From Candidatus Omnitrophota bacterium (GTDB taxonomy: Bacteria > Omnitrophota > Gorgyraeia > Zapsychrales > Zapsychraceae): a stretch of DNA of 64,000 bases. Of this stretch, positions 1 to 64,000 are shown in pieces. How positions within the stretch are numbered: position 1 is the first letter of the stretch; every line of letters begins with the position of its first letter. The stretch is taken from positions 8,026 through 72,025 of the forward strand of contig JADFYE010000009.1 of the NCBI GenBank assembly GCA_015233195.1. Direction: 5' to 3'. The notes beneath the pieces are model-generated. The model was not told the origin of the DNA and ran no database searches. It saw nothing but the letters and a program-made list of their open reading frames with translations. Position numbers and translations under genes: made by a program.

Positions 1-1
1 A

Positions 2-808
2 GTATTAACCCAGCCGCAATTAGCAGTACGTTTTATGACTGTTAAAAGTAACAAAGAACTAAACCGCGCAGTCATGGTCGGAGGTATTTTTATTTTATTA
101 ATGACTGGCGTGGCTTTTACTGTAGGTGCTTTATCAAATGCTTACTTTGTAAATAACCCGCAATTTGGAAAAATCTCGATCGCAGTTGCAGAAGGTAATA
201 TCGACAAAATCATACCTTTGTATGTTAATTCAGCTATGCCGCATTGGTTCGTGTACATTTTCATGCTAACTCTTTTAGCAGCAGCTATGTCGACCAGCAG
301 TTCTCAATTCCACTCAATGGGAACATCTTTCGGAAGAGATTTTATTGAGCGCACTTTCTTTAAAGGTCAAAAAAGCAGTCTTGGCATGACCAGGCTCGGT
401 ATAGTAATTAGTGTAATTATAACTGTTGTGTTAGGTTATAAATTACCAATAAGCGTGATAGCGGTTTCAACTGCAATATTTTTTGGAATGTGCGCCAGCA
501 TTTTCTTACCGGTATTTATCGGCACACTTTATTTTAAATGGATGACCAAAACCGGCGCGATCTGCAGTATGTTAGTCGGTCTATTTGGTTCAGCAGGATG
601 GATGTTGTTCGTACATCTAAAAGAATCCAATGCAATCGGATTTTGCAAATTCGTATTCAGTAAACCAAGTGTTGCTTCATTTCCTTGGACCGTAGTAGAC
701 CAGCTTTTTGTAATTTTACCGCTATCATTTTTAACCGCAATAATAGTTAGTTTGCTCACTAAAAAGCCTGATCAAACTCATTTAAACAATTGCTTTAAAC
801 ACATTTAA
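2..808 (+). CDS. sodium:solute symporter (SSF) family transporter, 5'-truncated by window edge
   Basis: Reading frame is open back to nt 2. '..QPQLAVRFMTVKS' resembles the SSF 'QPHIxxRFM' motif. The rest is multi-pass hydrophobic C-terminal region. Confidence 0.8.
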   Translation, partial: VLTQPQLAVRFMTVKSNKELNRAVMVGGIFILLMTGVAFTVGALSNAYFVNNPQFGKISIAVAEGNIDKIIPLYVNSAMPHWFVYIFMLTLLAAAMSTSSSQFHSMGTSFGRDFIERTFFKGQKSSLGMTRLGIVISVIITVVLGYKLPISVIAVSTAIFFGMCASIFLPVFIGTLYFKWMTKTGAICSMLVGLFGSAGWMLFVHLKESNAIGFCKFVFSKPSVASFPWTVVDQLFVILPLSFLTAIIVSLLTKKPDQTHLNNCFKHI

Positions 809-812
809 CCAA

Positions 813-860
813 AACCAACCCCGGGGGTTGTCGAATTTACGACAACCCCCGGGGTTGGTT
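813..860. terminator. perfect 21-bp GC-rich hairpin (putative terminator after the symporter gene)
   Basis: aaccaaccccgggggttgtcg (813-833), loop aattta, cgacaacccccggggttggtt (840-860) is an exact inverted repeat. No clear U-tract on either strand. Confidence 0.5.
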
Positions 861-874
861 CCGGTTCAAAACTA

Positions 875-2371
875 ATGAAAATATCACGTATCATCATAGT
901 ATTGGCGCTCACCGTAGGAATAGCATACGCGATTATATTAATAAAACCATCACATACTAAAGAATCCTTTATCGAAGCAGTAGCTAAAGGTCATATCGAT
1001 ATAGTAAAATCGTTTATAAAAAATGACGCAAATGTTAATACAAAAGATATTAATGATAATACTGTTTTGATACTGGCATCTGATGGAAACCATGCTGATG
1101 TAGTAAAACTGTTGCTTGATAAAGGCGCTAATGTTAATGCGAAAAATAATAAGAGTCTTACTGCTTTAATGGTAGCTTCTTATAAGGGTAATACCGACTT
1201 GGTTAAACTATTACTTCTTGATAAAAGTATTGATGTAAATGCAAAAAACAATCAAGGAAATGCCGCTTTGTTAGGGGCAGCTGCAAAAGGTTATATTAAA
1301 ATAGTAGAGCTGTTGATTGATCATAAAGCTGATGTTAATGCAAAACACATGCAAGGTCTTACTGCTTTGATGATAGCCGCTCAAGAAGGACATATTGATG
1401 TAGTGAAACTATTAATAGATAAAGGCGCGAATATTAACGCAAAAGACATGACTGATAATACTGCATTAATGCTGGCATCTGAACGGGGTCATACTGAAAT
1501 AGCTAATATGCTAACTGCTGCCAACAAAGTAAAACAAGCATCTAATATTCAACAAGCTGCGACCAGCAAAGAATCCTTGGTAGAAGCAGCATTAGACGAC
1601 AATATCGATTTAGTGCAGCAGTTGCTTGATAATGGCGCTGATGTTAACTTAAAAAACAAGTCAAGCATCACTGCTTTGATGGGAGCATCGTATAAAGGCA
1701 ATGCTGAAATAGTTAAACTGTTAATCAAAAAAGGCGCAAATATTAATTTAAAAAATAATGATGGTACTACTGCTTTTATGTTTGCATCTACAAAAGGCAA
1801 TATGGAAATAGTTAATATGCTCCGCGATGCAGAGACGGCAATGCAGGAATCCAATAGTGAAAAAACAAATACAACCAACCAAGAATCTTTAATCGAAGCA
1901 GCATTTAATGGTCATATCGACGCTGTAAAATCCTTGCTAGAAAATGGCGCAGATGTTAATGCAAAAACCCAAAAAGGCAGTGTTACTGCTTTAATAGGAG
2001 CAGCTGCTGTAGGTCAGATTGAAATAGTAAAACTTCTCCTTGATAAGGGGGCAGATGTGAACGCAAGAGCATACCTGGCAGGTTCAGAAGGGATTACTGC
2101 CTTAATGGCTGCAGCTCAAAATGACCAAGGTAAAATAGTGAAGCTGTTGCTTGAGAAAGGCGCGGATATTAACGCGAAAGACAAATACGGTCTTACGGCT
2201 TTATTATTAGCATCCTATAGAGGTCATGCAGATATAGTAGAGATGTTGCTAAAAAATGGTGCTGATGTGAACGCTAAAAATGGCGATGGCACAACCGCTA
2301 TAATGTTTGCTTCTAAAAAAGACCGCTACGAAATCATAAAAATGCTCCGTGCCGCAGGGGCGAAAGATTAA
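875..2371 (+). CDS. membrane-anchored ankyrin-repeat protein
   Basis: N-terminal hydrophobic anchor (IIIVLALTVGIAYAIILI) followed by a dozen or more ~33-aa ANK repeats. Recurring pattern is 'TALMxASxxGHxxIVKLLLxKGADVNAK'. Confidence 0.9.
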   Translation: MKISRIIIVLALTVGIAYAIILIKPSHTKESFIEAVAKGHIDIVKSFIKNDANVNTKDINDNTVLILASDGNHADVVKLLLDKGANVNAKNNKSLTALMVASYKGNTDLVKLLLLDKSIDVNAKNNQGNAALLGAAAKGYIKIVELLIDHKADVNAKHMQGLTALMIAAQEGHIDVVKLLIDKGANINAKDMTDNTALMLASERGHTEIANMLTAANKVKQASNIQQAATSKESLVEAALDDNIDLVQQLLDNGADVNLKNKSSITALMGASYKGNAEIVKLLIKKGANINLKNNDGTTAFMFASTKGNMEIVNMLRDAETAMQESNSEKTNTTNQESLIEAAFNGHIDAVKSLLENGADVNAKTQKGSVTALIGAAAVGQIEIVKLLLDKGADVNARAYLAGSEGITALMAAAQNDQGKIVKLLLEKGADINAKDKYGLTALLLASYRGHADIVEMLLKNGADVNAKNGDGTTAIMFASKKDRYEIIKMLRAAGAKD

Positions 2372-2504
2372 GAAAAAGCCAAAGATTTTCTTTTGCTTTT
2401 ACCTGATATTTTTGTATAATACACCTCAATTTTCATGATACAGTATATAATCTAAAATTAGTCTAATTATTGTATATAATAGGACTTTTCAAAGTCCTAC
2501 TTTT

Positions 2505-2581
2505 CGGAGCGTAGCGCAGCTGGCTAGCGTACTAGTATGGGGTACTAGTGGTCGAGAGTTCGAATCTCTCCGCTCCGACCA
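2505..2581 (+). tRNA. tRNA-Pro (anticodon GGG), CCA encoded
   Basis: Cloverleaf folded by eye. Acceptor CGGAGCG/CGCTCCG; anticodon stem CTAGT/ACTAG with loop ATGGGGT (U33, GGG, G37); T-arm GAGAG-TTCGAAT-CTCTC; discriminator A plus CCA. Confidence 0.9.
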
Positions 2582-2622
2582 TTTAAATTTTGTCCGTTTA
2601 ACTTTTAAAAGGGAGCGGCTAC

Positions 2623-3036
2623 ATGGGCTTATTTGGTAAAGAAACACCAAAAAAACCGGAACAAGATGAACATCTTGATCGGCGGCATTATCCCAGGTTC
2701 AAAAAAAACTATATTTTAAAATATTTCCCAAAAGATAATCCTTCTGAAAAGATTGAGACTACACAGTTAAAAAATATCAGTTTTGGCGGTATGTGTTTTA
2801 TTACCACCAAAAAATTTGAAAAAGACCAAGAACTCTTTCTGGAACTTCAGACCCCATATTTATCTGAAGTCACTCATTTAGAAGGGGTGGTTCAAGAATC
2901 ACACCAAAAAATATCCGACGTGCTTTTTGAGACCAGATTAAGTTTAAAAAATCTTTCTCCGCAAGCAGAATTCCTGATCAGCAAAATGGTAGAATTCTTT
3001 GCTAAAGAAGAAAAAAAACAAGGTAGCACACAATGA
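2623..3036 (+). CDS. PilZ-domain protein (c-di-GMP receptor)
   Basis: Has RxxxR (RRHYPR) and (D/N)xSxxG (NISFGG) motifs at the spacing expected for PilZ. Stop overlaps the hom start (ATGA). Confidence 0.8.
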   Translation: MGLFGKETPKKPEQDEHLDRRHYPRFKKNYILKYFPKDNPSEKIETTQLKNISFGGMCFITTKKFEKDQELFLELQTPYLSEVTHLEGVVQESHQKISDVLFETRLSLKNLSPQAEFLISKMVEFFAKEEKKQGSTQ

Positions 3037-4322
3037 ATAAAATAAATATCGGTTTAATCGGGTTTGGCACTGTTGGTTCTGGTACTGCTGAATTCTTACA
3101 TGCCAAAAAAACCTATATAAAAAATAAGTACCATACGGAATTCGTATTAAAGACTGTATGTGATCTTTATATCACTCCGGATAAAGTAAAAAAATTTGGT
3201 AAAGTAAAAATAACTAAAAAATATCAAGACATCCTGGATGATCCTGAGATAGACGTAGTGGTCGAACTTATTGGCGGACTTCATCCTGCAAAAGAAATTG
3301 TGTTTGGAGCACTTTCTAATGGCAAAGACGTGGTAACTGCCAATAAAGCCTTGATCTCCCATCATGGAAAAGAACTATTTACATTGGCTCAAGAAAATGG
3401 TCTACGTTTATTTTTTGAATCAGCAGTAATGGCAGGCGTACCGACCATAAAAACCGTAACTGAGGGAATTGTAGGGAATGAATTCAACGGTATATACGGG
3501 ATATTAAACGGCACTTGCAATTATATACTAACCCAAATGACTGATAACAATTGTTCATTCCAAGACGCGCTAAAAAAGGCTCAGGAAAAAGGTTATGCTG
3601 AAGCTGACCCGACTCTGGATATCAGTGGAGGGGATACCGCGCATAAGCTTTTGATAATGGCGTATTTAGCATTTGGTAAATTCATAAAGTTCGGCGAGAT
3701 TTACACTGAAGGCATTTCACATATTTCACAAAATGATATTGAATACGCCGAAAGTTTAGGTTTAGCAATAAAATTATTAGCTATAGCAAAAAAAGTAAAC
3801 GGAACAATTGAAGCACGTGTTCATCCAACTTTAATACCCAAAGAACATCCATTAGCGTCTATAAACAGCGTGTTCAATGCCATGTTATTAGATTCTGATA
3901 TGTTAGGTAAAGTTCTTTTATCCGGAGAGGGAGCAGGAAAAATGGCAGCTGCTTCTGGAGTTGTGAGCGACCTTATTAATTTAGTTCATAATCCATCTCA
4001 ACCGATTTTGGCTAATTTGACTTATGAAGATAAATCTTTATCAATCAAAAAGATCGACGATGTTGTGAGTAAATTCTATTTGCGGTTGTTAGCAGTGGAT
4101 AAACCCGGGGTATTATCAAAAATAACCGGCGTATTAGGAAAACACGGTATAAGTATTAATTCCGTTACCCAAAAAGAACAAAATAATAAAGCTCCAGTAC
4201 CAGTGATCATGCTAACTGACCACACTATTGAAAAAAATATGCGCAACGCGCTGAAAGAAATTGAAAAAATGGCAGTTATCAAAAGTAAGCCGGTTGCAAT
4301 ACGAATGGAGACTTTACAATGA
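3033..4322 (+). CDS. hom: homoserine dehydrogenase
   Basis: N-terminal NAD fold 'IGLIGFGTVGSG', central homoserine DH domain, C-terminal ACT-like domain, ~430 aa. Confidence 0.92.
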   Translation: MNKINIGLIGFGTVGSGTAEFLHAKKTYIKNKYHTEFVLKTVCDLYITPDKVKKFGKVKITKKYQDILDDPEIDVVVELIGGLHPAKEIVFGALSNGKDVVTANKALISHHGKELFTLAQENGLRLFFESAVMAGVPTIKTVTEGIVGNEFNGIYGILNGTCNYILTQMTDNNCSFQDALKKAQEKGYAEADPTLDISGGDTAHKLLIMAYLAFGKFIKFGEIYTEGISHISQNDIEYAESLGLAIKLLAIAKKVNGTIEARVHPTLIPKEHPLASINSVFNAMLLDSDMLGKVLLSGEGAGKMAAASGVVSDLINLVHNPSQPILANLTYEDKSLSIKKIDDVVSKFYLRLLAVDKPGVLSKITGVLGKHGISINSVTQKEQNNKAPVPVIMLTDHTIEKNMRNALKEIEKMAVIKSKPVAIRMETLQ

Positions 4323-5371
4323 AATGGACTGGTCTGATAAATCATTACCGGAAATTTTTACCAGTAACTGACAAAACCCCGGTCGTTACTTTGAATGAAG
4401 GAAACACCCCGCTGATTAAATCACTTTATTTGTCGTCGTTGATCGGATTAGAAGTGTATTTGAAATATGAAGGGTTAAACCCGACAGGTTCTTTCAAAGA
4501 CCGGGGTATGACCATGGCTATATCCAAAGCTAAAGAGGACGGTGTAAAAGCTGTAATGTGCGCGTCCACTGGCAACACTTCAGCGTCTGCATCAGCTTAT
4601 GCCGCCCGTGCAGGAATGAAAAGTTTTGTACTAATACCCGACGGTAATATTGCCCTCGGTAAATTAGCTCAAGCCATGATCCACAATGCTACGGTAGTTG
4701 CTATAAAAGGGAATTTCGACCAGGCATTAGAAATGGTTGTAGAGGTAACTAAAAAATATCCGATTGCTTTAGTAAATTCTATAAATCCATTTCGGATTGA
4801 AGGTCAAAAAACTGCGGCATTTGAAATTTGTGATTTTTTAGACGATGCTCCGGAATTTCATGCAATACCAGTCGGCAATGCAGGTAATATTACCGCTTAC
4901 TGGAAAGGCTACAAAGAATATAAACAAGTCGGAAAATCAAAACAGCTCCCGAAAATGTTAGGATTTCAAGCCGCAGGTTCTGCTCCTATAGTTTTAGGCA
5001 AGCCAGTTTTAAAACCTGAGACCATCGCGACTGCTATCAAAATCGGCAACCCTGCAAGCTGGAAATTTGCTGAAGCTGCGCGAGATGAGTCTAAAGGTTT
5101 AATTGATATGGTTACAGATGATGAAATACTTGAGGCATACAAACTGCTTGCTAAATACGACGGTGTTTTTTGTGAACCAGCGTCAGCAGCGTCTGTTGCC
5201 GGTATAATAAAATTAAATAATAAAGGATATTTTAAAGGACAAAAAGGACGCATTGTTTGTACGCTGACTGGGCATGGATTAAAAGATCCAAATATCGCCT
5301 TAAAATGTGTGGGAGAGCCGATAAAGATAAATGCTGATATGAAAGAGCTATTGGAAAAGATTGGATTTTAA
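4319..5371 (+). CDS. thrC: threonine synthase
   Basis: PLP-lysine region 'NPTGSFKDRG'. Short-type ThrC length. Start overlaps hom stop. Confidence 0.92.
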   Translation: MKWTGLINHYRKFLPVTDKTPVVTLNEGNTPLIKSLYLSSLIGLEVYLKYEGLNPTGSFKDRGMTMAISKAKEDGVKAVMCASTGNTSASASAYAARAGMKSFVLIPDGNIALGKLAQAMIHNATVVAIKGNFDQALEMVVEVTKKYPIALVNSINPFRIEGQKTAAFEICDFLDDAPEFHAIPVGNAGNITAYWKGYKEYKQVGKSKQLPKMLGFQAAGSAPIVLGKPVLKPETIATAIKIGNPASWKFAEAARDESKGLIDMVTDDEILEAYKLLAKYDGVFCEPASAASVAGIIKLNNKGYFKGQKGRIVCTLTGHGLKDPNIALKCVGEPIKINADMKELLEKIGF

Positions 5372-5410
5372 AAAGAAGATAGCAGTAAGAGGATATAGAC
5401 AAGAAAACAC

Positions 5411-6046
5411 ATGCTAAAAAATAAGAAAGTTTTAATTACGTGTGGACCGACATGGGTGCCGATTGATGAAGTCCGGGTTATCAGTAATGTGTCCAGCGGG
5501 CAAATGGGGCATATATTGGCGTCTGCATTTTTACGTGAAGGATGCCAGGTTACGTTAATAGAAGGTCCAGTTCATCAGCCCATGACTAAGACAGAGGGAC
5601 TCAAAGTAATCCCGTTCTTTTTTTATGAAGAATTGCGCACAACTTTGCTCAAAAAATTAAAGCAAAAATTTGATATAGTAATTCACGCGGCAGCTGTTTC
5701 TGACTACAGGATAAAAAATACTTTTAATCATAAAATTAGTTCGTCGTTAAAAACATTAAAATTGATTTTAGTTCCAACAGCCAAAATTATTACTGAAATA
5801 AAAAAAATACAGCCAAAGTGTTTTTTGGTTGGTTTTAAATTAGAGCCTGGTCTTGGTCGTGACGCATTGATTGACCGGTCACGAAAATTATTTTCAGAAG
5901 CCGGCTGTGATCTGGTAATCGCAAATTCATTACGCGGTAATAAATATAAAGGATATATCATTGATCCCCAATTGAAAGTTGCTGCTTCAGCGGATAGCAG
6001 AGAGGGAATCGTGAAAAAATTAATACAGGATTTAAAAAAATCATGA
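5411..6046 (+). CDS. coaB: phosphopantothenate-cysteine ligase (stand-alone CoaB domain)
   Basis: 'ITCGPTWVPIDEVRVISNVSSGQMG' matches the CoaB signature (GPTxExIDPVRxIxNxSSGKMG). No CoaC flavoprotein domain is present. Confidence 0.8.
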   Translation: MLKNKKVLITCGPTWVPIDEVRVISNVSSGQMGHILASAFLREGCQVTLIEGPVHQPMTKTEGLKVIPFFFYEELRTTLLKKLKQKFDIVIHAAAVSDYRIKNTFNHKISSSLKTLKLILVPTAKIITEIKKIQPKCFLVGFKLEPGLGRDALIDRSRKLFSEAGCDLVIANSLRGNKYKGYIIDPQLKVAASADSREGIVKKLIQDLKKS

Positions 6047-7245
6047 AATATATAGTTATAGTTCCAGACGGCATGACAGATTTGCCCATAAGTTCTTTAG
6101 GCGGGAAAACTCCTCTCCAAGCCGCACGTACTACAAATATGGACCACATGGCGAGTAATGGAATTTGTGGAATGATCCAAACCATACCTCAAGGTATGCA
6201 GCCAGGATCAGACGTAGGCAACATGTCATTAATGGGATATGATCCAGTTGAATATCATCCTGGTCGTGCGCCGTTAGAAGCTGCCAGCATGAATATTAAA
6301 CTTATGCCGGATGAAATCGCATTCCGCTGTAATTTAATTACCATGAGCGATCATATCATGAAAGATTACAGCGCCGGACATATTAAAAATAAAGAAGCAA
6401 CCGTACTGATCGAAGCTCTAAGTAACGGAATTGATCTGCCATATGGAAAATTTTACGCAGGTAAAAGTTATCGGCACTTATTAGTTTTAAAAGTCCGTGA
6501 CCCGGAAGCTTTTTGTAATATTGAAACTGTTCCTCCGCACGATATACTGGAAAAAGATATCCGTGATTACGCGCCTAAAGGTATTCATTCTGAGGTTCTT
6601 ATCAGCATCATGGAACGCGCGTACGCTATTTTGCATAAACATCCGGTTAATGATGTCAGAATCGATTTAAAAGAAAATCCAGCTAATATGATTTGGTTAT
6701 GGGGGCAAGGGATGAAACCCCAACTTCCAAACTTTAAAGATAAATATGGATTAACTGGGGGAGTAATATCCGCTGTGGATCTAGTTAGAGGCATCGGAAA
6801 ACTCGCCGGACTTGAGGTAATAGAAGTCCCAGGTATAAATGGATACTATGATACGAATTATTTAGGCAAAGCCGAATACGCGATCAACGCCCTTAAAAAT
6901 AACGATTTTGTTTTCATACATATTGAAGCACCGGATGAAGCTGGTCATAACGGCGATATTGAAAATAAAATATTATCATTAGAACGCATTGACCAGGAAG
7001 TCATAGGCACTATACTTAACCGCGTGGATATGCACGATACCAGAATACTGGTTGTAGCAGATCATCCAACACCCGTCGAGGTAAGAACCCACACTTCAGA
7101 GCCGGTAAATTTTCTAATGTATGGCAAAGGCATTGAGCCTAATGGCGCGGTAAATTTTTCTGAAATATCCTGCACAGAAAGAAACTTTAAATTCGCCAAC
7201 GGCGAAGAAATGATTAATTTTTTTATAAAAAAACATTTAGATTGA
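6043..7245 (+). CDS. cofactor-independent phosphoglycerate mutase-like protein (archaeal ApgM type); possible alternative homoserine kinase
   Basis: 'MKYIVIVPDGMTDLP...GKTPLQAA...MDHMA' and 'HIEAPDEAGHNGD' metalloenzyme motifs typical of ApgM. Embedded between thrC/coaB and lysC. Confidence 0.8.
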   Translation: MKYIVIVPDGMTDLPISSLGGKTPLQAARTTNMDHMASNGICGMIQTIPQGMQPGSDVGNMSLMGYDPVEYHPGRAPLEAASMNIKLMPDEIAFRCNLITMSDHIMKDYSAGHIKNKEATVLIEALSNGIDLPYGKFYAGKSYRHLLVLKVRDPEAFCNIETVPPHDILEKDIRDYAPKGIHSEVLISIMERAYAILHKHPVNDVRIDLKENPANMIWLWGQGMKPQLPNFKDKYGLTGGVISAVDLVRGIGKLAGLEVIEVPGINGYYDTNYLGKAEYAINALKNNDFVFIHIEAPDEAGHNGDIENKILSLERIDQEVIGTILNRVDMHDTRILVVADHPTPVEVRTHTSEPVNFLMYGKGIEPNGAVNFSEISCTERNFKFANGEEMINFFIKKHLD

Positions 7246-7254
7246 AAGGATAAA

Positions 7255-8481
7255 TTGATGAAAAAGAAGTTCACAGTTGTAATGAAATTCGGTGGATCTT
7301 CTGTCGCCAATGTCGAGCGCATCCAAAATGTAGCCCGACGTATAATAGATACTAAAACCACGAATAACAATGTAGCGGTCGTGGTATCTGCCATGGGCGA
7401 CACCACTGATGAATTCGAAGAATTGGCGTTCAAATTAAGTAAAAATCCTTCGACGCGCGAAATGGACATGCTGATGTCTACTGGAGAACAAATTTCTTGC
7501 GCGCTGGTTGCTATAGCAATCGAAGAATTAGGACATAAAGCCATATCATTCACCGGCAACCAAGTCGGAATATTAACCGATGGAGAATATTCAAAAGCCA
7601 AAATCCAAACTATTAGCGGCGACTGCATTAAAAAAGCGTTTGCAGAAGGAAAAATCGTTATTGTAGCTGGGTTCCAAGGCGTTGACTCAAAAAATGAAAT
7701 AACTACTTTAGGACGCGGTGGATCAGACCTTACTGCAGTTGCTCTGGCTAAAGCATTAGACGCTGATGTATGCGAAATATTTACAGACGTAACCGGTATA
7801 TACACTACTGATCCGCGGATTGTTAAAGACGCAAAAAAATTAAAAGAGATCACATTTGATGAAATGCTGGAAATGGCGTCATTAGGCGCTCAAGTTATGC
7901 AAGCCCGTTCAATTGAAGTCGCAAAAAGGTTTAACATCCCGCTCCACGTCAGGTCGAGCTTATCAAAGGAGGAAGGTACAATGATCGTAAAGAAACTTGA
8001 AAAAATCGAGGATATCTGCGTAACTGGAGTAACTTTAAATAAAAATGAAGTTAAAATAACCATTTGCGCGGTCCCGGATAAACCAGGCATTGCAGCGCAA
8101 TTATTCGGCGAGGTCTCAAAAGCCGGAGTTAATGTTGATTTAATCGTGCAAAACGTCAGCCACACTAAACAAACTGATATTTCATTCACTGCGCCTAAAG
8201 CAGACTTAAGCAAAGCTTTAGACGCTACTCGTAAAGTTGCAGCTAAAATCGGTGCCGGCGATGTTTTAGAATCCAGTAATATTGCCCGCGTATCTATAGT
8301 TGGTTCAGGCATGCGTTCACATCATGGTATTGCAGCGACCATGTTTAAAACTTTAGCTGATAACAAAATTAATATCGATATGATCTCAACTTCAGAGATC
8401 AGCATTTCCTGCATCATCAATAAAGAAGACGCGGAAAAAGCAGTAACAGTTTTACATAAAGCATTTGAATTAGAAAAATAA
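7255..8481 (+). CDS. lysC: aspartate kinase
   Basis: 'VMKFGGSSV' kinase N-terminus, 'GRGGSD' motif, two C-terminal ACT domains, 408 aa. Confidence 0.93.
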   Translation: MMKKKFTVVMKFGGSSVANVERIQNVARRIIDTKTTNNNVAVVVSAMGDTTDEFEELAFKLSKNPSTREMDMLMSTGEQISCALVAIAIEELGHKAISFTGNQVGILTDGEYSKAKIQTISGDCIKKAFAEGKIVIVAGFQGVDSKNEITTLGRGGSDLTAVALAKALDADVCEIFTDVTGIYTTDPRIVKDAKKLKEITFDEMLEMASLGAQVMQARSIEVAKRFNIPLHVRSSLSKEEGTMIVKKLEKIEDICVTGVTLNKNEVKITICAVPDKPGIAAQLFGEVSKAGVNVDLIVQNVSHTKQTDISFTAPKADLSKALDATRKVAAKIGAGDVLESSNIARVSIVGSGMRSHHGIAATMFKTLADNKINIDMISTSEISISCIINKEDAEKAVTVLHKAFELEK

Positions 8482-8495
8482 CCTAAGAGGTTAAT

Positions 8496-10067
8496 ATGTC
8501 CAGACAAATAGTAATATACGATACAACTTTGCGCGACGGTTCCCAGACTGAAGGAGTTTCATTTACATTGAATGATAAACTCAAGATAACTGAAAAACTC
8601 GACCAGTTCGGCATCAATTATATTGAAGGCGGATGGCCAGGTTCTAATCCAAAAGACAAAGAGTACTTTGAAGCAGTCGCATCAATGAAACTAAAAAACG
8701 CGAAAATTGCGGCTTTTGGTTCTACGAGAAGGACAAAAACCAACCCATCAGACGATGTTAATCTAATCGAATTAGTAAAATCCAAAGCCCCAACTATAAC
8801 AATCTTTGGAAAAACCTGGGACATGCAAGTTACTGATATTATACGGACGACTCTGAATGAAAATCTTGAAATGATATCTGACTCAGTAGCTTTTTTAAAA
8901 AAGAACAAACGCGAAGTTTTTTACGACGCTGAACACTTTTTTGATGGATTCAAAGCTAATCCACAATACGCTATAAAAACTGTTCAAGCCGCGCAAAATG
9001 CCGGAGCAGATTGTATTGTATTATGTGACACTAATGGAGGCACTTTACCACATCAAGTCGCAGCAATTATTTCGGAATTACAAAAACATATAAAAGCTCC
9101 TCTAGGAATACATACCCATAATGATCTGGATATGGCAGTATCAAACAGTATTATTGCTGTAATGGCAGGCTGTACTCAAATCCAAGGCACATTTAATGGA
9201 TTAGGAGAAAGATGCGGCAACGCGAATTTAACTACTATCATTGGTATATTATCGACCAAAATGGGATTACAAACCATACCTGAAAAAAATTTAAAAAATC
9301 TGAAACAGACTGCATATTACATAAGTGAAATAAGCAATTCTATAATAAAAGATAATGCTGCTCTGGTCGGACATTCTGCTTTCACACATAAAGGCGGGGT
9401 ACACATCGACGCAGTTATAAAAAAACCAGCAGCATATGAACATACCGATCCAACTATATTCGGTAATCACCGCAGATTTGTAGCGTCTGAATTGGCAGGA
9501 AAGATGCCGATACTTATAAAAGCACAAGAGATGAATGTAACTCTAGATAAAAAATCTCCGGAAGCCAAGAAATTATTAGAAGAATTACAGGAAAAAGAAA
9601 ATCACGGTTATCAATACGAAGCAGCTGATGCCTCATTTGAATTATTTGTAAAACGTTCTTTACAAAAATATTCACCATTCTTTAAACTCGAAGGCTTTAA
9701 AGTTTTTTCAGAAAAACGTTTCGACGGAAAAATATTTGCTGAGGCTTCAATCCGGGTAAAAGTAAAAGGTCACGAACAATTTTCAGCTTCTGCAGGCGAC
9801 GGTCCAGTAGATGCTTTGGATAAAGCCCTGCGCGCAGCTCTTCTAAAAGCTTATCCTCGTCTTAAAGAAATGCATTTAAGCGATTATAAGGTTCGGGTTT
9901 TGGATACAAAAGAAGGCACTGCTGCTAAAGTGCGCGTGCTGATCGAATCTCAAGATGAAACTGATACCTGGACTACAATCGGCGTTCATGAAAACATAAT
10001 TGAAGCCAGCTGGGAAGCGTTAACAGACAGCATTGAATATAAACTGTTGAAGGACAAGAAAAAATAA
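8496..10067 (+). CDS. cimA: (R)-citramalate synthase (LeuA-family, CimA type)
   Basis: 'IYDTTLRDGSQTEGVSF...YIEGGWPGSNPKD' plus a C-terminal LeuA-dimer-like domain. The ~520-aa length is typical of CimA rather than LeuA. Confidence 0.8.
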   Translation: MSRQIVIYDTTLRDGSQTEGVSFTLNDKLKITEKLDQFGINYIEGGWPGSNPKDKEYFEAVASMKLKNAKIAAFGSTRRTKTNPSDDVNLIELVKSKAPTITIFGKTWDMQVTDIIRTTLNENLEMISDSVAFLKKNKREVFYDAEHFFDGFKANPQYAIKTVQAAQNAGADCIVLCDTNGGTLPHQVAAIISELQKHIKAPLGIHTHNDLDMAVSNSIIAVMAGCTQIQGTFNGLGERCGNANLTTIIGILSTKMGLQTIPEKNLKNLKQTAYYISEISNSIIKDNAALVGHSAFTHKGGVHIDAVIKKPAAYEHTDPTIFGNHRRFVASELAGKMPILIKAQEMNVTLDKKSPEAKKLLEELQEKENHGYQYEAADASFELFVKRSLQKYSPFFKLEGFKVFSEKRFDGKIFAEASIRVKVKGHEQFSASAGDGPVDALDKALRAALLKAYPRLKEMHLSDYKVRVLDTKEGTAAKVRVLIESQDETDTWTTIGVHENIIEASWEALTDSIEYKLLKDKKK

Positions 10068-12686
10068 ATGGAATTAGAGCCGCGTTTTAATTTTAAAACT
10101 ATTGATGAAAAATGGGGAAATTATTGGTCGGGAGATGGGACTTTCCGCGCCAAAGTAAACCCTAATAAAAAATCTTTCACTATTGTTATACCTCCGCCGA
10201 ATGTTACTGGCATTCTGCACATGGGGCACGCGCTAAATAATACTTTGCAGGATATAATTATCCGTTACAAACGCATGGCAGGATTTGAGACTCTTTGGAT
10301 GCCAGGAACAGATCACGCTGGTATTGCCACCCAAAACGTTGTCGAAAAACAATTAGCAAAAGAAGGCAAGACCCGTCAAGAAATCGGCCGCGAAGAATTT
10401 ACAAAATTATTATGGTCGTGGAAAGATAAATACGGCGATACGATAATTCATCAATTAAAAAAATTGGGGTCATCCTGCGACTGGGATCGTACCCGCTTTA
10501 CCATGGATGATGAATACTCCCATGCAGTAAAAGAAGTTTTTGTCCGTCTATATAATAAAGGCTTAATCTACCGCGGTGAATATATTATTAACTGGTGTCC
10601 TCGCTGTCATACTGCGCTTTCTGACGAAGAAGCAGAGCATCAAGATACTGATGGCAAACTTTACCACATAAAATACCCGATCAAAGGCGAAAAAGGGTTC
10701 ATAATTGTAGCTACGACTCGTCCAGAAACCATGTTAGGTGATACTGCAGTTGCAGTTAATCCAACTGACGAACGATATACCAAATTAAAAGACAAAACTT
10801 TGATCCTGCCTCTGGTTGACCGTGAGATACCAATCATTGAAGATGATTTTGTTGACCTAACATTCGGTACTGGCGCAGTAAAAGTAACGCCTGCCCATGA
10901 CCCGAATGACTTTAATATGGGTAAACGTCATAATCTGCCATTTATCAATATCCTGCATCCCAACGGTGTGGTCAACCGTAACGGCGGAAAATATAATAAT
11001 TTAGACAGATTTGCTGCGCGTAAAGCTGTTATCGAAGACCTGGAAAAACTTGGACTATTGGTAAAGATCGATGAGCATAAACACGCAGTAGGACATTGTT
11101 ACCGCTGTCATACTGTGGTCGAACCATATTTATCAAAACAATGGTTCGTTAAAATGACGCCTTTAGCCAAACCTGCAGTTAAAGCAGTTGAAGATGGACG
11201 TATCAAAATTTATCCGGAACGCTGGAATAAAGTTTACATGAACTGGATGGAAAATATACGCGACTGGTGTATTTCCCGTCAGATATGGTGGGGACACCGC
11301 ATACCAGTTTGGTATTGCCAAAATTGTCCGGATGACAAAAACATGATCGTGACTTTAGACACGCCAAAAGTCTGTCCACATTGCGGGTCGCACGATCTTA
11401 AACAAGAAGAAGATGTTTTAGATACCTGGTTCTCATCCTGGCTATGGCCTTTCGCCACCTTAAATTGGCCTAAAGATAATCCTGACCTAAAATATTTTTA
11501 TCCTGGCTCAGCATTATTCACAGCGTCAGAAATCATATTTTTCTGGGTAGCACGTATGATCATGGCTGGAATAGAATTTATGGGCGATATTCCATTTAGC
11601 GAAGTTTATATCCACGGAACAGTACGTGATTCTATCGGACGTAAAATGTCTAAATCACTTGGCAACGCTATTGATCCTCTTGAAATCATTGAAGAATACG
11701 GCGCAGATGCCTTACGCTTTAGTTTGATCATTAATTCCGGACAAGACTTGTATATTTCAAAAGAAAAATTTGAGATTGGACGTAATTTTGCGAATAAAAT
11801 CTGGAACGCATCCCGTCTGATATTGATGAACGTAAAAGCTGTTGATCCAAAATTTGATCTGCAAAAAACGGAATTGGATCTGGCATCAAAATGGATAGTG
11901 TCACGCATGTACACTACGATAAAAAAAGTAGGGGATAGCATAGAAAAATTCCGTTATTCCGAAGCTGAATCTTTAATAAACGAATTTTTCTGGAGCGAAT
12001 TCTGCGATTGGTATTTAGAAATAATAAAAGACCAGTGGGATAACCCGATAATCCAAAATACCGCCTTTATTATTCTTGAAAATTCTTTAAAAATAATTCA
12101 TCCATTTATGCCATTTGTTACCCAGGAATTATGGGCAAACATTCATCCTGAAAATAAAGATTTAGGCTTACAACCTTGGTCCAGCGTACAAGAAAAACTA
12201 CTCAATACCGATACAGAACAAAAAATGGCATTGATCATAGAATTGGTAACTGCTATCCGGAATGTCAGAGCACAATGGAACATCAAGCCATCTGAAAAAT
12301 TAAATTGCATTTTAGCGGCTGATAACGCATCCGATCAAAAATTTTTAAATGAAAACCGAGCCATGATCGAACGTTTAGGTCGGTTAAACCCAATAACTAT
12401 ACGCGACACTTTAACCGCACAAAAAAATACAGCTACCGGCGTAGTTAGAACAATTAAATTTGCTTTACCATTGGAAGGTGCGGTTGATTTAGAAGCTGAA
12501 AAACGTAAAATACTTAATCAGATCAATGAGCAAACCAAATTGGTAGACGGCATTACCAAACGTTTATCTAATGAAGCTTTTGTCAATAAAGCGCCGGCTG
12601 AAGTAATTGAAAAAGACCGGGAACGCTTAATTGAAATCAACGACAAAATAAACAAAATGAAACAGCTGATAACTGATTTGAGTTAA
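10068..12686 (+). CDS. valS: valine-tRNA ligase
   Basis: Class I HIGH ('LHMGHAL') and 'KMSKS' motifs, editing domain, C-terminal coiled coil, 872 aa. Confidence 0.95.
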   Translation: MELEPRFNFKTIDEKWGNYWSGDGTFRAKVNPNKKSFTIVIPPPNVTGILHMGHALNNTLQDIIIRYKRMAGFETLWMPGTDHAGIATQNVVEKQLAKEGKTRQEIGREEFTKLLWSWKDKYGDTIIHQLKKLGSSCDWDRTRFTMDDEYSHAVKEVFVRLYNKGLIYRGEYIINWCPRCHTALSDEEAEHQDTDGKLYHIKYPIKGEKGFIIVATTRPETMLGDTAVAVNPTDERYTKLKDKTLILPLVDREIPIIEDDFVDLTFGTGAVKVTPAHDPNDFNMGKRHNLPFINILHPNGVVNRNGGKYNNLDRFAARKAVIEDLEKLGLLVKIDEHKHAVGHCYRCHTVVEPYLSKQWFVKMTPLAKPAVKAVEDGRIKIYPERWNKVYMNWMENIRDWCISRQIWWGHRIPVWYCQNCPDDKNMIVTLDTPKVCPHCGSHDLKQEEDVLDTWFSSWLWPFATLNWPKDNPDLKYFYPGSALFTASEIIFFWVARMIMAGIEFMGDIPFSEVYIHGTVRDSIGRKMSKSLGNAIDPLEIIEEYGADALRFSLIINSGQDLYISKEKFEIGRNFANKIWNASRLILMNVKAVDPKFDLQKTELDLASKWIVSRMYTTIKKVGDSIEKFRYSEAESLINEFFWSEFCDWYLEIIKDQWDNPIIQNTAFIILENSLKIIHPFMPFVTQELWANIHPENKDLGLQPWSSVQEKLLNTDTEQKMALIIELVTAIRNVRAQWNIKPSEKLNCILAADNASDQKFLNENRAMIERLGRLNPITIRDTLTAQKNTATGVVRTIKFALPLEGAVDLEAEKRKILNQINEQTKLVDGITKRLSNEAFVNKAPAEVIEKDRERLIEINDKINKMKQLITDLS

Positions 12687-12691
12687 AAACT

Positions 12692-13546
12692 ATGCTGACC
12701 ATAAAAGAAATCGATCATACAATACATTTAGCGTTAGTCGAAGACGCGCATGATATGGATATTACTACTAATTTCCTTATCCTGCCGTCAAGTATATCGG
12801 AAGCATATATAGTATCAAAAGAACCAGGAATACTTTGCGGCATTGATATAGTAAAAAGACTTTTTAAAAAACTTGATAAAAATATGCATTTCAAAACCAG
12901 TTTTAAAGACGGCGATGCCTTAAAACCCTGCGATAAAGTACTTGAAATAAAAGGCAAAACCAGAGCGATTTTAACCGGAGAACGGACCGCGCTTAATTTT
13001 TTAAGTTATTTATCCGGTGTTGCGACAAATACCAATAACTATGTAAAAGCAGTCAAACCTTACAAAGCCCAAATTTTAAGCACCCGTAAAACCACTCCCG
13101 GCTTACGTAATTTTGATAAATACGCGGTACGCTGCGGCGGAGGAATAAATCACCGTAAAAATTTGAAAGAAATGATACTTATAAAAGATAACCACCGTGA
13201 AATATATCATGGAAATATTCTTTTAGCTGAAGCGATTTTAAAATTTCAAAAATCACATAACGAACCTATTTGCGTAGAAGTTGACACTCTGGCAGAATTC
13301 AAACAAGTACTGCCAACCCAGCCTACAATAATTTTATTAGATAACATGTCCTGCAGCCAAATGAAGCAAGCAGTAAGAATACGCGATAAATTTAATAAAT
13401 ACAAATTGCCTTTACTCGAAGCTTCCGGAGGAGTAACCCTTAAAACCATACGTAAAATCGCTCAAACCGGAGTTGATCGTATTTCTATAGGCGCGCTAAC
13501 CCATACCCATAAAGCCTTAAATTTATCAATGGAAGTTGTACGGTGA
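12692..13546 (+). CDS. nadC: nicotinate-nucleotide (quinolinate) pyrophosphorylase
   Basis: 'TGERTALNFL...TRKTTPGLR...YAVRCGGGxNHR...IKDNH' pattern typical of NadC. Confidence 0.9.
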   Translation: MLTIKEIDHTIHLALVEDAHDMDITTNFLILPSSISEAYIVSKEPGILCGIDIVKRLFKKLDKNMHFKTSFKDGDALKPCDKVLEIKGKTRAILTGERTALNFLSYLSGVATNTNNYVKAVKPYKAQILSTRKTTPGLRNFDKYAVRCGGGINHRKNLKEMILIKDNHREIYHGNILLAEAILKFQKSHNEPICVEVDTLAEFKQVLPTQPTIILLDNMSCSQMKQAVRIRDKFNKYKLPLLEASGGVTLKTIRKIAQTGVDRISIGALTHTHKALNLSMEVVR

Positions 13547-14232
13547 TGCAGAAAATAAAAAAATTTTTATTATTCAATTTTATATTTATAGGGCTACTGA
13601 CGATATCAGGCAGATTTGTAATGCCGGTTCATGCAGCAGAACCAACCCAAGACTATTTGCTGGACGACCGTAAACAAATCGATGAATACACTGAAAAATT
13701 CAGACAGATCCCAAAAGATATTTTATGGGAAATGATCAAAGATGACACTTTAAATCCGCTAAAAACTACAGCTGCACTCCGGGTGATGAACCAAGACTTT
13801 GTAAAAACCATGGTACAATCAGAACGGCAGCAGTATGAACGAAAATTATTGCGGAATCTTTCCAAAAGCGATTCACCATTTATCCAAGTTGAGACCATGT
13901 ACGGCATTTGTGTTGCCAACCGTTATGAATATTTTGATTCAATGGTCCCAGCTCTGATCCAAAAACTTAACCATTATAATACCGGGGTAAACTTACTCGC
14001 CTACGAAAACCTAAACAAATTGTTACTCGACGGACAAAACCGTCCAAGAGAAGCCAGAGTAGTTTTTAATACTTTACGCAAAATCCTTTTTTTATCCCGC
14101 ATAAAACTAGAAACCATAACTACTCCTGAACCAAAACTTGACCGCCAACTTAAAATTTTACGCTGGGCAATAAAAGTTTTAGGGAATCAAGAACTACAAA
14201 GATTACCAAGAGAAGTGATTCATTTATTGTGA
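13543..14232 (+). CDS. hypothetical secreted protein
   Basis: Signal peptide (..PVHA/AEP). Helical, no family recognised. Start overlaps nadC stop. Confidence 0.6.
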   Translation: MMQKIKKFLLFNFIFIGLLTISGRFVMPVHAAEPTQDYLLDDRKQIDEYTEKFRQIPKDILWEMIKDDTLNPLKTTAALRVMNQDFVKTMVQSERQQYERKLLRNLSKSDSPFIQVETMYGICVANRYEYFDSMVPALIQKLNHYNTGVNLLAYENLNKLLLDGQNRPREARVVFNTLRKILFLSRIKLETITTPEPKLDRQLKILRWAIKVLGNQELQRLPREVIHLL

Positions 14233-14244
14233 AAAGAGTTAAAG

Positions 14245-16110
14245 GTGAGGGGCTTGAAAAAAAATAATTACTTCATCAAAATAATTACCTTAACCATTAT
14301 TCTTGCCTTATCCATCTGGGCGTGGATGCGTTTTTCTTATCCGCAAATGGCGCTTATCGACTTAAAAATCGATCGGCAACAAGCTTTAAATACCGCTGAA
14401 AAATATTTGAAAGAACAAAATATTGATGTAAATTCTTTCAAACACGGCATTGTTTTCGGAAGGGTCGGACTTCCCAGCCAATATTTACAAAAAACACTCG
14501 GCTTCAAAAAAATGACCGCGTTCATAAACCAAAACCATTTTCAAATGTTTTATTGGTCGATACGGTTTTTCAAAGAGAATCAAAAAGAAGAATTCCGCTT
14601 TAGCATAAGTTCCGCAGATGGACAAATACTAGATTTCCAACATGTAATTGCCGATACTGATCAACGACCAAACGTTACTCAAGAAGATGCCCGCGCAGTT
14701 GCGGAAAAATTCTTGCATGAAAAATTCAACTTTGATCCAGCGGCATATATCGCCAAAGAAATCCAAAATAAAAAATTAGACCATAGAAACGACTACACCT
14801 TTAGTTGGCAGCGTAAAGACATAAACATACCCTGGACTGAAAAAACCAACAGCGGCACGGCTAAACTTATTTCCAACGTCAAAATATCCGGAAAAGATAT
14901 ACTGGAATTTTCCTGGCAAATACTGGAGATACCGGATGATTTTAAACGTGATCTAAAAACCCAAGAAGAGGTAGGTCAAAATATAATTTTAGTAGTGAGC
15001 ACCTTATTATTTATATTATCATTGTACGCGATTTATTTTTTGGTGCTAAAACTCAACAATATCGCGATCATTCAAGCTAAACCATTTTTCATTTACCTAA
15101 GCGTATTCTTAATGATACTTTTTCTTGCCAGTATATTTAATTCTCTCCAAAATCTTATCTATAATTATCCCACCACTGCGAAATTTATTTCATATATAAA
15201 CCGTAGCCTCGCAACCTCTATTCTCGGAATTATAATTTTAGTTGTCGCACTAATCATTCCCGGCATATCTGGTGAACTTCTAAATCGCGAATTGACTCCA
15301 GAAAATATAAAGGGCGGGCTCCTTTATAAAATCAACTCAACATTTTTCAACCGTTCTATTTCTTATGAAATCTTGATTGGATATGCTTTATGTATAATTT
15401 TATTAGGGCTGCAATCTATCCTAATAAATGTCGGACAAACTCATTGGGGAGTATGGTTAGAATACAACTGGTTAACCCAATCCTCGACAAATTATTGGCC
15501 AGTGCTGGCAAGTTTCACTCTAGCGATACGCGCCTCTTTATCCGAAGAATTTTTATTTAGAAGTTTTGCTATAAACCTCGGTAAAAAATATTTTAAAAAT
15601 ATTGTGATTCCAGTAATTCTATCTGCAGCACTGTGGGGTTTCGCGCATAGTTCATACCCGGTTTATCCAATGTGGTTCAGAGGAATAGAAGTAACAATTA
15701 TGGGATTTATACTTGGTTTTTGCTATTTACGCTATGGCTTATTAACTGTCATAATCGCACATTATTTGTTCGATGCGTTCTGGGGTTCAAGCCCATTTTT
15801 ATTCAGCAAATCCATCACTATGAATTCCATATTAACATTCGTAATTTTATGTTTACCCGCGCTTTGGGCATTGATTGCGCTTTTGGTTAACCAGCCCAAC
15901 ACTGAAAAAAATAAAACATACGAACTAAATAAAAAGCAGGAGTTTAATAAAGAAATCCTGCTGGCTTATTTAAAACAAAATCCTGACCTGGCAAAATCCA
16001 ATTCAAATGAAAAATTGATCCAGCAAATAACTAATAACGGCTGGGACGTAATAGTAGTAGAAGAAACCCTGCGCCAATATTTATCTCAAAATAATTCACA
16101 AAACCAATAA
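14245..16110 (+). CDS. CPBP (CAAX/Abi) family intramembrane metalloprotease with long N-terminal ectodomain
   Basis: CPBP motifs 'EEFLFRS', 'FAHSS' and 'AHYLFDAF' in a multi-TM C-terminal half. GTG start. Confidence 0.75.
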   Translation: MRGLKKNNYFIKIITLTIILALSIWAWMRFSYPQMALIDLKIDRQQALNTAEKYLKEQNIDVNSFKHGIVFGRVGLPSQYLQKTLGFKKMTAFINQNHFQMFYWSIRFFKENQKEEFRFSISSADGQILDFQHVIADTDQRPNVTQEDARAVAEKFLHEKFNFDPAAYIAKEIQNKKLDHRNDYTFSWQRKDINIPWTEKTNSGTAKLISNVKISGKDILEFSWQILEIPDDFKRDLKTQEEVGQNIILVVSTLLFILSLYAIYFLVLKLNNIAIIQAKPFFIYLSVFLMILFLASIFNSLQNLIYNYPTTAKFISYINRSLATSILGIIILVVALIIPGISGELLNRELTPENIKGGLLYKINSTFFNRSISYEILIGYALCIILLGLQSILINVGQTHWGVWLEYNWLTQSSTNYWPVLASFTLAIRASLSEEFLFRSFAINLGKKYFKNIVIPVILSAALWGFAHSSYPVYPMWFRGIEVTIMGFILGFCYLRYGLLTVIIAHYLFDAFWGSSPFLFSKSITMNSILTFVILCLPALWALIALLVNQPNTEKNKTYELNKKQEFNKEILLAYLKQNPDLAKSNSNEKLIQQITNNGWDVIVVEETLRQYLSQNNSQNQ

Positions 16111-16201
16111 AATAGAATATATTAACACTAGAGATAAATCGTTAAATATTTGTGAGGTTGGTTTATCCCACTTAAATATTAATATATCTAAAGGTACAAT
16201 T

Positions 16202-17017
16202 ATGAAAAAAATAATTATGTTACTTTTTCTTTTATTAAGCCTTTTACAAACCGCAGTTTTTGCTGACACAATTATTCTTACCAATGGCGAAACAATATCA
16301 GGGACGATAGCAGAACAAAACAATAATTTCGTTAGAATTATAAATAAAGAGGGGATAACATCTCGCGAATTCCTGATGGAGGATGTTGCAAAAATTACCC
16401 TTGATAATATTACAACTGAATACCATCCTTTAAAACCTGGCGTTGTCATTATAGATAAAACTAAGCCTGAAGAATCCAAAACTATTGAAACCATTAATCA
16501 AACTGCCTCTGCCCCAAAAATCAAAACTGAAGTATTAACAATGAAAACACTGGAAAGCATGCCTCCTGATGAAACCGCCTCACCAAAAACACAAACAACC
16601 AGCACTTTTAAAAAGCAAAAAAACGAAAATCCAATTCTAAAATTTAAATTTTCCATTGATAAAAAATATCAAACAAAATTTTTAAAAACACTTGAACAAA
16701 TAAAAAAAGATCCCAAAAATTTATACATAATACTTTTAATTGCCATAATCCCTGTTTCAATATTTATCTATATTATTTCATTTTTATGGGCGCATATTTT
16801 CCCCAAAAAAAATAAAACTGAACAAAACCAACAGCCAGTAAAACCTATAGAAATCAAAACAATTAATGCTGATCCGGCTCCTGTAAAAATCACGACGCCA
16901 GAACCTATGCGCGTTATTAAAGTGCCTGAAACTGAACCGGAAACAAATACTGATACAACAACCGCTGAAGCTAAAACCTATTCAATGCCAAAACTAAAAC
17001 CAAAAATAAAACCCTAA
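16202..17017 (+). CDS. hypothetical membrane protein (signal peptide, one TM, P/T/E-rich tail)
   Basis: Signal peptide 'LLLSLLQTAVFA/D', internal TM 'LYIILLIAIIPVSIFIYIISFLW', low-complexity C-terminus. Confidence 0.6.
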   Translation: MKKIIMLLFLLLSLLQTAVFADTIILTNGETISGTIAEQNNNFVRIINKEGITSREFLMEDVAKITLDNITTEYHPLKPGVVIIDKTKPEESKTIETINQTASAPKIKTEVLTMKTLESMPPDETASPKTQTTSTFKKQKNENPILKFKFSIDKKYQTKFLKTLEQIKKDPKNLYIILLIAIIPVSIFIYIISFLWAHIFPKKNKTEQNQQPVKPIEIKTINADPAPVKITTPEPMRVIKVPETEPETNTDTTTAEAKTYSMPKLKPKIKP

Positions 17018-17634
17018 TGAACGAAGAAAGACTATTCCCAGACCTAACGCCAATTCGCCATAAAAAAAATAATTATATTGGCTGGATCGACGGCATTACT
17101 AAAATGAAAGAATTTTTTTCCGGAAATACTGATGTTTCCTGGCAATATCGTATCTGCGTTACCGGAGAAAATATGAAACGGGTCGCGCCGCAAGAAGATC
17201 TGGAAATAAATTACGATAATCCAACTCTTCCGACCCATCTCGAAGAGCAAAGAGATGAAACATCTCATTTTAGAAAAGAAACAATTTTGCATTCTTTAGG
17301 ATATCAATTAACTGATGTGACCCGTATGCAAAGAGAAGAGCTATTACTTAACATAGCCATACCATATTTAAAATTACCTAAAGTTCTGCGGACCATCAGT
17401 GACCTTATTTACAGCAAGAAACAAAGATTACAAAAACATATTAACGCGCTTATTGAGTGGAATTATGATCTAGATATGCTGCTGACTAAATACGGATTGA
17501 CTAACCCTGAAATAACAACCGAGATTTTAAGTTATATTTGCAAAGTAAAAGAATTATTAGAAAAACAGTACTTGAAAATGAAAATATCATCCGCGGATAT
17601 CGCGGCTGAGATAAAAAACCGTAAAAAAACATAA
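17017..17634 (+). CDS. hypothetical protein
   Basis: 205-aa ORF with no recognisable motif. Start overlaps upstream stop (TAATG). Lies 14 nt upstream of the PIN-PhoH gene. Confidence 0.55.
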   Translation: MNEERLFPDLTPIRHKKNNYIGWIDGITKMKEFFSGNTDVSWQYRICVTGENMKRVAPQEDLEINYDNPTLPTHLEEQRDETSHFRKETILHSLGYQLTDVTRMQREELLLNIAIPYLKLPKVLRTISDLIYSKKQRLQKHINALIEWNYDLDMLLTKYGLTNPEITTEILSYICKVKELLEKQYLKMKISSADIAAEIKNRKKT

Positions 17635-17648
17635 AGGACCCCGTACCA

Positions 17649-18965
17649 ATGGAAAAAAATTTCGTACTCGACACCAACGTCCTAATCCACAATCCTCAAG
17701 CTTTATATTCTTTCGCGGATAATAATGTGATTCTGCCTATAACTGTTATCGAGGAATTAGACCGGTTCAAAACTGAAGCTGATAAAAAAGGCATGCATGC
17801 CCGTCAGGTATTACGCGAAATCGACCGCCTAATCAAAAAGGGCGCGTTAAAAAAAGGCGCTAAAATGGATAACGGCGGAACATTGATTATCTACATAACC
17901 TCATTTAAAACTTCTGATATACCGTTAACCGATAAAGAACTAAACGATAACCGCATCCTCGCTGTAGCCTGGCATTTGATGCAACAAGGTAAAAAAGTAT
18001 TTTTTATATCTAAAGATGTCAATGCTCGCATTAAAGCTGAAGCCATGGGTGTACCTGCACGAGATTACGAAAAACAAGTAGTAGAATACGGCAATCTTTA
18101 TCGAGGATGGAAAGAGGTTATTCTTCCTAAAGCTGAATACGATAAGCTCACCCGCGATAACAAAATGACCGCAAAACCCGGCTTCTTAGCAAACGAATTC
18201 GCGCAAGTAAAACCCGATGACGGGAAAAGTTTAGCCATATGTAAATATGATCAAGAACAAAATGTCCTAAACCGAATTTGCGACGGATGCAGCATTATGG
18301 GCATAAAACCACTGAACGTGGAGCAAAGGTTTGCTTTTGATCTTTTATTAAACGATGATATAAAATTGGTGACACTCGTCGGGCAAGCCGGTTCAGGAAA
18401 AACTCTTATGGCTTTATGTAGCGCGCTTTCAAAAATTCTCAATAAAAATCCGGTATACGAAAAACTATTAGTTGTCCGTCCAATCATGCCGTTAGGAAAA
18501 GATATTGGATACTTGCCTGGAAGCAAAGAGAAAAAACTTAATTACTGGATGCAGCCTATATTTGACAATTTTGATTTCATCTTAAAAACTTCAGTATTAG
18601 CCAAACATGAAGATGTTGTTGCCAGTGCTCTTACTGTTGATAATTTAATGCGGTCTGATCTGATCGAAGTCGAAGCTGTAACGTATATCCGCGGACGCAG
18701 CATTCCAAATCAATTCTTAATAGTTGATGAAGCGCAAAATTTGACTCCACATGAAATTAAAACTATTATTTCAAGGGCTGGAGACGGCACCAAAATAGTG
18801 CTCACCGGCGATCCTGATCAGATCGATAATCCATATTTAGACGCAAACTCAAATGGATTATCCTATACTGTTGAACGATTAAAATCATTTAAATTATTTG
18901 GACATATGTTATTGTCAAAAAGCGAACGTTCCGAGCTTGCCTCATTGGCTGTAGCAGAACTCTAA
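17649..18965 (+). CDS. PIN-domain / PhoH-like ATPase fusion (PhoH2/YlaK type)
   Basis: N-terminal PIN ('VLDTNVLIH'), Walker A 'GQAGSGKT', Walker B 'LIVDEAQN'. Confidence 0.85.
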   Translation: MEKNFVLDTNVLIHNPQALYSFADNNVILPITVIEELDRFKTEADKKGMHARQVLREIDRLIKKGALKKGAKMDNGGTLIIYITSFKTSDIPLTDKELNDNRILAVAWHLMQQGKKVFFISKDVNARIKAEAMGVPARDYEKQVVEYGNLYRGWKEVILPKAEYDKLTRDNKMTAKPGFLANEFAQVKPDDGKSLAICKYDQEQNVLNRICDGCSIMGIKPLNVEQRFAFDLLLNDDIKLVTLVGQAGSGKTLMALCSALSKILNKNPVYEKLLVVRPIMPLGKDIGYLPGSKEKKLNYWMQPIFDNFDFILKTSVLAKHEDVVASALTVDNLMRSDLIEVEAVTYIRGRSIPNQFLIVDEAQNLTPHEIKTIISRAGDGTKIVLTGDPDQIDNPYLDANSNGLSYTVERLKSFKLFGHMLLSKSERSELASLAVAEL

Positions 18966-18967
18966 AA

Positions 18968-19816
18968 ATGTTATTAAATAAATTTACATATCATTCACCA
19001 AAAGAAATTTCTGAAGCTATTGAATTGCTGGACGATAAGCCTAACAGCAAAATATTAGCCGGAGGGACGATTCTAATCGCCAATCTTAAATTATTTAAAC
19101 AGCGAAACATGCCAACCCCTGAACATATTATAAGTTTACGTAAAATACCGGAATTAAAAGGGATTAACATCGATACTGACTCAATCACTATTGGCGCGAT
19201 GACTACTATAAATGAATTACAACAAAATACACACGTCAAAAAAAATCTAAGCATTATAAAAACCTGCTGTGAAAATTTAGCCACTACACCGATTCGTAAC
19301 ATGGCAACTATCGGCGGAAATTTAACCTGCCGTTACACCTGGACTGAATTAAGTTCAGTAATGGTAGCGCTAGACGCCCAATTTATTTTCAGGTCCGAAT
19401 CAGGAATAAAAACTATTTCTGCTGAAAATTACTTTTTTGATCAAGCTAAACAAGAAGGAATACTGACCCATATAAAATTAAAACTAAATGCTGACCGCAT
19501 CAGCGCCTTTAAACGAATTGGCAAGCGCGCTATCGTTGATAAACCCATGCTTTCAATAAGCGTATCAGCTATCGCGCAAAATAAAAAAATAAATGACAGC
19601 CGAATAGTTATAAACAACGGTTATAGTTTCGCAATTAGAGATAAAAAAGCCGAGAATTTCTTAAACGGGAAAAATTTAAATATTTCTTTAGTAAAGGACA
19701 TACTACAACACATCGACACCGAAATATTTGACAGCCGCAGCGACGACTATAAAAAACACATGTCTCGCATGGCTTTGACCGACACAATTGAACAATTGGT
19801 GCAACAATGCAAATAA
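18968..19816 (+). CDS. molybdopterin dehydrogenase FAD-binding subunit (CoxM/XdhB-like)
   Basis: 'LAGGTILIANLK' and 'ATIGGNL' FAD-binding-5 patterns. Precedes the 2Fe-2S and Moco subunits. Confidence 0.85.
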   Translation: MLLNKFTYHSPKEISEAIELLDDKPNSKILAGGTILIANLKLFKQRNMPTPEHIISLRKIPELKGINIDTDSITIGAMTTINELQQNTHVKKNLSIIKTCCENLATTPIRNMATIGGNLTCRYTWTELSSVMVALDAQFIFRSESGIKTISAENYFFDQAKQEGILTHIKLKLNADRISAFKRIGKRAIVDKPMLSISVSAIAQNKKINDSRIVINNGYSFAIRDKKAENFLNGKNLNISLVKDILQHIDTEIFDSRSDDYKKHMSRMALTDTIEQLVQQCK

Positions 19817-20280
19817 CATTTACCTTAAACAAAAAATCGCATACCCTGCAATTGCATGGTCATGAAACCTTATTAGAAGTAATCCGCAATATTATTGGTA
19901 GTACTGGAACAAAAGAAGCTTGTGGGGAAGGTGAGTGCGGCGCTTGCACAGTTTTTATAGACGGTAAAACCATTTTATCCTGTTTGACTTTGGCTTGTGA
20001 TTGTGCAGACTGCAACATTACTACTATCGAAGGTTTATCCGAAGGTGATAATTTACACCCGATCCAAGAAGCTTTTCTGGAACAAGGCGCAGTACAATGC
20101 GGATTCTGTATGTCAGGCATGATACTTGCTGCAAAAAATATTTTAGATAAAAATTTATCTCCTGATATTGATGAAATTAAAAAAGGGTTAGACGGAAATT
20201 TATGCCGCTGCGCAGGATATCCAAAAATATTTGAAGCCGTGAAGGCAGCAGGGATAAATTTAAAAAATAAAAAGCAATAG
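19807..20280 (+). CDS. (2Fe-2S)-binding small subunit (CoxS-like)
   Basis: 'CGEGECGAC' and 'QCGFCMSGM...CRCAGY' iron-sulfur cluster motifs. Confidence 0.92.
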   Translation: MQITFTLNKKSHTLQLHGHETLLEVIRNIIGSTGTKEACGEGECGACTVFIDGKTILSCLTLACDCADCNITTIEGLSEGDNLHPIQEAFLEQGAVQCGFCMSGMILAAKNILDKNLSPDIDEIKKGLDGNLCRCAGYPKIFEAVKAAGINLKNKKQ

Positions 20281-20313
20281 TGTAGGGGCAATATTTCGTT
20301 CCCGATTTAAAAT

Positions 20314-22647
20314 ATGCGCATTCAATCATTTGACAAAAATTTTGTAAATCCAGTTGGCAAAAGCGTTCCGCGTATTGACGGAAAAGGCTTAGTAACTGGT
20401 CAAACCAAATTTACACAAGACGTAAATTTGCCAGGTATGCTGGTTGGTAAAATGATCCGCAGTCCGCATCCACACGCACGAATAATTAACATTGATACTT
20501 CCAAAGCAGAAAATTTACCTGGAGTTAAAGCAGTTATTACTGCAAAAGATACGGGTGAAATAAAATTTGGGTCTAATGAATTTTTCTTCCCGCATCTAGT
20601 AGATCAAATGCCTTTAGAATCACAAAAAGTACGATACATAGGCGATGAAATAGGAGCAATAGCTGCTGTAGACGAAGAAACTGCTGAACAAGCATTAAAA
20701 TTGATAGAAGTTCAATATGAAATTTTACCCGGAGTTTTTGATGCTCTGGAAGCCATGAAACCCGGAGCTCCCCAGATACACGAGAATGTGCGAAATAATA
20801 TTAATGTTATACTACCAGTTAATATCGGCAATCCTGAACGCATGTTTAAAGAAGCTGATTATGTCCGAGACGACGTATTTTACTGTCCATCAGCCGCGCA
20901 TACTTGCATGGAAACCCACACTTGCATCGGACAATATGAAACATTTTCAAACAAGATAACTTTATGGATATCCCACCAGGCTCCGTTTAAAGTACGAGAA
21001 GCTATTGCTAAATGTTTTAAAATGGATTTAAACGATATACGCGTAGTGAAGCTAGCTACTGGGGGAGGCTTCGGTGGAAAATTGGAAATGCTGCCAATGG
21101 ATTTTGCGGCTTGTGTTTTATCAAAAAAAGCCGGCGGCTTACCAGTTAAAATCATGTATACCCGTGAAGAAGAATTCACTTGTTCACGACGTAAACACAA
21201 CATGATTTACAAACTCAAAAGCGGTGTAAAAAAAGATGGAACTTTACTCTGCATGACCGGAGAAGTAATTGCCGACGGAGGCGCATATTGTTCTTATGGT
21301 CCAACTTTATTAGCTTCAACTATCATGCGTATTTTTATGACTTATCAAATCAAACATTTAAAAATTACCGGATACCGGGTTTATACAAATACCCCTATCA
21401 GCGGCGCAATTCGAGGCTTCGGAGGAGTGCAGTCAGGATTTGCAGTTGAATCTCACATGGATCTATTAGCTAAAGGCATTGGCATGGATCCAGTTGAATT
21501 CCGTCTCAAAAATATAACTACGCCGAATATGGTCGCTGCTAATAAAATGAAAATATCGTCCAATGGTCTTAAAGAATGCATTGAATCCGCCGCTTTAGCG
21601 GCGGACTGGAAAAATAAACGCGGGAAGCAAAGTCACATAAGACGTGGAATCGGTATGGGAATAGCAGGAGACGTAATGGGTTCTAAAATGTATAAATCCC
21701 ATGAATCTTCAGGCGGAATCGTAAAAGTGGAAGAGGACTGTTCAATATATTTTTTCACTGGAGCATCTGATACCGGACAAGGGTCGAATACCGCATTATC
21801 CCAAATTGTCGCCCAAGAATTAGGTGTAAGTTACAGCCGGATAAAATGTATAGCAGCTGATACCGCGATTACACCATTTGATACCGGAAGCTTTGCCAGC
21901 CGGGTGACTTTCATAGCAGGTAATGGCGCTTTACGCGCAGCCCACGACGCAAAAGAACAAATTCTTAAAATTGTTGCTAAAGATACTCAAATCGATATTA
22001 ACGATCTTGATATTAAGGCAGAAGAAGTTATTCAGCTAAGTACAAAAAAAAATATAATGTCATTTGAAAATGCTATAAAACTTTGCTATTCATTTAACTA
22101 TGGCGATCAAATTATAGGAAGAGGAAGTTACAATCCTCCGACAACTCCAGTAGATTTTCGTACCGGCGAAGGACACGTATCTGCAAGCTATAGTTTTGAA
22201 GCGCAAATCGCAGAAGTTGAAGTTAATATAAAAAGTGGTACAATAAATATTCTCAAACTTTGGGATGCACATGATGTAGGAAAAGCAATTAACCCTAGCT
22301 CAGTTGAAAGCCAAATTGAAGGCTCTTTAGCAATGGGTTTAGGTTATGTGTTTAATGAAAATTTAAAATTTGAAAACGGTCGCTGTGTTAATGCCAATTT
22401 CGACGGGTACCGTATACCAAGATCTGTAGATATTCCTCCGATCAAAACTATTTTGATCGAGACCATAGATCCGCAAGGACCATTTGGAGCAAAAGGCATG
22501 GGCGAAGCTGCTTTACTACCAACTGCAGCCGCAATTGCTAATGCAATCGAGGACGCAGTGGGAATAAGACTAAAAGAATTACCATTTACACCAGATAAAG
22601 TATTAAAAGCACTTAAAGAAAAAGAACGGGGAGAGGCAAACCTATGA
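20314..22647 (+). CDS. xanthine dehydrogenase/aldehyde oxidoreductase family molybdopterin-binding large subunit
   Basis: 'VGKSVPRIDGKGLVTGQTKF' N-terminus, 'GGGFGGK', 'AIRGFGGVQ', C-terminal 'GAKGMGEA'. 777 aa. Confidence 0.9.
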   Translation: MRIQSFDKNFVNPVGKSVPRIDGKGLVTGQTKFTQDVNLPGMLVGKMIRSPHPHARIINIDTSKAENLPGVKAVITAKDTGEIKFGSNEFFFPHLVDQMPLESQKVRYIGDEIGAIAAVDEETAEQALKLIEVQYEILPGVFDALEAMKPGAPQIHENVRNNINVILPVNIGNPERMFKEADYVRDDVFYCPSAAHTCMETHTCIGQYETFSNKITLWISHQAPFKVREAIAKCFKMDLNDIRVVKLATGGGFGGKLEMLPMDFAACVLSKKAGGLPVKIMYTREEEFTCSRRKHNMIYKLKSGVKKDGTLLCMTGEVIADGGAYCSYGPTLLASTIMRIFMTYQIKHLKITGYRVYTNTPISGAIRGFGGVQSGFAVESHMDLLAKGIGMDPVEFRLKNITTPNMVAANKMKISSNGLKECIESAALAADWKNKRGKQSHIRRGIGMGIAGDVMGSKMYKSHESSGGIVKVEEDCSIYFFTGASDTGQGSNTALSQIVAQELGVSYSRIKCIAADTAITPFDTGSFASRVTFIAGNGALRAAHDAKEQILKIVAKDTQIDINDLDIKAEEVIQLSTKKNIMSFENAIKLCYSFNYGDQIIGRGSYNPPTTPVDFRTGEGHVSASYSFEAQIAEVEVNIKSGTINILKLWDAHDVGKAINPSSVESQIEGSLAMGLGYVFNENLKFENGRCVNANFDGYRIPRSVDIPPIKTILIETIDPQGPFGAKGMGEAALLPTAAAIANAIEDAVGIRLKELPFTPDKVLKALKEKERGEANL

Positions 22648-22994
22648 AAAAATTTTTATTATTACTATCAGTTTTAGTTTTAACCGGCTGCAGTCTTTAT
22701 CGAGTAACTTCAGAAGATACAACCACAAATTTTTACCCGGCTAAAAAAAGCGTTTCAGACGTAACTTATTTATCCTCAGTTGACCGTCCGCATGAAATTA
22801 TCGGTACTGTGCAAGTAAACGCGGAACGCAGACAAAAATTAGATGAAGTCATTGAAAGAATGAAATACGAAGCTTCAGTATTAGGCGGAGACGCGATCAC
22901 TGATGTTAAAGTAACGTCGCCGTACAAATGGAATCCAAACGGTTATATCCGGGCTAACTTTACAGCCAGCGTGGTTGTATTTAAAGATAAATAA
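22644..22994 (+). CDS. small lipoprotein
   Basis: Lipobox 'VLTGC'. 116 aa. Start overlaps upstream stop. Confidence 0.65.
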   Translation: MKKFLLLLSVLVLTGCSLYRVTSEDTTTNFYPAKKSVSDVTYLSSVDRPHEIIGTVQVNAERRQKLDEVIERMKYEASVLGGDAITDVKVTSPYKWNPNGYIRANFTASVVVFKDK

Positions 22995-22996
22995 AA

Positions 22997-23578
22997 TCAA
23001 CGCATTAAATTTTTTAATTCATCCTGGGTGTTAAAACTATTTATAACACCCTGATCATCCACATCTAATATTTTTATTTCCGCAGCATGCGCCCATGCTA
23101 CAGTATTGAGTCCTTCTTTAATATTTAACCGCTCAAAATCATTTTTAAGCGATATATCAAAAATAGGGGGATGACCCTTCTTGCCATTAAAAACCGGAAT
23201 CAAAATCTGAGGATGTTCCGACTTGAATACATCCATTAAATTTATTATAGTTTGCTTTTTAATAACCGGATAATCTACTGGAAATAACATGATCCCTGAA
23301 GATTTTTGTGAGATCGTCGATAAACCGGCTTTAAACGATGACGTCTGTCCAAATTTATAATCTTTATTATAGACAAGTTTTATTCTTTTATGGTTAAATA
23401 CATAAGGCTTAATTTCACTATAAAAAGCACCCAAAACAACAATGATCTCATCAACTCCAGCATCCAGTAAAAGTTGTTGTTGTAATATGATGAGGTGCTC
23501 ATTATTAAATTTTACCAATGGCTTAGGCGAACCAAAACGACTACTTAAACCAGCAGCTAATAAAATTGTAGATATCAT
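22997..23578 (-). CDS. molybdenum cofactor nucleotidyltransferase (MocA/MobA-like)
   Basis: 'ILLAAGLSSRFGSPKPL' NTP_transf_3 N-terminus. Context next to the CoxMSL-type enzyme. Confidence 0.8.
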   Translation of the reverse strand: MISTILLAAGLSSRFGSPKPLVKFNNEHLIILQQQLLLDAGVDEIIVVLGAFYSEIKPYVFNHKRIKLVYNKDYKFGQTSSFKAGLSTISQKSSGIMLFPVDYPVIKKQTIINLMDVFKSEHPQILIPVFNGKKGHPPIFDISLKNDFERLNIKEGLNTVAWAHAAEIKILDVDDQGVINSFNTQDELKNLMR

Positions 23579-23646
23579 AAATCGAGTATATAGTCCTAAA
23601 TGGGATTTGGCAAATATTTCAACCTAGATTTTTCAAAGGAGCAACT

Positions 23647-24276
23647 GTGATAACCATAATTTCCATATTTGCGATTTTAGCTCTGGCGAGTATCGGGTAT
23701 GTAATCTGGATAATCAGCATTGAAGGCAATCGATCTAAAAACCAAACTCCAGTAACACTAACAGCGGACCCAACTCCTGATCTGACTAGCGATGCTTTCC
23801 TTAAAAAATTCGAATTAGAGGATAATAAGCCCCAAAAAATAGAAGTTTCGCCGGTTCCAAAGTTAACGCCAACTGATCAAACTAAATTGAGTAAAGAAGA
23901 AGAAACATTAATCAATGAAGAAATTCACGCCACAGCTGACCTGCATGAATTAAAAGAAAAATATAACCGGCTTGAACGTTTGTTCCAAGAAAAAAGCAAT
24001 GAATTAGAAAGAGTGCAACATGAGCTTAACGCTGAACAAAGAACCAAAAAAGAATTCAATAAAGTTAAGGATATACTCGAGAAAGAAATCAAAGATATAA
24101 AAGATACCGCGAAAGAATATAAAACAGAGTTAATCGCAGTACAAAAAGAAAACGAATTACGTAAAAACCAAATATTAGCTCTTGAAGCAAAAATCGCACA
24201 AATGTCTTCTTTACATACCGAAGAAAAGATCACCCTAAAACCTTTAAACAACAATCCCGCCGAAACTAACGCATAA
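23647..24276 (+). CDS. membrane-anchored coiled-coil protein
   Basis: N-terminal TM, then an E/K-rich heptad-like region. GTG start. Confidence 0.55.
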   Translation: MITIISIFAILALASIGYVIWIISIEGNRSKNQTPVTLTADPTPDLTSDAFLKKFELEDNKPQKIEVSPVPKLTPTDQTKLSKEEETLINEEIHATADLHELKEKYNRLERLFQEKSNELERVQHELNAEQRTKKEFNKVKDILEKEIKDIKDTAKEYKTELIAVQKENELRKNQILALEAKIAQMSSLHTEEKITLKPLNNNPAETNA

Positions 24277-24297
24277 TTTATAGAAAGGTTCTACTTC

Positions 24298-24861
24298 ATG
24301 TTTAAAAAATTATTAATATTATTAACCTTAAATTTACTAACTTTAAATCTTTCATCAATTTTATCAGCCCAAGAAAGTGAAAAGAAAATGGCTAACCCTG
24401 TTATCGTATTTGAAACTACCCAAGGAAACATTGAAATTAAATTATTTCCAGACGTCGCTCCTAAAGCCTGCGAAAACATAGTAGGATTAATAAATAAAAA
24501 TTATTACAACGGCATAATATTCCACCGTATCATTAAAGATTTCATGATCCAAGGTGGAGACCCAACTGGAACTGGGGCAGGTGGTGAAAGTCTTTGGGGT
24601 AAAGATTTTGAAGATGAATTCAGCTCAACTGTACAATTTGATCGTCCAGGTATATTAGCTATGGCTAATCGCGGACCCAAAACCAACGGAAGCCAATTTT
24701 TTATCACCACAGCAGCAACTCCTTGGTTAAATATGCACCACACAATTTTTGGTGAAGTAATAAATGGTATGGATGTTGTAAAAAAATTAGAAAATGTCGA
24801 AACCGACGGTGACGACAAGCCAGTTCAAGAACAAAAAATAATTAAAGCATATGTAAAATAA
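24298..24861 (+). CDS. secreted cyclophilin-type peptidyl-prolyl isomerase
   Basis: Signal peptide. 'FHRIIKDFMIQGGDP' and 'NGSQFFIT' cyclophilin signatures. Confidence 0.92.
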   Translation: MFKKLLILLTLNLLTLNLSSILSAQESEKKMANPVIVFETTQGNIEIKLFPDVAPKACENIVGLINKNYYNGIIFHRIIKDFMIQGGDPTGTGAGGESLWGKDFEDEFSSTVQFDRPGILAMANRGPKTNGSQFFITTAATPWLNMHHTIFGEVINGMDVVKKLENVETDGDDKPVQEQKIIKAYVK

Positions 24862-24862
24862 A

Positions 24863-25657
24863 ATGGATACAAAAGTATTAGATAAAATTATCGAACTTTC
24901 TAAAAAAAACTGTGCTTACGCAATAGCTACTGTCGTGTCTGCTACAAAAGGTACACCCGGCAAGACCGGTGCAAAAATGATCGTACAATCCGATGGCGCC
25001 TCTATTGGAACAGTCGGAGGGGGGATGGTCGAGAAAAAAGTCCAATCCGAAAGTTTAAACAGTATTAAAACCGGAATGCCAGACCTGAAAACCTATACCA
25101 TGAAAGGCAAAGGCTGGCCAATATGCGGCGGTGAAGTTTCAATCTTTATTGAACCGTATCTGGGTCCCAAAAAACTTATTATATGCGGTGCAGGACATAT
25201 CGCGTTACCTTTATCTTTAATTGCTAAAATTCTACAATTTGAAATCACAATTATAGACGAACGCAAAGCTTTTGCTAATAAAAACCGTTTCCCGCATGTA
25301 GATAAGATTTTTTGCAAACACCCTGAATATTTAGCAAAAATTAATATAGATGCCAACACCCATATAGTTATAATAACTCACAACCATATCAATGATTTTG
25401 CGTGCTTAAAAAATGTCATAAAATCAGATGCTGGTTATATAGGTGTAATATCAAGCCAGAAAAAAAGATTATTATTTCTAAAAAATCTAAAAAAAATAGG
25501 TGTAACTAAAGCACAACTTGAAAAATTAAACATTCCGGTAGGCATTGACATCGGTGCCCAAACTCCCGAAGAAATCGCGGTATCCATTATGGCAGAAATA
25601 ATTACGATAAATAATAAGAATAAAATCGGCACAGAAAAATTTAAAATTAAGCGGTAA
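24863..25657 (+). CDS. XdhC/CoxI family molybdoenzyme maturation protein
   Basis: XdhC N-domain followed by a Rossmann-like 'LIICGAGHIA' domain. Context with the Mo enzyme. Confidence 0.8.
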   Translation: MDTKVLDKIIELSKKNCAYAIATVVSATKGTPGKTGAKMIVQSDGASIGTVGGGMVEKKVQSESLNSIKTGMPDLKTYTMKGKGWPICGGEVSIFIEPYLGPKKLIICGAGHIALPLSLIAKILQFEITIIDERKAFANKNRFPHVDKIFCKHPEYLAKINIDANTHIVIITHNHINDFACLKNVIKSDAGYIGVISSQKKRLLFLKNLKKIGVTKAQLEKLNIPVGIDIGAQTPEEIAVSIMAEIITINNKNKIGTEKFKIKR

Positions 25658-25670
25658 AAGGAGATTTATC

Positions 25671-26081
25671 ATGACCAAAGATGAAGTGTTTGACATTATC
25701 AGCGACGCAGGTTATGCGATTTTAGGCACAGTTGAGGGAGATCAGCCCAAAGTTCGTCCAATGGCACCATATTTGCACGAGAATCAATTATTAACTGCGC
25801 TAGTGCCAAACGCGCGCACCATCAGCCAAATTAAAAAAAATCCTAACGTGGAAGCTTGTTTTGTTGACCGAAAAATGTGTTTTTGCCGGGTATCAGGCAA
25901 AGGAAAAATATCCAACGACCTTAATAAAAAACAAATTCTTTGGGATAATGTACCAAATTTACGCCAATATTTTTCTGAGCCAGCAGACCCAAATTTTACC
26001 TTATTAGAAATTGATATCACAAACGTGGAAGCCATGAACCCATATCAAACCGAGCCTGAAAAAATTAAATTATTTAATTAA
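25671..26081 (+). CDS. pyridoxamine 5'-phosphate oxidase-like FMN-binding family protein
   Basis: Size and 'LGTV..DQPKVRPM' pattern typical of the split-barrel family. Confidence 0.6.
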   Translation: MTKDEVFDIISDAGYAILGTVEGDQPKVRPMAPYLHENQLLTALVPNARTISQIKKNPNVEACFVDRKMCFCRVSGKGKISNDLNKKQILWDNVPNLRQYFSEPADPNFTLLEIDITNVEAMNPYQTEPEKIKLFN

Positions 26082-27235
26082 TGAACTTTACTCAAAAATT
26101 TATCTGTTGGTTATGCCTGAGTTTTGTGATCTTAACTGGAATAATATTTTTCTTCTCAGAAATCCACACCGCATCACAAAAAAAATTCTGGACTGACGAA
26201 ACTGTAGGCATCAATAATGCCATCACCCCAAAATCTTATTCTCAATTAATCATAAATGGTCCGCCAGGCGAAGCCAGCCCATCGCCATTATATTATGTCA
26301 TTCTTAGATTTTTAGACCATCACAAAAACCAAACAAATATACCTAAACTGATCTATTTCAGACTTCCTGGGATATTGATAACTTTAGCAGTAGCTTGGTT
26401 AATTTGCATAATTTTATGGCAAGAAATCAGAAAAAATAATATTGATATATCGACCAAGATAATTCAATACATATTATTAATGGCAATACCATTTAGATTT
26501 TTATTTGAAGAAGACGTTTATTATTACGCAATGGAATCCCGGGTATACGCGCTCTGGAATTCATTATGGTTTCTCTGTCTATTTTTCACCTTTAATGATC
26601 GTTACACAAAATACCTTATTGCCACGCTAATAATTTTAGCTTTTACAGCTACCGGTATATCTTTTCAGATCGTAGCTTTAATATTTGCTTATATTATAAT
26701 AAAAATTATGGAAGGGGAGACCTTAAAAAACATCTCCCTAAACAGCATAAAAATATTTTTTATCCCTTTATGCATCATATTCTATTACGGAATTAAAGTT
26801 CCTTCTTTTAACTACACTGAAGAAATGTGGGGAACCTGGCAAGTTTTTTTTAGCTTTTGGCAAGAAAATAGCAGAAAATTCTATTTTATAATCTTTACCG
26901 CGATACTATGCTTAATTAAAAAAGAAACTAGAAAATTCTGCATAATTCCGCTAACCATGATCATTTTGTTATTATTAGGACCAGTAATCTATCATATAAC
27001 TAGGGCAAAAGGCTGTTTTATGACCAACAGACAATATATTTATTATCACTTAGCCAAAGTTCTAGGAATATTAACATTTATTAAACTAATACCATATTAT
27101 GTGAAACAAAAGACCCCTAAACTTTCTATAATATATTCAATTATATTTATCAGCATAGGACTAGGGTTCACAATAAACAACAAAGCAATCTTAGCATTCG
27201 CAGAGGGAATAAAGAACGCATTCTTGCCAGGTTAA
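26081..27235 (+). CDS. polytopic membrane protein of unknown function
   Basis: About 10 hydrophobic segments. Start overlaps upstream stop (TAATG). Confidence 0.6.
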   Translation: MNFTQKFICWLCLSFVILTGIIFFFSEIHTASQKKFWTDETVGINNAITPKSYSQLIINGPPGEASPSPLYYVILRFLDHHKNQTNIPKLIYFRLPGILITLAVAWLICIILWQEIRKNNIDISTKIIQYILLMAIPFRFLFEEDVYYYAMESRVYALWNSLWFLCLFFTFNDRYTKYLIATLIILAFTATGISFQIVALIFAYIIIKIMEGETLKNISLNSIKIFFIPLCIIFYYGIKVPSFNYTEEMWGTWQVFFSFWQENSRKFYFIIFTAILCLIKKETRKFCIIPLTMIILLLLGPVIYHITRAKGCFMTNRQYIYYHLAKVLGILTFIKLIPYYVKQKTPKLSIIYSIIFISIGLGFTINNKAILAFAEGIKNAFLPG

Positions 27236-27365
27236 AAGCCAAAACCCAACAATGGAGCAAAATCACCCACAAACCGCACATTCAAGTTAACATAATATGT
27301 ATTATAGGAAGTTGGATAAATAGCCTCTGCATGCCTAAGGACGCGCATTTACCATTGAAACCGCC

Positions 27366-27833
27366 TTACTGTGCCAGCTCATTATTATTGTTGCGATAAT
27401 TCAAAATATTAGAACTAACCATCTTTTCCAAGGAATTGGAATTACCGGCAGGTAAATTTGCAGCTACCACATCTCTTTTCACAGCGACGGATTTATAAGA
27501 AACACGCGAAGGCTTAACCGCAAGATCTTTGCGGCGCACACCTACCTGAACATCGCCAATGCGAATACGTATAATCTTACCATTAACCAAAGCATCAGCC
27601 ACAATTTTACGGGCATTTCTTAAAATTCTGCCAAAACTTGGTCTGGAAATACCCATGGCTTTTGCGCCTTCATCCTGGTGATATCCTTGGAAATCAGCCA
27701 ATTTGAAAGCTTCGTATTCATCAACTTTTAATTCAACCTCGTCAGGCCGACCAGCTTTGCCGCGCGGGCTAAATTGCACAACTTTGGGCATGCGCTGAAT
27801 ATATCTGACTTTTTTTTGACGACCGCGTTTCAT
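27366..27833 (-). CDS. DUF134 (UPF0251) family putative DNA-binding protein
   Basis: 'MKRGRQKKVRYIQ..P..F.P.G' and 'EYEAFKLADFQGYHQDEGAKAMGISRPSFGRILRNARKIVADALVNGK' match the DUF134 pattern. Start placed at the internal ATG (27833), preceded by AAGGGGGG. The track ORF extends to 27896. Confidence 0.75.
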   Translation of the reverse strand: MKRGRQKKVRYIQRMPKVVQFSPRGKAGRPDEVELKVDEYEAFKLADFQGYHQDEGAKAMGISRPSFGRILRNARKIVADALVNGKIIRIRIGDVQVGVRRKDLAVKPSRVSYKSVAVKRDVVAANLPAGNSNSLEKMVSSNILNYRNNNNELAQ

Positions 27834-27871
27834 TTTTATTAAAGCCCCCCTTAAAAACCTTGATATTATTT

Positions 27872-27919
27872 TGAGCAAATGCTCATAAGAACCCAAACCT
27901 TATTTTGAGCATATGCTTA
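27872..27919 (-). promoter_or_regulatory. two related palindromic boxes (TGAGCAaaTGCTCA, TGAGCAtaTGCTtA) upstream of the DUF134 gene
   Basis: 27872-27885 and 27906-27919, each inside a ~25-bp direct repeat (TTATTTTGAGCAwATGCTyAT). The distal box abuts a minus-strand TATAAT (27919-27924). Confidence 0.35.
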
Positions 27920-27997
27920 TTATAAATCACATATTACAAATATAAAATCAAAAAATATAAAATTATTTGGTAAGTTTTTTCTGTAGGCATCGACGAT

Positions 27998-28036
27998 AAA
28001 TTATAAAAATAAAGAGGGATGTCTCAGCATCCCTCT
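27998..28036 (-). terminator. intrinsic terminator after paralog 1
   Basis: Minus strand has stem AGAGGGAUG / CAUCCCUCU (28013-28021 / 28028-28036) followed by UUAUUUUUAUAAUUU. Confidence 0.65.
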
Positions 28037-28060
28037 CATCCCTCCCGAATCTTCCAGTAT

Positions 28061-30364
28061 TTATCGAATAAAAAATATTGATTTTGTCGGTGAAGCAGCT
28101 CCTTTACTATCAACCGCTTTTACCACCAACATATGAAAACCTTTGACAGTATACTGAGTAAACAACAATTTAGTATTAGCCGTTTCTACTGATTGACCAT
28201 TATCAATGCTATAAACATATTTGATCGGATCATTTTCCACATCAGTCGCAGACCAATAAACATATTGCCCAGAAACAGCCCCAGCAGAAGTTATTGTTGG
28301 AGCATTATCAATTTGGCAATTGCTGGTGGTACAAATTTGATTCGCTCCAACCCCTATAGTACCATCGCACTGCTCACTACCGCTTACGATCCCATCACCA
28401 CAAACTGATAATTGTACCAATTTACAACTTGAATCACATTTTTGATTGGCACCTACACCAGCTGAACCGTCGCACTGCTCCTTACCATTTTTTATGCCAT
28501 CCCCACAATACTCAGTGGTTTGACAACTAAGAAAATTGGTGCAAGTTGTCCCGCATTGCATTGTGCCAGCATATCCTGCAGTAGCAATACAAGACAACGA
28601 ATTACTATCACACACTTCCCCTGTTTCTATAACACCATTGCCGCAAACAGCACTCGGCGTCGTTCCTGCCCTCGCCAAAGCCGTCCACCATCCATTAGGC
28701 AGTTTCGCCTCATACACATCCACAGTGCCATCGCCGCCAAGCCAATCCGCCCCCCACCAAATTGACAAACCATCTTTGGAAATCGGAGCATATCCTTCTT
28801 TTATATAATTACCATCGTAATTGTTCCGCATATGCGCTATTTTCCATACCCGAGGATGATCCACATTATCTACCAACTCCAACATAAATACTTGATTTTG
28901 AAGACCAATATAATCCTGAGGATTGTTATAAGTTGAAACTGGTATCCACCCTTTTAAATTACGATTAATAACCCGACCAAAATGAAATCCAATCCTCCAA
29001 TTAGGATCCATATCGCCATGATAAATAACATTCATTTTATTACCATTCAAAACATTTGTAGCAGTGACCCAATCAGTACGGTCATCTTGGCAAACAAATA
29101 ACTCATTGCCATTAATATCAAAAGACCATCCTGAATGTGAAGATGAAACACAAACTTTAATTGGATTAATAAAACTAAGATCAAACGCGTACGCACCGTC
29201 GAAAACCGTGCCAGTATCCTGAGGTCTATTACCCCATTCATATGTTATTGTAATCATATTCGGATTAGAATTTGAATACGGTCTAACATATAATTTTGCC
29301 GCCGTGCTGCTGCTGCCCCTAAAATAATAATATTGACCAGGAGCAGTTAGCATTTGAGCAGGATTATCTATGTAGTCCGACGATCCCGAATATTTAATAT
29401 TTAATTGACCCGCTCTTTTTTCAAAAACTTCACCTATAGAATTACCGCTGGTATCTTCTGCAATATACCAAATATTCGCAGAATACTGAATCCAATTCGT
29501 AACATTACCATACCCACCCCAAGTGCGGTCAAAGTCTAATACAACTTTTTTCCCTGATGGAGCCATCTCAACCATATTTGGTTTTGGTATTGCATGATTA
29601 CCATTTGCGTCATAATAATCATATTTACCACCCAATCTAACATAATCAGAGACCATCAGACGCGATACAATTAAATCGGATTCCTTATCATAAACCATGA
29701 AACCCTGTATCGGATCTTGTCCATTTGTATATGGAAACGTCACCATCCACGCCCAATAGCGCGAATCCGCGGAGCCATCACCTTCAACATCCATAAATAT
29801 TTTTCCGCAATTAGTGTACTCTTTAGAAAAATCGTGGATCAATTGACTTTGTCCATTAGTTACGTCGTACTGCTTGAATTGACAACCATTAACAAAATAT
29901 AAACGATTAGGATATTTACCTGAATTATCCCATCGCATTTCACTGCTTTCCAAACTAGGAAATTCATTAACTAACTTATAGACTGTATTATCTGAGCGAT
30001 TATAAATAATCAACCTGTAATCAGTATTTTCACGGATCATAAAATATTTTGTTCCATCACTATTTTCATGTGGAAACCTGCTGTAAACTGCTCTAACATC
30101 ACCTGCTGTTCCCATATCCATAACTTGGCTTCCATCCTTACACAACGAAACCTTACCATAATGCGAATCCGAAAAACATTGATTCTTTTGCGGTTCACTG
30201 ATCTGATCTAAACCAGCAAATGTTATCGGAGTTCCTTTAGTATACGTCTCTACTGTAAAACCATTCGTAGTTTGTTGCGCAGCATCAGCATAAGAACTAA
30301 TTCCCCATGCTAAAAAAAGGGCAACACCAAAAGTGAACAATCTTGCTATAATGTTCGTGTTCAT
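28061..30364 (-). CDS. secreted protein, paralog 1: signal peptide, ~560-aa domain of unknown family, 3 cysteine-rich CGxG..CD repeats, C-terminal Ig/FN3-like domain
   Basis: Signal peptide 'FGVALFLAWGISSYADA'. Cys-rich modules at 28307-28645 (CGNGVIETGEVCD, CGDGIKNGKEQCDG.., CGDGIVSGSEQCDG..). High identity to 30779-33331. Confidence 0.9.
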   Translation of the reverse strand: MNTNIIARLFTFGVALFLAWGISSYADAAQQTTNGFTVETYTKGTPITFAGLDQISEPQKNQCFSDSHYGKVSLCKDGSQVMDMGTAGDVRAVYSRFPHENSDGTKYFMIRENTDYRLIIYNRSDNTVYKLVNEFPSLESSEMRWDNSGKYPNRLYFVNGCQFKQYDVTNGQSQLIHDFSKEYTNCGKIFMDVEGDGSADSRYWAWMVTFPYTNGQDPIQGFMVYDKESDLIVSRLMVSDYVRLGGKYDYYDANGNHAIPKPNMVEMAPSGKKVVLDFDRTWGGYGNVTNWIQYSANIWYIAEDTSGNSIGEVFEKRAGQLNIKYSGSSDYIDNPAQMLTAPGQYYYFRGSSSTAAKLYVRPYSNSNPNMITITYEWGNRPQDTGTVFDGAYAFDLSFINPIKVCVSSSHSGWSFDINGNELFVCQDDRTDWVTATNVLNGNKMNVIYHGDMDPNWRIGFHFGRVINRNLKGWIPVSTYNNPQDYIGLQNQVFMLELVDNVDHPRVWKIAHMRNNYDGNYIKEGYAPISKDGLSIWWGADWLGGDGTVDVYEAKLPNGWWTALARAGTTPSAVCGNGVIETGEVCDSNSLSCIATAGYAGTMQCGTTCTNFLSCQTTEYCGDGIKNGKEQCDGSAGVGANQKCDSSCKLVQLSVCGDGIVSGSEQCDGTIGVGANQICTTSNCQIDNAPTITSAGAVSGQYVYWSATDVENDPIKYVYSIDNGQSVETANTKLLFTQYTVKGFHMLVVKAVDSKGAASPTKSIFFIR

Positions 30365-30404
30365 GTCCCCATCCTTTTTTTTCGGGCTTTTTAAAAATTT
30401 TATA

Positions 30405-30452
30405 TAAAATAAAAAAAGCCCACATCCTATGCCTCAGGCACGGAATATGGGC
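30405..30452 (-). terminator. leader (attenuator) terminator in 5'UTR of paralog 1
   Basis: Minus strand: GCCCAUAUUCCGUGCC-UGAG-GCAUAGGAUGUGGGC followed by UUUUUUUAUUUU. About 50 nt upstream of the ATG. Confidence 0.6.
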
Positions 30453-30483
30453 TTTTATAATATTCGCCACCCAAATCTTAAAT

Positions 30484-30530
30484 ACGGCAACTGGCTATCC
30501 TTTTCATGGGACCCTATAGTTTTGCCGGTA
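30484..30530 (-). promoter_or_regulatory. degenerate c-di-GMP-I aptamer remnant (3' half only)
   Basis: Minus strand 'CCGGCAAAACUAUAGGGUCCCAUGAAAAGGAUAGCCAGUUGCCG' aligns with the 3' half of the intact aptamer at 33453-33526. It lacks the GNRA hairpin and the GGGGACGCAAAGC core. Confidence 0.5.
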
Positions 30531-30648
30531 CTCAAAAAATTAAATATTAATTCGAAAACATTTTGGTAAAAAACAGAACTGAAACTGAAGTATAAAATTT
30601 TGAAAGAAACTGAATAGAAAGCTTACGCCTGCTCAAGTAGAAGTCGGA

Positions 30649-30676
30649 ATAATATCATAGGGAGACACAATGTCAA
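30649..30676 (-). promoter_or_regulatory. sigma70-like promoter for paralog 1 (TTGACA-N16-TATTAT)
   Basis: Minus strand TTGACA (30676-30671), 16-nt spacer, TATTAT (30654-30649). Confidence 0.45.
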
Positions 30677-30715
30677 GAAATAATAAAAACAATTTTTCAT
30701 AGCTCCATAAATGTT

Positions 30716-30751
30716 GTGCTAATTAAAAGAGGGACGCCTCAGCATCCCTCT
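30716..30751 (-). terminator. intrinsic terminator after paralog 2
   Basis: Stem AGAGGGA / UCCCUCU (30728-30734 / 30745-30751) followed on the minus strand by UUUAAUU. Homologous to the terminator at 28013-28036. Confidence 0.5.
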
Positions 30752-30778
30752 CATCCCTCCCGAATCTACCGGTATCAC

Positions 30779-33331
30779 TTATCTTCTAAATGTAATTGTT
30801 TTTGAATTAGAAACAGCTCCTTTATTATCTATGGCTTTAACTGTTATTGTACGAACACCTTTTTTTGTAAATACTGCCATATATAATTTAGTAGCCGTAG
30901 TCGATACCCATTTAGCTCCATCTATACTATACAAATAAGTAATCGAATCCTTATCAGCATCTGTAGCTAACCAATAAATATATTGATTTTGAACCACCCC
31001 TAATGAAATCAGCACCGGCGCATGATTTACCACAACCTGCACCAATTGACAACTTGAATTACAAGTTTGATTAGCGCCTACACCTGCGGTACCATCGCAT
31101 TGTTCTGTTGATTGATTAACAACACTATCACCACAATACGGCAACTGTACCAATTGACAACTTGCATTACATGTTTGGTTAGCGCCTACACCAGCGGTGC
31201 CATCACATTGTTCTGTTGATTGATTAACAATACCATCACCGCAATATGACACATTAACTAACTGGCAGCTGGAATTACAAGTTTGATGAGTGCCTACACC
31301 GGCTGTTCCGTCGCATTGCTCAACACCATTTTTAATTCCATCACCGCAAAATTCTTTAGCTTGACAAGCAAGAAAACCTGTACAAACTGTACCACATTGC
31401 ATCGTCCCATTATATCCAGCAGAAGTTACACAAGTGGTCGAGTTTTGATCACATACTTCTCCAGTTTCTATGAGTCCATTACCGCAAACTGCAGCAACCG
31501 GAAGCATTGCTGTACAAGTCGCGTTACAATATCCTGCTTTTCCATTATTTGCACCACTATCACAAATTTCACTGCCTTCTTTTACTCCATTACCGCAAAC
31601 TGCAGCTGGTGGCGGAGGCGTAGTCACCGTGCCAGTTCTGGATAAAACATTCCACCATCCATAAGGTAATTTTGCTTCATATACATCAACTGTACCATCA
31701 CCGCCCATCCAATCCGCCCCCCACCAAATTGACATTCCGTCTTTTGAAATAGGAGCGTATCCTTCCTTCATATAATTACCGGCATAATTGTTACGCATAT
31801 GAGCTATTTTCCAAACCCGAGGATGATCAGCATTATCCACCAACTCCAACATAAATACTTGATTTTGTAACCCAATATAATCTTGAGTATAATTATAAGT
31901 TGAAACTGGAATCCATCCCTTTAAATCAGGATTTGTAACTCGACCGAAATGAAACCCGATCCTCCAGTTATAATCCATATCACCGTGATAAATAACGTTC
32001 ATTTTGTTACCGTTTAAAACATTAGTAGCAGTTATCCAATCTGTACGGTCATCTTGGCAAACAAATAATTCATTACCATTAATATCAAATGACCAACCAG
32101 AATGTGAAGATGAAACACAAACTTTTACCGGATTAATAAAAGTCGGATCAAAAGCATAAGCACCATCAAAAAGGGTGCCAGTATCCCGAGCTCTATCACC
32201 CCATTCATATACTAAAGATAAAGTGTTAGGATCAACCCCGGTCAGCGTCTTAACATATAATTTTTCTGAAACGCCATCTCCTCCACGGAAATGATAAAAC
32301 TGACCTAAAGTAGTTATCTTGGCTGTAGGATTATCCGTATAATCCGCCCAAACTTCACTATAATATGTTTTAGCGCCTGAACTATTTTCTTCATACACAT
32401 GACTGATCGAATTGCCATAAGTGTCAACCTGCACATACCAAATACCGCTTCCATAATATTGCCAATTAGCAGCATTTACATATCCCCCCCAGGTTCTGCT
32501 ATAATCCAACACAATTTTTTTACCAGAAGGAGCCATTTCTACCATATTAGGTTTTGGCATAGCAGCATTTCCATTTGCATCAAAGAAATCACATTTACCG
32601 CCTAACCTTTTATAATCATCAACATTTAATTTAGACACAATAATATCCGCATCTTTATCATAAACAATAAATTCACGGATCGCGCTCTGCTGCCCATCAT
32701 ACGGCCAAGTAACCATCCATCCCCAATAACGCGAATCAGCAGAACTATCTCCTTCAACGTCCATGAATATTTTTCCACAACCAGCATACTCATTTGAAAA
32801 ATCATGGATCAATTGACTTTGTCCATTCGTTATATCGTACTGTTTGAATTGACAACCTTCGACATAGTATAAACGATTCGGATATTTTCCTGAATAATCC
32901 CACCGCATCTCTATTCCTTCCAAGCTGGGAAATTCATTAACTATTTTATAAACCGTATTATCTGAACGGTTATAAATAATCAACCTATAATCAGTATTTT
33001 CACGGATCACAAAATATTTTGTTCCATCACTATTTTCATGTGGAAACCTGCTATAAACCGCTCTTATGTCCCCCTGTGTTCCCATATCCGTTACCTGACT
33101 ATCATCCTTACATAACTCCACGTTCCCATAATGTGAATCAGTAAAACATTCATTTTTTTGTGGCTCACTGATCTGATCCATACCAGCAAATGTTATTGGA
33201 GTTCCTTTAGTGTAAGTCTCTACTGTAAAACCATTCGTAGTTTGTTGTGCATAAGCATAAGAACCAATTCCCCATGCTAAAAAAAGGGCAACGCCAAAGG
33301 TGAACAATCTTGCTACAATGTTCGTGTTCAT
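30779..33331 (-). CDS. secreted protein, paralog 2: same architecture with 5 cysteine-rich repeats
   Basis: Start placed at 'MNTNIVARLF' (ATG 33331, SD-like GGAUGGGG upstream), matching paralog 1. The track ORF's extra 48 codons run through the leader terminator. Cys-rich modules at 31031-31597. Confidence 0.9.
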   Translation of the reverse strand: MNTNIVARLFTFGVALFLAWGIGSYAYAQQTTNGFTVETYTKGTPITFAGMDQISEPQKNECFTDSHYGNVELCKDDSQVTDMGTQGDIRAVYSRFPHENSDGTKYFVIRENTDYRLIIYNRSDNTVYKIVNEFPSLEGIEMRWDYSGKYPNRLYYVEGCQFKQYDITNGQSQLIHDFSNEYAGCGKIFMDVEGDSSADSRYWGWMVTWPYDGQQSAIREFIVYDKDADIIVSKLNVDDYKRLGGKCDFFDANGNAAMPKPNMVEMAPSGKKIVLDYSRTWGGYVNAANWQYYGSGIWYVQVDTYGNSISHVYEENSSGAKTYYSEVWADYTDNPTAKITTLGQFYHFRGGDGVSEKLYVKTLTGVDPNTLSLVYEWGDRARDTGTLFDGAYAFDPTFINPVKVCVSSSHSGWSFDINGNELFVCQDDRTDWITATNVLNGNKMNVIYHGDMDYNWRIGFHFGRVTNPDLKGWIPVSTYNYTQDYIGLQNQVFMLELVDNADHPRVWKIAHMRNNYAGNYMKEGYAPISKDGMSIWWGADWMGGDGTVDVYEAKLPYGWWNVLSRTGTVTTPPPPAAVCGNGVKEGSEICDSGANNGKAGYCNATCTAMLPVAAVCGNGLIETGEVCDQNSTTCVTSAGYNGTMQCGTVCTGFLACQAKEFCGDGIKNGVEQCDGTAGVGTHQTCNSSCQLVNVSYCGDGIVNQSTEQCDGTAGVGANQTCNASCQLVQLPYCGDSVVNQSTEQCDGTAGVGANQTCNSSCQLVQVVVNHAPVLISLGVVQNQYIYWLATDADKDSITYLYSIDGAKWVSTTATKLYMAVFTKKGVRTITVKAIDNKGAVSNSKTITFRR
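31031..31351 (-). repeat. in-frame tandem repeat (108+108+105 bp) encoding three CGDG..EQCDGTAGVG..C..SCQLV modules
   Basis: Units 31031-31138 and 31139-31246 encode near-identical 36-aa modules (YCGDSVVNQSTEQCDGTAGVGANQTCNSSCQLVQVV / YCGDGIVNQSTEQCDGTAGVGANQTCNASCQLVQLP). The third unit is 31247-31351. Confidence 0.85.
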
Positions 33332-33369
33332 GTCCCCATCCTTTTTTTTCGGGCTTTTTAAAAATTTTG

Positions 33370-33421
33370 CAAAAAATAAAAAAGGCCCAAATCCTATGCT
33401 CACAGGCACAGAATATGGACC
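33370..33421 (-). terminator. leader terminator (expression platform of the proximal riboswitch)
   Basis: Minus strand: GGUCCAUAUUCUGUGCC-UGUGA-GCAUAGGAUUUGGGCC, ~16 pairs with one mismatch, followed by UUUUUUAUUUUUU. Confidence 0.65.
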
Positions 33422-33452
33422 TTTGTAATATTCACTAATAAATTTTTGCACA

Positions 33453-33526
33453 CGGCAACTGGCTATCCTTTTCATAGGACCCTCTAGCTTTGCGTCCCCG
33501 CCTTACGACGGGTTTGCCTTTATCGT
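33453..33526 (-). promoter_or_regulatory. c-di-GMP-I (GEMM-I) riboswitch aptamer, proximal copy
   Basis: Minus-strand RNA is ACGAUAAAGGCAAACCCGUCGUAAGGCGGGGACGCAAAGCUAGAGGGUCCUAUGAAAAGGAUAGCCAGUUGCCG. It has the hallmark GGCAAACC, a GNRA (GUAA) hairpin, then GGGACGCAAAGC. Confidence 0.8.
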
Positions 33527-33537
33527 TTTATCAGACC

Positions 33538-33572
33538 GAAAAAAAGCTCATTCCGGATAATCAGAATGAGCT
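33538..33572 (-). terminator. intrinsic terminator between the two aptamers (expression platform of the distal riboswitch)
   Basis: Minus strand: AGCUCAUUC (33572-33564), 10-nt loop, GAAUGAGCU (33553-33545), a perfect 9-bp stem followed by UUUUUUC (the stem's last U extends this to a run of seven). Confidence 0.7.
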
Positions 33573-33596
33573 AAAATATTCTCGCTTCATCGATCT

Positions 33597-33720
33597 GATT
33601 CGGTAACCGGCTGTCCTGCCTTTCAGGACCCTTGGCTTTGCCTGTGAACCACTTAGATTCACAGCCCTGTACCCTACTGGTTCAGGGGTCCCCACCTTAC
33701 GATGGGTTTGCCTTTATCGT
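33597..33720 (-). promoter_or_regulatory. c-di-GMP-I-like riboswitch aptamer, distal copy, with 46-nt insertion in the core
   Basis: 5' part ACGAUAAAGGCAAACCCAUCGUAAGGUGGGGAC. 3' part GCAAAGCCAAGGGUCCUGAAAGGCAGGACAGCCGGUUACCGAAUC. The two parts are separated by two 23-nt hairpins (33642-33687). Confidence 0.7.
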
Positions 33721-33797
33721 CAAACACAACACAAACTTCTATTTCAAGTATAAACTAAACTAGCTCCAAAAAACAAGTACCCTATAATAAAAAATTT

Positions 33798-34691
33798 TTA
33801 CTTAATTACCGTCGGAGCAGCGTTCTTCACTGATTTTAATTGTTGAATCAACTTTTTAAATCCTTCAGCTATAGGACTTTTAGGATATTTTTCTACAAAT
33901 GCCTGATACACTGTAATTGCCGCATCATAATCTTTTAGTTCACGTACTGCAATTGCATTAATACGCTGAACTAAAGCCTGTATCTGCATCGGCAATAAAG
34001 CCCCTTTACTGCCATAATCCGAAAGTATCTTTCCATAATTTTGCAAAGCATCATTCCAACGGTTCTGAGCAAGATAACAATCAGACATCATATTCAATGC
34101 TGCTAATCCTGCCATCTTATCCGCGTAATCATTTGCAATTTTCTTATAAAAAGAAATAGCCTTATCATATGCTTCTACAGTTTTTTGAAAATCATTAGTC
34201 TTTTTATAATAATTTCCTATATACCCAGGCACTACCAAACCAGCTTTAGTTATCGGATATTCCTTATTAGTTCTTTCATAAAAACTCACAGCTTGTTCCC
34301 ATTTACCCGAAAGTTCATAAGTACGACCTATAGCAAATAAAGCTTCCGCGCACGTATCCGCACTTCCCTTATAAACATCGAGTATTTTTGTAAACTCTTC
34401 CCGAGCCAAATCATTCTGTTTTCGAATCAAATACAAATTACCTAAAGAAAAATAAACTTCCCTGATCAAAACATGTCCAGGATACTTTTCTATCATTTTT
34501 TTGTGAGCAAGGATAACCTTATCAATAGCATTTTCCGGTACAATTTGCGGATCCTTAGCAATATCAGCGTATTGCTTCTCCAAATTCCAGATTTCACGCT
34601 CTAAAGAATAATTTCCTTTGTAACCTAAAACTGCCAAAACTACAAAAATCACTACCAGAATAGCAACATAAAATTTAATAGTATTTTTCAT
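33798..34691 (-). CDS. TPR-repeat protein with N-terminal membrane anchor
   Basis: N-terminal TM (YVAILVVIFVVLAVLGY) followed by several 34-aa TPR-like repeats (..A...Y.KA...Y.....). Confidence 0.75.
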   Translation of the reverse strand: MKNTIKFYVAILVVIFVVLAVLGYKGNYSLEREIWNLEKQYADIAKDPQIVPENAIDKVILAHKKMIEKYPGHVLIREVYFSLGNLYLIRKQNDLAREEFTKILDVYKGSADTCAEALFAIGRTYELSGKWEQAVSFYERTNKEYPITKAGLVVPGYIGNYYKKTNDFQKTVEAYDKAISFYKKIANDYADKMAGLAALNMMSDCYLAQNRWNDALQNYGKILSDYGSKGALLPMQIQALVQRINAIAVRELKDYDAAITVYQAFVEKYPKSPIAEGFKKLIQQLKSVKNAAPTVIK

Positions 34692-34696
34692 ATTTA

Positions 34697-35563
34697 TTAT
34701 TCCTTATTTGAAAGAAAAAATTTAGTTAAAGCTGTATAAATAATAGCATCAATTATCCCAGTCATTATATAGCCTACCGCGATTATCCAAACCCGCATTT
34801 CCTGCGAAGTAACATTTGCTATTTCATTTATACTAGCCCGCATTACCAAAAATGGAATATAAAATATTGTAGGAATTAAAACAATCAATAAAACTTTTCC
34901 AAAATTTTTAAATAATAATTTAAAATTTGATATCAATGCCGAAAAAAGATTCTTTTTAGCTATGACTAAAAACGGCACAAAAAAAGCGAATAATGCTGTA
35001 GCAAAACATCCTAATAACAAATTAAAATAAGGCGCACCGTATATTATCACAGCTTTTAACATAAAAAACATTCCGCTGGTTGACTTAATCTTAAATGCCC
35101 TAGCCATTAATAAACTATAACTTTGGTTAAGAAATAAAAATACAACCAAAAATAAAATTGCAGCTACTAAAACATGAAAATATTTTGGTAAAGCAATTCT
35201 ACGAGCATGACCCAATTCAGCTTTTTGATTTTGAACTACTAAACTTAAAGCAACAGCAGAAACTGCCATAAGAAAATTACCCGCCAATAAAAAAAATGCT
35301 ACTTGTAACGGATAGATCATTTTAGGTAATAAAAATAAATTATTTGGATAGTGCAAAAAAACTACTCCCCATAATTTTTGAATAACTGGTCCCATAAAAT
35401 TTACCAATGGAAAACGGGTAGAAAAATAACAAAATTCTAATATTAATAATTCAAAAAATATAATAGTAATGAACGGAACTGAAACTGCAGGATTTTTAAG
35501 AAGCAGTGAAACCGCCTCTCCTAAAAGCGGAATTACTCCGTTTTTTTGAGATTGATTTTCCAT
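34697..35563 (-). CDS. polytopic membrane protein of unknown function
   Basis: About 7-8 hydrophobic segments. Sits within the EPS locus. Confidence 0.6.
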   Translation of the reverse strand: MENQSQKNGVIPLLGEAVSLLLKNPAVSVPFITIIFFELLILEFCYFSTRFPLVNFMGPVIQKLWGVVFLHYPNNLFLLPKMIYPLQVAFFLLAGNFLMAVSAVALSLVVQNQKAELGHARRIALPKYFHVLVAAILFLVVFLFLNQSYSLLMARAFKIKSTSGMFFMLKAVIIYGAPYFNLLLGCFATALFAFFVPFLVIAKKNLFSALISNFKLLFKNFGKVLLIVLIPTIFYIPFLVMRASINEIANVTSQEMRVWIIAVGYIMTGIIDAIIYTALTKFFLSNKE

Positions 35564-35645
35564 AATTACTCTCCCATTAATGGTTTAGAACATGAAGTAT
35601 AAAAACTGTTAGATAGTATCTCACTACTAAAACAAACTGTCAACC

Positions 35646-35680
35646 TGAAAAAAAAGGAGACAGATATTATCTGTCTCCTT
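35646..35680 (-). terminator. intrinsic terminator after the PEP-CTERM protein gene
   Basis: Minus strand: AAGGAGACAGAU / AUCUGUCUCCUU, a 12-bp stem (35654-35680), followed by UUUUUUUU. Confidence 0.65.
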
Positions 35681-35709
35681 AATACTAAATATGTAAAATA
35701 ATCTTAATA

Positions 35710-36225
35710 TTATACTTTTCTACGTAAACCAAAAAGTCCCACTAAACCACTGCCCATTAATAATAATGAAATCGGTTCAGGTACAACACTAGAAGCATTT
35801 GCATTTACAGTTAATGTAGAATCTTCAAACCAAAAATTACCCCAGGTTCTGGTAATCGTTACATTTAACAAACCATCATTTTGTAAATATGCCGCATTAA
35901 CTAAATAAGAATATGTCCCTGTATCAACTTCAAAATTTGCGACATCATTATTTCCATCAAAACTAATTGTTGCATTTTCAGTAGCAATCCAATCAAAACC
36001 CTGATCCCAAAAACGTATACTAATATTCGCTGATGTAATAGTATTTGTAGCTGGATTAAATCCATGATCCAAAATGTTATGTGTAAAGGTGTACGATGGA
36101 TTAAACATTGATAAAGCAACATCCGGCTCAGGATCAACCACATCAACAAAAGTTAATGCATGTGCTTGAGTCGCAATCAAAAGCCCTGCGCCAAACAATA
36201 TAACCATTAATAATAATTTCTTCAT
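35710..36225 (-). CDS. PEP-CTERM sorting-domain secreted protein
   Basis: Signal peptide. C-terminus 'VPEPISLLLMGSGLVGLFGLRRKV' is PEP motif + TM + basic cluster. Confidence 0.9.
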   Translation of the reverse strand: MKKLLLMVILFGAGLLIATQAHALTFVDVVDPEPDVALSMFNPSYTFTHNILDHGFNPATNTITSANISIRFWDQGFDWIATENATISFDGNNDVANFEVDTGTYSYLVNAAYLQNDGLLNVTITRTWGNFWFEDSTLTVNANASSVVPEPISLLLMGSGLVGLFGLRRKV

Positions 36226-36266
36226 TTCTTTCTCCTTTTTAATATTAATTTTTTTTAATTAAAATT

Positions 36267-37118
36267 TTAATGTGCGCCTTCGCCAGTTATTACTACTCTG
36301 AAGGTGCGTAACAAAATTTTTATATCCGTCCACAAACAAACCTTCTTAATATAGAGAAGATCATATTTTACTTTTTTACGAACATCGTCTTTAGTCTCAT
36401 CGTATTTATGCCATACCTGCGCCATACCAGTTAAACCCGGCTTAATATACAAACGTTTATAATAATCCGGGATTTCTTTTTTAAACTCTTCCACAAAAAC
36501 CGGACGTTCAGGACGCGGTCCGATCAAAGACATTTCCCCTTTTAAAATATTTACTAATTGCGGAAGTTCATCAATATGCGCTGTTCTCAAAAATTTTCCA
36601 AAAGGAATAATTCTATCATCATTCTGTGATGCCCAAACCGGACCAGTAGCCTTCTCAGCATTCGCTTTCATAGTGCGGAATTTATATATCTCAAAAAGTT
36701 CTCCGTCTTTACCTACCCGGGTTTGAGAATAAAATATTGGTCCCCGAGAAACTAATTTAATCAAAACTGCAGTAAATAAAAATAATGGTGACAAAATTAT
36801 AAAACCCAAGATAGACGCTAGAATATCAAATACACGTTTTGTAATATGATAAGTCCGACGAATGATCGAAACTATCATGCCTAAAACGCCAGTTCCAAAC
36901 AAAGCTAAAGTTGAAGGTTCAGGAGCGCGGGAACGATCTGCTACTGGTAAATGTTTAGTTATTTCCGCTTTATGATGGACTACAGATATTGTATGATCTT
37001 GTTTAGGATTTACAGAAGACAAGCCTGCTTTTGCAGAAACAGCAGCAAAGCTGATTGCAAAAAATAAAACTAAAATTGTAAAGAAACGTACAAATCTCAT
37101 ATTTTTCTTATTTCTCAT
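36267..37118 (-). CDS. priming sugar-phosphate transferase (bacterial sugar transferase family) with N-terminal signal peptide and embedded PEP-CTERM-like segment
   Basis: 'KRVFDILASILG..SPLF...IKL.SRGPIFYSQTRVG..G..F.IYKFRTM' core. Start uncertain: the track ORF reaches 37184, and M at 37118 gives a signal-peptide-like N-terminus. Confidence 0.85.
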   Translation of the reverse strand: MRNKKNMRFVRFFTILVLFFAISFAAVSAKAGLSSVNPKQDHTISVVHHKAEITKHLPVADRSRAPEPSTLALFGTGVLGMIVSIIRRTYHITKRVFDILASILGFIILSPLFLFTAVLIKLVSRGPIFYSQTRVGKDGELFEIYKFRTMKANAEKATGPVWASQNDDRIIPFGKFLRTAHIDELPQLVNILKGEMSLIGPRPERPVFVEEFKKEIPDYYKRLYIKPGLTGMAQVWHKYDETKDDVRKKVKYDLLYIKKVCLWTDIKILLRTFRVVITGEGAH

Positions 37119-37245
37119 TAAATTATCATTTTGTGTGAAAGTTAAAAATGTAATTAAATATAACATATTTAATGCGAAAATCAAGTAAACCTTTGGGACT
37201 ACCTTAGAAGACCAATAAATAGTTAAACCATTAAAAATAAAAGAC

Positions 37246-37878
37246 TTACGGCAAGTACTGCTTTATATGCGGAAATATATTTTTACCAAAATTTTTAATT
37301 CTTTCCACAGCTGCCTCATCAGGCTCCTCATTTTTAACTATAGTTGATATTCTTATTAACGCACTGCTTGATGGTTTTTTCAAAAATGATTTTACCGCTA
37401 TTAAAATTTGCTGCTGCCAATAATTAGGCGTAAACTGATCCCCTACCTTAAACCAATAACAGAAAAACTGAGTCTGTCCTGCACGTTCAGATTTCAATCT
37501 ATTAACATTTATCTGATACCTTCCCTCGCCTATCGTATCAATTTTAGAATCAGTTATAGTCGACCCTCCGCCGGTATAACAAATTTCAGGGGGATGTGAT
37601 ACTTTTCGATTATGCTGTGAATACACCATGAATAAAAAAACCTCATCACCAGCAGGATTAAAATATTTACGCACAAAAACATTATCCGTCTCGAGTATCG
37701 CCTTATCTTCTTTAGATACCGGAATCTCATCCGATTTCCATTCTCCAATTACCTTAGGAAACAAATTAATATCAACTGTATCCTTTTGAGCATAAGTAGC
37801 AAAATATATATTAAACGATAATACGCCAGCATAAATCAATCCCGCCAATATCAAAACAAAAGACCATTTAATTTTCAT
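37246..37878 (-). CDS. EpsI family exosortase-associated protein
   Basis: N-terminal TM. 'FPKVIGEWKS..' and 'SHPPEICYTGGG' patterns typical of EpsI. ATG at 37878 overlaps the exosortase stop (ATGA). Confidence 0.8.
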   Translation of the reverse strand: MKIKWSFVLILAGLIYAGVLSFNIYFATYAQKDTVDINLFPKVIGEWKSDEIPVSKEDKAILETDNVFVRKYFNPAGDEVFLFMVYSQHNRKVSHPPEICYTGGGSTITDSKIDTIGEGRYQINVNRLKSERAGQTQFFCYWFKVGDQFTPNYWQQQILIAVKSFLKKPSSSALIRISTIVKNEEPDEAAVERIKNFGKNIFPHIKQYLP

Positions 37879-38693
37879 TCTAATAACCTCCCTACTGCAT
37901 ATAACAATACAAAAGCAACTGCAAAAATAAAAAATCCTGACGCGTCGTGCACAAAACCTTTTGTATATTGTGAACCCCATATTTCAGCGACTGAAGATAA
38001 AAAAACCACCCGTATAACATTAGTAGCAACTGCAATTGGTATAGTCGATAAAAATATTACCCACTTTTTAAATCTAGTAGTAACCGTCATATAAGCAAAT
38101 ATTCCGCCCAACGCCAACAATGATATTAATGAACGCAATCCACTGCACACATCGTCTACCACTACATAAGCGTGACGCATATATATCATACTTCCTTCTC
38201 GTAACGCCGGAATACCAATATGGTTTAAAATATAAGCTGCAATTTTAGCTGCCAACATTTTCATGCGGAAACTTATATTTGTAATAATAACCAGCGGCAA
38301 CGGGAACATAAAAAGTAAAAAAACTATCGGCATCCAAATCTTACGCAAAATTTTCCATCCATAAAAATAAAGTATCAACCCGATCAAAACCGTGAACATG
38401 GAAAATCCACCGACAAAATAAACCCGGAATAACGAAGAAAAAATATAAATTAACAAACCTAATATAACAATTACCGTCCCCCAAAATGATGGAGCAGCCG
38501 GCATCTCTTTTAACTCATCTTTTTTCTGCCAGATAAGATACACAGACACAAATGGTATTAATATGCCGTGACTGTAATAAGAATCCCGAGAGAACCATCG
38601 ATCCCACATCCATAAAATTATAGGAACATAGGCGAGAATAAATAATACGAAAGCGATAAAAATCTGCCAGTTCTTTTTCATTAAATTATTCAT
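37875..38693 (-). CDS. exosortase (EpsH/Xrt family)
   Basis: 'W..RW...DSYYSHG.LIP' N-terminus. 8-TM layout. Catalytic-Cys region 'DDVCSGLRSL'. ATG at 38693 overlaps the GT2 stop. Confidence 0.88.
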   Translation of the reverse strand: MNNLMKKNWQIFIAFVLFILAYVPIILWMWDRWFSRDSYYSHGILIPFVSVYLIWQKKDELKEMPAAPSFWGTVIVILGLLIYIFSSLFRVYFVGGFSMFTVLIGLILYFYGWKILRKIWMPIVFLLFMFPLPLVIITNISFRMKMLAAKIAAYILNHIGIPALREGSMIYMRHAYVVVDDVCSGLRSLISLLALGGIFAYMTVTTRFKKWVIFLSTIPIAVATNVIRVVFLSSVAEIWGSQYTKGFVHDASGFFIFAVAFVLLYAVGRLLE

Positions 38694-39793
38694 GCCTTCG
38701 CCTTTTCCCAGGTTACTTGTTGCTGAGCAGTTAAAAAACGCCACAAACCCTCTAATGCGGCAAAATTTAAAACACAAAACATATACGAGACAGGGCAAAA
38801 AACCGCACTCCCATAAAACGCAATTTGACTCAATAAGATAAACAAATAAACCGGATCCCTCGTTACTAAAAAGATATTGAGGACAAATAAGAATATCATC
38901 AAAAACGGCATTTGCAACCGTAAAAATTTATGTGAAAAAAGTTGAATAGCTATCGGACTTTTTGCGGGGTTGAATAAAAATGGGAATAATGCGAATATCT
39001 GAAAATTACCTGCCAAAGTCCTTACTTTACGACGATGCTCCTCTTCAGGACTTTGCGCCACCTTGTCAAAAGCTTTAGCAGACACATCAAAGATCGCGCG
39101 ATAGCCTTGCTGAATTATGCAAAAAGGAATAAACATGTCGTCTAAAACTATATTTACAGGAAGACTCTTGAACAAACCTCTACGAATCGCATATATAGCT
39201 CCAGTAGCACCCATTATTGAATGGATCCGCCCCTCTTGAGCGCGTATAAATTTTTCATAGCTCCAGTATGCTCCCACACTTTCCGAAACTCCTCTGCCGT
39301 CACTTTCTAATATTAATTCGCCGCTTACACATCCAACTTTAGGATCAGCAAAATTTGCAACCAACTCCCTTATTACATCAATTTCAAAACGCTGGCGTGC
39401 GTCGCAAAACAGCACAATATCGTTCTTCGCCTCTTTTAACAAATCATTTAAAACTGACATTTTCCCCCTGCGTTCCCTATAATCAAAAAACTTCACCCGA
39501 TTATCTTTGAATTGATAGGATAGTTCTACAGTAGCATCATCTGAACCGTCTGAGCCAACTAATATTTCAAGTTTATCTTCTGGATAATCTAATGATAATA
39601 AGTTGGATAATTTTTCAGCAATATGCTTTTCTTCATTCCAAACTGACATGACAATTGAAACTGATGGACGCAAAGAATAATCTTTATGGACTATTTTATT
39701 TGAAAAGAGTGCCACTACCCACAAAATCGCCGGATACAAAAAATAACAATAAATTATTAAACCCAAACATAACCAAAATAAAAAAGTTAACAT
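38690..39793 (-). CDS. glycosyltransferase family 2 (membrane-associated)
   Basis: 'VSIVMSVWNEE', 'VGSDGSDD', 'CDARQ' GT-A motifs, with C-terminal TM segments. Confidence 0.85.
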   Translation of the reverse strand: MLTFLFWLCLGLIIYCYFLYPAILWVVALFSNKIVHKDYSLRPSVSIVMSVWNEEKHIAEKLSNLLSLDYPEDKLEILVGSDGSDDATVELSYQFKDNRVKFFDYRERRGKMSVLNDLLKEAKNDIVLFCDARQRFEIDVIRELVANFADPKVGCVSGELILESDGRGVSESVGAYWSYEKFIRAQEGRIHSIMGATGAIYAIRRGLFKSLPVNIVLDDMFIPFCIIQQGYRAIFDVSAKAFDKVAQSPEEEHRRKVRTLAGNFQIFALFPFLFNPAKSPIAIQLFSHKFLRLQMPFLMIFLFVLNIFLVTRDPVYLFILLSQIAFYGSAVFCPVSYMFCVLNFAALEGLWRFLTAQQQVTWEKAKA

Positions 39794-39798
39794 AAAAT

Positions 39799-40548
39799 TT
39801 ATCTTTTCTTTAAAATCATTCCTCTAATTTTATCATATCCTCTATCTCCAAAAACTCTCCTCACCAGCGTCTTTATCATAGTAAATAACTTCATTTTAAA
39901 ACCGATCTTCCCGGTAACTGCCATGACAAAATCTTCTATAGTCCAAACGCCCTTAACTGCAATGCGCTCAAAACAACCTTCGCTAAACCCAACCCGTTTA
40001 TCTGAAACAAAAATTTGTTTATATCCAGCTTTCTTTGCTGCAGCAATCACTTTATCGTCATAAAATCCCCTGGGAATAGATATTGAATCAATAGAACAGC
40101 GTAATTTACTTTCAAGCATAAATTTTGATTTGGTTAATTCTTCAAATAAAACTTCTGTAGATAATCCAGTTAATATCTTATGTGTAAGACCATGCGAACC
40201 AATATTAAAACCAACCATTCTCATAACCGCCAAATCTTCCCATGACAAATAACCATCGCGACCAATCCTATCAACTATTACAAAAAAGTATGCGGATGCT
40301 TTTATTTCTTTTAAAAACGGCACTACTAATTCAAAATTGTTTTTCTCTCCGTCATCAAACGTTAAAACAATATTTTTATTATCCGCGTTTAAATTTACAG
40401 TAAAACGATACGAGTTATGTTGCAACCAATTCAAATGTTCTTTAAACGCGTCAATTTTAACATCATATAAATCAGCGCCTCTCTCCCGATCAACAAAGCC
40501 AGAACCCATTTCAGGAACTATACCGTGGTACATTAAAATTTTAGACAT
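39799..40548 (-). CDS. polysaccharide deacetylase (CE4/NodB family)
   Basis: 'LTFDDGEKNN' and 'GSHGLTH' NodB motifs. Confidence 0.85.
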   Translation of the reverse strand: MSKILMYHGIVPEMGSGFVDRERGADLYDVKIDAFKEHLNWLQHNSYRFTVNLNADNKNIVLTFDDGEKNNFELVVPFLKEIKASAYFFVIVDRIGRDGYLSWEDLAVMRMVGFNIGSHGLTHKILTGLSTEVLFEELTKSKFMLESKLRCSIDSISIPRGFYDDKVIAAAKKAGYKQIFVSDKRVGFSEGCFERIAVKGVWTIEDFVMAVTGKIGFKMKLFTMIKTLVRRVFGDRGYDKIRGMILKKR

Positions 40549-40549
40549 A

Positions 40550-42841
40550 TTACTGACCTTTAGTTAACTCTTCAATCTTTTGCGCGATTATATACCTGCG
40601 ACTATATAAATATTGGCTGTCTTTATTAAAACTCTGGAAAGTACTTATAAATGCTGGCTCAATATTTAAAAGCTCATTTGCCTCTTTATAAATCGACGAG
40701 GAAACAAAAGCCGCGTCTTTTTGCATCCGCTCATCTAATATTTTTTTCAACATCACAAGATACTCATAATCCTCCATACCATCCTGCCATATTTCAGTAC
40801 GGATCGACATTACTGGACCATCTTGTCCCGGGTAAAACAACAGACCATTACCATTCTGTTCCCAATCAGTATTTTTTGCTGATTGAAAAGGATCTACATT
40901 CGGCCACCAGTTCACGCACCAATACAAAAATCCCTTAATGTTATATTTCCAGCACATCCAAGGAAGTATACGATAATCAATACTGTCAAAATCCAACGCT
41001 AAGTTAGGCGCACCGTCGCTGCTCGGACCTGAAACATACACCCACATTTCTTTACCAAGCTCGACTAGCTTTTTGAATTGTTTCTCATTATAATCACTGA
41101 TTCCAAAACACCAAATATCAATATCTTTACCCCAATCCGGGTATTTAGCCGGATCCCAAAATCCGTGATAACAAGCCATATTCTTTAATTTCGGATGAGC
41201 ACGATGAATCATGCTGGCAATTTTCGGCACCAAAGGATTACCGATCTCGCCTTCATCCCACGTATAAATGTAATGATAAGGAAACAGTTTATTCAATGCT
41301 AATAATTCACCGTATTGACGATAAAGCGGCAACAAAGCTTCAATGTCCTCATCAGTTTTCGGCCAATTATTATCAAAAGTCCCACCTTTTTTCCCGATCG
41401 CAAAATTACTTAATCCAAACATACGGTAACGGTCTACTTTGCCTAAATCAACATTATTTGTCGGATCAATATTCAAAACTGGATCCATGCGGTGTTTAAC
41501 AATTTCGACCAAAAACTGATCATTCAAATCATCTAAACGGCTTTGATATGCCTGATCGCTTTCCTGGTCTTTTTGCGGATACCATTTTTTTGTTATATGA
41601 GGATAAAAATCAAAAGCAGTGCGTAAATGATTAAACCGAGGTAAAACAAAATCAAACACTTTTACATTTATAGATAAACGGACGTCAGCGCTGCCAGCAA
41701 CATGAACTATCACCTCTCCTTTATATTCACCAGCTTGAGTGTTTTTATCAGTACGCAAAGTTATCCAAAAAGGTTGAGCGTCTCCAGAAGCGATTTCATC
41801 CGGCATAGTTGGCAAAAGCGGATCCGGCCATTCACCCCCACGCTTAACTGGATAATAAGATTTTTCAGTCGGGACATAACCAACAGTCCGAACTAAAAAA
41901 TTTTTAGAACTTATCTTAACCACACCATCAGACGATATTAAATCCGATACTTCAATTTGAATTCCTTTAAGCGGATCCTTACCATTTTTTATCACGACTT
42001 GAAAATGTTCAGATTCATTTTTAGCCAGCGCAATATTCACCTGCGAAGAAAATGCTGCAGGAATTAAAGTCTGACCATCCCTAAATATCCGGTCTAAAGA
42101 AGACGCAGTAACAACTTCAAATCCGGGTTTTAATTTTGTAAGATCTTTTTTAGATTTTTTAGGTTTATCCTCTACCCTACCGACCATGGGGATAGCCGCT
42201 TCAACAGAACCCACGTCAACATTACCAATATTGTCAAAATATAAAACCTGATCCATGCTTGGAGATTTAATAAATATTTTTATGTAAGATATTGTCTCGA
42301 TATCACAGGTTTGCGATATTTGCTCCATTGGTATACTTACATGAGTAGACTTAAGCGGGTCTGCAGCAGCAATAAATTCAAAAGACGATTTGGGATAATC
42401 TTTACCGCTTTTGATCTTTACTATTAGGGAAACCGCCCTCTCATCATTATTAAAAACATCAAAATGAAAATCTGACTTGCCTTTCCAATTTTGAACTTTT
42501 GAACCATACACCTCCCATAAAATACCAGGATATTCTTTACCAGCACGAAATGTTACCATTAAGGAATGCTGACCGCTTGCCGCATTCTTATTAGAAATTT
42601 CAGCTTTTGCGTCTGCGACATCAAAAACATCAGCATCCTGCGGCTGTTCAAACCCTACAAAAAAACTTTGTTTATTACCTGAAACATGCGGCATAACTTT
42701 AACTGTTTTTTTAAACCAAGACTTTAAATCTGCACCGCCGCTTTTCAAACCCTGGACCAAAAATACTGCCAATAAAGCAGAAATGATCATGCCGACAATT
42801 ACGCCTGACAATATAAAAATAATCTTATCTTTTCTATCCAT
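40550..42841 (-). CDS. membrane-anchored DUF4091-like putative glycoside hydrolase
   Basis: N-terminal TM. C-terminal 'LLFYPGQDGPVMSIRTEIWQDGMEDYEYL' resembles the DUF4091/GH123-like signature, recalled from memory. Confidence 0.6.
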   Translation of the reverse strand: MDRKDKIIFILSGVIVGMIISALLAVFLVQGLKSGGADLKSWFKKTVKVMPHVSGNKQSFFVGFEQPQDADVFDVADAKAEISNKNAASGQHSLMVTFRAGKEYPGILWEVYGSKVQNWKGKSDFHFDVFNNDERAVSLIVKIKSGKDYPKSSFEFIAAADPLKSTHVSIPMEQISQTCDIETISYIKIFIKSPSMDQVLYFDNIGNVDVGSVEAAIPMVGRVEDKPKKSKKDLTKLKPGFEVVTASSLDRIFRDGQTLIPAAFSSQVNIALAKNESEHFQVVIKNGKDPLKGIQIEVSDLISSDGVVKISSKNFLVRTVGYVPTEKSYYPVKRGGEWPDPLLPTMPDEIASGDAQPFWITLRTDKNTQAGEYKGEVIVHVAGSADVRLSINVKVFDFVLPRFNHLRTAFDFYPHITKKWYPQKDQESDQAYQSRLDDLNDQFLVEIVKHRMDPVLNIDPTNNVDLGKVDRYRMFGLSNFAIGKKGGTFDNNWPKTDEDIEALLPLYRQYGELLALNKLFPYHYIYTWDEGEIGNPLVPKIASMIHRAHPKLKNMACYHGFWDPAKYPDWGKDIDIWCFGISDYNEKQFKKLVELGKEMWVYVSGPSSDGAPNLALDFDSIDYRILPWMCWKYNIKGFLYWCVNWWPNVDPFQSAKNTDWEQNGNGLLFYPGQDGPVMSIRTEIWQDGMEDYEYLVMLKKILDERMQKDAAFVSSSIYKEANELLNIEPAFISTFQSFNKDSQYLYSRRYIIAQKIEELTKGQ

Positions 42842-44021
42842 TTGTTTTAACCATTTCGTATATGCTATTTAATTTTTTACCAACAATCGACCAATCATAT
42901 TGACTGCAAACTAATTCTCGTCCATTTTTACCTAAAAATTTTTGTTTTGCCGTATCTGAAAGCAACGACCGTATAGTATTAGCAAAAACTTCCGGCGTAT
43001 CAGCAATCATAATATCTTTACCTTTGGTATAAGCAATTCCTTCAGCACCTATTGAAGTCGAGACTACAGCCTTTTCCATAGACATTGCTTCTAAAATTTT
43101 TAAACGAGTTCCTCCTCCGATCCTAAGCGGTACCACAAAAATTTTAGCTTTATTAATATATGTTCTAACATCATCAACCCTGCCCGTAACCACAACCTGA
43201 GGATCTTTCTTTGCAAATTCTTTTAATTTGTGAGACGGGTCTTTACCTACAATATAAATTTTTAAATCTTTTTCATTTAACAACGGTAAAACCTCTTCAC
43301 AAAAATATATCATAGCATCATCATTCGGCATCCAATCCATTGAACCGGTAAAAACCAAAGCATTCTCATCCGCAATATTTTCAGACGTAAAATATTCTGT
43401 ATCAACCCCATTAGGGATAATTTCGATTTTAGATTTATTATCCGTCAACTCCCGTAATATCGCAGCGTCATCCTCTGATACCGCAAAACCACCTTTAACC
43501 ATGCTTAAAATTTCTTTTTCATAAGATTTCATTTTGCGTGCTTGTGCGCGATACAGCCAGCCCTTTATCGAAGCACCCTCTACGTCAGCACAACGCTCCA
43601 ATATCCGATACTCAACATTATGCTCGTCTATAAAAGAAGGTATTGACCAGGCGCGACTAACATATTGCCCCATATGAATGTGATCGATGTGCACAATATC
43701 ATATTTTTCCTGCCCAACTAAATTTTCTAACATGCCCAACATGTTTTTAGACCGATATTTATCAACAGCGAATGGCTGCTTACTAAACAAAATTGAAATG
43801 GTAGCGCTGATGCCTGAAAGTTTTGTGGCTGGTATCAAACACAAATTTATACCCATGTCCTGAAAAATTTTTTCATATTTTACATCTTCCTTATTAAAAG
43901 AAAAACAAACCAAATCAACATTATTACGTAAAGCTAATTGTTTTAAGTTATGAAAAGTCCGGATCTTCCCGCCGGTATCAATCGGGTATGGCAACCTGGG
44001 AGCTAAAAATAAAATATTCAT
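42834..44021 (-). CDS. glycosyltransferase family 4 (GT-B)
   Basis: C-terminal 'GGGTRLKILEAMSMEKAVVSTSIGAEG' (E-x7-E-like) motif. Confidence 0.85.
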   Translation of the reverse strand: MNILFLAPRLPYPIDTGGKIRTFHNLKQLALRNNVDLVCFSFNKEDVKYEKIFQDMGINLCLIPATKLSGISATISILFSKQPFAVDKYRSKNMLGMLENLVGQEKYDIVHIDHIHMGQYVSRAWSIPSFIDEHNVEYRILERCADVEGASIKGWLYRAQARKMKSYEKEILSMVKGGFAVSEDDAAILRELTDNKSKIEIIPNGVDTEYFTSENIADENALVFTGSMDWMPNDDAMIYFCEEVLPLLNEKDLKIYIVGKDPSHKLKEFAKKDPQVVVTGRVDDVRTYINKAKIFVVPLRIGGGTRLKILEAMSMEKAVVSTSIGAEGIAYTKGKDIMIADTPEVFANTIRSLLSDTAKQKFLGKNGRELVCSQYDWSIVGKKLNSIYEMVKTNG

Positions 44022-44029
44022 ATTTTTAT

Positions 44030-45178
44030 TTAACCCTGACCTTTACGTGGTGCGGGTTTAACCCTGAACCCTACGTGGTTCAGGGCCATATAAATCACTT
44101 CATAATTTTTCGTCATTTTTTTATCACTGTATCCATCAACCACAATTTTATATGCCGCATCTGCTAATTCAGAGCGCGTTTTTTCATCACTTAACATATC
44201 AAAAATAATTTTTGCTAAAACTTTAACTTCACCAACCCCTACTACTCTGCCTGATATCCGATCATGGATCAAATTTGGTATAGCCCCGATCGGTGTTGCA
44301 ACTATCGCGCATTTAGCTGCCATAGCTTCGAGCAGACACATCGGTAAACCTTCAAAGCGTGAACAAACTACAAACACATCAGTGATAGAATATATTTGCG
44401 GCATATCCTTTCTTATCCCTGTAAATATTACATCCTTTTCAATATGAAACTCCCTCGCTATATTTTCCAAACTATGCCGCAATTCCCCATCACCAACCAC
44501 CAAAAATGTAACATCTCTTCGCTCTTTTAAAACAATATTAGCAGCCTCCAAAAAAACATCATAAGCTTTATCTGCACATAAACGTCCCACAACAGTCACG
44601 ACCTGATTATGCTCTGGAATTCCTAATTGATTCTTACAACTTTTGTCTTTTAAAACATTAAATTTCTCTATATCTATGCCATTATCTACTATTTCTATTT
44701 TCTTATTCGATAAACCAAGCTCAACCATTTCAACTTTAACCCCTTCACTAACTGCGACCAATGCATCAGCAAACCGCATACAAAAAGTATCCAACGCTTC
44801 AAACATTTTTACTTTATCATCCGACGACAACCAATTATGGTTAGTTGCAACCCATTTACATTTAGTCATTCGTGTAGCAAAAAAAGCCAAAACATCAGAT
44901 TTATAATTGTGAGAATTTATTATAGAAAAATTATGCTTCTTAATTAAATTTCTCAAAGCAAATATTGTGCTAAGATCAAATTTTCCTCGGGAATCTATAG
45001 AAAATACCGGTATCTGCATACTGCGTGCGACATCCAAAATTTCAAGATGCGGATTATGTATATTGTTAACCGCACAAACCGCGTACTCAAATTCAGACGA
45101 AGGATTTTTAGCAATATTAACTAAAACCCGTTCCGCGCCGAACATGCCGCAGCTGCTGATTAAATGTAATATTTTCAT
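44030..45178 (-). CDS. glycosyltransferase family 4 (GT-B)
   Basis: 'SRFEGLPMCLLEAMAAKCAIVATPIGAIP' motif. Confidence 0.85.
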   Translation of the reverse strand: MKILHLISSCGMFGAERVLVNIAKNPSSEFEYAVCAVNNIHNPHLEILDVARSMQIPVFSIDSRGKFDLSTIFALRNLIKKHNFSIINSHNYKSDVLAFFATRMTKCKWVATNHNWLSSDDKVKMFEALDTFCMRFADALVAVSEGVKVEMVELGLSNKKIEIVDNGIDIEKFNVLKDKSCKNQLGIPEHNQVVTVVGRLCADKAYDVFLEAANIVLKERRDVTFLVVGDGELRHSLENIAREFHIEKDVIFTGIRKDMPQIYSITDVFVVCSRFEGLPMCLLEAMAAKCAIVATPIGAIPNLIHDRISGRVVGVGEVKVLAKIIFDMLSDEKTRSELADAAYKIVVDGYSDKKMTKNYEVIYMALNHVGFRVKPAPRKGQG

Positions 45179-46374
45179 TTTATCCTGAATATTTTCTTAA
45201 AAATTACTTTTAAAAAATTGCTATACACTTTTACCCACGGCATAAGATCATCCCAGGCAAAATAAGCGTGAGCATTAGGAATAGGCCAGTAACTTTTAAT
45301 CCATTTCCAAAAAGTGATTTCTTTATCCCGATGCATCTGATAAAAACATCCCAGATCCAATTCAAAATTCATAAACTTTGAATACTTTAATTTGATATCT
45401 GGACGCCCTACTTCGCCGATAACAAAATATTTATAAATAAAATACGGCAAATCTGCCCCTGCCTTAACCCTTAATTCACCATTAAAAGCAGTCCTCAAAT
45501 TAGCTTCCATCAAAAATGGTTCACCGCCGTCTGGATCAAGCTTGAACTCAAAACTAATCAATCCGTAATATTTAATAACCCCTAACGCTTTACGACCAGC
45601 TTCAATTATGCGCGAATTTTGCTCAGCAACTTCAGCAAAACACCCTATACCGAAATGCGGCGGATATTGACGGAGCTTATGAGTACATACCGAAAACACC
45701 TCTTCGCCTGCTTTATTACACAAAACATCAAATGTATAAATATTCGAATCCGGACCGCAAATAATTTGTTGAACCGCGAATCCGCCGGCAATATGACCAT
45801 GCTCTTTCCATATACGCAATAATTCTTCCCTATTATTTACAATAAAACCTTTACGTCCGTCAAATTTTTGCGCCCACAAATATGAAACTGCAGGTTTCAT
45901 AAAACACGGATATTTTAAATTTTCAACGTCTTGATGAACAGTGCTTGCATCAGATAACATCATTGTTTGTGGACATCTTATTCCTTGCTTAAAAGCAAAT
46001 TCAACAGTTTTTTGTTTATTTAAAAATATGGCAACAGTATCCGCATCTGGTAAAGCAAAATCAAAATATTCCTTTAATTCGTTCCGGTTAAGCGAAATGA
46101 ATTTTATATATTCATCAGAAGTAGGGAATAAAAAAGCCCGTCCTAATTCGCGTCCGATCCGTAAAATATCTGATTTAAATTGTTCAGGGTTATCTTTCAC
46201 ATTAGATAAAATATGTCGCGCCTTAAGATAACGGGAAAAATATCCGCAGTGTTTATGATTATCGCAACCAATGACTCCTATGTCTCGTCTAGCTAATGAA
46301 CGGATAACGGATAAACCATTTGCGGTCAACCCTAAAACCACAACCGGCGCATTATATTCGTTGTTCTTTTTCAT
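45175..46374 (-). CDS. ATP-grasp superfamily enzyme
   Basis: 'YPCFMKPA' and 'ISFEFKLDPDGGEPFLMEANLR' ATP-grasp fold patterns. Start probably 'MKKNNEY' (46374); the track ORF extends to 46401. Overlaps the upstream gene end. Confidence 0.65.
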   Translation of the reverse strand: MKKNNEYNAPVVVLGLTANGLSVIRSLARRDIGVIGCDNHKHCGYFSRYLKARHILSNVKDNPEQFKSDILRIGRELGRAFLFPTSDEYIKFISLNRNELKEYFDFALPDADTVAIFLNKQKTVEFAFKQGIRCPQTMMLSDASTVHQDVENLKYPCFMKPAVSYLWAQKFDGRKGFIVNNREELLRIWKEHGHIAGGFAVQQIICGPDSNIYTFDVLCNKAGEEVFSVCTHKLRQYPPHFGIGCFAEVAEQNSRIIEAGRKALGVIKYYGLISFEFKLDPDGGEPFLMEANLRTAFNGELRVKAGADLPYFIYKYFVIGEVGRPDIKLKYSKFMNFELDLGCFYQMHRDKEITFWKWIKSYWPIPNAHAYFAWDDLMPWVKVYSNFLKVIFKKIFRIK

Positions 46375-48844
46375 AAAGCAGTTCACTAAAAAGGTTATCA
46401 TATTTTTCGATCATGCGTTTATTCGAAAAATCCTTTATGATCTTATCTTGTGATGCTCGTCCCATAACTTGCCGAGCTAAAGGATCATTAATCAAACGCG
46501 TCAAAGCCGTCTTTAATGCGGTGACATCCGCTGGATCAACTAAAATACCATTCACCTCATCCTCGATCAACTCTATATTCCCGCCGACTCGAGTCGCTAT
46601 TACCGGCTTAGCAAATAACATATATTCCATAATAGCGTTCGACAACCCTTCACTTAATGAAGGCTGAACACAAATATCCGCGCGATTTAAAATCTGCCTG
46701 ACATCAGAACGCGACCCTAAAAATATTATCCGGTCATTAACGCCCAATTGTTCAACCAATTTTTTAAGTTCTCCACCCATATTATCATTACCCACCAATA
46801 CCAATTTAATTTTAAGATTATCCTTAGCTAATTCAGCTATAGCCTTAATTAAAAAATCATGTCCTTTAATGGGTTTAATATTTCCAACAGTCATAATTAC
46901 CACGTCTTCCGGATTAACCCCTGGGATCTTAACATTATTTGTAGAATTTAAAACATCACGTGTATCAATACCATTATGAATGACCCGTACTTTATCTTCC
47001 GGGATATTTTCCTGTACCAATATCAAATCCCGAATGGCATTAGCATTCCCCACGATCCTATCAGTTAAACGATCAATGAATTTGTATGCCCACACATGCA
47101 ATGGTTTCTTCCAAAATCCCATATCTCTACGATTAGAAATTACCACTGGAATATTTGCCAGCCGTCCGCATACTGTTCCCCAAATATCAGAACCAAAATG
47201 ATAGTTCATAACCACATCCGGCTGCTCTTTGCGGAGATATTTTATAAACCGAATCCCTTGATATATACCTGAAGCGCCATAAATCCGTTTGATTGGGAAT
47301 TCTAAAACTTCACAATTTAATTTCTCTACAATTTTCTTAAACTGAGGAGGTATTTTTTCCAATATCATAATAGATAATGTGAATTTAGATTTATCCAAAC
47401 CGCTCACTAATTCAAATAATTGTTTTTCAGCTCCTCCAGTTATACCGTCAAAAACATCTATGACCACACAGATCTTCATCACTTTATAATTTGTGTTTAA
47501 TTTTTGAATCAACACTGGTATTTTTTGATTTTTAGTATGGAACATGGTTTCAGCAAAATTAATGTTAACATCCATATTATCCGCGAATTTTTCAAACAAG
47601 ACTTTCCGGATTATTTTTAAATCAGCGTCAGTAAAATTATTATTTTTACGAATATTAAGATCTAAAATTCCTTTGCGGGATTGAACAAACTGAAATTGCA
47701 CTACCCGGTCATATATCCCTGGCAAATCTAGGTTGGTCACTGGTATTTGACTGCCATCTTTTGCGATAACAAAATTTTTTAAACGCCCTCCAATCAATTT
47801 AAAAAGAGGAAAATTCCTGCCGCAACTGCATGGTTCATTTAATAAATATCCGACATCTCCAGTTTGATACCGGATAAGAGGCATCGCAAAATTGGTTAAA
47901 CTCGTAACAACTATGTCCTGATATTCTTCACCGTTTTTATCAGAAATAAATTCAGTTATCCCGAACTCCGGGCATAAATGCAGTCCTTCATGTTCTTGAC
48001 ATTCACAACCAAGCACTGCCCGCTCTTCCATCCCATACCAATCAAAACATTTGCACCCCCAAAACTCTTCAATAAATTTCCTTTGACGATCAGAAAAAAA
48101 TTCCGAATGAACAATAATCCCTTTTATCAAACCCTCAGGTATAATTATTCCTTTTTCTTTAAGGCAAAGTGAAAAAAATTCTATTCCGCTTGGGTACCCA
48201 TTAATAAATTTCACATTAAAATCTTGAATAGCCTTGTAATAATCAACTGCATTATTCCGATTCAACCTATATGCAGATAAAAAAAGACGATTTCTATACC
48301 GGTTAAATTCAAATATTTTATTTTGCGATAACCGCCAATCTGACAACGAAGCCAACCGGTCGTCAATAGAACAACCTGCCCAAGAAAAAAAACGCCAGAC
48401 ATATGGATCAAAATTCAGATAATTTTTATTTTTTTCATACAACACGTTCAGCGGCGACCCAGTTGTGCCGCTGGTACTAAGAGTTATTAAATCTTTTCCG
48501 TGAAAATTATCCGCTTTAAGTTTACTAAAATTTTTACGGATCAGATCTTTGGTCAATACCGGAATTTTTTTTAGATCAGCTATAGATTTTATATCTGCAG
48601 GAGTTATGTGATTGGCATCAAAAAGTTCTTTATAATACTGCACATGCGCGTACGCGTGATCGATCAACGCATGTAAACATTCTAACTGATATTTTTCTAT
48701 ATCAGCCTTACTCATCCATTGCATTTTATTCAATTGATCTAACTGGGTAAAAAACCGCTTAGGAAGCCTAAGTTTTTGCGGTAAAAGACCAACAATATCC
48801 CGGACGCTGTTTTTTATAATTACAATTAATCTGTTTATGATCAT
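46352..48844 (-). CDS. fusion protein: CapK/PaaK-like adenylate-forming enzyme (N) + glycosyltransferase family 4 (C)
   Basis: N-half has 'STSGTTGSPL' AMP-binding motif and F390-synthetase/PaaK-like layout. C-half from ~aa 455 has 'PSLSEGLSNAIMEYMLFAKPVIATRVGGN' GT-B motif. Confidence 0.75.
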   Translation of the reverse strand: MIINRLIVIIKNSVRDIVGLLPQKLRLPKRFFTQLDQLNKMQWMSKADIEKYQLECLHALIDHAYAHVQYYKELFDANHITPADIKSIADLKKIPVLTKDLIRKNFSKLKADNFHGKDLITLSTSGTTGSPLNVLYEKNKNYLNFDPYVWRFFSWAGCSIDDRLASLSDWRLSQNKIFEFNRYRNRLFLSAYRLNRNNAVDYYKAIQDFNVKFINGYPSGIEFFSLCLKEKGIIIPEGLIKGIIVHSEFFSDRQRKFIEEFWGCKCFDWYGMEERAVLGCECQEHEGLHLCPEFGITEFISDKNGEEYQDIVVTSLTNFAMPLIRYQTGDVGYLLNEPCSCGRNFPLFKLIGGRLKNFVIAKDGSQIPVTNLDLPGIYDRVVQFQFVQSRKGILDLNIRKNNNFTDADLKIIRKVLFEKFADNMDVNINFAETMFHTKNQKIPVLIQKLNTNYKVMKICVVIDVFDGITGGAEKQLFELVSGLDKSKFTLSIMILEKIPPQFKKIVEKLNCEVLEFPIKRIYGASGIYQGIRFIKYLRKEQPDVVMNYHFGSDIWGTVCGRLANIPVVISNRRDMGFWKKPLHVWAYKFIDRLTDRIVGNANAIRDLILVQENIPEDKVRVIHNGIDTRDVLNSTNNVKIPGVNPEDVVIMTVGNIKPIKGHDFLIKAIAELAKDNLKIKLVLVGNDNMGGELKKLVEQLGVNDRIIFLGSRSDVRQILNRADICVQPSLSEGLSNAIMEYMLFAKPVIATRVGGNIELIEDEVNGILVDPADVTALKTALTRLINDPLARQVMGRASQDKIIKDFSNKRMIEKYDNLFSELLYEKEQRI

Positions 48845-48850
48845 AGTAAA

Positions 48851-50164
48851 TTAAGCATTATATAGCTTTTGCGTTTTAGGTTTTATATTTTTATTCACAC
48901 TTAAATAATTTAGCCTGCATACTAAAGCCAGAAAAACCCATAAAGTCGAACTTACTTCTGTATAGGTCCACCGGTCACCAAACATATTATTGAATATGAG
49001 CGTAACCATACACGCCGCAAACCCAATACCCAAACACTTTGATATATCATCGCGTCCTTTATCAAATAATTTTATTCCCTGCCAAAACATAGTGCCTAAT
49101 ACCAACAAAAAAATAAACATTCCTATAACACCTTGCTCTGCTAATACTTTCAAATATATGTTATGAGTATCTCTCAATTCAAATCCTAAATAACCGAAAA
49201 CACCAAATCCAGCACCTACAACAGGATTTTGACGAAAAATTTCTAAACTCTCATTCCAAACTGTAATCCTGCCCATATTAGACTTATCCAGCTCACCATA
49301 TTCATTTGTAGTCATATTAATCCGGTCCTGTACTTTTGCTGGAAGAAAACTCTGCCAAAACAAGCAAAGCAGCACAAGAGGTATCAACAGCCATCGCTTT
49401 TTAAACAAAAATAAAAATCCCAGCCCTGCAACTAAAGCTATATATGCTGCACGGGAATACAAAAACAACACGCAAAAAATATTTGCCGCAATAATACCGA
49501 TCAAAATTAATTTTAACAATTTATGTCGTAAAGCAAATAACAAGCTACACAATAAAATCGTATATTGATTATAAAATGCGGCTATCTCATTCGGTCCTAA
49601 ATACGAAAATGTGCTGTTGATCTTAACCCTTGATTCAATATTGTTAAACCATAAAATCTGACGTACAGTATAATAATCCATGACCACCATGGTCGCGCAA
49701 ATTATCAGTACTACCTGCCATACCATTTTTTCATCCCGCACATTGTTAAAAACCATAAAAAATAACAGCGGTAACATTAAAAAATTTTTCACCAGCTGCA
49801 ATCTGGTATCATCCAGCTGAAACTGCGAAACAGATGCAAGATATCCATATCCTCTAACAAAAGAAAAACAAATATACAAACCAAAAAGAAACAATACCAC
49901 ATTCATCCCACTTGGCTTAAACATAGCTTCCCTGCGGCTTAAAGCATTAACGACCCAGCCCACTATAATAAAAATAAATAAAATATTAACAAAACTACGT
50001 CCTCCAGGTAAAACCTGTAATTTGTCTATTACATTTCGTAATGGGAAAAGCACTACTACCAAAGTAAGCGCCCATTCCACTTTACCAAATAACGCCATCA
50101 AACAAGCAAAAATCCCTGCTCCATACACTAAATATAATGAACTTTGTAAAACCATTTCAACCAT
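48851..50164 (-). CDS. O-antigen ligase/polymerase-like (Wzy_C) membrane protein
   Basis: More than 10 TMs. 'YSRAAYIALVAGLGFLFL' Wzy_C-type loop region. Confidence 0.7.
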   Translation of the reverse strand: MVEMVLQSSLYLVYGAGIFACLMALFGKVEWALTLVVVLFPLRNVIDKLQVLPGGRSFVNILFIFIIVGWVVNALSRREAMFKPSGMNVVLFLFGLYICFSFVRGYGYLASVSQFQLDDTRLQLVKNFLMLPLLFFMVFNNVRDEKMVWQVVLIICATMVVMDYYTVRQILWFNNIESRVKINSTFSYLGPNEIAAFYNQYTILLCSLLFALRHKLLKLILIGIIAANIFCVLFLYSRAAYIALVAGLGFLFLFKKRWLLIPLVLLCLFWQSFLPAKVQDRINMTTNEYGELDKSNMGRITVWNESLEIFRQNPVVGAGFGVFGYLGFELRDTHNIYLKVLAEQGVIGMFIFLLVLGTMFWQGIKLFDKGRDDISKCLGIGFAACMVTLIFNNMFGDRWTYTEVSSTLWVFLALVCRLNYLSVNKNIKPKTQKLYNA

Positions 50165-50166
50165 AT

Positions 50167-51291
50167 CTATGACCTTTTACTTTTTTCAAAACACACTTTT
50201 AAAATTTCTTTTACCCGATCCCGAATATCAAATTTTTTGCGTATCCAGATTGGACCATTTTTAGCAAATGTTTCAGCTAAAGTATGATCTTTCGCTACTT
50301 TCAAGATCGCTTCTGCCAATGTTCGAGAATCTTCAGTAGGAACCAATAAACCAGTTTTACCATTATCAACTACTTCTGGAACACCTCCTACAGCAGTAGC
50401 TATGACCGGTATCCCTAACAACTGCGCTTCAGCTATAGATAAACCAAATGATTCAGCCCTTGAGGCACTAACATAAATATTCGTATCTTTTAAAACAAAA
50501 AACGGATAATCCTCTATAAATCCTAAAAAAAACACTTTATCTTTTATGCCTAGATCTTCTGCCATTTTCAAATACAATGACTGGTCTTGCCCACCCACTA
50601 TAACAAATCTGGCATCAGATATCTGGTCCACTACCATCCGCGCTGCCGGTAATAAAACATCAATGCCTTTTCGATGAATAAGTGATCCAATAAAAGTTAT
50701 AACTAATTCTCTTCCAGAAAAACCCAGTTCTTTACGGAGATCACGTTCAACGTTTTTAAAATTATATTTGTCCAACGCCAAACCATTATAAACCATATCG
50801 ATCGGTTTATTTATATGTAAAGCTTTTAAAAAATTACGGTTCGCATTAGAAACACAAATTATTTTATCAGTGAAAAAATTAATGAAACGAAGTTTTGAAA
50901 AATGCCGGTTTACAAAACCCAATTCTTTTATCGGTCGGATTTCCCCGTGATAATGAAAAATTACTTTTATTCCTTTAAATTTCAACCATAAAAACAAGCC
51001 CGCAAAATTCAAAGAATCGCAAAAATGAAAATTTACCGCATCCGGTCGCAAATCATTAACCAATTTTTTCATCGCTTTAACTGCCGCATTATTATCCCAA
51101 GGTAGCGGAACTACAAATACACCCGCGTTGTTTGAGCGCAATTTCCCAACAATAACCTCTTGCGACGCTGCTGGTACAACAAAATCCAGCTTAATATTAT
51201 CAGCCTGACACTGAGCTGCTAATTCCAAAAACAGGTCAGTAAACCCGCAGTCTTTTTTAATAGAACAATTAAATATTTCTAAAAGTTTCAT
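50167..51291 (-). CDS. glycosyltransferase family 4 (GT-B)
   Basis: 'SRAESFGLSIAEAQLLGIPVIATAVGGVPE' motif. Confidence 0.85.
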   Translation of the reverse strand: MKLLEIFNCSIKKDCGFTDLFLELAAQCQADNIKLDFVVPAASQEVIVGKLRSNNAGVFVVPLPWDNNAAVKAMKKLVNDLRPDAVNFHFCDSLNFAGLFLWLKFKGIKVIFHYHGEIRPIKELGFVNRHFSKLRFINFFTDKIICVSNANRNFLKALHINKPIDMVYNGLALDKYNFKNVERDLRKELGFSGRELVITFIGSLIHRKGIDVLLPAARMVVDQISDARFVIVGGQDQSLYLKMAEDLGIKDKVFFLGFIEDYPFFVLKDTNIYVSASRAESFGLSIAEAQLLGIPVIATAVGGVPEVVDNGKTGLLVPTEDSRTLAEAILKVAKDHTLAETFAKNGPIWIRKKFDIRDRVKEILKVCFEKSKRS

Positions 51292-52487
51292 CGTCCCTCC
51301 AACTGCATCATCATAAATTGGTCCATTTTATCGACCAGAACATCCCAATCATGTTCTTCAGAAAACCGTTCCCTCTTCTCCATAGCGCACTTATCCTCTT
51401 TAGAATTCAACGCTTCTTCGATCTGATATATGAAATCATCATAATTACGCGCTATTCTTATCAAACCTGGAATTCGCTGATCCAACAAAACCATTTCTTC
51501 AGTTGCCACAGACACTACTGGATCGCCGCACACAAAATATTCATTAAGTTTTAAAGCATAAACCTTATTCGTAAAATCATTAATCAGCCACGGAAAAACT
51601 CCCACATCAAAACTTTTTAAAAAATGCGGTAACCGCACAGGTTCTATCTTTCCCAAAAAATATACATTTGAAAACTTGCGTAATTCATCAAGTTTTTCAT
51701 TTTTAATTTCAAGCTGGTCCACTGGTCCTAAAAAAACAAAACTCCAGTTTAGCCGAGCTTTTACCGCGTGCAACAAAAGATCATAATCAATTTTTTTGCA
51801 TGTTTCAAAATTATTCCCGCCCATATAACCAATTATCGGATGAGGAATATCCTTAAGTTCTTGCGGTAATGAATATTGCTCCAACGTCCTCTGATATAAA
51901 GACAAATCAACCCCATTTGGGATTAATATAGTTTGCGGATTAAATAAAGCACCTTTTCGACGTAAAGTTTCCGAAGTTGCTACTATACCATCCACTTTTC
52001 TCATCAATTCTTGTTCTTTTCGTTCTGCCTCTGCAGCAATCCCGCCATAATTTTGATAGGCTAAATAATCATCATACAATTCATAAAAAACTGCTGTCTC
52101 CTTACATTGCCCCATAAACATATCAGCATCCCAAAAATCGTGCAGCCATAACACCCGAATATCCTGCTGATCCATTTTTAAACATAGGCGTAAACATAAT
52201 GATAAAAATATTTTATTAATACTACGGATTACAGAATTCCTGCCAAAAGGCAAAAGCATGAATAATGGAACAACCTGAATATCATTATTTTGTTTACGAC
52301 AAAAAATAAAACATATAAATCTAAAAACGCGTTTAAACCATTTTATACCTTTTACCGATGATATCAGCGGTTCAATCCACAACACTTTATGAACCCGTCC
52401 TAAGCGGCTGAAAATATTTTGTTGGCGACGTAAAGTATCATCCCAATCTATAGCAGAAACTAAAATAACTGTTATATTTTTATTCAT
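51288..52487 (-). CDS. putative glycosyltransferase (GT-B-like)
   Basis: Two-Rossmann layout. Weak GT-B C-terminal pattern ('VGVFPW...LKLNEYFVCGDPVVS'). Overlaps the neighbouring GT. Confidence 0.55.
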   Translation of the reverse strand: MNKNITVILVSAIDWDDTLRRQQNIFSRLGRVHKVLWIEPLISSVKGIKWFKRVFRFICFIFCRKQNNDIQVVPLFMLLPFGRNSVIRSINKIFLSLCLRLCLKMDQQDIRVLWLHDFWDADMFMGQCKETAVFYELYDDYLAYQNYGGIAAEAERKEQELMRKVDGIVATSETLRRKGALFNPQTILIPNGVDLSLYQRTLEQYSLPQELKDIPHPIIGYMGGNNFETCKKIDYDLLLHAVKARLNWSFVFLGPVDQLEIKNEKLDELRKFSNVYFLGKIEPVRLPHFLKSFDVGVFPWLINDFTNKVYALKLNEYFVCGDPVVSVATEEMVLLDQRIPGLIRIARNYDDFIYQIEEALNSKEDKCAMEKRERFSEEHDWDVLVDKMDQFMMMQLEGR

Positions 52488-52489
52488 AA

Positions 52490-54001
52490 CTAAACTGCTG
52501 GTTTTGGTTTTAAAATTGCCAAAAATTTATTACGCTCTTCACTCGAAAAACCCCAGAAAAATATTACAGCTGAGTATGTAATTGTAAATATCGCCCCAGT
52601 AACTATTAATTGTAAATAGTCCGCAGCTATCAGCCGATTAATACAAAAATAAACTATTCCTAAACATGCGCACCCCTTGAATAATGAAACAAAAAATAAA
52701 CTATAATATTTCATTAAAGGATATTTAATGATCTTGCATACATAAACCGGTTGTACCAGAACTGCCATAAATGCCATTGGGATAGCTGTCCCCCATGCCA
52801 CACCGATCATACCCATTTTTTTTACTAATATTAAACTCAACACCAAATTCATAACACCTTCGATGATATTAGTAATAGCATAAAATTTATGTTTAGATAC
52901 TCCATACAAAAGCTGGATCGACGGATTCTGCGCTGACGCGAAAATCGAGGGAATTGCCAAGATCACCAGAACATAATAACCTGGCATATATGCTGATCCC
53001 ATCCAACGTTGAATAAATGGTCCTCCTAAAATGATAAGCATCCCGCCTAAAAACATCGAAAAATACGCGCTGATCTTAGTAAGAAATAAAAATTTGCTGC
53101 GTAAATTTTCATAATCACCAGCGCCTTCATATCTGCTGAATAAAGGAATGAACATACCTAACGCGCCTGTAACAAAAAAACCTAAATAGCCATTCAACCT
53201 GAATCCAACTGAATACATTGTAACCGCGTTCAAATCAACGAACGCTGATATTACAAAATTATCAATATTGTATCTTAACCGGTCAGCAATCTTTATAACA
53301 AATGTAGTCATACTATAGTTGAATAAATACGGGAATTGGGCGCGGGTAACATGTTTTATGGCAAGTTCAAAATATGGCGCGATACGCTTGATCACAAACC
53401 ATAATAAAATGTAACCAAAAACATCTATACCGCAAGTGATCAAAGCCAAAGTCCAAATGCCGGCATAAAATTTAAAAAATATTACAATGGATGCTACCCG
53501 TATAATATCTTTTAGTAATTCAATAGTCGACCCTATATCAAACCGCATATGGGCTGAAAGTATACCGGAAAAAGCCCGCATCGGAAGACCTACCGCCAAA
53601 TTTAAACCTAATAAAAGCACGATTTGTTTTGCTAACCCAATCAGCAAGGTATCTTTAATAAATAAATGCAGAAAAAATGTTATGCCTACACAAAACAGAA
53701 AAAACAAAACTCCAAAAATTAAAAAACAAAATAATGTGGTATTAATTATCTGATTAGCTTCCAGATGATCATTCTTTGCTAAAGCTTTAGAAACATATCT
53801 TTCCAAAGCTGAACCAACCCCCAAATCAAATAACCAATAAAAACTTCCAATCGAAACAATTAACACCCAAAGCCCGTAAACTTTATCGCCTAACGCGTGT
53901 ATCAAAAACGGCATTAAAAATAATGATGAAATAATATTAAATAATAAGTTAGAGATACGTAAAAATGATCCTTTAGCCATTATTTTTGCTTTTGATGTCA
54001 T
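52490..54001 (-). CDS. polysaccharide flippase (Wzx, MOP superfamily)
   Basis: About 14 TMs, ~500 aa. Typical oligosaccharide flippase layout within the EPS locus. Confidence 0.75.
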   Translation of the reverse strand: MTSKAKIMAKGSFLRISNLLFNIISSLFLMPFLIHALGDKVYGLWVLIVSIGSFYWLFDLGVGSALERYVSKALAKNDHLEANQIINTTLFCFLIFGVLFFLFCVGITFFLHLFIKDTLLIGLAKQIVLLLGLNLAVGLPMRAFSGILSAHMRFDIGSTIELLKDIIRVASIVIFFKFYAGIWTLALITCGIDVFGYILLWFVIKRIAPYFELAIKHVTRAQFPYLFNYSMTTFVIKIADRLRYNIDNFVISAFVDLNAVTMYSVGFRLNGYLGFFVTGALGMFIPLFSRYEGAGDYENLRSKFLFLTKISAYFSMFLGGMLIILGGPFIQRWMGSAYMPGYYVLVILAIPSIFASAQNPSIQLLYGVSKHKFYAITNIIEGVMNLVLSLILVKKMGMIGVAWGTAIPMAFMAVLVQPVYVCKIIKYPLMKYYSLFFVSLFKGCACLGIVYFCINRLIAADYLQLIVTGAIFTITYSAVIFFWGFSSEERNKFLAILKPKPAV

Positions 54002-54020
54002 AGTTGCTTCTTTGGTGAAA

Positions 54021-54767
54021 TTATTTTTTCAGGATCACACTGACGCGGGTAATGAATAATTCGCGTAGCAGAGGAATTTTTGATAAAAAATTTATTTTTT
54101 TAAGCGCATCTAATCTTTGATAAACGATGTTAACCCCTGAGCGTTTAATGATCTTAAAAAATTTCCTTACTGATAATTTATTTAGTCCGCTGGTTACCTG
54201 TGTATATTTTGTGGCATTATCATTTCTATAACGCGCCCGCACCGTCATAACAGTGCGTTCCGAAAATAATAAATGCACCCAGGGGATCGATGTAAAAAAA
54301 TTCATATGAGCGCCATATGGAGAATACCAAGGCGGACCAAATGTAATAAATATATAACCCCCTGGTTTGACCAGTCCTAACATCTTATTAAAAATTTCCT
54401 CTGGATCATCAAAATGTTCAAAACTATTATGCGAAATAACAATATCATACTGCTCTTGAGACGATAATATTGTATTAAATGAAACCCTATTTGATAAATT
54501 CTCTTTAACTGCTGTTGCAGAAGCGATTTTTATATGACCTTCGTTAATATCAAAACCTTGAACATGTTTTGCGTTTGTTTTCGCAAGAGCCAGACTCTGA
54601 TAACCTTTACCACATCCAAAATCCAATATGGTTTTTTCTTGTACTAATGACAAAAATTGCGGGAACACCTCGACCAGATTAGCCAATGCCGCGTTGCTAT
54701 CTTCAGGTGCTGGATCTCCTGAAGCGGAATGCGAAAATTTTTCTAAAATCAACTTTCCAAGACACAT
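54021..54767 (-). CDS. class I SAM-dependent methyltransferase
   Basis: Motif I 'ILDFGCGKGYQ'. Post-I acidic residue 'GFDIN'. Confidence 0.8.
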   Translation of the reverse strand: MCLGKLILEKFSHSASGDPAPEDSNAALANLVEVFPQFLSLVQEKTILDFGCGKGYQSLALAKTNAKHVQGFDINEGHIKIASATAVKENLSNRVSFNTILSSQEQYDIVISHNSFEHFDDPEEIFNKMLGLVKPGGYIFITFGPPWYSPYGAHMNFFTSIPWVHLLFSERTVMTVRARYRNDNATKYTQVTSGLNKLSVRKFFKIIKRSGVNIVYQRLDALKKINFLSKIPLLRELFITRVSVILKK

Positions 54768-54788
54768 GACAAAATTATCCGTGAAAGA

Positions 54789-55733
54789 TTATAAACTTAA
54801 AAAATACTCTACAGTCTTTGCAAGCCCTTCTTCAAAATTTACCAAAGGCTTATACCCAATTTTTGATTTTATTAAAGAAATGTCAGCATGAGATTTATAG
54901 ATATCACCTGGGCGGATTGGTTTATGAATTGGCGCGATGTTTTTACCAAAAATTTTGTTCAACGCTTCGACTAAACGTAAGATCGTGACATTCTCACCGC
55001 ACGCCACATTAAAAATCTCATGTTTTAATCCAGGCGTTGTAGCTGAAAGATAATTAGCAGAGATTACGTTATCAATATAAGTAAAATCCCTTGATTGTAA
55101 TCCGTCGCCGAATATTGGGCAAGGCTGGTCTTTACGCATGCAATCAATAAATTTTGGGATAACTACCGCGTAATCATCGTCTAAAGCTTGACGTGGTCCA
55201 AAAATATTAAAATACCGCAGGCAAACAGTTTCTACTCCATAAGTTTCAGTGAAAATCTTGCAATAATATTCGCCGGCTAACTTACTTAACGCATATGGAG
55301 ACAATAAATTTGACGGTAAAGTCTCGACTTGCGGAAAAACTTTGACATCGCCGTAAACTGAACTTGAAGACGAGAATACTACCCTTTTAACATGAAATTT
55401 GTGGGCAGCACGCAATATAGTTAAAACCCCATTTATATTTACGTCATTGTACTCATAAGGATCTTCAAAAGATTTCGGCACAGTACGAAGCGCGGCTAAT
55501 AAAAGAATATAATCAACCCCCTCAACTGCTTTTTCTACAGTGGGGATGTCTCTAATATCACCTTTGATCAATTCAAATTTTGAAGCATATTTGGAAATAG
55601 CTTTTTGCAGATTTATTTCTTTACCGGAATAAAAATTATCTAAAACCCGGACGCTATGCCCCTGAATTAAAAGAAAATCTGTGATATTCGACCCAATGAA
55701 GCCAGCTCCGCCGGCAACAAGAAATTTTGACAT
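54789..55733 (-). CDS. NAD-dependent nucleotide-sugar epimerase (extended SDR, WbpP/TviC-like)
   Basis: 'VAGGAGFIGSN', 'LDNFYSGK', catalytic 'YALSKLAGE'. Confidence 0.85.
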   Translation of the reverse strand: MSKFLVAGGAGFIGSNITDFLLIQGHSVRVLDNFYSGKEINLQKAISKYASKFELIKGDIRDIPTVEKAVEGVDYILLLAALRTVPKSFEDPYEYNDVNINGVLTILRAAHKFHVKRVVFSSSSSVYGDVKVFPQVETLPSNLLSPYALSKLAGEYYCKIFTETYGVETVCLRYFNIFGPRQALDDDYAVVIPKFIDCMRKDQPCPIFGDGLQSRDFTYIDNVISANYLSATTPGLKHEIFNVACGENVTILRLVEALNKIFGKNIAPIHKPIRPGDIYKSHADISLIKSKIGYKPLVNFEEGLAKTVEYFLSL

Positions 55734-55743
55734 ATGCCCTTTC

Positions 55744-56532
55744 TTACAAATAACGATAAATATATTGCGGTAAATGATATTGAATATTGGTTAAAACATA
55801 ACCTATGATTTTACAATGCGCTTGATTCAATAATTCAGCAGCGCGATGTACCACCCCGCGATGAGTCCGTCCAGCCTCGATCATCATTACCACCCCATCT
55901 GCCATTGAACCAATGATACCAGCGTCTGTTACCGGAACTATCGGCGGCGTATCTATCAAAATAAAATCAAATTGACTTCTCAACTCTTTTAATAAATTTT
56001 GCATCGCTTCAGAATCCAGCAACTCTGAAGGATTGTGGGGAACTTCTCCTGAAGATATAAAACTAAGATGATCTACGTCTAATTGGAATATCGAATCTTC
56101 TATTGTTGCTTTTCCAGATAAAATTTCAGATAAGCCGAATTTCGATGATATCCCTAAATATTTACGGATACGTCCCCGGCGCATATCAGCGTCTATAAGC
56201 AAAACTTTTGGTTTTTGAGTAGCCTGCGCTAAAGTTATTGCTAAATTCAAAGAAGTAATAGTTTTACCCTCTGAATGTATTGAACTGGTCATAACTATAG
56301 TTTTTAACGAATTCTTTTTATGCAAAGACATAATATTCGTACGTAAAATTTTATATTGTTCTGATATCAAAGCTTTAGGGTCAAAATAAGGAACCAGCCT
56401 GACATCTACCTTCGAATCTGTAACTTTACGCACAATGATCTTGCCGCGGTGTTCGCTAATATTACTTATTTTGTCCAATCGCCCCAGACGTTCTTGAGCA
56501 GCTTTTTTCAATGCATCTGTGATTTTACCCAT
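55744..56532 (-). CDS. polysaccharide co-polymerase tyrosine autokinase, cytoplasmic ATPase subunit (BY-kinase)
   Basis: Walker A 'SIHSEGKT', A' 'VLLIDADMRR', B 'DFILIDTPP', Tyr-rich tail 'YHLPQYIYRYL'. Confidence 0.85.
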   Translation of the reverse strand: MGKITDALKKAAQERLGRLDKISNISEHRGKIIVRKVTDSKVDVRLVPYFDPKALISEQYKILRTNIMSLHKKNSLKTIVMTSSIHSEGKTITSLNLAITLAQATQKPKVLLIDADMRRGRIRKYLGISSKFGLSEILSGKATIEDSIFQLDVDHLSFISSGEVPHNPSELLDSEAMQNLLKELRSQFDFILIDTPPIVPVTDAGIIGSMADGVVMMIEAGRTHRGVVHRAAELLNQAHCKIIGYVLTNIQYHLPQYIYRYL

Positions 56533-56536
56533 AACA

Positions 56537-57406
56537 CTATCTCCGATCTATTTTAAGAACCTCTAATGCAAATTGTTTTCCAGCGCCTAATTGCATGGTT
56601 GGTGATTCTTGAATAACTTCCTCCATTAATTTTTCATCAACTAACAACTTTTCATAAATAAATCCGTTCAGTAAAGCGCTGTCACATATCTGATTAATAA
56701 GACGGGGAACCCCTTTAGTAAACCTGCAAATACGATCTAACGCTCCCTCACTAAAATATTCACGATCGCTTCCGCTGGCTATTTTAAGACGATGTTTTAT
56801 ATAATGCTGAATATCCTCATAAGATAAAGGAGTCAAATTAAAGAAAACCGCGATCCGCTGCCGTAATTGTTCCAGATTTGACAAAGCTAATTTTTGTTTA
56901 AGTTCAGGCTGTCCCATCAAAATTATCTGGATCAATTTTTCATTTTCAGTTTCCAAATTCGAAAGCATCCGGATCTCTTCCAAAACTGCCGACTTTAAAT
57001 TCTGAGCTTCATCGACTATCAAAACCACATTTACATCTTGTCTTAACTGTTCGATCAAAAACGTATTAAGCGCGGATAATAAACGTGCTTTAGACGGATG
57101 AGCCGAAGGACTTTCAATACCAAGCTCTTCAAGAAGCGTAGTCAAAAGGTCTCTGCCGCTTATATGAGTATTAGTTATCAAAGCAGTTTTGACATTTTTA
57201 TGATCCAACCTGCTTAATACAGTCCTGCATACTGTAGTCTTACCTGACCCAATATCTCCAGTCACGACCACAAAACCTTTGCGCGATTGGATCGCGTAAA
57301 GCAAAGTACTTAATGCTTCAGTATGTTTTGCGCTTTCAAAAAAATACCGAGAATCCGGCGTCATATTGAACGGCATTTCTTTAAATCCATAAAAATTTAA
57401 ATACAT
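56537..57406 (-). CDS. ExeA-like AAA ATPase (PEP-CTERM-locus secretion ATPase type)
   Basis: 'YLNFYGFKEMPF' N-terminus, Walker A 'GDIGSGKT', Walker B 'LIVDEAQN'. Start at the internal ATG 57406, directly after the upstream stop. Confidence 0.8.
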   Translation of the reverse strand: MYLNFYGFKEMPFNMTPDSRYFFESAKHTEALSTLLYAIQSRKGFVVVTGDIGSGKTTVCRTVLSRLDHKNVKTALITNTHISGRDLLTTLLEELGIESPSAHPSKARLLSALNTFLIEQLRQDVNVVLIVDEAQNLKSAVLEEIRMLSNLETENEKLIQIILMGQPELKQKLALSNLEQLRQRIAVFFNLTPLSYEDIQHYIKHRLKIASGSDREYFSEGALDRICRFTKGVPRLINQICDSALLNGFIYEKLLVDEKLMEEVIQESPTMQLGAGKQFALEVLKIDRR

Positions 57407-57408
57407 AA

Positions 57409-58689
57409 TTATTTCACCATTATTGATATTAATGAAAAAGCTACCAACAACAAAATTGACACAATTATCGTAACAATATACATCTGCCACTTTTTATTCC
57501 GTTCCACTGCCAAACTCTCTTCAGTATTAATCTTGGAAATAGCGCCCAATAAAGGCACACCTAAAAATTCTTTAGCATCTTCTACGTCTAAAAAAGATTT
57601 ATCTAAAAACTCAGCCGAGAAAACCAGACCTACTCCGGCTATTAAACCTAAAAACAATCCGCCTAAAGCCACTAAAATACGATTAGGTTTAACCGGGTAT
57701 AACGGAACCCGCGGCGGGTCAAGGATAGTATATCTAGTACCTTCTTTAGATTCCTGCAAACGCTGGGTTATTTTAGCGGTTTCTAGACGCTGTAAAAGCA
57801 TGTTATAGATCTGCTCATTAACATCCGCGTCTCTTGCCATTACATTGTCTAATTTATCCATTAACATAACCTTATAAACATCACCATTACCTTGTGAAGT
57901 TTGATTAGGCGAAGTCTGCCCTTCCAAATTTCCAATTGCTTTCTGAATTTCATTAATAAGCGGATTAGTTGCTCCAGACTTCAATGATGCTTCAGGCGTA
58001 TAATTCAAATTCTCTTTTTTTAACTCTTCTTTTTTACTATTTATCTGGTCTTTCAACTGACGGACCATAGGATGTTTATCAGTTGAATCTACCAACAACG
58101 CGTCTAATTGATCCTGCAATTTAGCGATCTCAGAAGATTTGATCTTCCCTTTATAAACCTGCAGCTGTTTCTCAATAAAAATTATAGCGTCGCTGGTTTC
58201 TTGATTTTGCTTTTTTACGTTCTTGCTTATAAATATATCAGTAGTGTTCTCAACTATAGATTTAGTTAATTCCGGGTTTTTGCCTTCATAAGACATTTCC
58301 AGCAAATTAGGTCCCCGCATTTGTATGACTATGTCTTTTTTTAATCCTAAAATCAATTTTTCAAAATCGAGTTTAGAATTTACATCTTTATCTAAATGTA
58401 AACGCTCAACTAACTCAATTAAACTGTTCCACCCTAAAATTGATTCACGAATCCCGCTCATCCGTTGCTGCACTGTAGTGGATACCGCGATTTTATCAAA
58501 CAAAGGATTATCAGTTTTCCCTTCCTCAACTAATATGGTGGTAGATGATTGATATTTTTTGGGTAATATCATACCCAGACCTGTGCCCAATACCAGACCC
58601 AATATAGTCGAGATAATTACATAATGCTTCCTATGAAAAAATATTTTAAAAAAATTCATGGGAGAAATTGCTTTATCTGAATCAGTCAT
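57409..58689 (-). CDS. chain-length determinant (Wzz/GumC-type polysaccharide co-polymerase)
   Basis: Two flanking TMs, long coiled-coil periplasmic region, Pro-rich 'PPRVPLYPVKPN' before the last TM. Confidence 0.85.
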   Translation of the reverse strand: MTDSDKAISPMNFFKIFFHRKHYVIISTILGLVLGTGLGMILPKKYQSSTTILVEEGKTDNPLFDKIAVSTTVQQRMSGIRESILGWNSLIELVERLHLDKDVNSKLDFEKLILGLKKDIVIQMRGPNLLEMSYEGKNPELTKSIVENTTDIFISKNVKKQNQETSDAIIFIEKQLQVYKGKIKSSEIAKLQDQLDALLVDSTDKHPMVRQLKDQINSKKEELKKENLNYTPEASLKSGATNPLINEIQKAIGNLEGQTSPNQTSQGNGDVYKVMLMDKLDNVMARDADVNEQIYNMLLQRLETAKITQRLQESKEGTRYTILDPPRVPLYPVKPNRILVALGGLFLGLIAGVGLVFSAEFLDKSFLDVEDAKEFLGVPLLGAISKINTEESLAVERNKKWQMYIVTIIVSILLLVAFSLISIMVK

Positions 58690-58700
58690 AAAACTCCTTT

Positions 58701-59486
58701 TTAAAGTCCACCAGTTGCAACCGTACGAGCAGCCCCTGCAGCTCCTCCAGTAGAAGTGATTGGTGCTGTAATCGGCGTAATAACCCGTAAAACTTTCGCC
58801 ATAAGGGTTGGCGGAACATATAAACTATCTCCAGGTCGCATAATTAAATTCTCGCGCAGATCGCCTTTTACTAACAATTTATCAATATCAATCGGACGAT
58901 TTATAGGTTTACCGTCTGAACTCGGAGTAATGACTTTCCCTTTTTGCAATTTAGCAGATAATAAAGGAAGCCCAGCTTGCACTAATGCTTCACGCACAGT
59001 TATAGTATTACCTCGCATATATATTTTCCCGGGAGCCGCAACCTCGCCAATAACATAAACCACTTTACTGTTATATTGTTTGATCACCACTGTAACTTCA
59101 GGAGAGATTATATAATCCGATAATTTATCTACTACCAAACTTTGGACCTGCTTTTTATTCATTCCTGATACAGAAAGATCACCTATAAATTCATATTGGA
59201 TCTTACCGTTACTGTTAACCGGATATTCACCACTGACTTCAGTATGACGCATGACTTTAATTTCTATCACATCATTAACACCTAAAGTATAATCTTCAGC
59301 GCCTTCAGGGTTTATCTCCAACAATGCGGGATCCGCAACTTTTACAACTTCTTTAGTGGTATTTTTACTTTCATCCACAACTTGTACTTTGGGAACACCA
59401 ACCGCTTCTTGAGCAAAAATTGTTGAAGATCCTAAATAAAATAAACTAATACTGCCAAGCATCAATAATCCTATTACCCTTTTCAT
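58701..59486 (-). CDS. polysaccharide export protein (Wza/EpsE-like)
   Basis: Signal peptide. 'YTLGVNDVIEIKV' Poly_export motif and SLBB-like domain. Start at ATG 59486, preceded by AAGGAG. Confidence 0.85.
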   Translation of the reverse strand: MKRVIGLLMLGSISLFYLGSSTIFAQEAVGVPKVQVVDESKNTTKEVVKVADPALLEINPEGAEDYTLGVNDVIEIKVMRHTEVSGEYPVNSNGKIQYEFIGDLSVSGMNKKQVQSLVVDKLSDYIISPEVTVVIKQYNSKVVYVIGEVAAPGKIYMRGNTITVREALVQAGLPLLSAKLQKGKVITPSSDGKPINRPIDIDKLLVKGDLRENLIMRPGDSLYVPPTLMAKVLRVITPITAPITSTGGAAGAARTVATGGL

Positions 59487-59517
59487 GGGTGTCTCCTTAA
59501 CAAATGTTAATAATTTT

Positions 59518-59706
59518 CTATTCAAATAATGCAACATGAAATGCTTTAATTTTACGAACATCAGCGTCGCTATACACCCGCCAGCCGCGCCAATCACGTT
59601 TAGGTTTGATGACTTTGCCATCCTTTTCCCAACGCGTTAAAGTTTTGGTACTGATGCCGATCACGCCAGCAACTTCAGTAATGGTTAACCGCTTTTCCAC
59701 TGCCAT
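59518..59706 (-). CDS. short MerR-type helix-turn-helix DNA-binding protein (62 aa, no effector domain)
   Basis: 'LTITEVAGVIGISTKTLTRWEKDGKV.P.R...GWRVYS..DV' MerR/HTH_17 pattern. Start at ATG 59706, preceded by TAAGGAGG. The track ORF's upstream extension is rejected. Confidence 0.75.
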   Translation of the reverse strand: MAVEKRLTITEVAGVIGISTKTLTRWEKDGKVIKPKRDWRGWRVYSDADVRKIKAFHVALFE

Positions 59707-59742
59707 CCTCCTTACCCCTCCCATCCGAATGTTTAATCTGTA

Positions 59743-59865
59743 GTCCCAGACATTCCCAGACAAAGTCTGACAACTATAAAGCATATTGAAATTAAAACAA
59801 TTATACCAAGGTATAATACCAACTGTTTGTCCTAGACAATCCCGGACAAAGTATGACAAATATAA
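59743..59865 (-). repeat. two 37-bp direct repeats with phased TTGTC motifs flanking a perfect palindrome (putative operator/promoter array)
   Basis: 59743-59779 and 59829-59865 share ~31/37 nt. On the minus strand each reads TTGTCAnACTTTGTCyGGGAwTGTCTrGGAC (TTGTC x3 at 10-bp spacing). Palindrome TTATACCaaGGTATAA lies at 59801-59816. Confidence 0.4.
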
Positions 59866-59917
59866 CACATGATTCGACAAATGTCACATAATACTAAAGG
59901 CGTACATTTTTATTAGC

Positions 59918-62536
59918 TTAAGGCTTGACCTGACCATCTTGAGTTATTATCCAATCAATGCCTTCAATGGATATTACCCAATAAGGTTTATAAGGAGAAT
60001 TTGAATAATACCCGGGCTTCCAAGCAAGCTGTGAAGAAGCAAAAGTAACACCACGTAATTTTCGTATTAACTCATAATATAAAACCTGAATCTTTAATAA
60101 CGCAGCACGATCCGCCTTCTTATATAGCAAATTAACTTCTCTTAAATAATCATTATAAAGACGCTGTTTTAATAAAATTTTAGCCTGTACAGAAGTTACA
60201 TTCAAAAACAATTCTGGTTTTTCCGTCCATGCTGCCTCTTTAAACTTTCCATCCTTAGCATTCAATATAATTACACCAGTAGCGTAAAAACCAGCGCGTT
60301 TTTTAGCGCCAAAAGGCAACAAATAATAATCTTCATTACGGTTATCCGTACGCGCGACTTTTATCAGCTCTCCTTGCTGTTTTTTCTCAAACGCTGCCAC
60401 AGCCTCTTTATTAATCAATAAATGCTGATCAACAATATCCCGCCAATTAGTCTTAATTTTTACGTTTTTACCAGCACGTAAAGTTAATTTGCCTTGCGCA
60501 AAATCCAAATTAGCCATATCAGGTTTTGATATACTAAGTTTAATATTTGATTTGCTTTTTACAGGCGGAGGTTCTGCAACTTGTAAAAATTTTCCATTAT
60601 ACTGGTCTGAAGAACTTACTGGAAAAAAATACGTTGAAGAAACTTCTGATACTGTTTTATAAGTATCACGTCCTATACCACTCGTCTTAGGATCAGTTAT
60701 CCAAAATCCATATACTGTAAAATCTGGACTATAAAAAGGATTCCTCGGATCTGGATTTGGATTATCGCTGGCAGCATATCCGTTAATAACTACCCAATTA
60801 TTATAATTGCCATATAAAGGAACAATTGCCGGAGTGTTAGCTTCTTCAACTAAATCTCCACCTGACCACCAAACCTTTTTTGTAACCCGGTAAGCCATCC
60901 AATGACAAATATCACGGATATATTTAACAAATGCGGTAGGATCGCCTGCAGTAGCATAAGTATCCACACTGAAATTATACCCTTGATACGGATTACCAGC
61001 AGGTAACGAATCATACCGGTCATAACTATCCGAAACTAATTGATCATAAGGATCAAAATGCCCCAACACTTTTGCGATTTCATTCGGATAAAGTTCTCCT
61101 CCCAATGTTCCTGGAAGACGCGCATATTGATATATCGAAGTTTGATCAATTAATGATTGACCAGCGCCTAAACGGATAAAATTAATTACCATTTGAGCTG
61201 AAGCTGCTGCAGTTGAAAAATACGGTGTTATATTTTCATATACCGGAACTGCTAAATGCAGATTATTTAAATATACCGGCTTTAAGTATTTTGCAAGCAA
61301 AGTATTATAAACTTGACGAGGAGTAACAAAATCAGCGCCTGCAGGGTCAGAATTTTTAGCAATTTTTACTAAACCCCACCACTCTTCGTTCATAAATTGA
61401 TCCGGAGCGTTACCAACTGGTCCAAACCCAAAATGATTCTGTGTATTATTACATACTGCACTATCTGTTCCGCATTGCCACTCGTAAGGCTTCCACCATT
61501 CATCTGAATATTCCATTATGGTGCCACCAATTACTTTGTCAGAATTATTTGCTATTTCTCCATATAATTGTCCAGCCCATACCGCCTGCGTTGCCTGATC
61601 TTCATACCCATTATCTGGATTATTAATATCTGAGGTGTGCCACGCATCCGCGCCATACTCGGAAACCCAAAAAGGTTTTTGTGATTTAACCGCATACGAC
61701 GTAAATGTTGAACCAAACGAAATTCCCTGATATAAATTTGAACCCCAAATATTCAAACTCGTCATTTGGCTATCAGTAGTTCCATAATCAGAAACACCAA
61801 TCATATTTATCCCGCCGTCAACAACTGCTACTGGATGAAAACTTGTGCCTTCTGCAGAATGTGCTGCTTCTGCCATTTCATTCACTAAAGAATAGTACGC
61901 CCTAATTTGCTGCCGTCCAGATTCAGTACTAGTATCAAATGCCAAATTATTTTCATTTCCAATAGCCCAAAACAAAAGCGCAGAGTGAAGTTTAAAAGCA
62001 TTCACATAAGCAGTGAATTTACTTATTAGTCCGGAACGTATGGAGGTATTAGTATAATCTGCTGTCGGCATATAAAATCCGGCGATAACTTTTAACCCGT
62101 GCGATTCAGCAGTATCAAATGTAGTTTGAGTCAAATACATCTGATTACGACCAATAGCAGTCCACTGGTTATACCACGGTGATAACGGATCCTGAACATC
62201 AGCAGCAGTCACAGTCATCTGATTTCCAAACCAAATACGAATAGTATTGGCATTCATATCAGATAACAAATTAAAATCACGGTCTAAAATTGCCGCATCA
62301 TCAAAAATATTATTCTGGCGAGGATCTCCGCTAGCATAGCCCCAATCACTTGGAAATCTACCAATAGGTGTAGGCATATAACTGACACCTTTTATAAAAT
62401 ATGGTTCGTCTATGCCATCCTGGTCGAAATCAACTACTAATTGTCGTCCTGAAACTTTTACAGTCTGATATGCTTCGGCAATCACGCAATTTGATAAAAC
62501 AATTACCCCTAAAATTAACCAAAATATTTTTTTCAT
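59918..62536 (-). CDS. secreted clan GH-A-like glycoside hydrolase with ~450-aa C-terminal region of unknown function
   Basis: Signal peptide (start at ATG 62536). 'NTIRIW', 'FWAIGNENN' (acid/base-like) and 'PFWVSEYG' (nucleophile-like) TIM-barrel GH patterns. Confidence 0.65.
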   Translation of the reverse strand: MKKIFWLILGVIVLSNCVIAEAYQTVKVSGRQLVVDFDQDGIDEPYFIKGVSYMPTPIGRFPSDWGYASGDPRQNNIFDDAAILDRDFNLLSDMNANTIRIWFGNQMTVTAADVQDPLSPWYNQWTAIGRNQMYLTQTTFDTAESHGLKVIAGFYMPTADYTNTSIRSGLISKFTAYVNAFKLHSALLFWAIGNENNLAFDTSTESGRQQIRAYYSLVNEMAEAAHSAEGTSFHPVAVVDGGINMIGVSDYGTTDSQMTSLNIWGSNLYQGISFGSTFTSYAVKSQKPFWVSEYGADAWHTSDINNPDNGYEDQATQAVWAGQLYGEIANNSDKVIGGTIMEYSDEWWKPYEWQCGTDSAVCNNTQNHFGFGPVGNAPDQFMNEEWWGLVKIAKNSDPAGADFVTPRQVYNTLLAKYLKPVYLNNLHLAVPVYENITPYFSTAAASAQMVINFIRLGAGQSLIDQTSIYQYARLPGTLGGELYPNEIAKVLGHFDPYDQLVSDSYDRYDSLPAGNPYQGYNFSVDTYATAGDPTAFVKYIRDICHWMAYRVTKKVWWSGGDLVEEANTPAIVPLYGNYNNWVVINGYAASDNPNPDPRNPFYSPDFTVYGFWITDPKTSGIGRDTYKTVSEVSSTYFFPVSSSDQYNGKFLQVAEPPPVKSKSNIKLSISKPDMANLDFAQGKLTLRAGKNVKIKTNWRDIVDQHLLINKEAVAAFEKKQQGELIKVARTDNRNEDYYLLPFGAKKRAGFYATGVIILNAKDGKFKEAAWTEKPELFLNVTSVQAKILLKQRLYNDYLREVNLLYKKADRAALLKIQVLYYELIRKLRGVTFASSQLAWKPGYYSNSPYKPYWVISIEGIDWIITQDGQVKP

Positions 62537-62558
62537 AAAATCCTTTTTGTCTTTTATC

Positions 62559-62579
62559 GGGCGGGTTACAAACCCGCCC
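62559..62579. other. GC-rich 9-bp hairpin in intergenic region
   Basis: gggcgggtt-aca-aacccgccc. No convincing U-tract on either strand. Confidence 0.4.
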
Positions 62580-62606
62580 CTACGAACTTTTACCACATAT
62601 TACATA

Positions 62607-62960
62607 CTATTTCCTCGCATAATCATCTTCAACACGTTCAATATCGTCTTCGCCTAAATAATCACCGCAAGCGACTTCAATAAAAACTAATTTAGTAGTA
62701 CCAGTGTTAGCTATACGATGCAATGCTCCTAATGGAATATCAATTATATCTCCGCCTTTTATATTTTTTTCTACGCTATCCAGCGTAATTATTCCTGTAC
62801 CAGTTACAATATTCCATTTTTCAGAACGCTTAAAATGTTTTTGCAAACTCAAACGGCATCCAGGGTTTACCTCAACCCGCTTAACCCATACTCCTTCTTC
62901 CTGCAGAAATTTTATATAATTGCCCCAAGGACGTTCATTAAAATTAATTTGTATATCCAC
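62607..62960 (-). CDS. cupin-domain protein (type II phosphomannose isomerase C-terminal-like)
   Basis: 'RPWGNY......VKR.EV.PG.RLSLQKH..RSE.W.IV.G' pattern. GTG start preceded by AGGAGA. Confidence 0.8.
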   Translation of the reverse strand: MDIQINFNERPWGNYIKFLQEEGVWVKRVEVNPGCRLSLQKHFKRSEKWNIVTGTGIITLDSVEKNIKGGDIIDIPLGALHRIANTGTTKLVFIEVACGDYLGEDDIERVEDDYARK

Positions 62961-62970
62961 GAGCTTTCTC

Positions 62971-64000
62971 CTATTTTTTAAACATTTCTACGATTCTCTT
63001 AAGATCGTTCTTTGTGTGTAGGCTAGAAATATAAAACGGTCGTCTAAAATCAGGCTGAAATAATATTCCTGCCTTTAATAATTTCTGCCACAAATTATAA
63101 TATGAATCTTTATCATACAAAGAGTTATTAAGTATAAAGCCTAACATGCTGCCTTGGCAATAGGCCCTAAAGTCTGACTGATTTTTTTCCAACTCAGTTT
63201 TCAAATACATAACCTTTTCATTCAAAGTCTGATAAAAACGTTTATCCAACAAACGTAACGTTGCCAGAGCAGTTCGTGCCACCACTGGACTAAAAGGCAA
63301 AACTTTCAATCTGCTGTTTATCAGTCCATTCATAACTTCTTTTTTCCCCGCAACAGCGCCAAATGAAAAACCACCGCCTATTACTCTCCCTAAACAGATC
63401 AGATCAAAATCAATATTTTTAGCCTGACAAACACTACCCTCTAAAACCCTCCAACCACAAGTTATCTCATCTGCTATAAAACACGCCCCAATATCTTTAC
63501 TCGTTAAACACACAATATTTAAAAATTCTTCATCAATACGAATATCTACCCTATAAGTAGGTATAGGTTCAATTATTATCCCCGCAATATCTTTTTTATT
63601 TTCAGATAAAATTCGTAAGAAAGCCCGGCTATCTCCATAAGGCACATAAATTACATCCTGATCAGATAAAAATTGTGAACTATAACACCCGACAAATGTG
63701 ATTATCTTTTTACGACCAGTCGATAATTTGGCTAAATTCGCAGCCTGGTGAATTGCTTCAAATTCTGAACCAAAAAGACCTACTTTTTCAACCGACGGGA
63801 TCTTCTCTTTAATAAACCGTGCTAACCCAGCTTCATCTCTAGATATTCCACCAAAATTTAAACCGCGTTCAACTGCAACTTTTGTAGCAGTTTCCAAATT
63901 GCGATGTCCATGCCCCAAAATCAAAGCCCCGTCTGATAAAAACAAATCTAAATAACTTTGTTTTTCAAAATCATATAACTTTGAACCTGCGCCATGTTTA
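62971..64000 (-). CDS. divergent glutamate-1-semialdehyde aminomutase-like class III aminotransferase homolog, 5'-truncated by window edge
   Basis: Frame is open to nt 64000 ('..KHGAGSKLYDFEKQSYLDLFLSDGALILGHGH'). HemL-like throughout, but the PLP-lysine position reads 'CLGRVIGGG'. Confidence 0.75.
   Translation of the reverse strand, partial: KHGAGSKLYDFEKQSYLDLFLSDGALILGHGHRNLETATKVAVERGLNFGGISRDEAGLARFIKEKIPSVEKVGLFGSEFEAIHQAANLAKLSTGRKKIITFVGCYSSQFLSDQDVIYVPYGDSRAFLRILSENKKDIAGIIIEPIPTYRVDIRIDEEFLNIVCLTSKDIGACFIADEITCGWRVLEGSVCQAKNIDFDLICLGRVIGGGFSFGAVAGKKEVMNGLINSRLKVLPFSPVVARTALATLRLLDKRFYQTLNEKVMYLKTELEKNQSDFRAYCQGSMLGFILNNSLYDKDSYYNLWQKLLKAGILFQPDFRRPFYISSLHTKNDLKRIVEMFKK

Follow-up and report, generated by a model that had tools for sequence, protein, structure and literature searches.

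In a 64-kb window of DNA (the whole stretch analyzed here) from one metagenome-assembled genome (MAG) of Candidatus Omnitrophica, the leader of a secreted-protein gene, paralog 1, probably copies, minus the sensor, the proximal c-di-GMP-I riboswitch that precedes its neighbor, paralog 2. The explanation that we favor, by a modest leaning of the evidence that covers structure, origin and behavior jointly, is that the copy arose with a duplicated or gene-converted tract ending inside the aptamer, and that the leader would carry out ligand-independent attenuation behind a separate promoter, with some read-through.

The two genes lie on a common strand, separated by a gap of 414 nt, and encode proteins that are 66% identical. 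Both products have a signal peptide, a beta-propeller at the N-terminus and Cys-rich acidic repeats (TIGR02232) at the C-terminus. The structure model of paralog 1 has a pLDDT of ~85 across residues 32–565, with the oligogalacturonate lyase 3c5m as its top PDB match. A cluster of exosortase, PEP-CTERM, glycosyltransferase and polysaccharide deacetylase genes lies upstream of the paralogs on their strand, and control by c-di-GMP plausibly fits this exosortase/EPS setting. Downstream of the paralogs is a DUF134 gene (27366–27896), whose product resembles a sigma-70 region-4 HTH DNA binder. Relatives of the pair are distant in all collections searched: a scan of genome contigs returned only relatives at 31–33% identity, a protein-pattern scan of metagenomes returned no close relative, and a search of 5.8 billion proteins recovered only paralogs 1 and 2 above 48% identity. 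An exact 21-mer taken from the 3' half of the aptamer had no match in the collections searched. No riboswitch was found at six loci encoding distant homologues (30–48% identity), indicating that the riboswitch association is lineage-specific.

The leader of paralog 2 contains two c-di-GMP-I riboswitch units in series, each composed of an aptamer and a terminator. For the proximal aptamer (unit B), RF03167 is the best model within clan CL00126, and the single same-clan overlap hidden at the gathering threshold is presumably RF01051. Where the consensus lines of RF03167 and RF01051 differ (GCGAA versus GCAAA), at what is presumably the variant-defining column, unit B carries the A that we take to be canonical. 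The distal unit A begins with an aptamer-like element (33721–33598), ~70 nt upstream of the unit B aptamer, that scores a sub-threshold 32.5 bits in Rfam and has 46 nt inserted where P2 meets GCAAAG; its terminator lies at 33572–33539 and the unit folds with z=−5.3. Paralog 2 is predicted from these elements to be gated twice by c-di-GMP, via tandem riboswitches.

A first-pass annotation of this DNA had proposed that similarity between the two duplicated units extends from the coding region through the SD and the leader terminator to the 3' half of the aptamer, and alignment of the minus-strand sequences bears this out. In pairwise alignments, near-identity starts at GCAAA (30525 in paralog 1, 33494 in paralog 2) and extends across the hairpin of the leader, the SD and the ATG into the 5' coding sequence; at 30526–30512 paralog 1 reads GGCAAAACTATAGGG, the paralog 2 counterpart being GGCAAACCCGTCGTAAGGCGGGGACGCAAAGCTAGAGGG. 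The same alignments agree with the earlier proposal that upstream homology stops at this point, as no similarity to the paralog 2 leader is detected upstream of G30526 and the adjoining 9 nt match at two of nine positions. A shared 16-mer, GGATAGCCAGTTGCCG, is present in exactly two copies in the window, together with one copy with three mismatches in the distal aptamer (0.22 expected).

Within the remnant, the segment from GCAAA to GCCGT (30525–30484 against 33494–33453) is identical at 41/44 positions (93%), the three substitutions being a G.U to A-U change in P3, one bulge position and one loop position. P3 is kept, as is the UGCCG of the 3' junction, which contains the C92 equivalent, and the substitutions maintain pairing. 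Missing from the leader are the 5' strand of P1 and the entire P2 hairpin, whose GNRA tetraloop docks on the second hairpin in c-di-GMP-I aptamers, along with the AAAGGCAAAC core (G20 context) and the second GC that would close P2. The earlier view that both the GNRA hairpin and the ligand-binding core had been removed is thus correct for the hairpin and only partly so for the core, since counterparts of A47 (in GCAAA) and of C92 (in UGCCG) remain.

Comparison of the paralog 1 leader with Rfam gave a sole match, to RF01051 at 30542–30483, which reaches 21.5 bits where the family's gathering score is 35 (E=0.53 in a 4.2-kb search, 0.053 in a 416-nt search), in keeping with the expectation of a partial match or none. 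In this match, the first hairpin shrinks from 21 model positions to 3 nt, and the sequence there is GGCAAAACUAUAGGG. Local and glocal Rfam scans of the leader returned nothing above 21.5 bits and no other RNA family. No intact aptamer was found by Rfam in 30365–30780; the nearest lies 2.9 kb upstream in the other transcription unit. The leader contains no plausible leader peptide, and its fold as a whole has z=−1.39. Lacking the 5' strand of P1 and the P2 GNRA hairpin, the RNA should be unable to assemble the three-helix aptamer and hence to read c-di-GMP. Direct sensing by the paralog 1 leader is very unlikely on the basis of the defined architecture of the aptamer, and the uncoupling from c-di-GMP suggested by the first-pass annotation agrees with both this architecture and the failure against the Rfam model. 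The coordinates of the genes and of the leader elements are collected in Table 1.

Table 1. Features of the two paralogs, their leaders and the spacer between them (window coordinates)
Feature	Position	Strand	Description
Paralog 1 CDS (HQL25_04595)	28061..30364	minus	767 aa, secreted
SD/ATG block of paralog 1, 52 nt	30350..30401	minus	identical in both paralogs; SD AAGGATGGGG, ATG at 30364, first codons
Leader intrinsic terminator, paralog 1	30411..30456	minus	14+5 bp hairpin, core 30452–30418, then U7 30417–30411
GAATATTA motif	30458..30465	minus	8/8 identical to paralog 2
Diverged 18-nt linker	30466..30483	minus	~44% identity to paralog 2
Aptamer remnant	30484..30526	minus	G + GCAAA junction, P3 hairpin, 3' junction / P1 3' strand (GCCGT)
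U-rich 5' part of paralog 1 leader	30527..30642	minus	unique, without homology to paralog 2 leader
Predicted sigma-70-type promoter of paralog 1	30649..30676	minus	TTGACA-16-TATTAT, 11/12
3' terminator of paralog 2	30725..30751	minus	−18.5 kcal/mol hairpin, then UUUUAAUU
Paralog 2 CDS (HQL25_04600)	30779..33331	minus	850 aa, secreted
Unit B terminator of paralog 2	33378..33424	minus	−24.2 kcal/mol; homologous to paralog 1 leader terminator
Unit B aptamer of paralog 2 (proximal, c-di-GMP-I)	33450..33527	minus	Rfam 72.2 bits over the full model (1-80/80)
Unit A of paralog 2 (distal)	33539..33721	minus	aptamer-like element + own terminator

Judged from the aligned sequences, the homology boundary at GCAAA is most likely the end of a duplicated or gene-converted tract and not the scar of a clean internal deletion. 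Both limits of the duplicated unit are sharp, one at GCAAA within the aptamer and the other at a 42-nt block past the stop codon. Loss of ~25 nt between two GCAAA repeats had been proposed earlier; such a deletion is possible, but the alignments lend it hardly any support. The GCAAA of paralog 1 aligns with the second GCAAA of paralog 2 whether or not a deletion is assumed, and a 24-nt deletion model gains only one matching base (G30526). A pure internal deletion would have kept the 5' strand of P1 and the upstream flank, and the absence of both argues against a simple deletion. A single breakpoint at GCAAA would be at least as parsimonious as a deletion; a deletion accompanied by another rearrangement would fit the data as well as a duplicated or converted tract ending there.

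Along the coding alignment, third-position identity in identical codons varies from 0.21 to 0.90. Silent-site identity in the first 60 codons (0.83) exceeds that of the remainder (0.58; P=3e-4), and a chi-square test shows identity to be heterogeneous along the genes (P=5e-5). This mosaicism suggests either patchy gene conversion or selection at the 5' end of the mRNA; it is consistent with gene conversion having homogenized the leader and the 5' coding sequence as far as a limit within the aptamer. The persistence of a P3 remnant conserved at 93% beside a linker conserved at ~44% hints at selection on the remnant or, again, at patchy conversion.

The near-consensus promoter TTGACA-N16-TATTAT that had been noted at 30676–30649 is indeed present, with 11 of 12 consensus positions matched: the −35 element occupies 30676–30671 and the −10 element 30654–30649, and the 16-nt spacer, within the 16–18 nt range of sigma-70-type promoters, carries an extended −10 TG. 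Two matches of at least 11/12 occur in the window, this site being the only one with TG, and 0.18 sites of 11/12 with TG are expected per window in Markov shuffles; promoters were scored against the consensus and terminators by thermodynamics, the host Omnitrophica being uncharacterized. The predicted promoter lies ~40 nt past paralog 2's own 3' terminator, inside a unique 198-nt spacer whose sole match in the rest of the window is the 42-nt block that contains this terminator. That block follows the stop codons of both genes and is 95% identical between the copies (30767–30726 versus 28052–28011). The 3' terminator is predicted to separate the two transcription units.

The terminator hairpin and U7 tract recognized earlier in the paralog 1 5' UTR (30456–30411) are present. 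The hairpin has a calculated stability of −26.4 kcal/mol, against −24.2 for that of unit B, and the U7 tract ends 47 nt ahead of the ATG; as in the sequence definition of a 5'-UTR intrinsic terminator, a stable hairpin and a U-tract are found between promoter and start codon. A simple terminator scan overlooked the element owing to one internal mismatch. The terminators of paralogs 1 and 2 are ~85–90% identical, and their differences are mostly pair-preserving (U.G to C-G, and one G-C/A-U double change). The GAATATT motif preceding the terminator is conserved in all three expression platforms in an alignment of units A, B and C, and is complementary to ATATTC of the terminator 5' strand; its conservation suggests an antiterminator seed.

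All MFE and centroid folds computed for the paralog 1 leader contain the terminator together with an independent hairpin formed by the remnant, and the terminator of unit B is likewise present in every equilibrium fold computed for paralog 2. The remnant hairpin in these folds comprises P3, the GGCA/UGCC pairing that closes it and a further closing helix between flank and linker, a non-native closure in which the linker supplies GUAUUUAAGA to pair with the 5' flank UUUUGAGUAC. The idea that this closing helix had evolved through co-variation of flank and linker was rejected as unsupported, since its duplex and hairpin energies do not surpass those of random genomic 25-mers (p ~0.24). When the 3' strand of the terminator is blocked, the best structure of the paralog 1 leader is 21 kcal/mol worse. 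In snapshots that precede synthesis of the complete terminator, the linker sequence GGGUGGC, next to GAAUAU, pairs with the terminator 5' strand over 5+6 bp (GGGUG..GAAUAU with AUAUUC..UGCCU, ~−6.4 kcal/mol), while in paralog 2 AGGCA of the ligand-binding core pairs with UGCCU and GAAUAU with AUAUUC (~−7.6 kcal/mol); these fold energies describe equilibrium, and the termination decision is kinetically controlled and lies beyond thermodynamics. The similar size of the paralog 1 antiterminator and of the inferred apo-state antiterminator of paralog 2 is an observation that counts against attenuation as the best explanation.

The data presented above have led us to propose a model for the paralog 1 leader in which transcription starts at the dedicated sigma-70-type promoter, with a start site placed from the sequence near 30642, to yield a 5' UTR of ~278 nt. 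Because folding reveals no strong competitor in this UTR for a terminator of −26 kcal/mol, termination at U7 (~30411) is predicted for most transcripts, giving an RNA of ~230 nt. A ligand-independent fraction would read past the terminator and express paralog 1, the level of which would be fixed and attenuated as the product of promoter strength and read-through, with paralog 2 gated twice by c-di-GMP. Ligand-independent termination is favored over a constitutive antiterminator because the terminator is far more stable. The intact 767-aa ORF speaks for expression of paralog 1, which makes a highly efficient constitutive terminator hard to explain if mRNA comes neither from read-through nor from upstream transcription.

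Among the alternatives, a leader locked in the ON state is unlikely, though it deserves serious weight. Here, a local antiterminator supplied by the linker (GGGUG-GC-GAAUAU / AUAUUC-CG-UGCCU) would largely bypass the terminator and allow constitutive expression from the strong-looking promoter, the local pairing having replaced the long-range AGGCA:UGCCU and GAAUAU:AUAUUC pairing that in paralog 2 would form only when the aptamer is unliganded. The snapshots give both leaders pairings of this kind with similar gains (−6.4 and −7.6 kcal/mol), GAATATT is kept in all three units, the linker is the sole strongly diverged segment and the paralog 1 ORF is intact. However, the alternative helix is weak, with G.U in three of its five arm pairs and a 2x2 internal loop, and is ~20 kcal/mol less stable than the terminator able to displace it; helices of this size are common by chance in AU-rich sequence, as the p of ~0.24 for the comparable flank helix illustrates. 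We find it improbable that paralog 1 is instead under indirect c-di-GMP control, being transcribed mainly by read-through from paralog 2, with its own terminator as a fixed second gate and the predicted promoter unused or weak. The shared strand and the 414 nt between the genes would permit this, and the U-tract of paralog 2's 3' terminator is short and interrupted (UUUUAAUU), but a −18.5 kcal/mol terminator stands between the genes and the best promoter match of the 64-kb window sits in the spacer in the correct orientation.

A role for the remnant itself can also be considered. It is decidedly unlikely, as we see it, that P3, GAAUAUU and the terminator were exapted, through loss of the sensor half, as a ligand-independent or factor-dependent attenuator or as a riboswitch-derived small RNA of ~230 nt; were this the case, a matrix-associated secreted protein would be expressed under c-di-GMP gating from one paralog and independently of c-di-GMP from the other. 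The narrower proposal that these elements bind a trans-acting protein or RNA, so that the remnant is under selection and is no relic, strikes us as quite improbable. It draws on the retention of the P3 remnant (41/44, with all three changes structure-neutral) beside a ~44% linker, on the mostly pair-preserving differences in the terminator and on the glycine 'ghost aptamer', a general precedent for a non-binding remnant with a structural role (PMC9481103). Against it, three neutral substitutions fall short of significance (P of roughly 0.2), recent gene conversion explains the high identity equally well, and the remnant is known from one genome, with no close relative in the collections searched. 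No candidate factor emerged either: the neighboring DUF134 protein, put forward in the first-pass annotation, resembles a sigma-70 region-4 protein with a DNA-binding HTH and finds no support as an RNA-level regulator, and the gene/Pfam tables obtained for four homologue loci list no DUF134 gene. We attach very little probability to the remaining pair of explanations, namely non-canonical ligand sensing, with an upstream AGGC-GUAA-GCUU hairpin (30630–30619) acting as a displaced P2, or a truncated junction produced as an artefact of MAG assembly. A 4-bp GNRA hairpin is present 93 nt upstream, and the distal aptamer of paralog 2 tolerates its 46-nt insert at the equivalent junction; yet a hairpin of this size is expected by chance, the AAAGGCAAAC core and the second GC closing P2 are absent and Rfam scores do not exceed 21.5 bits. 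The GUAA hairpin was rejected as a displaced P2 on account of its chance size and the absent core sequence. Repeats can be mis-joined in MAG assemblies, but only 5–6 nt are shared at the junction and the long identical blocks lie ~100 nt downstream; since the junction is outside any long exact repeat, a k-mer mis-join there is unlikely.

If ligand-independent attenuation by a sensor-less copy is correct, the locus offers a natural example of a riboswitch-controlled gene escaping second-messenger control after duplication, in which the sensor half was lost, the expression platform (terminator and RBS) was kept and a new promoter was recruited. Tandem c-di-GMP riboswitches would then impose digital gating on one copy, with expression of the other fixed or attenuated. 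The paralog 1 leader may thereby serve as a natural 'aptamer-deletion' control for the switching logic of its sister riboswitch.

The closest known system is the c-di-GMP-I riboswitch (GEMM-I, RF01051 / CL00126). The P3 hairpin, the GCAAA and UGCCG junctions, the linker motif, the terminator and the RBS of paralog 1 are homologous to those of the intact unit, and the controlled gene is of a similar type, encoding a secreted or surface protein beside an EPS/exosortase locus. Unlike members of that family, the paralog 1 leader is without the 5' strand of P1 and the P2 GNRA hairpin and scores 21.5 bits against 35; it therefore cannot be classed with the family, and it is predicted from its sequence not to bind c-di-GMP. 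Tandem c-di-GMP-I riboswitches, for which 347 doublets and 12 triplets have been reported, are a common 'pseudo-cooperative' architecture (PMC9481103), of which Bc3-5 of Bacillus thuringiensis is an example (PMC9481103; PMC4759541). Paralog 2 resembles these in having two aptamer-plus-terminator units in series, whereas the paralog 1 leader stands outside the array, in a separate transcription unit with its own promoter and no intact aptamer.

In singlet glycine riboswitches, the 'ghost aptamer' is a partial remnant that adjoins an intact aptamer and supports its folding (PMC9481103). The paralog 1 remnant is similar in being a partial aptamer kept after the predicted loss of ligand binding, and differs in having no intact aptamer partner, any role of the remnant being putative. 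The general layout of promoter, structured leader, strong hairpin with U-tract and gene is that of constitutive 5'-UTR intrinsic terminators and attenuators. Riboswitch-derived terminated leader RNAs are also known, such as SreA and SreB of Listeria, and the ~230-nt RNA predicted here would be comparable to them; in contrast to such systems, the paralog 1 leader offers only a weak candidate for an alternative structure and no evident leader peptide or ligand sensor. Taken against these systems, the case is one of tidy, fairly ordinary regulatory decay after gene duplication, with no new mechanism, and the paralog 1 leader is best described, as far as its sequence indicates, as a riboswitch expression platform of known type that duplication or gene conversion has left without a sensor.

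The sub-threshold Rfam score of the distal aptamer of paralog 2 (unit A) results from an insert located between GGGGAC, the 3' strand of the GNRA-capped first aptamer hairpin (P2), and GCAAAG. Folding of the whole unit is far better than that of shuffled sequences (z = −5.3), and P2 of the distal aptamer differs from that of the proximal aptamer (unit B) by a compensatory A-U/G-C pair. The distal element may be a functional c-di-GMP-I aptamer carrying an extra junction domain. The insert occupies the same junction at which homology with paralog 1 breaks off.

Features of the paralog leaders, 3' regions and surrounding window
Feature	Position	Strand	Remarks
Paralog 2 distal aptamer	33599-33721	−	Rfam 32.5 bits, below threshold
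Insert in paralog 2 distal aptamer	33642-33687	−	46 nt, two small hairpins
GAATATT	30458-30464; 33426-33432; about 33580-33586	−	one per unit, in the aptamer-terminator interval
GUAA-tetraloop hairpin (AGGC-GUAA-GCUU)	30619-30630	−	4 bp; unique 5' part of paralog 1 leader
TTCAGTTTC-like direct repeats	about 30570-30612	−	unique 5' part of paralog 1 leader
Block over stop codon and 3' terminator	30726-30767 (paralog 2); 28011-28052 (paralog 1)	−	42 nt, 95% identical
Exosortase/EPS locus	33798-40548	−	upstream of paralog 2, same strand
tRNA gene	2505-2578	+	58.7 bits; unrelated to the paralog 1 leader finding

The motif GAATATT is present in all three units, including the paralog 1 leader platform (unit C), though the terminator of unit A differs in sequence. 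In each unit it is complementary to part of the terminator 5' strand and is therefore a candidate for a shared antiterminator seed. The hairpin and direct repeats in the unique 5' part of the paralog 1 leader are both probably due to chance.

Alignment of the two paralogs by codon (28061-33331, minus strand) revealed a mosaic of silent-site identity: 30-codon blocks vary between 0.21 and 0.90, and 20 consecutive third positions are all identical within codons 95-115. This pattern indicates repeated gene conversion between the tandem secreted-protein genes. The C-terminal coding regions adjoining the near-identical 3' blocks share only 37-57% protein identity, and selection on terminators does not normally keep sequence to such a degree over 42 nt. 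The conservation of these blocks suggests either gene conversion or an additional function for GATTCGGGAGGGATGAGAGGGATG.

The exosortase/EPS locus encodes a TPR protein, two PEP-CTERM proteins, a bacterial sugar transferase, a DUF3485 (EpsI-like) protein, exosortase EpsH, a GT2 glycosyltransferase and a polysaccharide deacetylase. In the interval separating the tandem riboswitch from the TPR gene, a search for a strong promoter found none; therefore, paralog 2 may be the distal, riboswitch-gated gene of an exosortase/EPS operon. The paralog 1 protein family lacks any Pfam domain. The N-terminal part of paralog 1 (28061-30364, minus strand; residues 32-565) was modelled as a beta-propeller, the top PDB match being oligogalacturonate lyase (3c5m; TM 0.64, normalised to target). 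Taken with the EPS context, these results hint that the secreted protein is either a polysaccharide-active enzyme or a matrix component.

What the first reader, a model, noticed from the sequence alone, without database searches (positions are those of the whole stretch)
33370..33776. Two complete c-di-GMP-I (GEMM-I) riboswitches in tandem, each with its own terminator, in the leader of a secreted-protein gene
- Proximal aptamer: the minus-strand RNA from 33526 down to 33453 is ACGAUAAAGGCAAACCCGUCGUAAGGCGGGGACGCAAAGCUAGAGGGUCC...GCCAGUUGCCG. As I recall the V. cholerae Vc2 aptamer (..GGGCAAACCAUUCGAAAGAGUGGGACGCAAAGCCUCCGG...GGGGUUACCGAUGG), this matches the conserved core almost position for position: the GGCAAACC box, a GNRA-capped hairpin, then GGGACGCAAAGC.
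- Distal aptamer: a second copy (33720 down to 33597) starts with the same ACGAUAAAGGCAAACCC and ends ..GCAAAGCCAAGGGUCCUGAAAGGCAGGACAGCCGGUUACCGA. Its 3' tail resembles Vc2's GGUUACCGA.
- Expression platforms: each aptamer is followed by a stem-loop plus U-run (33538-33572; 33370-33421). That makes two serial transcription-attenuation units before the ATG at 33331.
- Upstream context: I saw no terminator between the TPR gene (stop at 33798) and the first aptamer. Only a weak candidate promoter is present (TTGTTT-N18-TATACT, 33776-33747), so read-through from the EPS operon may also be gated.
- Ligand and direction: both copies keep G in the GGCAAACC box, so I favour c-di-GMP over 3',3'-cGAMP, but weakly. 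For the distal unit, the aptamer tail CCGG..AAUCAGA can pair with UCUGAUUAUCCGG in the terminator's left arm and loop. That suggests ligand binding favours termination (an OFF switch). This is a by-eye inference only.
Basis: partly seen in the sequence, partly recalled or inferred. Interest (0 to 1): 0.8.

Follow-up and report, generated by a model that had tools for sequence, protein, structure and literature searches.

The report
Tandem c-di-GMP riboswitches, one expanded
Two c-di-GMP-sensing RNA switches sit in series ahead of a secreted-protein gene in an Omnitrophota genome; such tandems are common, but the upstream copy carries a conserved two-hairpin insertion next to its ligand pocket that recurs in about 87 related RNAs and is absent from the curated family model.

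Summary
The elements exist at the stated coordinates. The proximal aptamer (33450-33527, minus strand) is a canonical c-di-GMP-I aptamer (Rfam 72.2 bits). The distal one (33598-33721) fails every Rfam threshold (at most 32.5 bits), so it is not a standard "complete" copy. It equals the proximal copy plus a clean 46-nt insertion between GGGGAC and GCAAAGC, in the conserved core.

The insertion is not damage. Pattern scans found 87 distinct aptamers with an insertion at the same site, mostly in Omnitrophota and Planctomycetota MAGs. It folds as two flush hairpins (H1, H2) with strong covariation (94-98% paired; all 10 pairs change on both sides). A covariance model built without the window scores the distal copy at 82 bits.

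Both copies keep G20/A47/C92, so c-di-GMP is the likely ligand. Both are followed by intrinsic terminators. The distal unit has a near-isoenergetic antiterminator, consistent with an OFF switch. I could not resolve how the proximal aptamer couples to its terminator.

Tandem c-di-GMP-I riboswitches are well known (347 doublets published), so the headline claim is ordinary. The expanded aptamer architecture appears undescribed and is moderately interesting.

The parts
33598..33721 (-). Distal c-di-GMP-I aptamer of the expanded (H1/H2-bearing) type
   Evidence: R1 (model built without the window) 82.1 bits, E 7e-21, full length. Rfam RF03167 gives only 32.5 bits, below the gathering score. G20, A47, C92 and the C44 equivalent are present by alignment.
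33665..33687 (-). H1, first inserted hairpin (CCCUGAACCAGUAGGGUACAGGG)
   Evidence: Clean 46-nt gap relative to the proximal copy. Folds as a hairpin. Homologous H1 is 96-98% paired with all 5 pairs covarying.
33642..33664 (-). H2, second inserted hairpin (CUGUGAAUCUAAGUGGUUCACAG), flush against GCAAAGC
   Evidence: Homologous H2 is 94-96% paired with all 5 pairs covarying.
33594..33600 (-). AAUCAGA: 5' strand of the predicted distal antiterminator; its UCAGA can alternatively extend P1 by pairing with UUUGA at 33724-33720
   Evidence: Nascent-transcript fold; constrained folds give -74.6 versus -77.0 versus -75.9 kcal/mol. In-silico inference only.
33538..33572 (-). Distal intrinsic terminator T1 (11-bp stem 33572-33545, loop AUUAUC, U7 33544-33538); UCUGAUU at 33565-33559 is the antiterminator partner
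   Evidence: Terminator scan; hairpin -15.6 kcal/mol; fold z-score -3.0.
33450..33527 (-). Proximal canonical c-di-GMP-I aptamer (no insertion)
   Evidence: RF03167 72.2 bits versus gathering score 59, E 3.8e-15. R1 50.8 bits with H1/H2 deleted. Has GCAAAGC (A47) where the GGC-variant consensus has GCGAAGC (alignment).
33371..33424 (-). Proximal intrinsic terminator T2 (long bulged stem 33424-33381, then U6-A-U6)
   Evidence: Fold -30 kcal/mol, z -4.9; hairpin alone -24.1 kcal/mol. Not listed by the simple terminator scan, which reported only T1 on this strand in the leader.
30779..33331 (-). Regulated gene: 850-aa secreted protein with signal peptide and C-terminal Cys-rich repeats (HQL25_04600, Ca. 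Omnitrophica MAG)
   Evidence: TIGR02232 repeat, E 8e-7; no Pfam hit.
30411..30536 (-). Leader of the downstream paralogue (gene 28061-30364): 3' half of a proximal-type aptamer (30536-30482) plus an intact terminator (30456-30418, U-run 30417-30411); the 5' half of the aptamer is absent
   Evidence: R1 partial hit; sequence and alignment A4 at about 90% identity from GCAAA onward, with compensatory changes in the terminator stem; hairpin -22.2 kcal/mol.

Best explanation
The leader of a secreted Cys-rich-repeat protein gene in a Candidatus Omnitrophica genome carries two c-di-GMP-I riboswitches in series, each with its own intrinsic terminator. Transcription must therefore pass two successive c-di-GMP-dependent checkpoints, which is the known 'pseudo-cooperative' tandem design that sharpens the response. 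The proximal aptamer is canonical. The distal aptamer belongs to a recurrent expanded architecture: two flush hairpins (H1, H2) are inserted between the C of the GAC loop, which makes the universally conserved interhelical pair, and the G-C pairs under the ligand pocket. This converts the P2 internal loop into a multi-helix junction. The ligand-contacting nucleotides are unchanged, so I infer that c-di-GMP is still the ligand and that H1/H2 act as a peripheral scaffold that tunes folding or affinity. For the distal unit, ligand-stabilised P1 (extended by UUUGA/UCAGA) would withhold AAUCAGA from the antiterminator, so terminator T1 forms: an OFF switch. Shown: the aptamer identities, the insertion, its conservation and covariation, and the terminators. 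Inferred: the ligand, the role of H1/H2, and the OFF direction. Unresolved: how the proximal aptamer controls T2.
For: Proximal: 72.2 bits on a c-di-GMP-I clan model. Distal: proximal plus an exact 46-nt insert, and 82.1 bits, E 7e-21, on model R1 built from 10 inserted aptamers of other organisms. Same-site insertion in 87 distinct aptamers. Two end-anchored hairpins in 40 of 50 inserts versus 5.1 +/- 2.1 in shuffles. H1 98.4% and 95.9% paired, H2 93.8% and 95.8% paired, all 10 pairs with double-sided changes in two alignments; slid-register controls 28-47%. G20/A47/C92 and the interhelical C are present in both copies (roles from PMC4744006 and PMC5888326). 74 of 87 inserted aptamers keep [A/G]CC[G/A] at the C92 site, which the search pattern did not force. 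52% have a terminator-like site within 140 nt versus 7% of random windows. Downstream genes are pilins, PilM, T2SS-F, a subtilase, response regulators and secreted proteins. Terminators. Distal conformers lie within 2.4 kcal/mol of each other. Tandem c-di-GMP-I with separate platforms is an established design (PMC9481103, PMC4759541).
Against: No binding or termination data exist for any inserted aptamer. The distal copy fails both Rfam gathering scores. G20 and A47 were fixed by my search patterns, so their conservation across the subclass is not independent evidence. The covariation counts come from model-fitted alignments, which lean towards the structure. The distal antiterminator is short (7 + 4 bp) and AU-rich. 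For the proximal unit, no antiterminator within 9-13.6 kcal/mol of T2 was found, and the same terminator persists in the paralogue leader, which has only half an aptamer. T2 may therefore act without ligand control. No convincing promoter was found. An OFF switch on a secreted protein next to an EPS/exosortase locus runs against the usual expectation that c-di-GMP induces matrix components.
Confidence: 0.72

Rival explanations
1. The expanded (H1/H2) aptamer has altered ligand specificity or markedly different affinity. The window's pair would then be a two-input logic gate or a two-threshold sensor, not two equivalent c-di-GMP sensors.
For: The insertion lies between the interhelical-pair C and the G-C pairs that floor the pocket, 3 nt from A47. 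Small changes in this pocket are known to retarget GEMM-I to c-AMP-GMP (PMC9481103). The architecture is lineage-restricted and conserved. Heterotypic canonical-plus-inserted tandems recur (window; L133).
Against: G20, A47 and C92 are canonical in the window copy. Gene contexts are typical of c-di-GMP. Homotypic inserted-plus-inserted tandems also exist (L082), which fits a same-ligand design.
Confidence: 0.15
2. Only the distal unit is a working riboswitch. The proximal terminator T2 is a largely constitutive attenuator, and the proximal aptamer is vestigial or acts by another route.
For: No competitive antiterminator for T2 (+9 to +13.6 kcal/mol). T2 is very stable (-24.1 kcal/mol). The paralogue's leader keeps T2, with compensatory changes, but only half an aptamer.
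Against: The proximal aptamer is a near-perfect match to the family model (72.2 bits), with a compensatory A-U to G-C change in P2 relative to the distal copy, which argues for ongoing selection. Riboswitch decisions are kinetic, so equilibrium energies can mislead.
Confidence: 0.2
3. The distal copy is a decayed aptamer disrupted by an inserted hairpin repeat (a pseudo-riboswitch).
For: It fails the Rfam thresholds, and the insertion is inside the conserved core.
Against: The insert is unique in the window. 87 aptamers from several phyla carry structurally equivalent, covarying insertions at the same site. The distal copy ranks mid-table among them (82 bits, 20th of 54). All conserved core positions are intact.
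Confidence: 0.04
4. The units are ON switches: c-di-GMP promotes read-through and induces the secreted protein.
For: c-di-GMP usually induces adhesins and matrix proteins, and the gene sits beside a PEP-CTERM/exosortase EPS locus. Relatives such as L133 use an ON design.
Against: In the window neither terminator overlaps its aptamer: each 5' arm starts about 25 nt after P1. That is the layout of an antiterminator-mediated OFF switch, and the distal conformer energies fit OFF.
Confidence: 0.25

Closest known systems
Tandem c-di-GMP-I riboswitches with separate expression platforms (347 doublets and 12 triplets, Sherlock et al. 2022, PMC9481103; Bc3-5 triple tandem of Bacillus thuringiensis, PMC4759541)
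   Same: Two aptamers of the same class in one 5' leader, each followed by its own terminator, upstream of a secreted or surface protein gene. The expected effect is a sharper (more digital) response.
   Different: Here the two aptamers differ in architecture (expanded plus canonical), and the host is an uncultured Omnitrophota lineage. No experimental data exist.
Vc2 c-di-GMP-I aptamer of Vibrio cholerae (structural reference)
   Same: P1/P2/P3 three-helix core, GNRA-capped P2, G20/A47/C92 ligand contacts, and the interhelical C-G pair.
   Different: The distal copy has two extra helices between C44 and G45, making a multi-helix junction. Vc2 and the Rfam consensus (87 positions) have nothing there.
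c-di-GMP-I-GGC variant (Rfam RF03167)
   Same: It is the best-scoring Rfam model for both window copies.
   Different: The model consensus has GCGAAGC (G at the A47 position). Both window copies have GCAAAGC, so they have the canonical G/A/C pocket and are not members of the variant.
c-AMP-GMP (GEMM-Ib) riboswitches
   Same: Same fold and clan.
   Different: They typically carry a changed pocket nucleotide, which from memory is A at position 20. Both window copies keep G.
Peripheral-extension subclasses of other riboswitches, e.g. cobalamin (analogy, from memory)
   Same: Lineage-specific extra helices grafted on a conserved ligand-binding core.
   Different: In cobalamin riboswitches the extensions are known to affect selectivity. 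For H1/H2 no function has been tested.

Membership tests
c-di-GMP-I riboswitch (GEMM-I, RF01051 / clan CL00126) | Covariance-model score at or above the curated gathering score | tested here: met
   Proximal copy: 72.2 bits versus 59 on RF03167. One lower-scoring clan match, most likely RF01051, was also above threshold and left out.
c-di-GMP-I riboswitch (GEMM-I, RF01051 / clan CL00126) | Same score criterion, applied to the distal copy | tested here: not met
   At most 32.5 bits versus 35 (RF01051) and 59 (RF03167). The shortfall is explained by the 46-nt insert, for which the model has no positions.
c-di-GMP-I riboswitch (GEMM-I, RF01051 / clan CL00126) | P1, P2 (GNRA-capped) and P3 helices in the consensus arrangement, supported by covariation | tested here: met
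   Both copies align end to end to R1. P1, P2 and P3 are 88-99% paired with double-sided changes across 54 and 86 distinct sequences. Both P2 loops are GUAA.
c-di-GMP-I riboswitch (GEMM-I, RF01051 / clan CL00126) | Ligand-contact nucleotides G20, A47, C92 and the interhelical C (C44) with its G partner in the P3 bulge | tested here: met
   AAAGGCAAACC, GAC, GCAAAGC, the AG bulge and [A/G]CCG are present in both copies. Roles are taken from PMC4744006 and PMC5888326.
c-di-GMP-I riboswitch (GEMM-I, RF01051 / clan CL00126) | Binds c-di-GMP and changes expression in response | not testable with these tools
   Needs in-line probing or ITC, plus transcription assays.
c-di-GMP-I-GGC variant (RF03167) | G instead of A at the A47 position (model consensus GACGCGAAgC) | tested here: not met
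   Both copies read GACGCAAAGC or GAC[insert]GCAAAGC (alignment).
c-AMP-GMP riboswitch (GEMM-Ib) | Altered pocket nucleotide at position 20 (A instead of G; the position is from memory, the principle) | tested here: not met
   Both copies have G in AAAGGCAAACC.
Tandem riboswitches with multiple expression platforms (same ligand) | Two aptamers of one class in one leader, each followed by its own expression platform | tested here: met
   Order is aptamer, T1, aptamer, T2, RBS, ATG.
Expanded (H1/H2) c-di-GMP-I architecture, defined here | Two flush, covarying hairpins inserted between GAC and GCAAAGC | tested here: met
   The distal copy scores 82.1 bits on R1, which was built without it, with H1 and H2 aligned. 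Family support.

The most novel reading that the evidence does not exclude
H1/H2-bearing c-di-GMP-I aptamers are an undescribed structural subclass, a multi-helix junction adjoining the ligand pocket, largely confined to Omnitrophota, Planctomycetota and neighbouring candidate phyla. The extra domain changes ligand affinity or selectivity, or adds a second recognition surface. Heterotypic tandems such as the one in this window would then act as two-threshold or two-input sensors rather than simple repeats.
Probability: 0.3. Interest if true: 0.65.

Novelty: new variant of a known kind. Interest (0 to 1): 0.45.

Why it matters
The tandem arrangement itself adds only another member to the commonest class of tandem riboswitches. 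The useful result is the expanded aptamer.

1. Standard annotation under-detects it. In this sample, 6 of 19 such aptamers, and the window's distal copy, fall below the Rfam threshold. Those that pass do so by mis-threading. c-di-GMP regulons in Omnitrophota and Planctomycetota are therefore under-counted.

2. A conserved two-helix graft 3 nt from A47, right after the universally conserved interhelical C, is a natural experiment on how much the GEMM-I core tolerates. It may reveal a way to tune affinity or specificity.

3. It gives a handle on c-di-GMP signalling (pili, secreted proteins, proteases) in uncultured, partly host-dependent lineages where no genetics exist.

Tried and rejected
1. 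Orthologous leaders via protein homologues. The nearest outside homologues (42-47% identity; L001-L003) have 50-100 nt leaders without riboswitches, so the leader is not conserved with the gene.
2. A strict tandem pattern scan of metagenomes (inserted aptamer, then a second aptamer 84-114 nt later) found nothing. Tandems were instead found by running R1 on loci from the general pattern.
3. One literature search was swamped by 'Gemmata' through prefix matching, and the PNAS 2017 variant paper is not held. The meaning of 'GGC' was therefore read from the RF03167 consensus plus memory.
4. Alignment A3 misaligned H1 and was dropped in favour of A2.
5. My first constrained fold used the wrong ViennaRNA symbol and was uninformative; it was redone, where the short AUAUUC constraints (proximal and paralogue) left those bases unpaired rather than pairing them upstream, so the +13.6 kcal/mol proximal value and the +2.4 kcal/mol distal value, whose output structures show the upstream pairing, are the firmer numbers.
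6. The idea that the insert is a mobile or repeated element was rejected, because there is a single copy in the window.
7. I looked by eye for kissing complementarity between the H1 and H2 loops in the window-like subtype. It was not consistent, so I make no claim.
8. I checked other near-matches to AAAGGCAAACC in the window (18328, 22632 and others). R1 finds no aptamer there.

Full report
WHAT IS THERE. On the minus strand, between the stop of a TPR gene (33798) and the ATG at 33331, lie two GEMM-I-like elements, each followed by a hairpin and a U-run. A full-window Rfam scan at curated thresholds reports only one riboswitch: 33450-33527, 72.2 bits on RF03167 (c-di-GMP-I-GGC, gathering score 59), E 3.8e-15. 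One lower-scoring match from the same clan was left out. At relaxed thresholds the distal element (33598-33721) appears at only 32.5 bits. That is below 59, and below the 35 bits of RF01051 (value).

WHY THE DISTAL COPY FAILS. A pairwise alignment shows that the distal element equals the proximal element plus one clean 46-nt insertion (33687-33642) between GGGGAC and GCAAAGC. Otherwise the cores match closely; the P2 stem differs by a compensatory A-U to G-C change. The insert folds into two hairpins and occurs only once in the window.

[quoted passage not shown] That paper's numbering offsets (G12 = G20, A39 = A47, C36 = C44) place this C three nucleotides 5' of A47. It is the C of GAC. The insertion therefore sits exactly between C44 and G45, next to the binding pocket.

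IS THE INSERTION DAMAGE OR DESIGN? Protein homologues of the regulated gene did not help, because their leaders are short and carry no riboswitch. I then scanned one genome per GTDB species for AAGGCAAACC-N8-24-GGGAC-N20-50-GCAAAGC. This gave 106 stretches against my estimate of about 36 by chance. About 54 are real inserted aptamers, 20 are canonical aptamers with a chance second GCAAAGC, and about 34 are noise. A second scan of metagenomes added 86 stretches. In total there are 87 distinct inserted aptamers.

In 40 of 50 inserts there are two end-anchored hairpins with outer stems of at least 4 bp, nearly always with no linker and no dangling nucleotides. Shuffled inserts give 5.1 +/- 2.1.

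I built a covariance model, R1, from ten inserted aptamers of other organisms, excluding the window. The window's distal copy scores 82.1 bits (E 7e-21) end to end, with H1 and H2 aligned. The proximal copy scores 50.8 bits with H1/H2 deleted.

On the model-derived alignments, H1 is 98.4% paired (genomes) and 95.9% (metagenomes), and H2 is 93.8% and 95.8%. All ten pairs show changes on both sides. Sliding the register drops pairing to 28-47%. These alignments are fitted to the model, so the counts lean towards the structure. The anchored analysis does not use the model and agrees.

Features not forced by my search pattern also hold:
- P1 covaries (CG with CCG, UG with CCA).
- 74 of 87 keep [A/G]CC[G/A] at the C92 site.
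- 52% are followed by a terminator-like site within 140 nt, versus 7% of random windows.
- Downstream genes encode pilins, PilM, a T2SS-F protein, a subtilase, response regulators and signal-peptide proteins. That is a typical c-di-GMP regulon.

Of the 48 genome loci, 27 are labelled Omnitrophota/Omnitrophica and 16 Planctomycetia/Planctomycetales. The rest include Ratteibacteria and Auribacterota. The window itself comes from a Ca. Omnitrophica MAG.

IS THE ARCHITECTURE ALREADY CAPTURED? Partly. 13 of 19 inserted aptamers in 18 loci pass RF01051 at 37.7-50.3 bits, and 6 do not. However, the 87-position model has no positions for H1/H2. On L108 it reaches 50.3 bits by pairing P2's 5' strand with H2's 3' strand, hiding 42 nt as a loop and deleting GAC. 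Full-text searches found no paper describing such an insertion, or any riboswitch analysis in Omnitrophota. This is absence of evidence in an incomplete library, and I could not inspect the Rfam seed.

LIGAND. Both window copies read AAAGGCAAACC ... GAC ... GCAAAGC ... [A/G]CCG, which is the canonical G20/A47/C92 pocket. The GGC model wins on score, but its consensus has GCGAAGC where the window has GCAAAGC. The copies are therefore canonical, not GGC variants. They also lack the pocket change typical of c-AMP-GMP sensors. c-di-GMP is the best inference for both. For the expanded copy it is untested.

EXPRESSION PLATFORMS. T1 is an 11-bp stem at 33572-33545 with U7 (-15.6 kcal/mol). T2 is a long bulged stem at 33424-33381, followed by U6-A-U6 (-24.1 kcal/mol). 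Neither overlaps its aptamer.

For the distal unit, folding the nascent transcript pairs AAUCAGA (33600-33594) with UCUGAUU (33565-33559). Three conformers are nearly isoenergetic:
- terminator: -77.0 kcal/mol
- antiterminator, with a CCGG/CCGG extension that forms spontaneously: -74.6 kcal/mol
- extended P1 (UUUGA 33724-33720 with UCAGA 33598-33594) plus terminator: -75.9 kcal/mol

For the proximal unit I found no antiterminator within 9-13.6 kcal/mol of T2, so its coupling is unresolved. A related tandem (L133, canonical then inserted) uses ON-type platforms in which the terminator's 5' arm is the aptamer's own 3' strand. Direction is therefore not fixed in this family.

CONTEXT. Upstream is a PEP-CTERM/exosortase-type polysaccharide locus (EpsI-like DUF3485, a sugar transferase, a PEP-CTERM protein, a TPR protein). 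The regulated 850-aa protein has a signal peptide and Cys-rich TIGR02232 repeats but no PEP-CTERM tail. No terminator separates the TPR gene from the distal aptamer, and no good sigma-70-type promoter is present, so read-through from upstream is possible.

COMPARISON AND NOVELTY. Tandem c-di-GMP-I riboswitches with separate platforms are the most numerous tandem riboswitch type known (347 doublets and 12 triplets, PMC9481103; a characterised triplet, PMC4759541). The headline claim is thus a new member of a known kind. The distal copy's H1/H2 expansion is conserved, covarying and lineage-restricted, adjoins the pocket and is not in the curated consensus. It is best called a new variant of a known kind. 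Tandems that include inserted aptamers recur: L082 is inserted then inserted, L133 is canonical then inserted, and L126 and L148 are probable.

VERDICT. Interest is moderate (0.45): low for the tandem, and higher for the expanded aptamer class, which deserves a binding test.

Noticed in passing
window 30405-30680 (minus strand), upstream of gene 28061-30364: The downstream paralogue (767 aa, 66% identical) has its own leader. It copies the proximal unit only from GCAAA onward (P3, P1 3' strand, terminator, RBS, ATG; about 90% identity, with compensatory changes in the terminator stem). The 5' half of the aptamer is missing. The homology breakpoint is exactly the GAC|GCAAA site where the distal copy carries H1/H2. 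This could be a constitutive attenuator, a decaying riboswitch, or a sign that this site is prone to rearrangement.
   Followed up: partly
window 30649-30676 (minus strand): A strong sigma-70-like promoter (TTGACA-16-TATTAT with an extended -10 TG, 11 of 12 matches) precedes the paralogue's leader. By eye, a terminator-like hairpin (GAGGGAUG..CGUCCCUCUUUU, about 30765-30725) follows the first gene. The two paralogues would then be separate transcription units.
   Followed up: partly
window 33590-33599 with 33531-33540 (minus strand): In the whole-leader fold, a 10-bp helix (AUCAGAUCGA with UCGGUCUGAU) brackets terminator T1. It overlaps the 5' strand (CUGAUAAA, 33535-33528) of a helix predicted to enclose the proximal aptamer, so the two units may cross-talk after read-through.
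   Followed up: no
L108 3194-3317 and other inserted aptamers: Rfam RF01051 reaches its threshold on inserted aptamers by mis-threading: P2's 5' strand is paired to H2's 3' strand and GAC is deleted. Automated annotations of these RNAs would therefore give wrong structures, and 6 of 19 in this sample are missed altogether.
   Followed up: yes
L010 2588-2742, L078 4395-4563, L079 2117-2265, L059 4146-4262: A sub-architecture in which the first GCAAAGC lies in the loop of a long H2 (CCCCGCAGGAUAGAUUU-GCAAAGC-AAAUCUUGCGGGG) and the real core CAAAGC follows. The insert is therefore longer than the search pattern implied.
   Followed up: no
many loci, e.g. L005, L043, L045, L068, L095: H1 is often GUCCC-GNRA-GGGAC. 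This repeats the GGGAC that ends P2 and carries a second GNRA tetraloop. H1 may have arisen by partial duplication of P2, or may provide an extra tetraloop contact.
   Followed up: no
L133 6577-6900: A metagenomic tandem of a canonical aptamer followed by an inserted one. Each terminator's 5' arm is the aptamer's own 3' strand (GCCGAGCUGCC...GGCAGUUCGGC-U6), which is an ON design and the opposite layout to the window.
   Followed up: partly
L131/L172 and L179: Arrays of canonical c-di-GMP-I aptamers turned up among the pattern hits: a same-strand run of three in L179, and in L131/L172 two adjacent aptamers with a third about 1.1 kb away.
   Followed up: no
window 806-867 (minus strand): A sub-threshold Rfam hit to a plant microRNA precursor model (mir-3817, 40.6 bits versus 90, E 1.5e-4). 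It is presumably just a stable hairpin and was not examined.
   Followed up: no
window 34697-40548 (minus strand): The upstream genes form a PEP-CTERM/exosortase-type locus (DUF3485/EpsI-like, a Bac_transf sugar transferase with a PEP-CTERM-like segment, a small PEP-CTERM protein, a TPR protein). The 288-aa ORF at 34697-35563 has no family hit in Pfam or NCBIfam.
   Followed up: partly

Follow-up and report, generated by a model that had tools for sequence, protein, structure and literature searches.

The minus-strand leader of ORF 30779-33331, in the 64-kb stretch of Omnitrophota DNA analysed here (the window), contains two GEMM-I-like aptamers in tandem, and the distal one is interrupted by a 46-nt insert made of two hairpins. 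Architecturally, the distal element is a new variant within the known riboswitch class c-di-GMP-I (GEMM-I), and the variant is widespread in poorly studied phyla. Judging from sequence, the distal copy is on balance probably a c-di-GMP-I switch in which the hairpin doublet is an inserted repeat that survived at a tolerant site, with both hairpins since kept closed by selection.

The gene downstream of the leader (30779..33331, minus strand; gene start at 33331) encodes a secreted 850-aa protein that has Cys-rich repeats and belongs to no known family; HQL25_04600, from a Candidatus Omnitrophica MAG, matches it with 100% identity. Genes for PEP-CTERM proteins and for a sugar transferase lie nearby. 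Apart from a paralogue within the window, the nearest relative of the protein is 42% identical, so orthologous leaders were not comparable and the route through protein homologues was dropped. The proximal aptamer (33450..33527, minus strand) is uninterrupted, matches RF03167 with 72.2 bits (E = 3.8e-15) and is followed by a terminator-like hairpin and U run (33378..33424, minus strand) that is recognisable in the sequence and whose stem appears in weak Rfam alignments. A decayed GEMM-I aptamer lies upstream of the paralogue, ORF 28061-30364, at 30482-30526 on the minus strand (GGCAAA|ACUAUAGGGUCCCAUGAAAAGGAUAGCCAGUUGCCGUAU). This remnant is without the entire P2 hairpin and GACGCAAAG, as if by a deletion between two GCAAA repeats, and retains P3, the P1 3' strand and a terminator near-identical to that of the proximal switch.

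The distal aptamer, insert included, occupies 33598..33721 on the minus strand, as delimited by RF03167, by our own covariance model R1 and by alignment to the proximal copy, and from 33721 to 33598 it reads GACGAUAAAGGCAAACCCAUCGUAAGGUGGGGAC | CCCUGAACCAGUAGGGUACAGGG | CUGUGAAUCUAAGUGGUUCACAG | GCAAAGCCAAGGGUCCUGAAAGGCAGGACAGCCGGUUACCGAAU. A pairwise alignment of the distal and proximal copies has a single clean 46-column gap, between GGGGAC and GCAAAGC, which bears out the preliminary description of this DNA in its claim that a 46-nt insertion is confined to the distal GEMM-I copy. The insert (33687-33642, minus strand) separates GGGGAC from GCAAAGCC. The two copies agree at 33/35 positions 5' of the gap, the two differences compensating for each other by turning a G-C pair of P2 into A-U, and their 3' halves are collinear. 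At -22.5 kcal/mol (z = -4.1), the insert forms two flush hairpins of 23 nt each, a stability that 0/200 shuffled sequences reached. The first hairpin, H1 (33665..33687, minus strand; CCCUG-A-ACC AGUAG GGU-A-CAGGG), has 5+3 pairs flanking an A-A mismatch and the loop AGUAG, and belongs to a CCCUGAACC...GGUUCAGGG hairpin family. The second, H2 (33642..33664, minus strand; CUGUGAAUC UAAGU GGUUCACAG), has nine pairs, one of them U-G, and the loop UAAGU, and it aligns with the second hairpin of the doublets at loci L120, L156 and L028. Folding thus matched the earlier account in every particular: two 23-nt hairpins with 5-nt loops, the A-A mismatch in H1, and nine pairs with one G-U in H2. There are zero linker nucleotides between H1 and H2 and between H2 and G45, and there is no target-site duplication at the insert, which would fit a REP/BIME-like repeat without being evidence for one. 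A reading of H1 and H2 as mutual duplicates was not used, their similarity being only weak (permutation p about 0.02-0.05).

We number the distal copy as the Vibrio cholerae Vc2 aptamer, by alignment to the Vc2 sequence and with the numbering in PMC11705072. The insertion point so defined is C44|G45, on the 3' side of the internal loop of P2 (P1b in Rfam) and two base pairs above the three-way junction; the partner of G45 is C22, and the two belong to the lower stem of P2, which is 2 bp long. The part of the core that lies 5' of the insert (33688..33712, minus strand) comprises G20 (33712), the G21-C22 half of the 2-bp lower P2, the AAA loop, the P2 hairpin CCCAUC-GUAA-GGUGGG and G42-A43-C44 (C44 = 33688), as assigned from the sequence, the mapping to Vc2 and covariation in upper P2. 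The part 3' of the insert (33603..33641, minus strand) comprises G45-C46 (33641-33640), A47 (33639), the P3 hairpin with the bulged AG of GACAGCC (the G83 equivalent), the closing helix AGCC/GGUU, A91 and C92 (33603), as assigned from sequence and alignment. The ligand-contact nucleotides of the distal copy are therefore G 33712 (G20), A 33639 (A47) and C 33603 (C92) of the minus strand, and the nucleotides of the inter-helix contacts, namely C44, the bulged AG in GACAGCC and the GNRA-type P2 loop GUAA, are present as well. C44 forms a Watson-Crick pair with G83 across helices, and ligand binding needs this pair and is abolished by G83C (PMC11705072). Since the insert lies in the P2 internal loop, the three-way junction is unchanged and the AAA/GAC loop becomes a four-way junction. 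The higher-order junction proposed in the preliminary description is accordingly found in the P2 internal loop, but not at the three-way junction itself, which is unaffected by an insert two base pairs above it.

The conserved strands of P1, P2 and P3 (GGCAAACC / GGGAC / GCAAAGC / AGCC...RCCG) are all present in the distal copy and, if the insert is left out of the comparison, collinear with their proximal counterparts, and the copy lies in a 5'-UTR with an expression platform. At the level of sequence, it has all the defining features of c-di-GMP-I riboswitches and fails on the Rfam score alone. RF03167 gives it 32.5 bits against a threshold of 59, with model positions 1-80 aligned, and its absence from the run at gathering thresholds places its RF01051 score below 35. 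The covariance model opens no insert at C44|G45; it reads H1 as P3 and pushes 54 nt into the P3 loop, and this misplacement of the 46-nt insert is the cause of the sub-threshold score. The Rfam alignment, which had been proposed as a means of telling a local insert from a truncated hit, gave no local insert at the site and misplaced the hairpin as P3. The failure is one of an operational criterion and not a biological one. In contrast to the Rfam models, R1 scores the distal copy at 61.1 bits over 33722-33635. Rfam alignments were rejected as a guide to the insertion point, the insert being misplaced or skipped in both the distal copy and L028. Also rejected was the idea, hinted at by the covariance-model alignment, that the insert arose when part of P3 was duplicated, since a perfect P3 is present downstream. 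The c-di-GMP-I-GGC variant (RF03167) is the best-scoring Rfam model for both window copies, but its consensus GCGAAgC has a G at the position of A47, whereas both copies have an A (GCAAAGC) and so are not GGC variants. Rfam clan competition would mislabel both aptamers (33450-33527 and 33598-33721, minus strand) as RF03167.

Folding suggests a dedicated expression platform for the distal aptamer. In the 158-nt and 192-nt folds, the 5' strand of a predicted extended P1 (GUUGUGUUUGACG; 33718..33730, minus strand) pairs with 33602-33589, and progressive folds place the putative P1 3' strand (CG-AA-UCAGAUCGAU) at 33589..33602 on the minus strand. An intrinsic terminator, with an 11-bp stem (33572-33545) and a U run, is recognised from sequence and folding at 33538..33572 on the minus strand. 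In the progressive folds there is also an antiterminator alternative, in which AAUCAGA (33600-33594) pairs with UCUGAUU (33565-33559) in competition with the extended P1. Binding of c-di-GMP would stabilise the extended P1 and tie up the antiterminator strand, whereupon the terminator at 33572-33545 would form. As a ligand-stabilised P1 favours termination, the distal riboswitch is predicted to be an OFF switch, a direction read from minimum-free-energy folds. The distal aptamer would then be the first of two complete tandem switches ahead of the gene for the secreted protein, and the proximal switch would act as a second checkpoint after it.

The architecture of the distal aptamer is not confined to the window. 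One genome per species from 185,579 species was scanned with the pattern GGCAAACC-N4-GNRA-N4-GGGAC-N{18,48}-GCAAAGC, which matched at least 119 loci, against about one expected by chance from a hand calculation. About half of the matches listed were ordinary aptamers with a second GCAAAGC downstream. At ten loci from Steroidobacteraceae and other proteobacterial MAGs (L011, L022, L024, L041, L044, L059, L067, L081, L093 and L103), a canonical GEMM-I has a second GCAAAGC 46-47 nt on, and the spacers before it closely resemble one another from species to species, which points to a conserved arrangement at these loci, either in tandem or with an expression platform. True inserts of 18-48 nt at C44|G45, the one insertion site that the pattern sampled, were found in at least 56 unique sequences (the window included). 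Among the matches listed, 46/56 inserts fold as two flush hairpins, compared with 3.7% of dinucleotide shuffles (median z -3.9), and 39 of these 46 abut at all three boundaries without a linker; the remaining inserts are mostly longer hairpins, with the pattern matched within the second stem. The insert of L080, at the same bond, is one hairpin followed by AA. The hosts among the matches listed are overwhelmingly Omnitrophota MAGs, along with MAGs labelled 'uncultured Planctomycetia/Planctomycetales', Auribacterota and one Ratteibacteria MAG.

Both hairpins of the class appear to be maintained as hairpins. In an anchored alignment of 33 sequences, each of the 10 outer pairs in H1 and H2 has both-sided changes, and the outer-pair cells are paired in 98-100% of cases, compared with 29-48% after the partner is shifted by one to three columns, in a set of sequences partly fold-selected beforehand and an alignment anchored on structure. 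A covariance model built from this alignment was used to re-align 61 natural sequences, and the pairing result was unchanged, with ranges of 97-100% and 29-49% over the two alignments together. The scan pattern itself fixed G20, the GNRA loop, GGGAC and GCAAAGC, so the conservation of those positions is built in. The 3' halves were examined with a strict register test that calls for three features, namely the closing helix of P3, C92 and a P1 3' dinucleotide complementary to the 5' strand: at least 29/57 aptamers pass, compared with 2.5 in the control, and on visual inspection several others do so if shifted by one nucleotide. The distal aptamer of the window conforms to the strict 3'-half rule. 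Despite the insert, 7/18 tested loci reach the RF01051 threshold over their full length, at 37-43 bits, and 11/18 are missed. A search for homologues and covariation, which the preliminary description had put forward as the way to assess the inserted stems, has thus returned at least 56 same-site inserts with compensation at all 10 outer pairs, and its suggestion of an unrecognised structural subclass is upheld to the extent that a two-hairpin insert recurs at the same bond, with compensatory changes, in dozens of species-level genomes. Four of the doublet-bearing loci (L035 2357-2495, L054 200-338, L114 3743-3883 and L004 1065-1203) have tandem heptamer repeats, e.g., (UAGCUCA)n, in the P3 region.

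An intriguing question is where the doublet came from. BLAST of the insert against the window revealed a near-identical hairpin at 44062-44085, within the last codons of the unrelated ORF 44030-45178. The element at this position (44034-44086, minus strand) consists of a perfect hairpin, GCCCUGAACC-ACGUAG-GGUUCAGGG, and then a degenerate second unit (CCCGCACCACGUAAAGGUCAGGG), with both units ending in GUUAAA, and it may have replaced the C-terminus or the stop codon of the ORF. The H1-type hairpin has two copies in the 64 kb, and a hairpin scan of the entire window brought up no other doublets. The strongest hairpin of the window is a perfect, G+C-rich one of 21 bp at 813-860 (AACCAACCCCGGGGGTTGTCG-AATTTA-CGACAACCCCCGGGGTTGGTT).

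Metagenomes were scanned for the H1-type hairpin with the pattern GCCCTGAACC-N{4,8}-GGTTCAGGG, and the hairpin was found on at least 120 contigs. A related second arm (..UGCAC..) lies alongside it in 57 of those listed, and GCGGAAU-like heptamers flank it on 25 contigs among the matches listed. The recurrence of loops and flanks among the matches listed rules out chance. In many of the listed contigs, GCGGAAU/GCGGAUU heptamer repeats border the hairpin doublets. The insert of the window aligns end to end with the doublets of L120 and L156; it is identical to the former at 39/48 aligned positions (81%), and the score of that alignment is 28, compared with -4.7 +/- 7.9 for other two-hairpin aptamer inserts. 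The A-A mismatch of H1 is a departure from the consensus of the hairpin family. Doublets of this kind also occur outside riboswitches, as in L156 and L215, where they begin at the 3' ends of tRNA genes. In L120, a group I intron (796-1096, minus strand; RF00028, 61.5 bits) lies beside a tRNA-like 3' exon, and the hairpin doublet comes directly after the exon. When the first 100 listed contigs were searched with R1, the hairpin was found inside a doublet-bearing GEMM-I aptamer in L131 alone.

Other associations between such hairpins and GEMM-I aptamers were encountered. The single hairpin of the L080 aptamer matches the window hairpin at 44062-44085 at 25/26 positions. An uninterrupted c-di-GMP-I aptamer in L190 (527-614, plus strand; RF01051, 63.2 bits) has the repeat hairpin GCCCUGAACC...GGUUCAGGG as its P3. 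The Omnitrophota MAG of L106 has two GEMM-I aptamers (7180-7400 and 4230-4420, both minus strand) with extra flush doublets of the UCCGCCA...UGGCGGA type, one of which occupies J1/2, directly before G20, while another interrupts the 5' strand of upper P2; these aptamers also show a long insert in the P3 loop. Hairpins of this D type (UCCGCCA...UGGCGGA) were found within aptamers only. When the inserts were compared by BLAST with the collected loci, few copies were found outside aptamers, the CCCUGAACC family excepted, and no Rfam family was found to cover the hairpin doublets. A looser arm search for hairpin copies was discarded because chance matches swamped it. Taken with its relatives, the insert looks like a REP-like hairpin-doublet repeat at a permissive site.

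How might an aptamer accommodate such an insert next to its ligand pocket? The doublet would make the P2 internal loop a four-way junction of lower P2, upper P2, H1 and H2. Because linkers are absent between H1 and H2 and between H2 and G45, the two hairpins may stack coaxially, in the manner of a nicked helix. Stacked in this way, H1 and H2 would let the strand enter and leave at adjacent positions, with C44 and G45 staying effective neighbours, so that the pocket (G20, A47 and C92), the C44-G83 pair and the fold around the GNRA loop can form normally. We infer such stacking of H1 on H2, and with it a structurally silent geometry; nicked-helix stacking would also explain why doublets rather than single hairpins are found within strands and why their boundaries are flush. 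The doublet would have originated as an inserted dispersed repeat, of which the window holds a diverged copy, and would have survived because the C44|G45 site tolerates it.

All that the covariation demonstrates is a need for the hairpins to stay closed, which is expected for an adaptive module and for a passenger inside a selected aptamer alike. Given the homology of the window insert to the dispersed doublet, a tolerated passenger is no less likely than a new domain of adaptive value. An alternative that we regard as possible, if doubtful, is that the hairpin pair is a selected module of a distinct c-di-GMP-I subclass that tunes affinity, kinetics or folding. It might, for instance, do so by steadying the lower P2 stem of 2 bp or by way of contacts of its GNRA loops, and there is some chance, though not a large one, that the distal and proximal switches would then answer to different c-di-GMP levels, a plain and a doublet-bearing aptamer being in tandem in the leader of the window. 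Consistent with selection for a function of its own, the doublet is found at one site and with flush geometry and compensatory changes in several phylum-level groups of MAGs (by record labels). The paralogues L111 and L113 differ by a compensatory C-G to U-A change in H2, and the sequence of H1, its loop included, is conserved across L020, L031 and L100. Moreover, many members have, unlike the dispersed repeat, a short 5-bp H1 with a GNRA cap (GUCCC-GAAA-GGGAC), and these hairpins could be a real tertiary-contact domain. Against such a role, a folded passenger that spares a selected aptamer would covary too, and the doublet of the window is homologous to doublets outside riboswitches. Across the class the loops, lengths and sequences of H1 and H2 are not conserved; L080 has a single hairpin and AA at C44|G45, and the doublets of L106 are at other sites in the aptamer.

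In weighing the two, we considered the plain twin aptamer next door, the doublets at other sites and the variable loops and lengths to favour a repeat-derived passenger, and the wide spread at one exact bond, the GNRA-capped H1 hairpins and the partial conservation of H1 to favour domestication. We lean slightly towards a tolerated passenger over a tuning domain. A broader and speculative possibility combines them: flush doublets may be a class of repeat that is able to colonise any strand of a structured RNA by way of a silent four-way junction, and that has been domesticated at C44|G45 in Omnitrophota and other PVC-group bacteria as a ligand-tuning domain, giving a subclass that covariance models largely miss.

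It is improbable that the insertion inactivated the distal copy and left the proximal switch to work alone, as the preliminary description had allowed. The sub-threshold Rfam score, the A-A mismatch of H1 relative to its family and the fast evolution of the aptamers of this gene family, as seen in the loss of P2 from the remnant in the leader of the paralogue, are all compatible with decay. However, every core nucleotide outside the insert is kept, ligand contacts included, and P2 shows a compensatory change; a platform of matching terminator and antiterminator is in place; and the architecture persists in dozens of genomes, with the 3' halves intact in at least 29/57. The least likely reading is the change of ligand that had also been raised, in which the RNA, its pocket reshaped, would respond to a different cyclic dinucleotide or to a second input, e.g., a hairpin-bound protein: the insert is only 2 nt ahead of A47 and the weak similarity of H1 to H2 within the sequence (p about 0.02-0.05) could suit a dimeric binder, but that similarity is marginal, H1 and H2 have no conserved common sequence across the class, and G20, A47 and C92 are the canonical c-di-GMP set, whereas cGAMP variants (GEMM-Ib) carry G20 -> A.

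The preferred reading, a c-di-GMP-I switch with a tolerated repeat, can be set beside systems that are already known. With canonical c-di-GMP-I riboswitches such as Vc2 (RF01051, clan CL00126), the distal copy has in common the three-helix aptamer, the strands GGCAAACC, GGGAC, GCAAAGC and AGCC...ACCG, the nucleotides G20/A47/C92 and C44/G83, the GNRA loop of P2, the location in a 5'-UTR and the terminator platform. Unlike Vc2, it has 46 nt in C44|G45, so that the 3-nt/3-nt P2 loop becomes a four-way junction, and it scores below the Rfam threshold. In Weinberg 2007 (PMC1950547), the P2 helix is described only as stems of 2 bp and 6 bp around a 3-nt internal loop. The tandem c-di-GMP riboswitch Bc3-5 of Bacillus thuringiensis (PMC4759541) and the tandem GEMM riboswitches of delta-proteobacteria (PMC1950547) likewise have two complete switches of the same class in one leader, each with its own terminator, but the pair in the window differs in architecture, one aptamer being plain and the other doublet-bearing.

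The inserted element resembles REP, BIME and REPIN repeats in that these are short, G+C-rich imperfect palindromes of several sequence types that are often arranged as doublets and occupy many intergenic places, including positions after tRNA genes. Such repeats have many copies per genome and are mobile or associated with RAYT or IS200/IS605-type transposases. The likeness rests on palindromes, doublets and dispersal, and the copy described here differs in sitting inside a functional RNA fold. Another analogue is provided by the Rickettsia palindromic elements, which Ogata et al. are said to have described in 2000 as inserted in protein-coding and RNA genes. They too are selfish palindromic repeats that persist where the fold of the host macromolecule tolerates them, but the host in our case is a small ligand-sensing aptamer and the insert is a flush pair of hairpins beside its pocket. 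Searches across 8 million papers and preprints, with subscription-only papers and Rfam full alignments outside their scope, found no description of a doublet-bearing GEMM-I, and nothing relevant on GEMM-I in Omnitrophota or Planctomycetes or on REP elements in riboswitches. The doublet-bearing design is thus apparently undescribed, and it recurs in Omnitrophota and related bacteria.

The doublet-bearing aptamers amount to a natural experiment, which indicates that the ligand-pocket strand may be interrupted two nucleotides from the intercalating adenosine if the insert is a flush pair of hairpins, and this flush-pair rule may be useful in the engineering of c-di-GMP sensors. The tandem of a plain and a doublet-bearing aptamer in the window offers a built-in comparison for any effect of the doublet on affinity or kinetics. 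More broadly, the findings tie dispersed palindromic repeats to the elaboration of a riboswitch fold, as an RNA counterpart of the palindromes that are tolerated in protein genes. Since Rfam thresholds miss the distal copy as well as 11 of the 18 doublet-bearing loci tested, the c-di-GMP regulons of Omnitrophota and related uncultured phyla are under-counted, which a covariance model that tolerates the insert would remedy.
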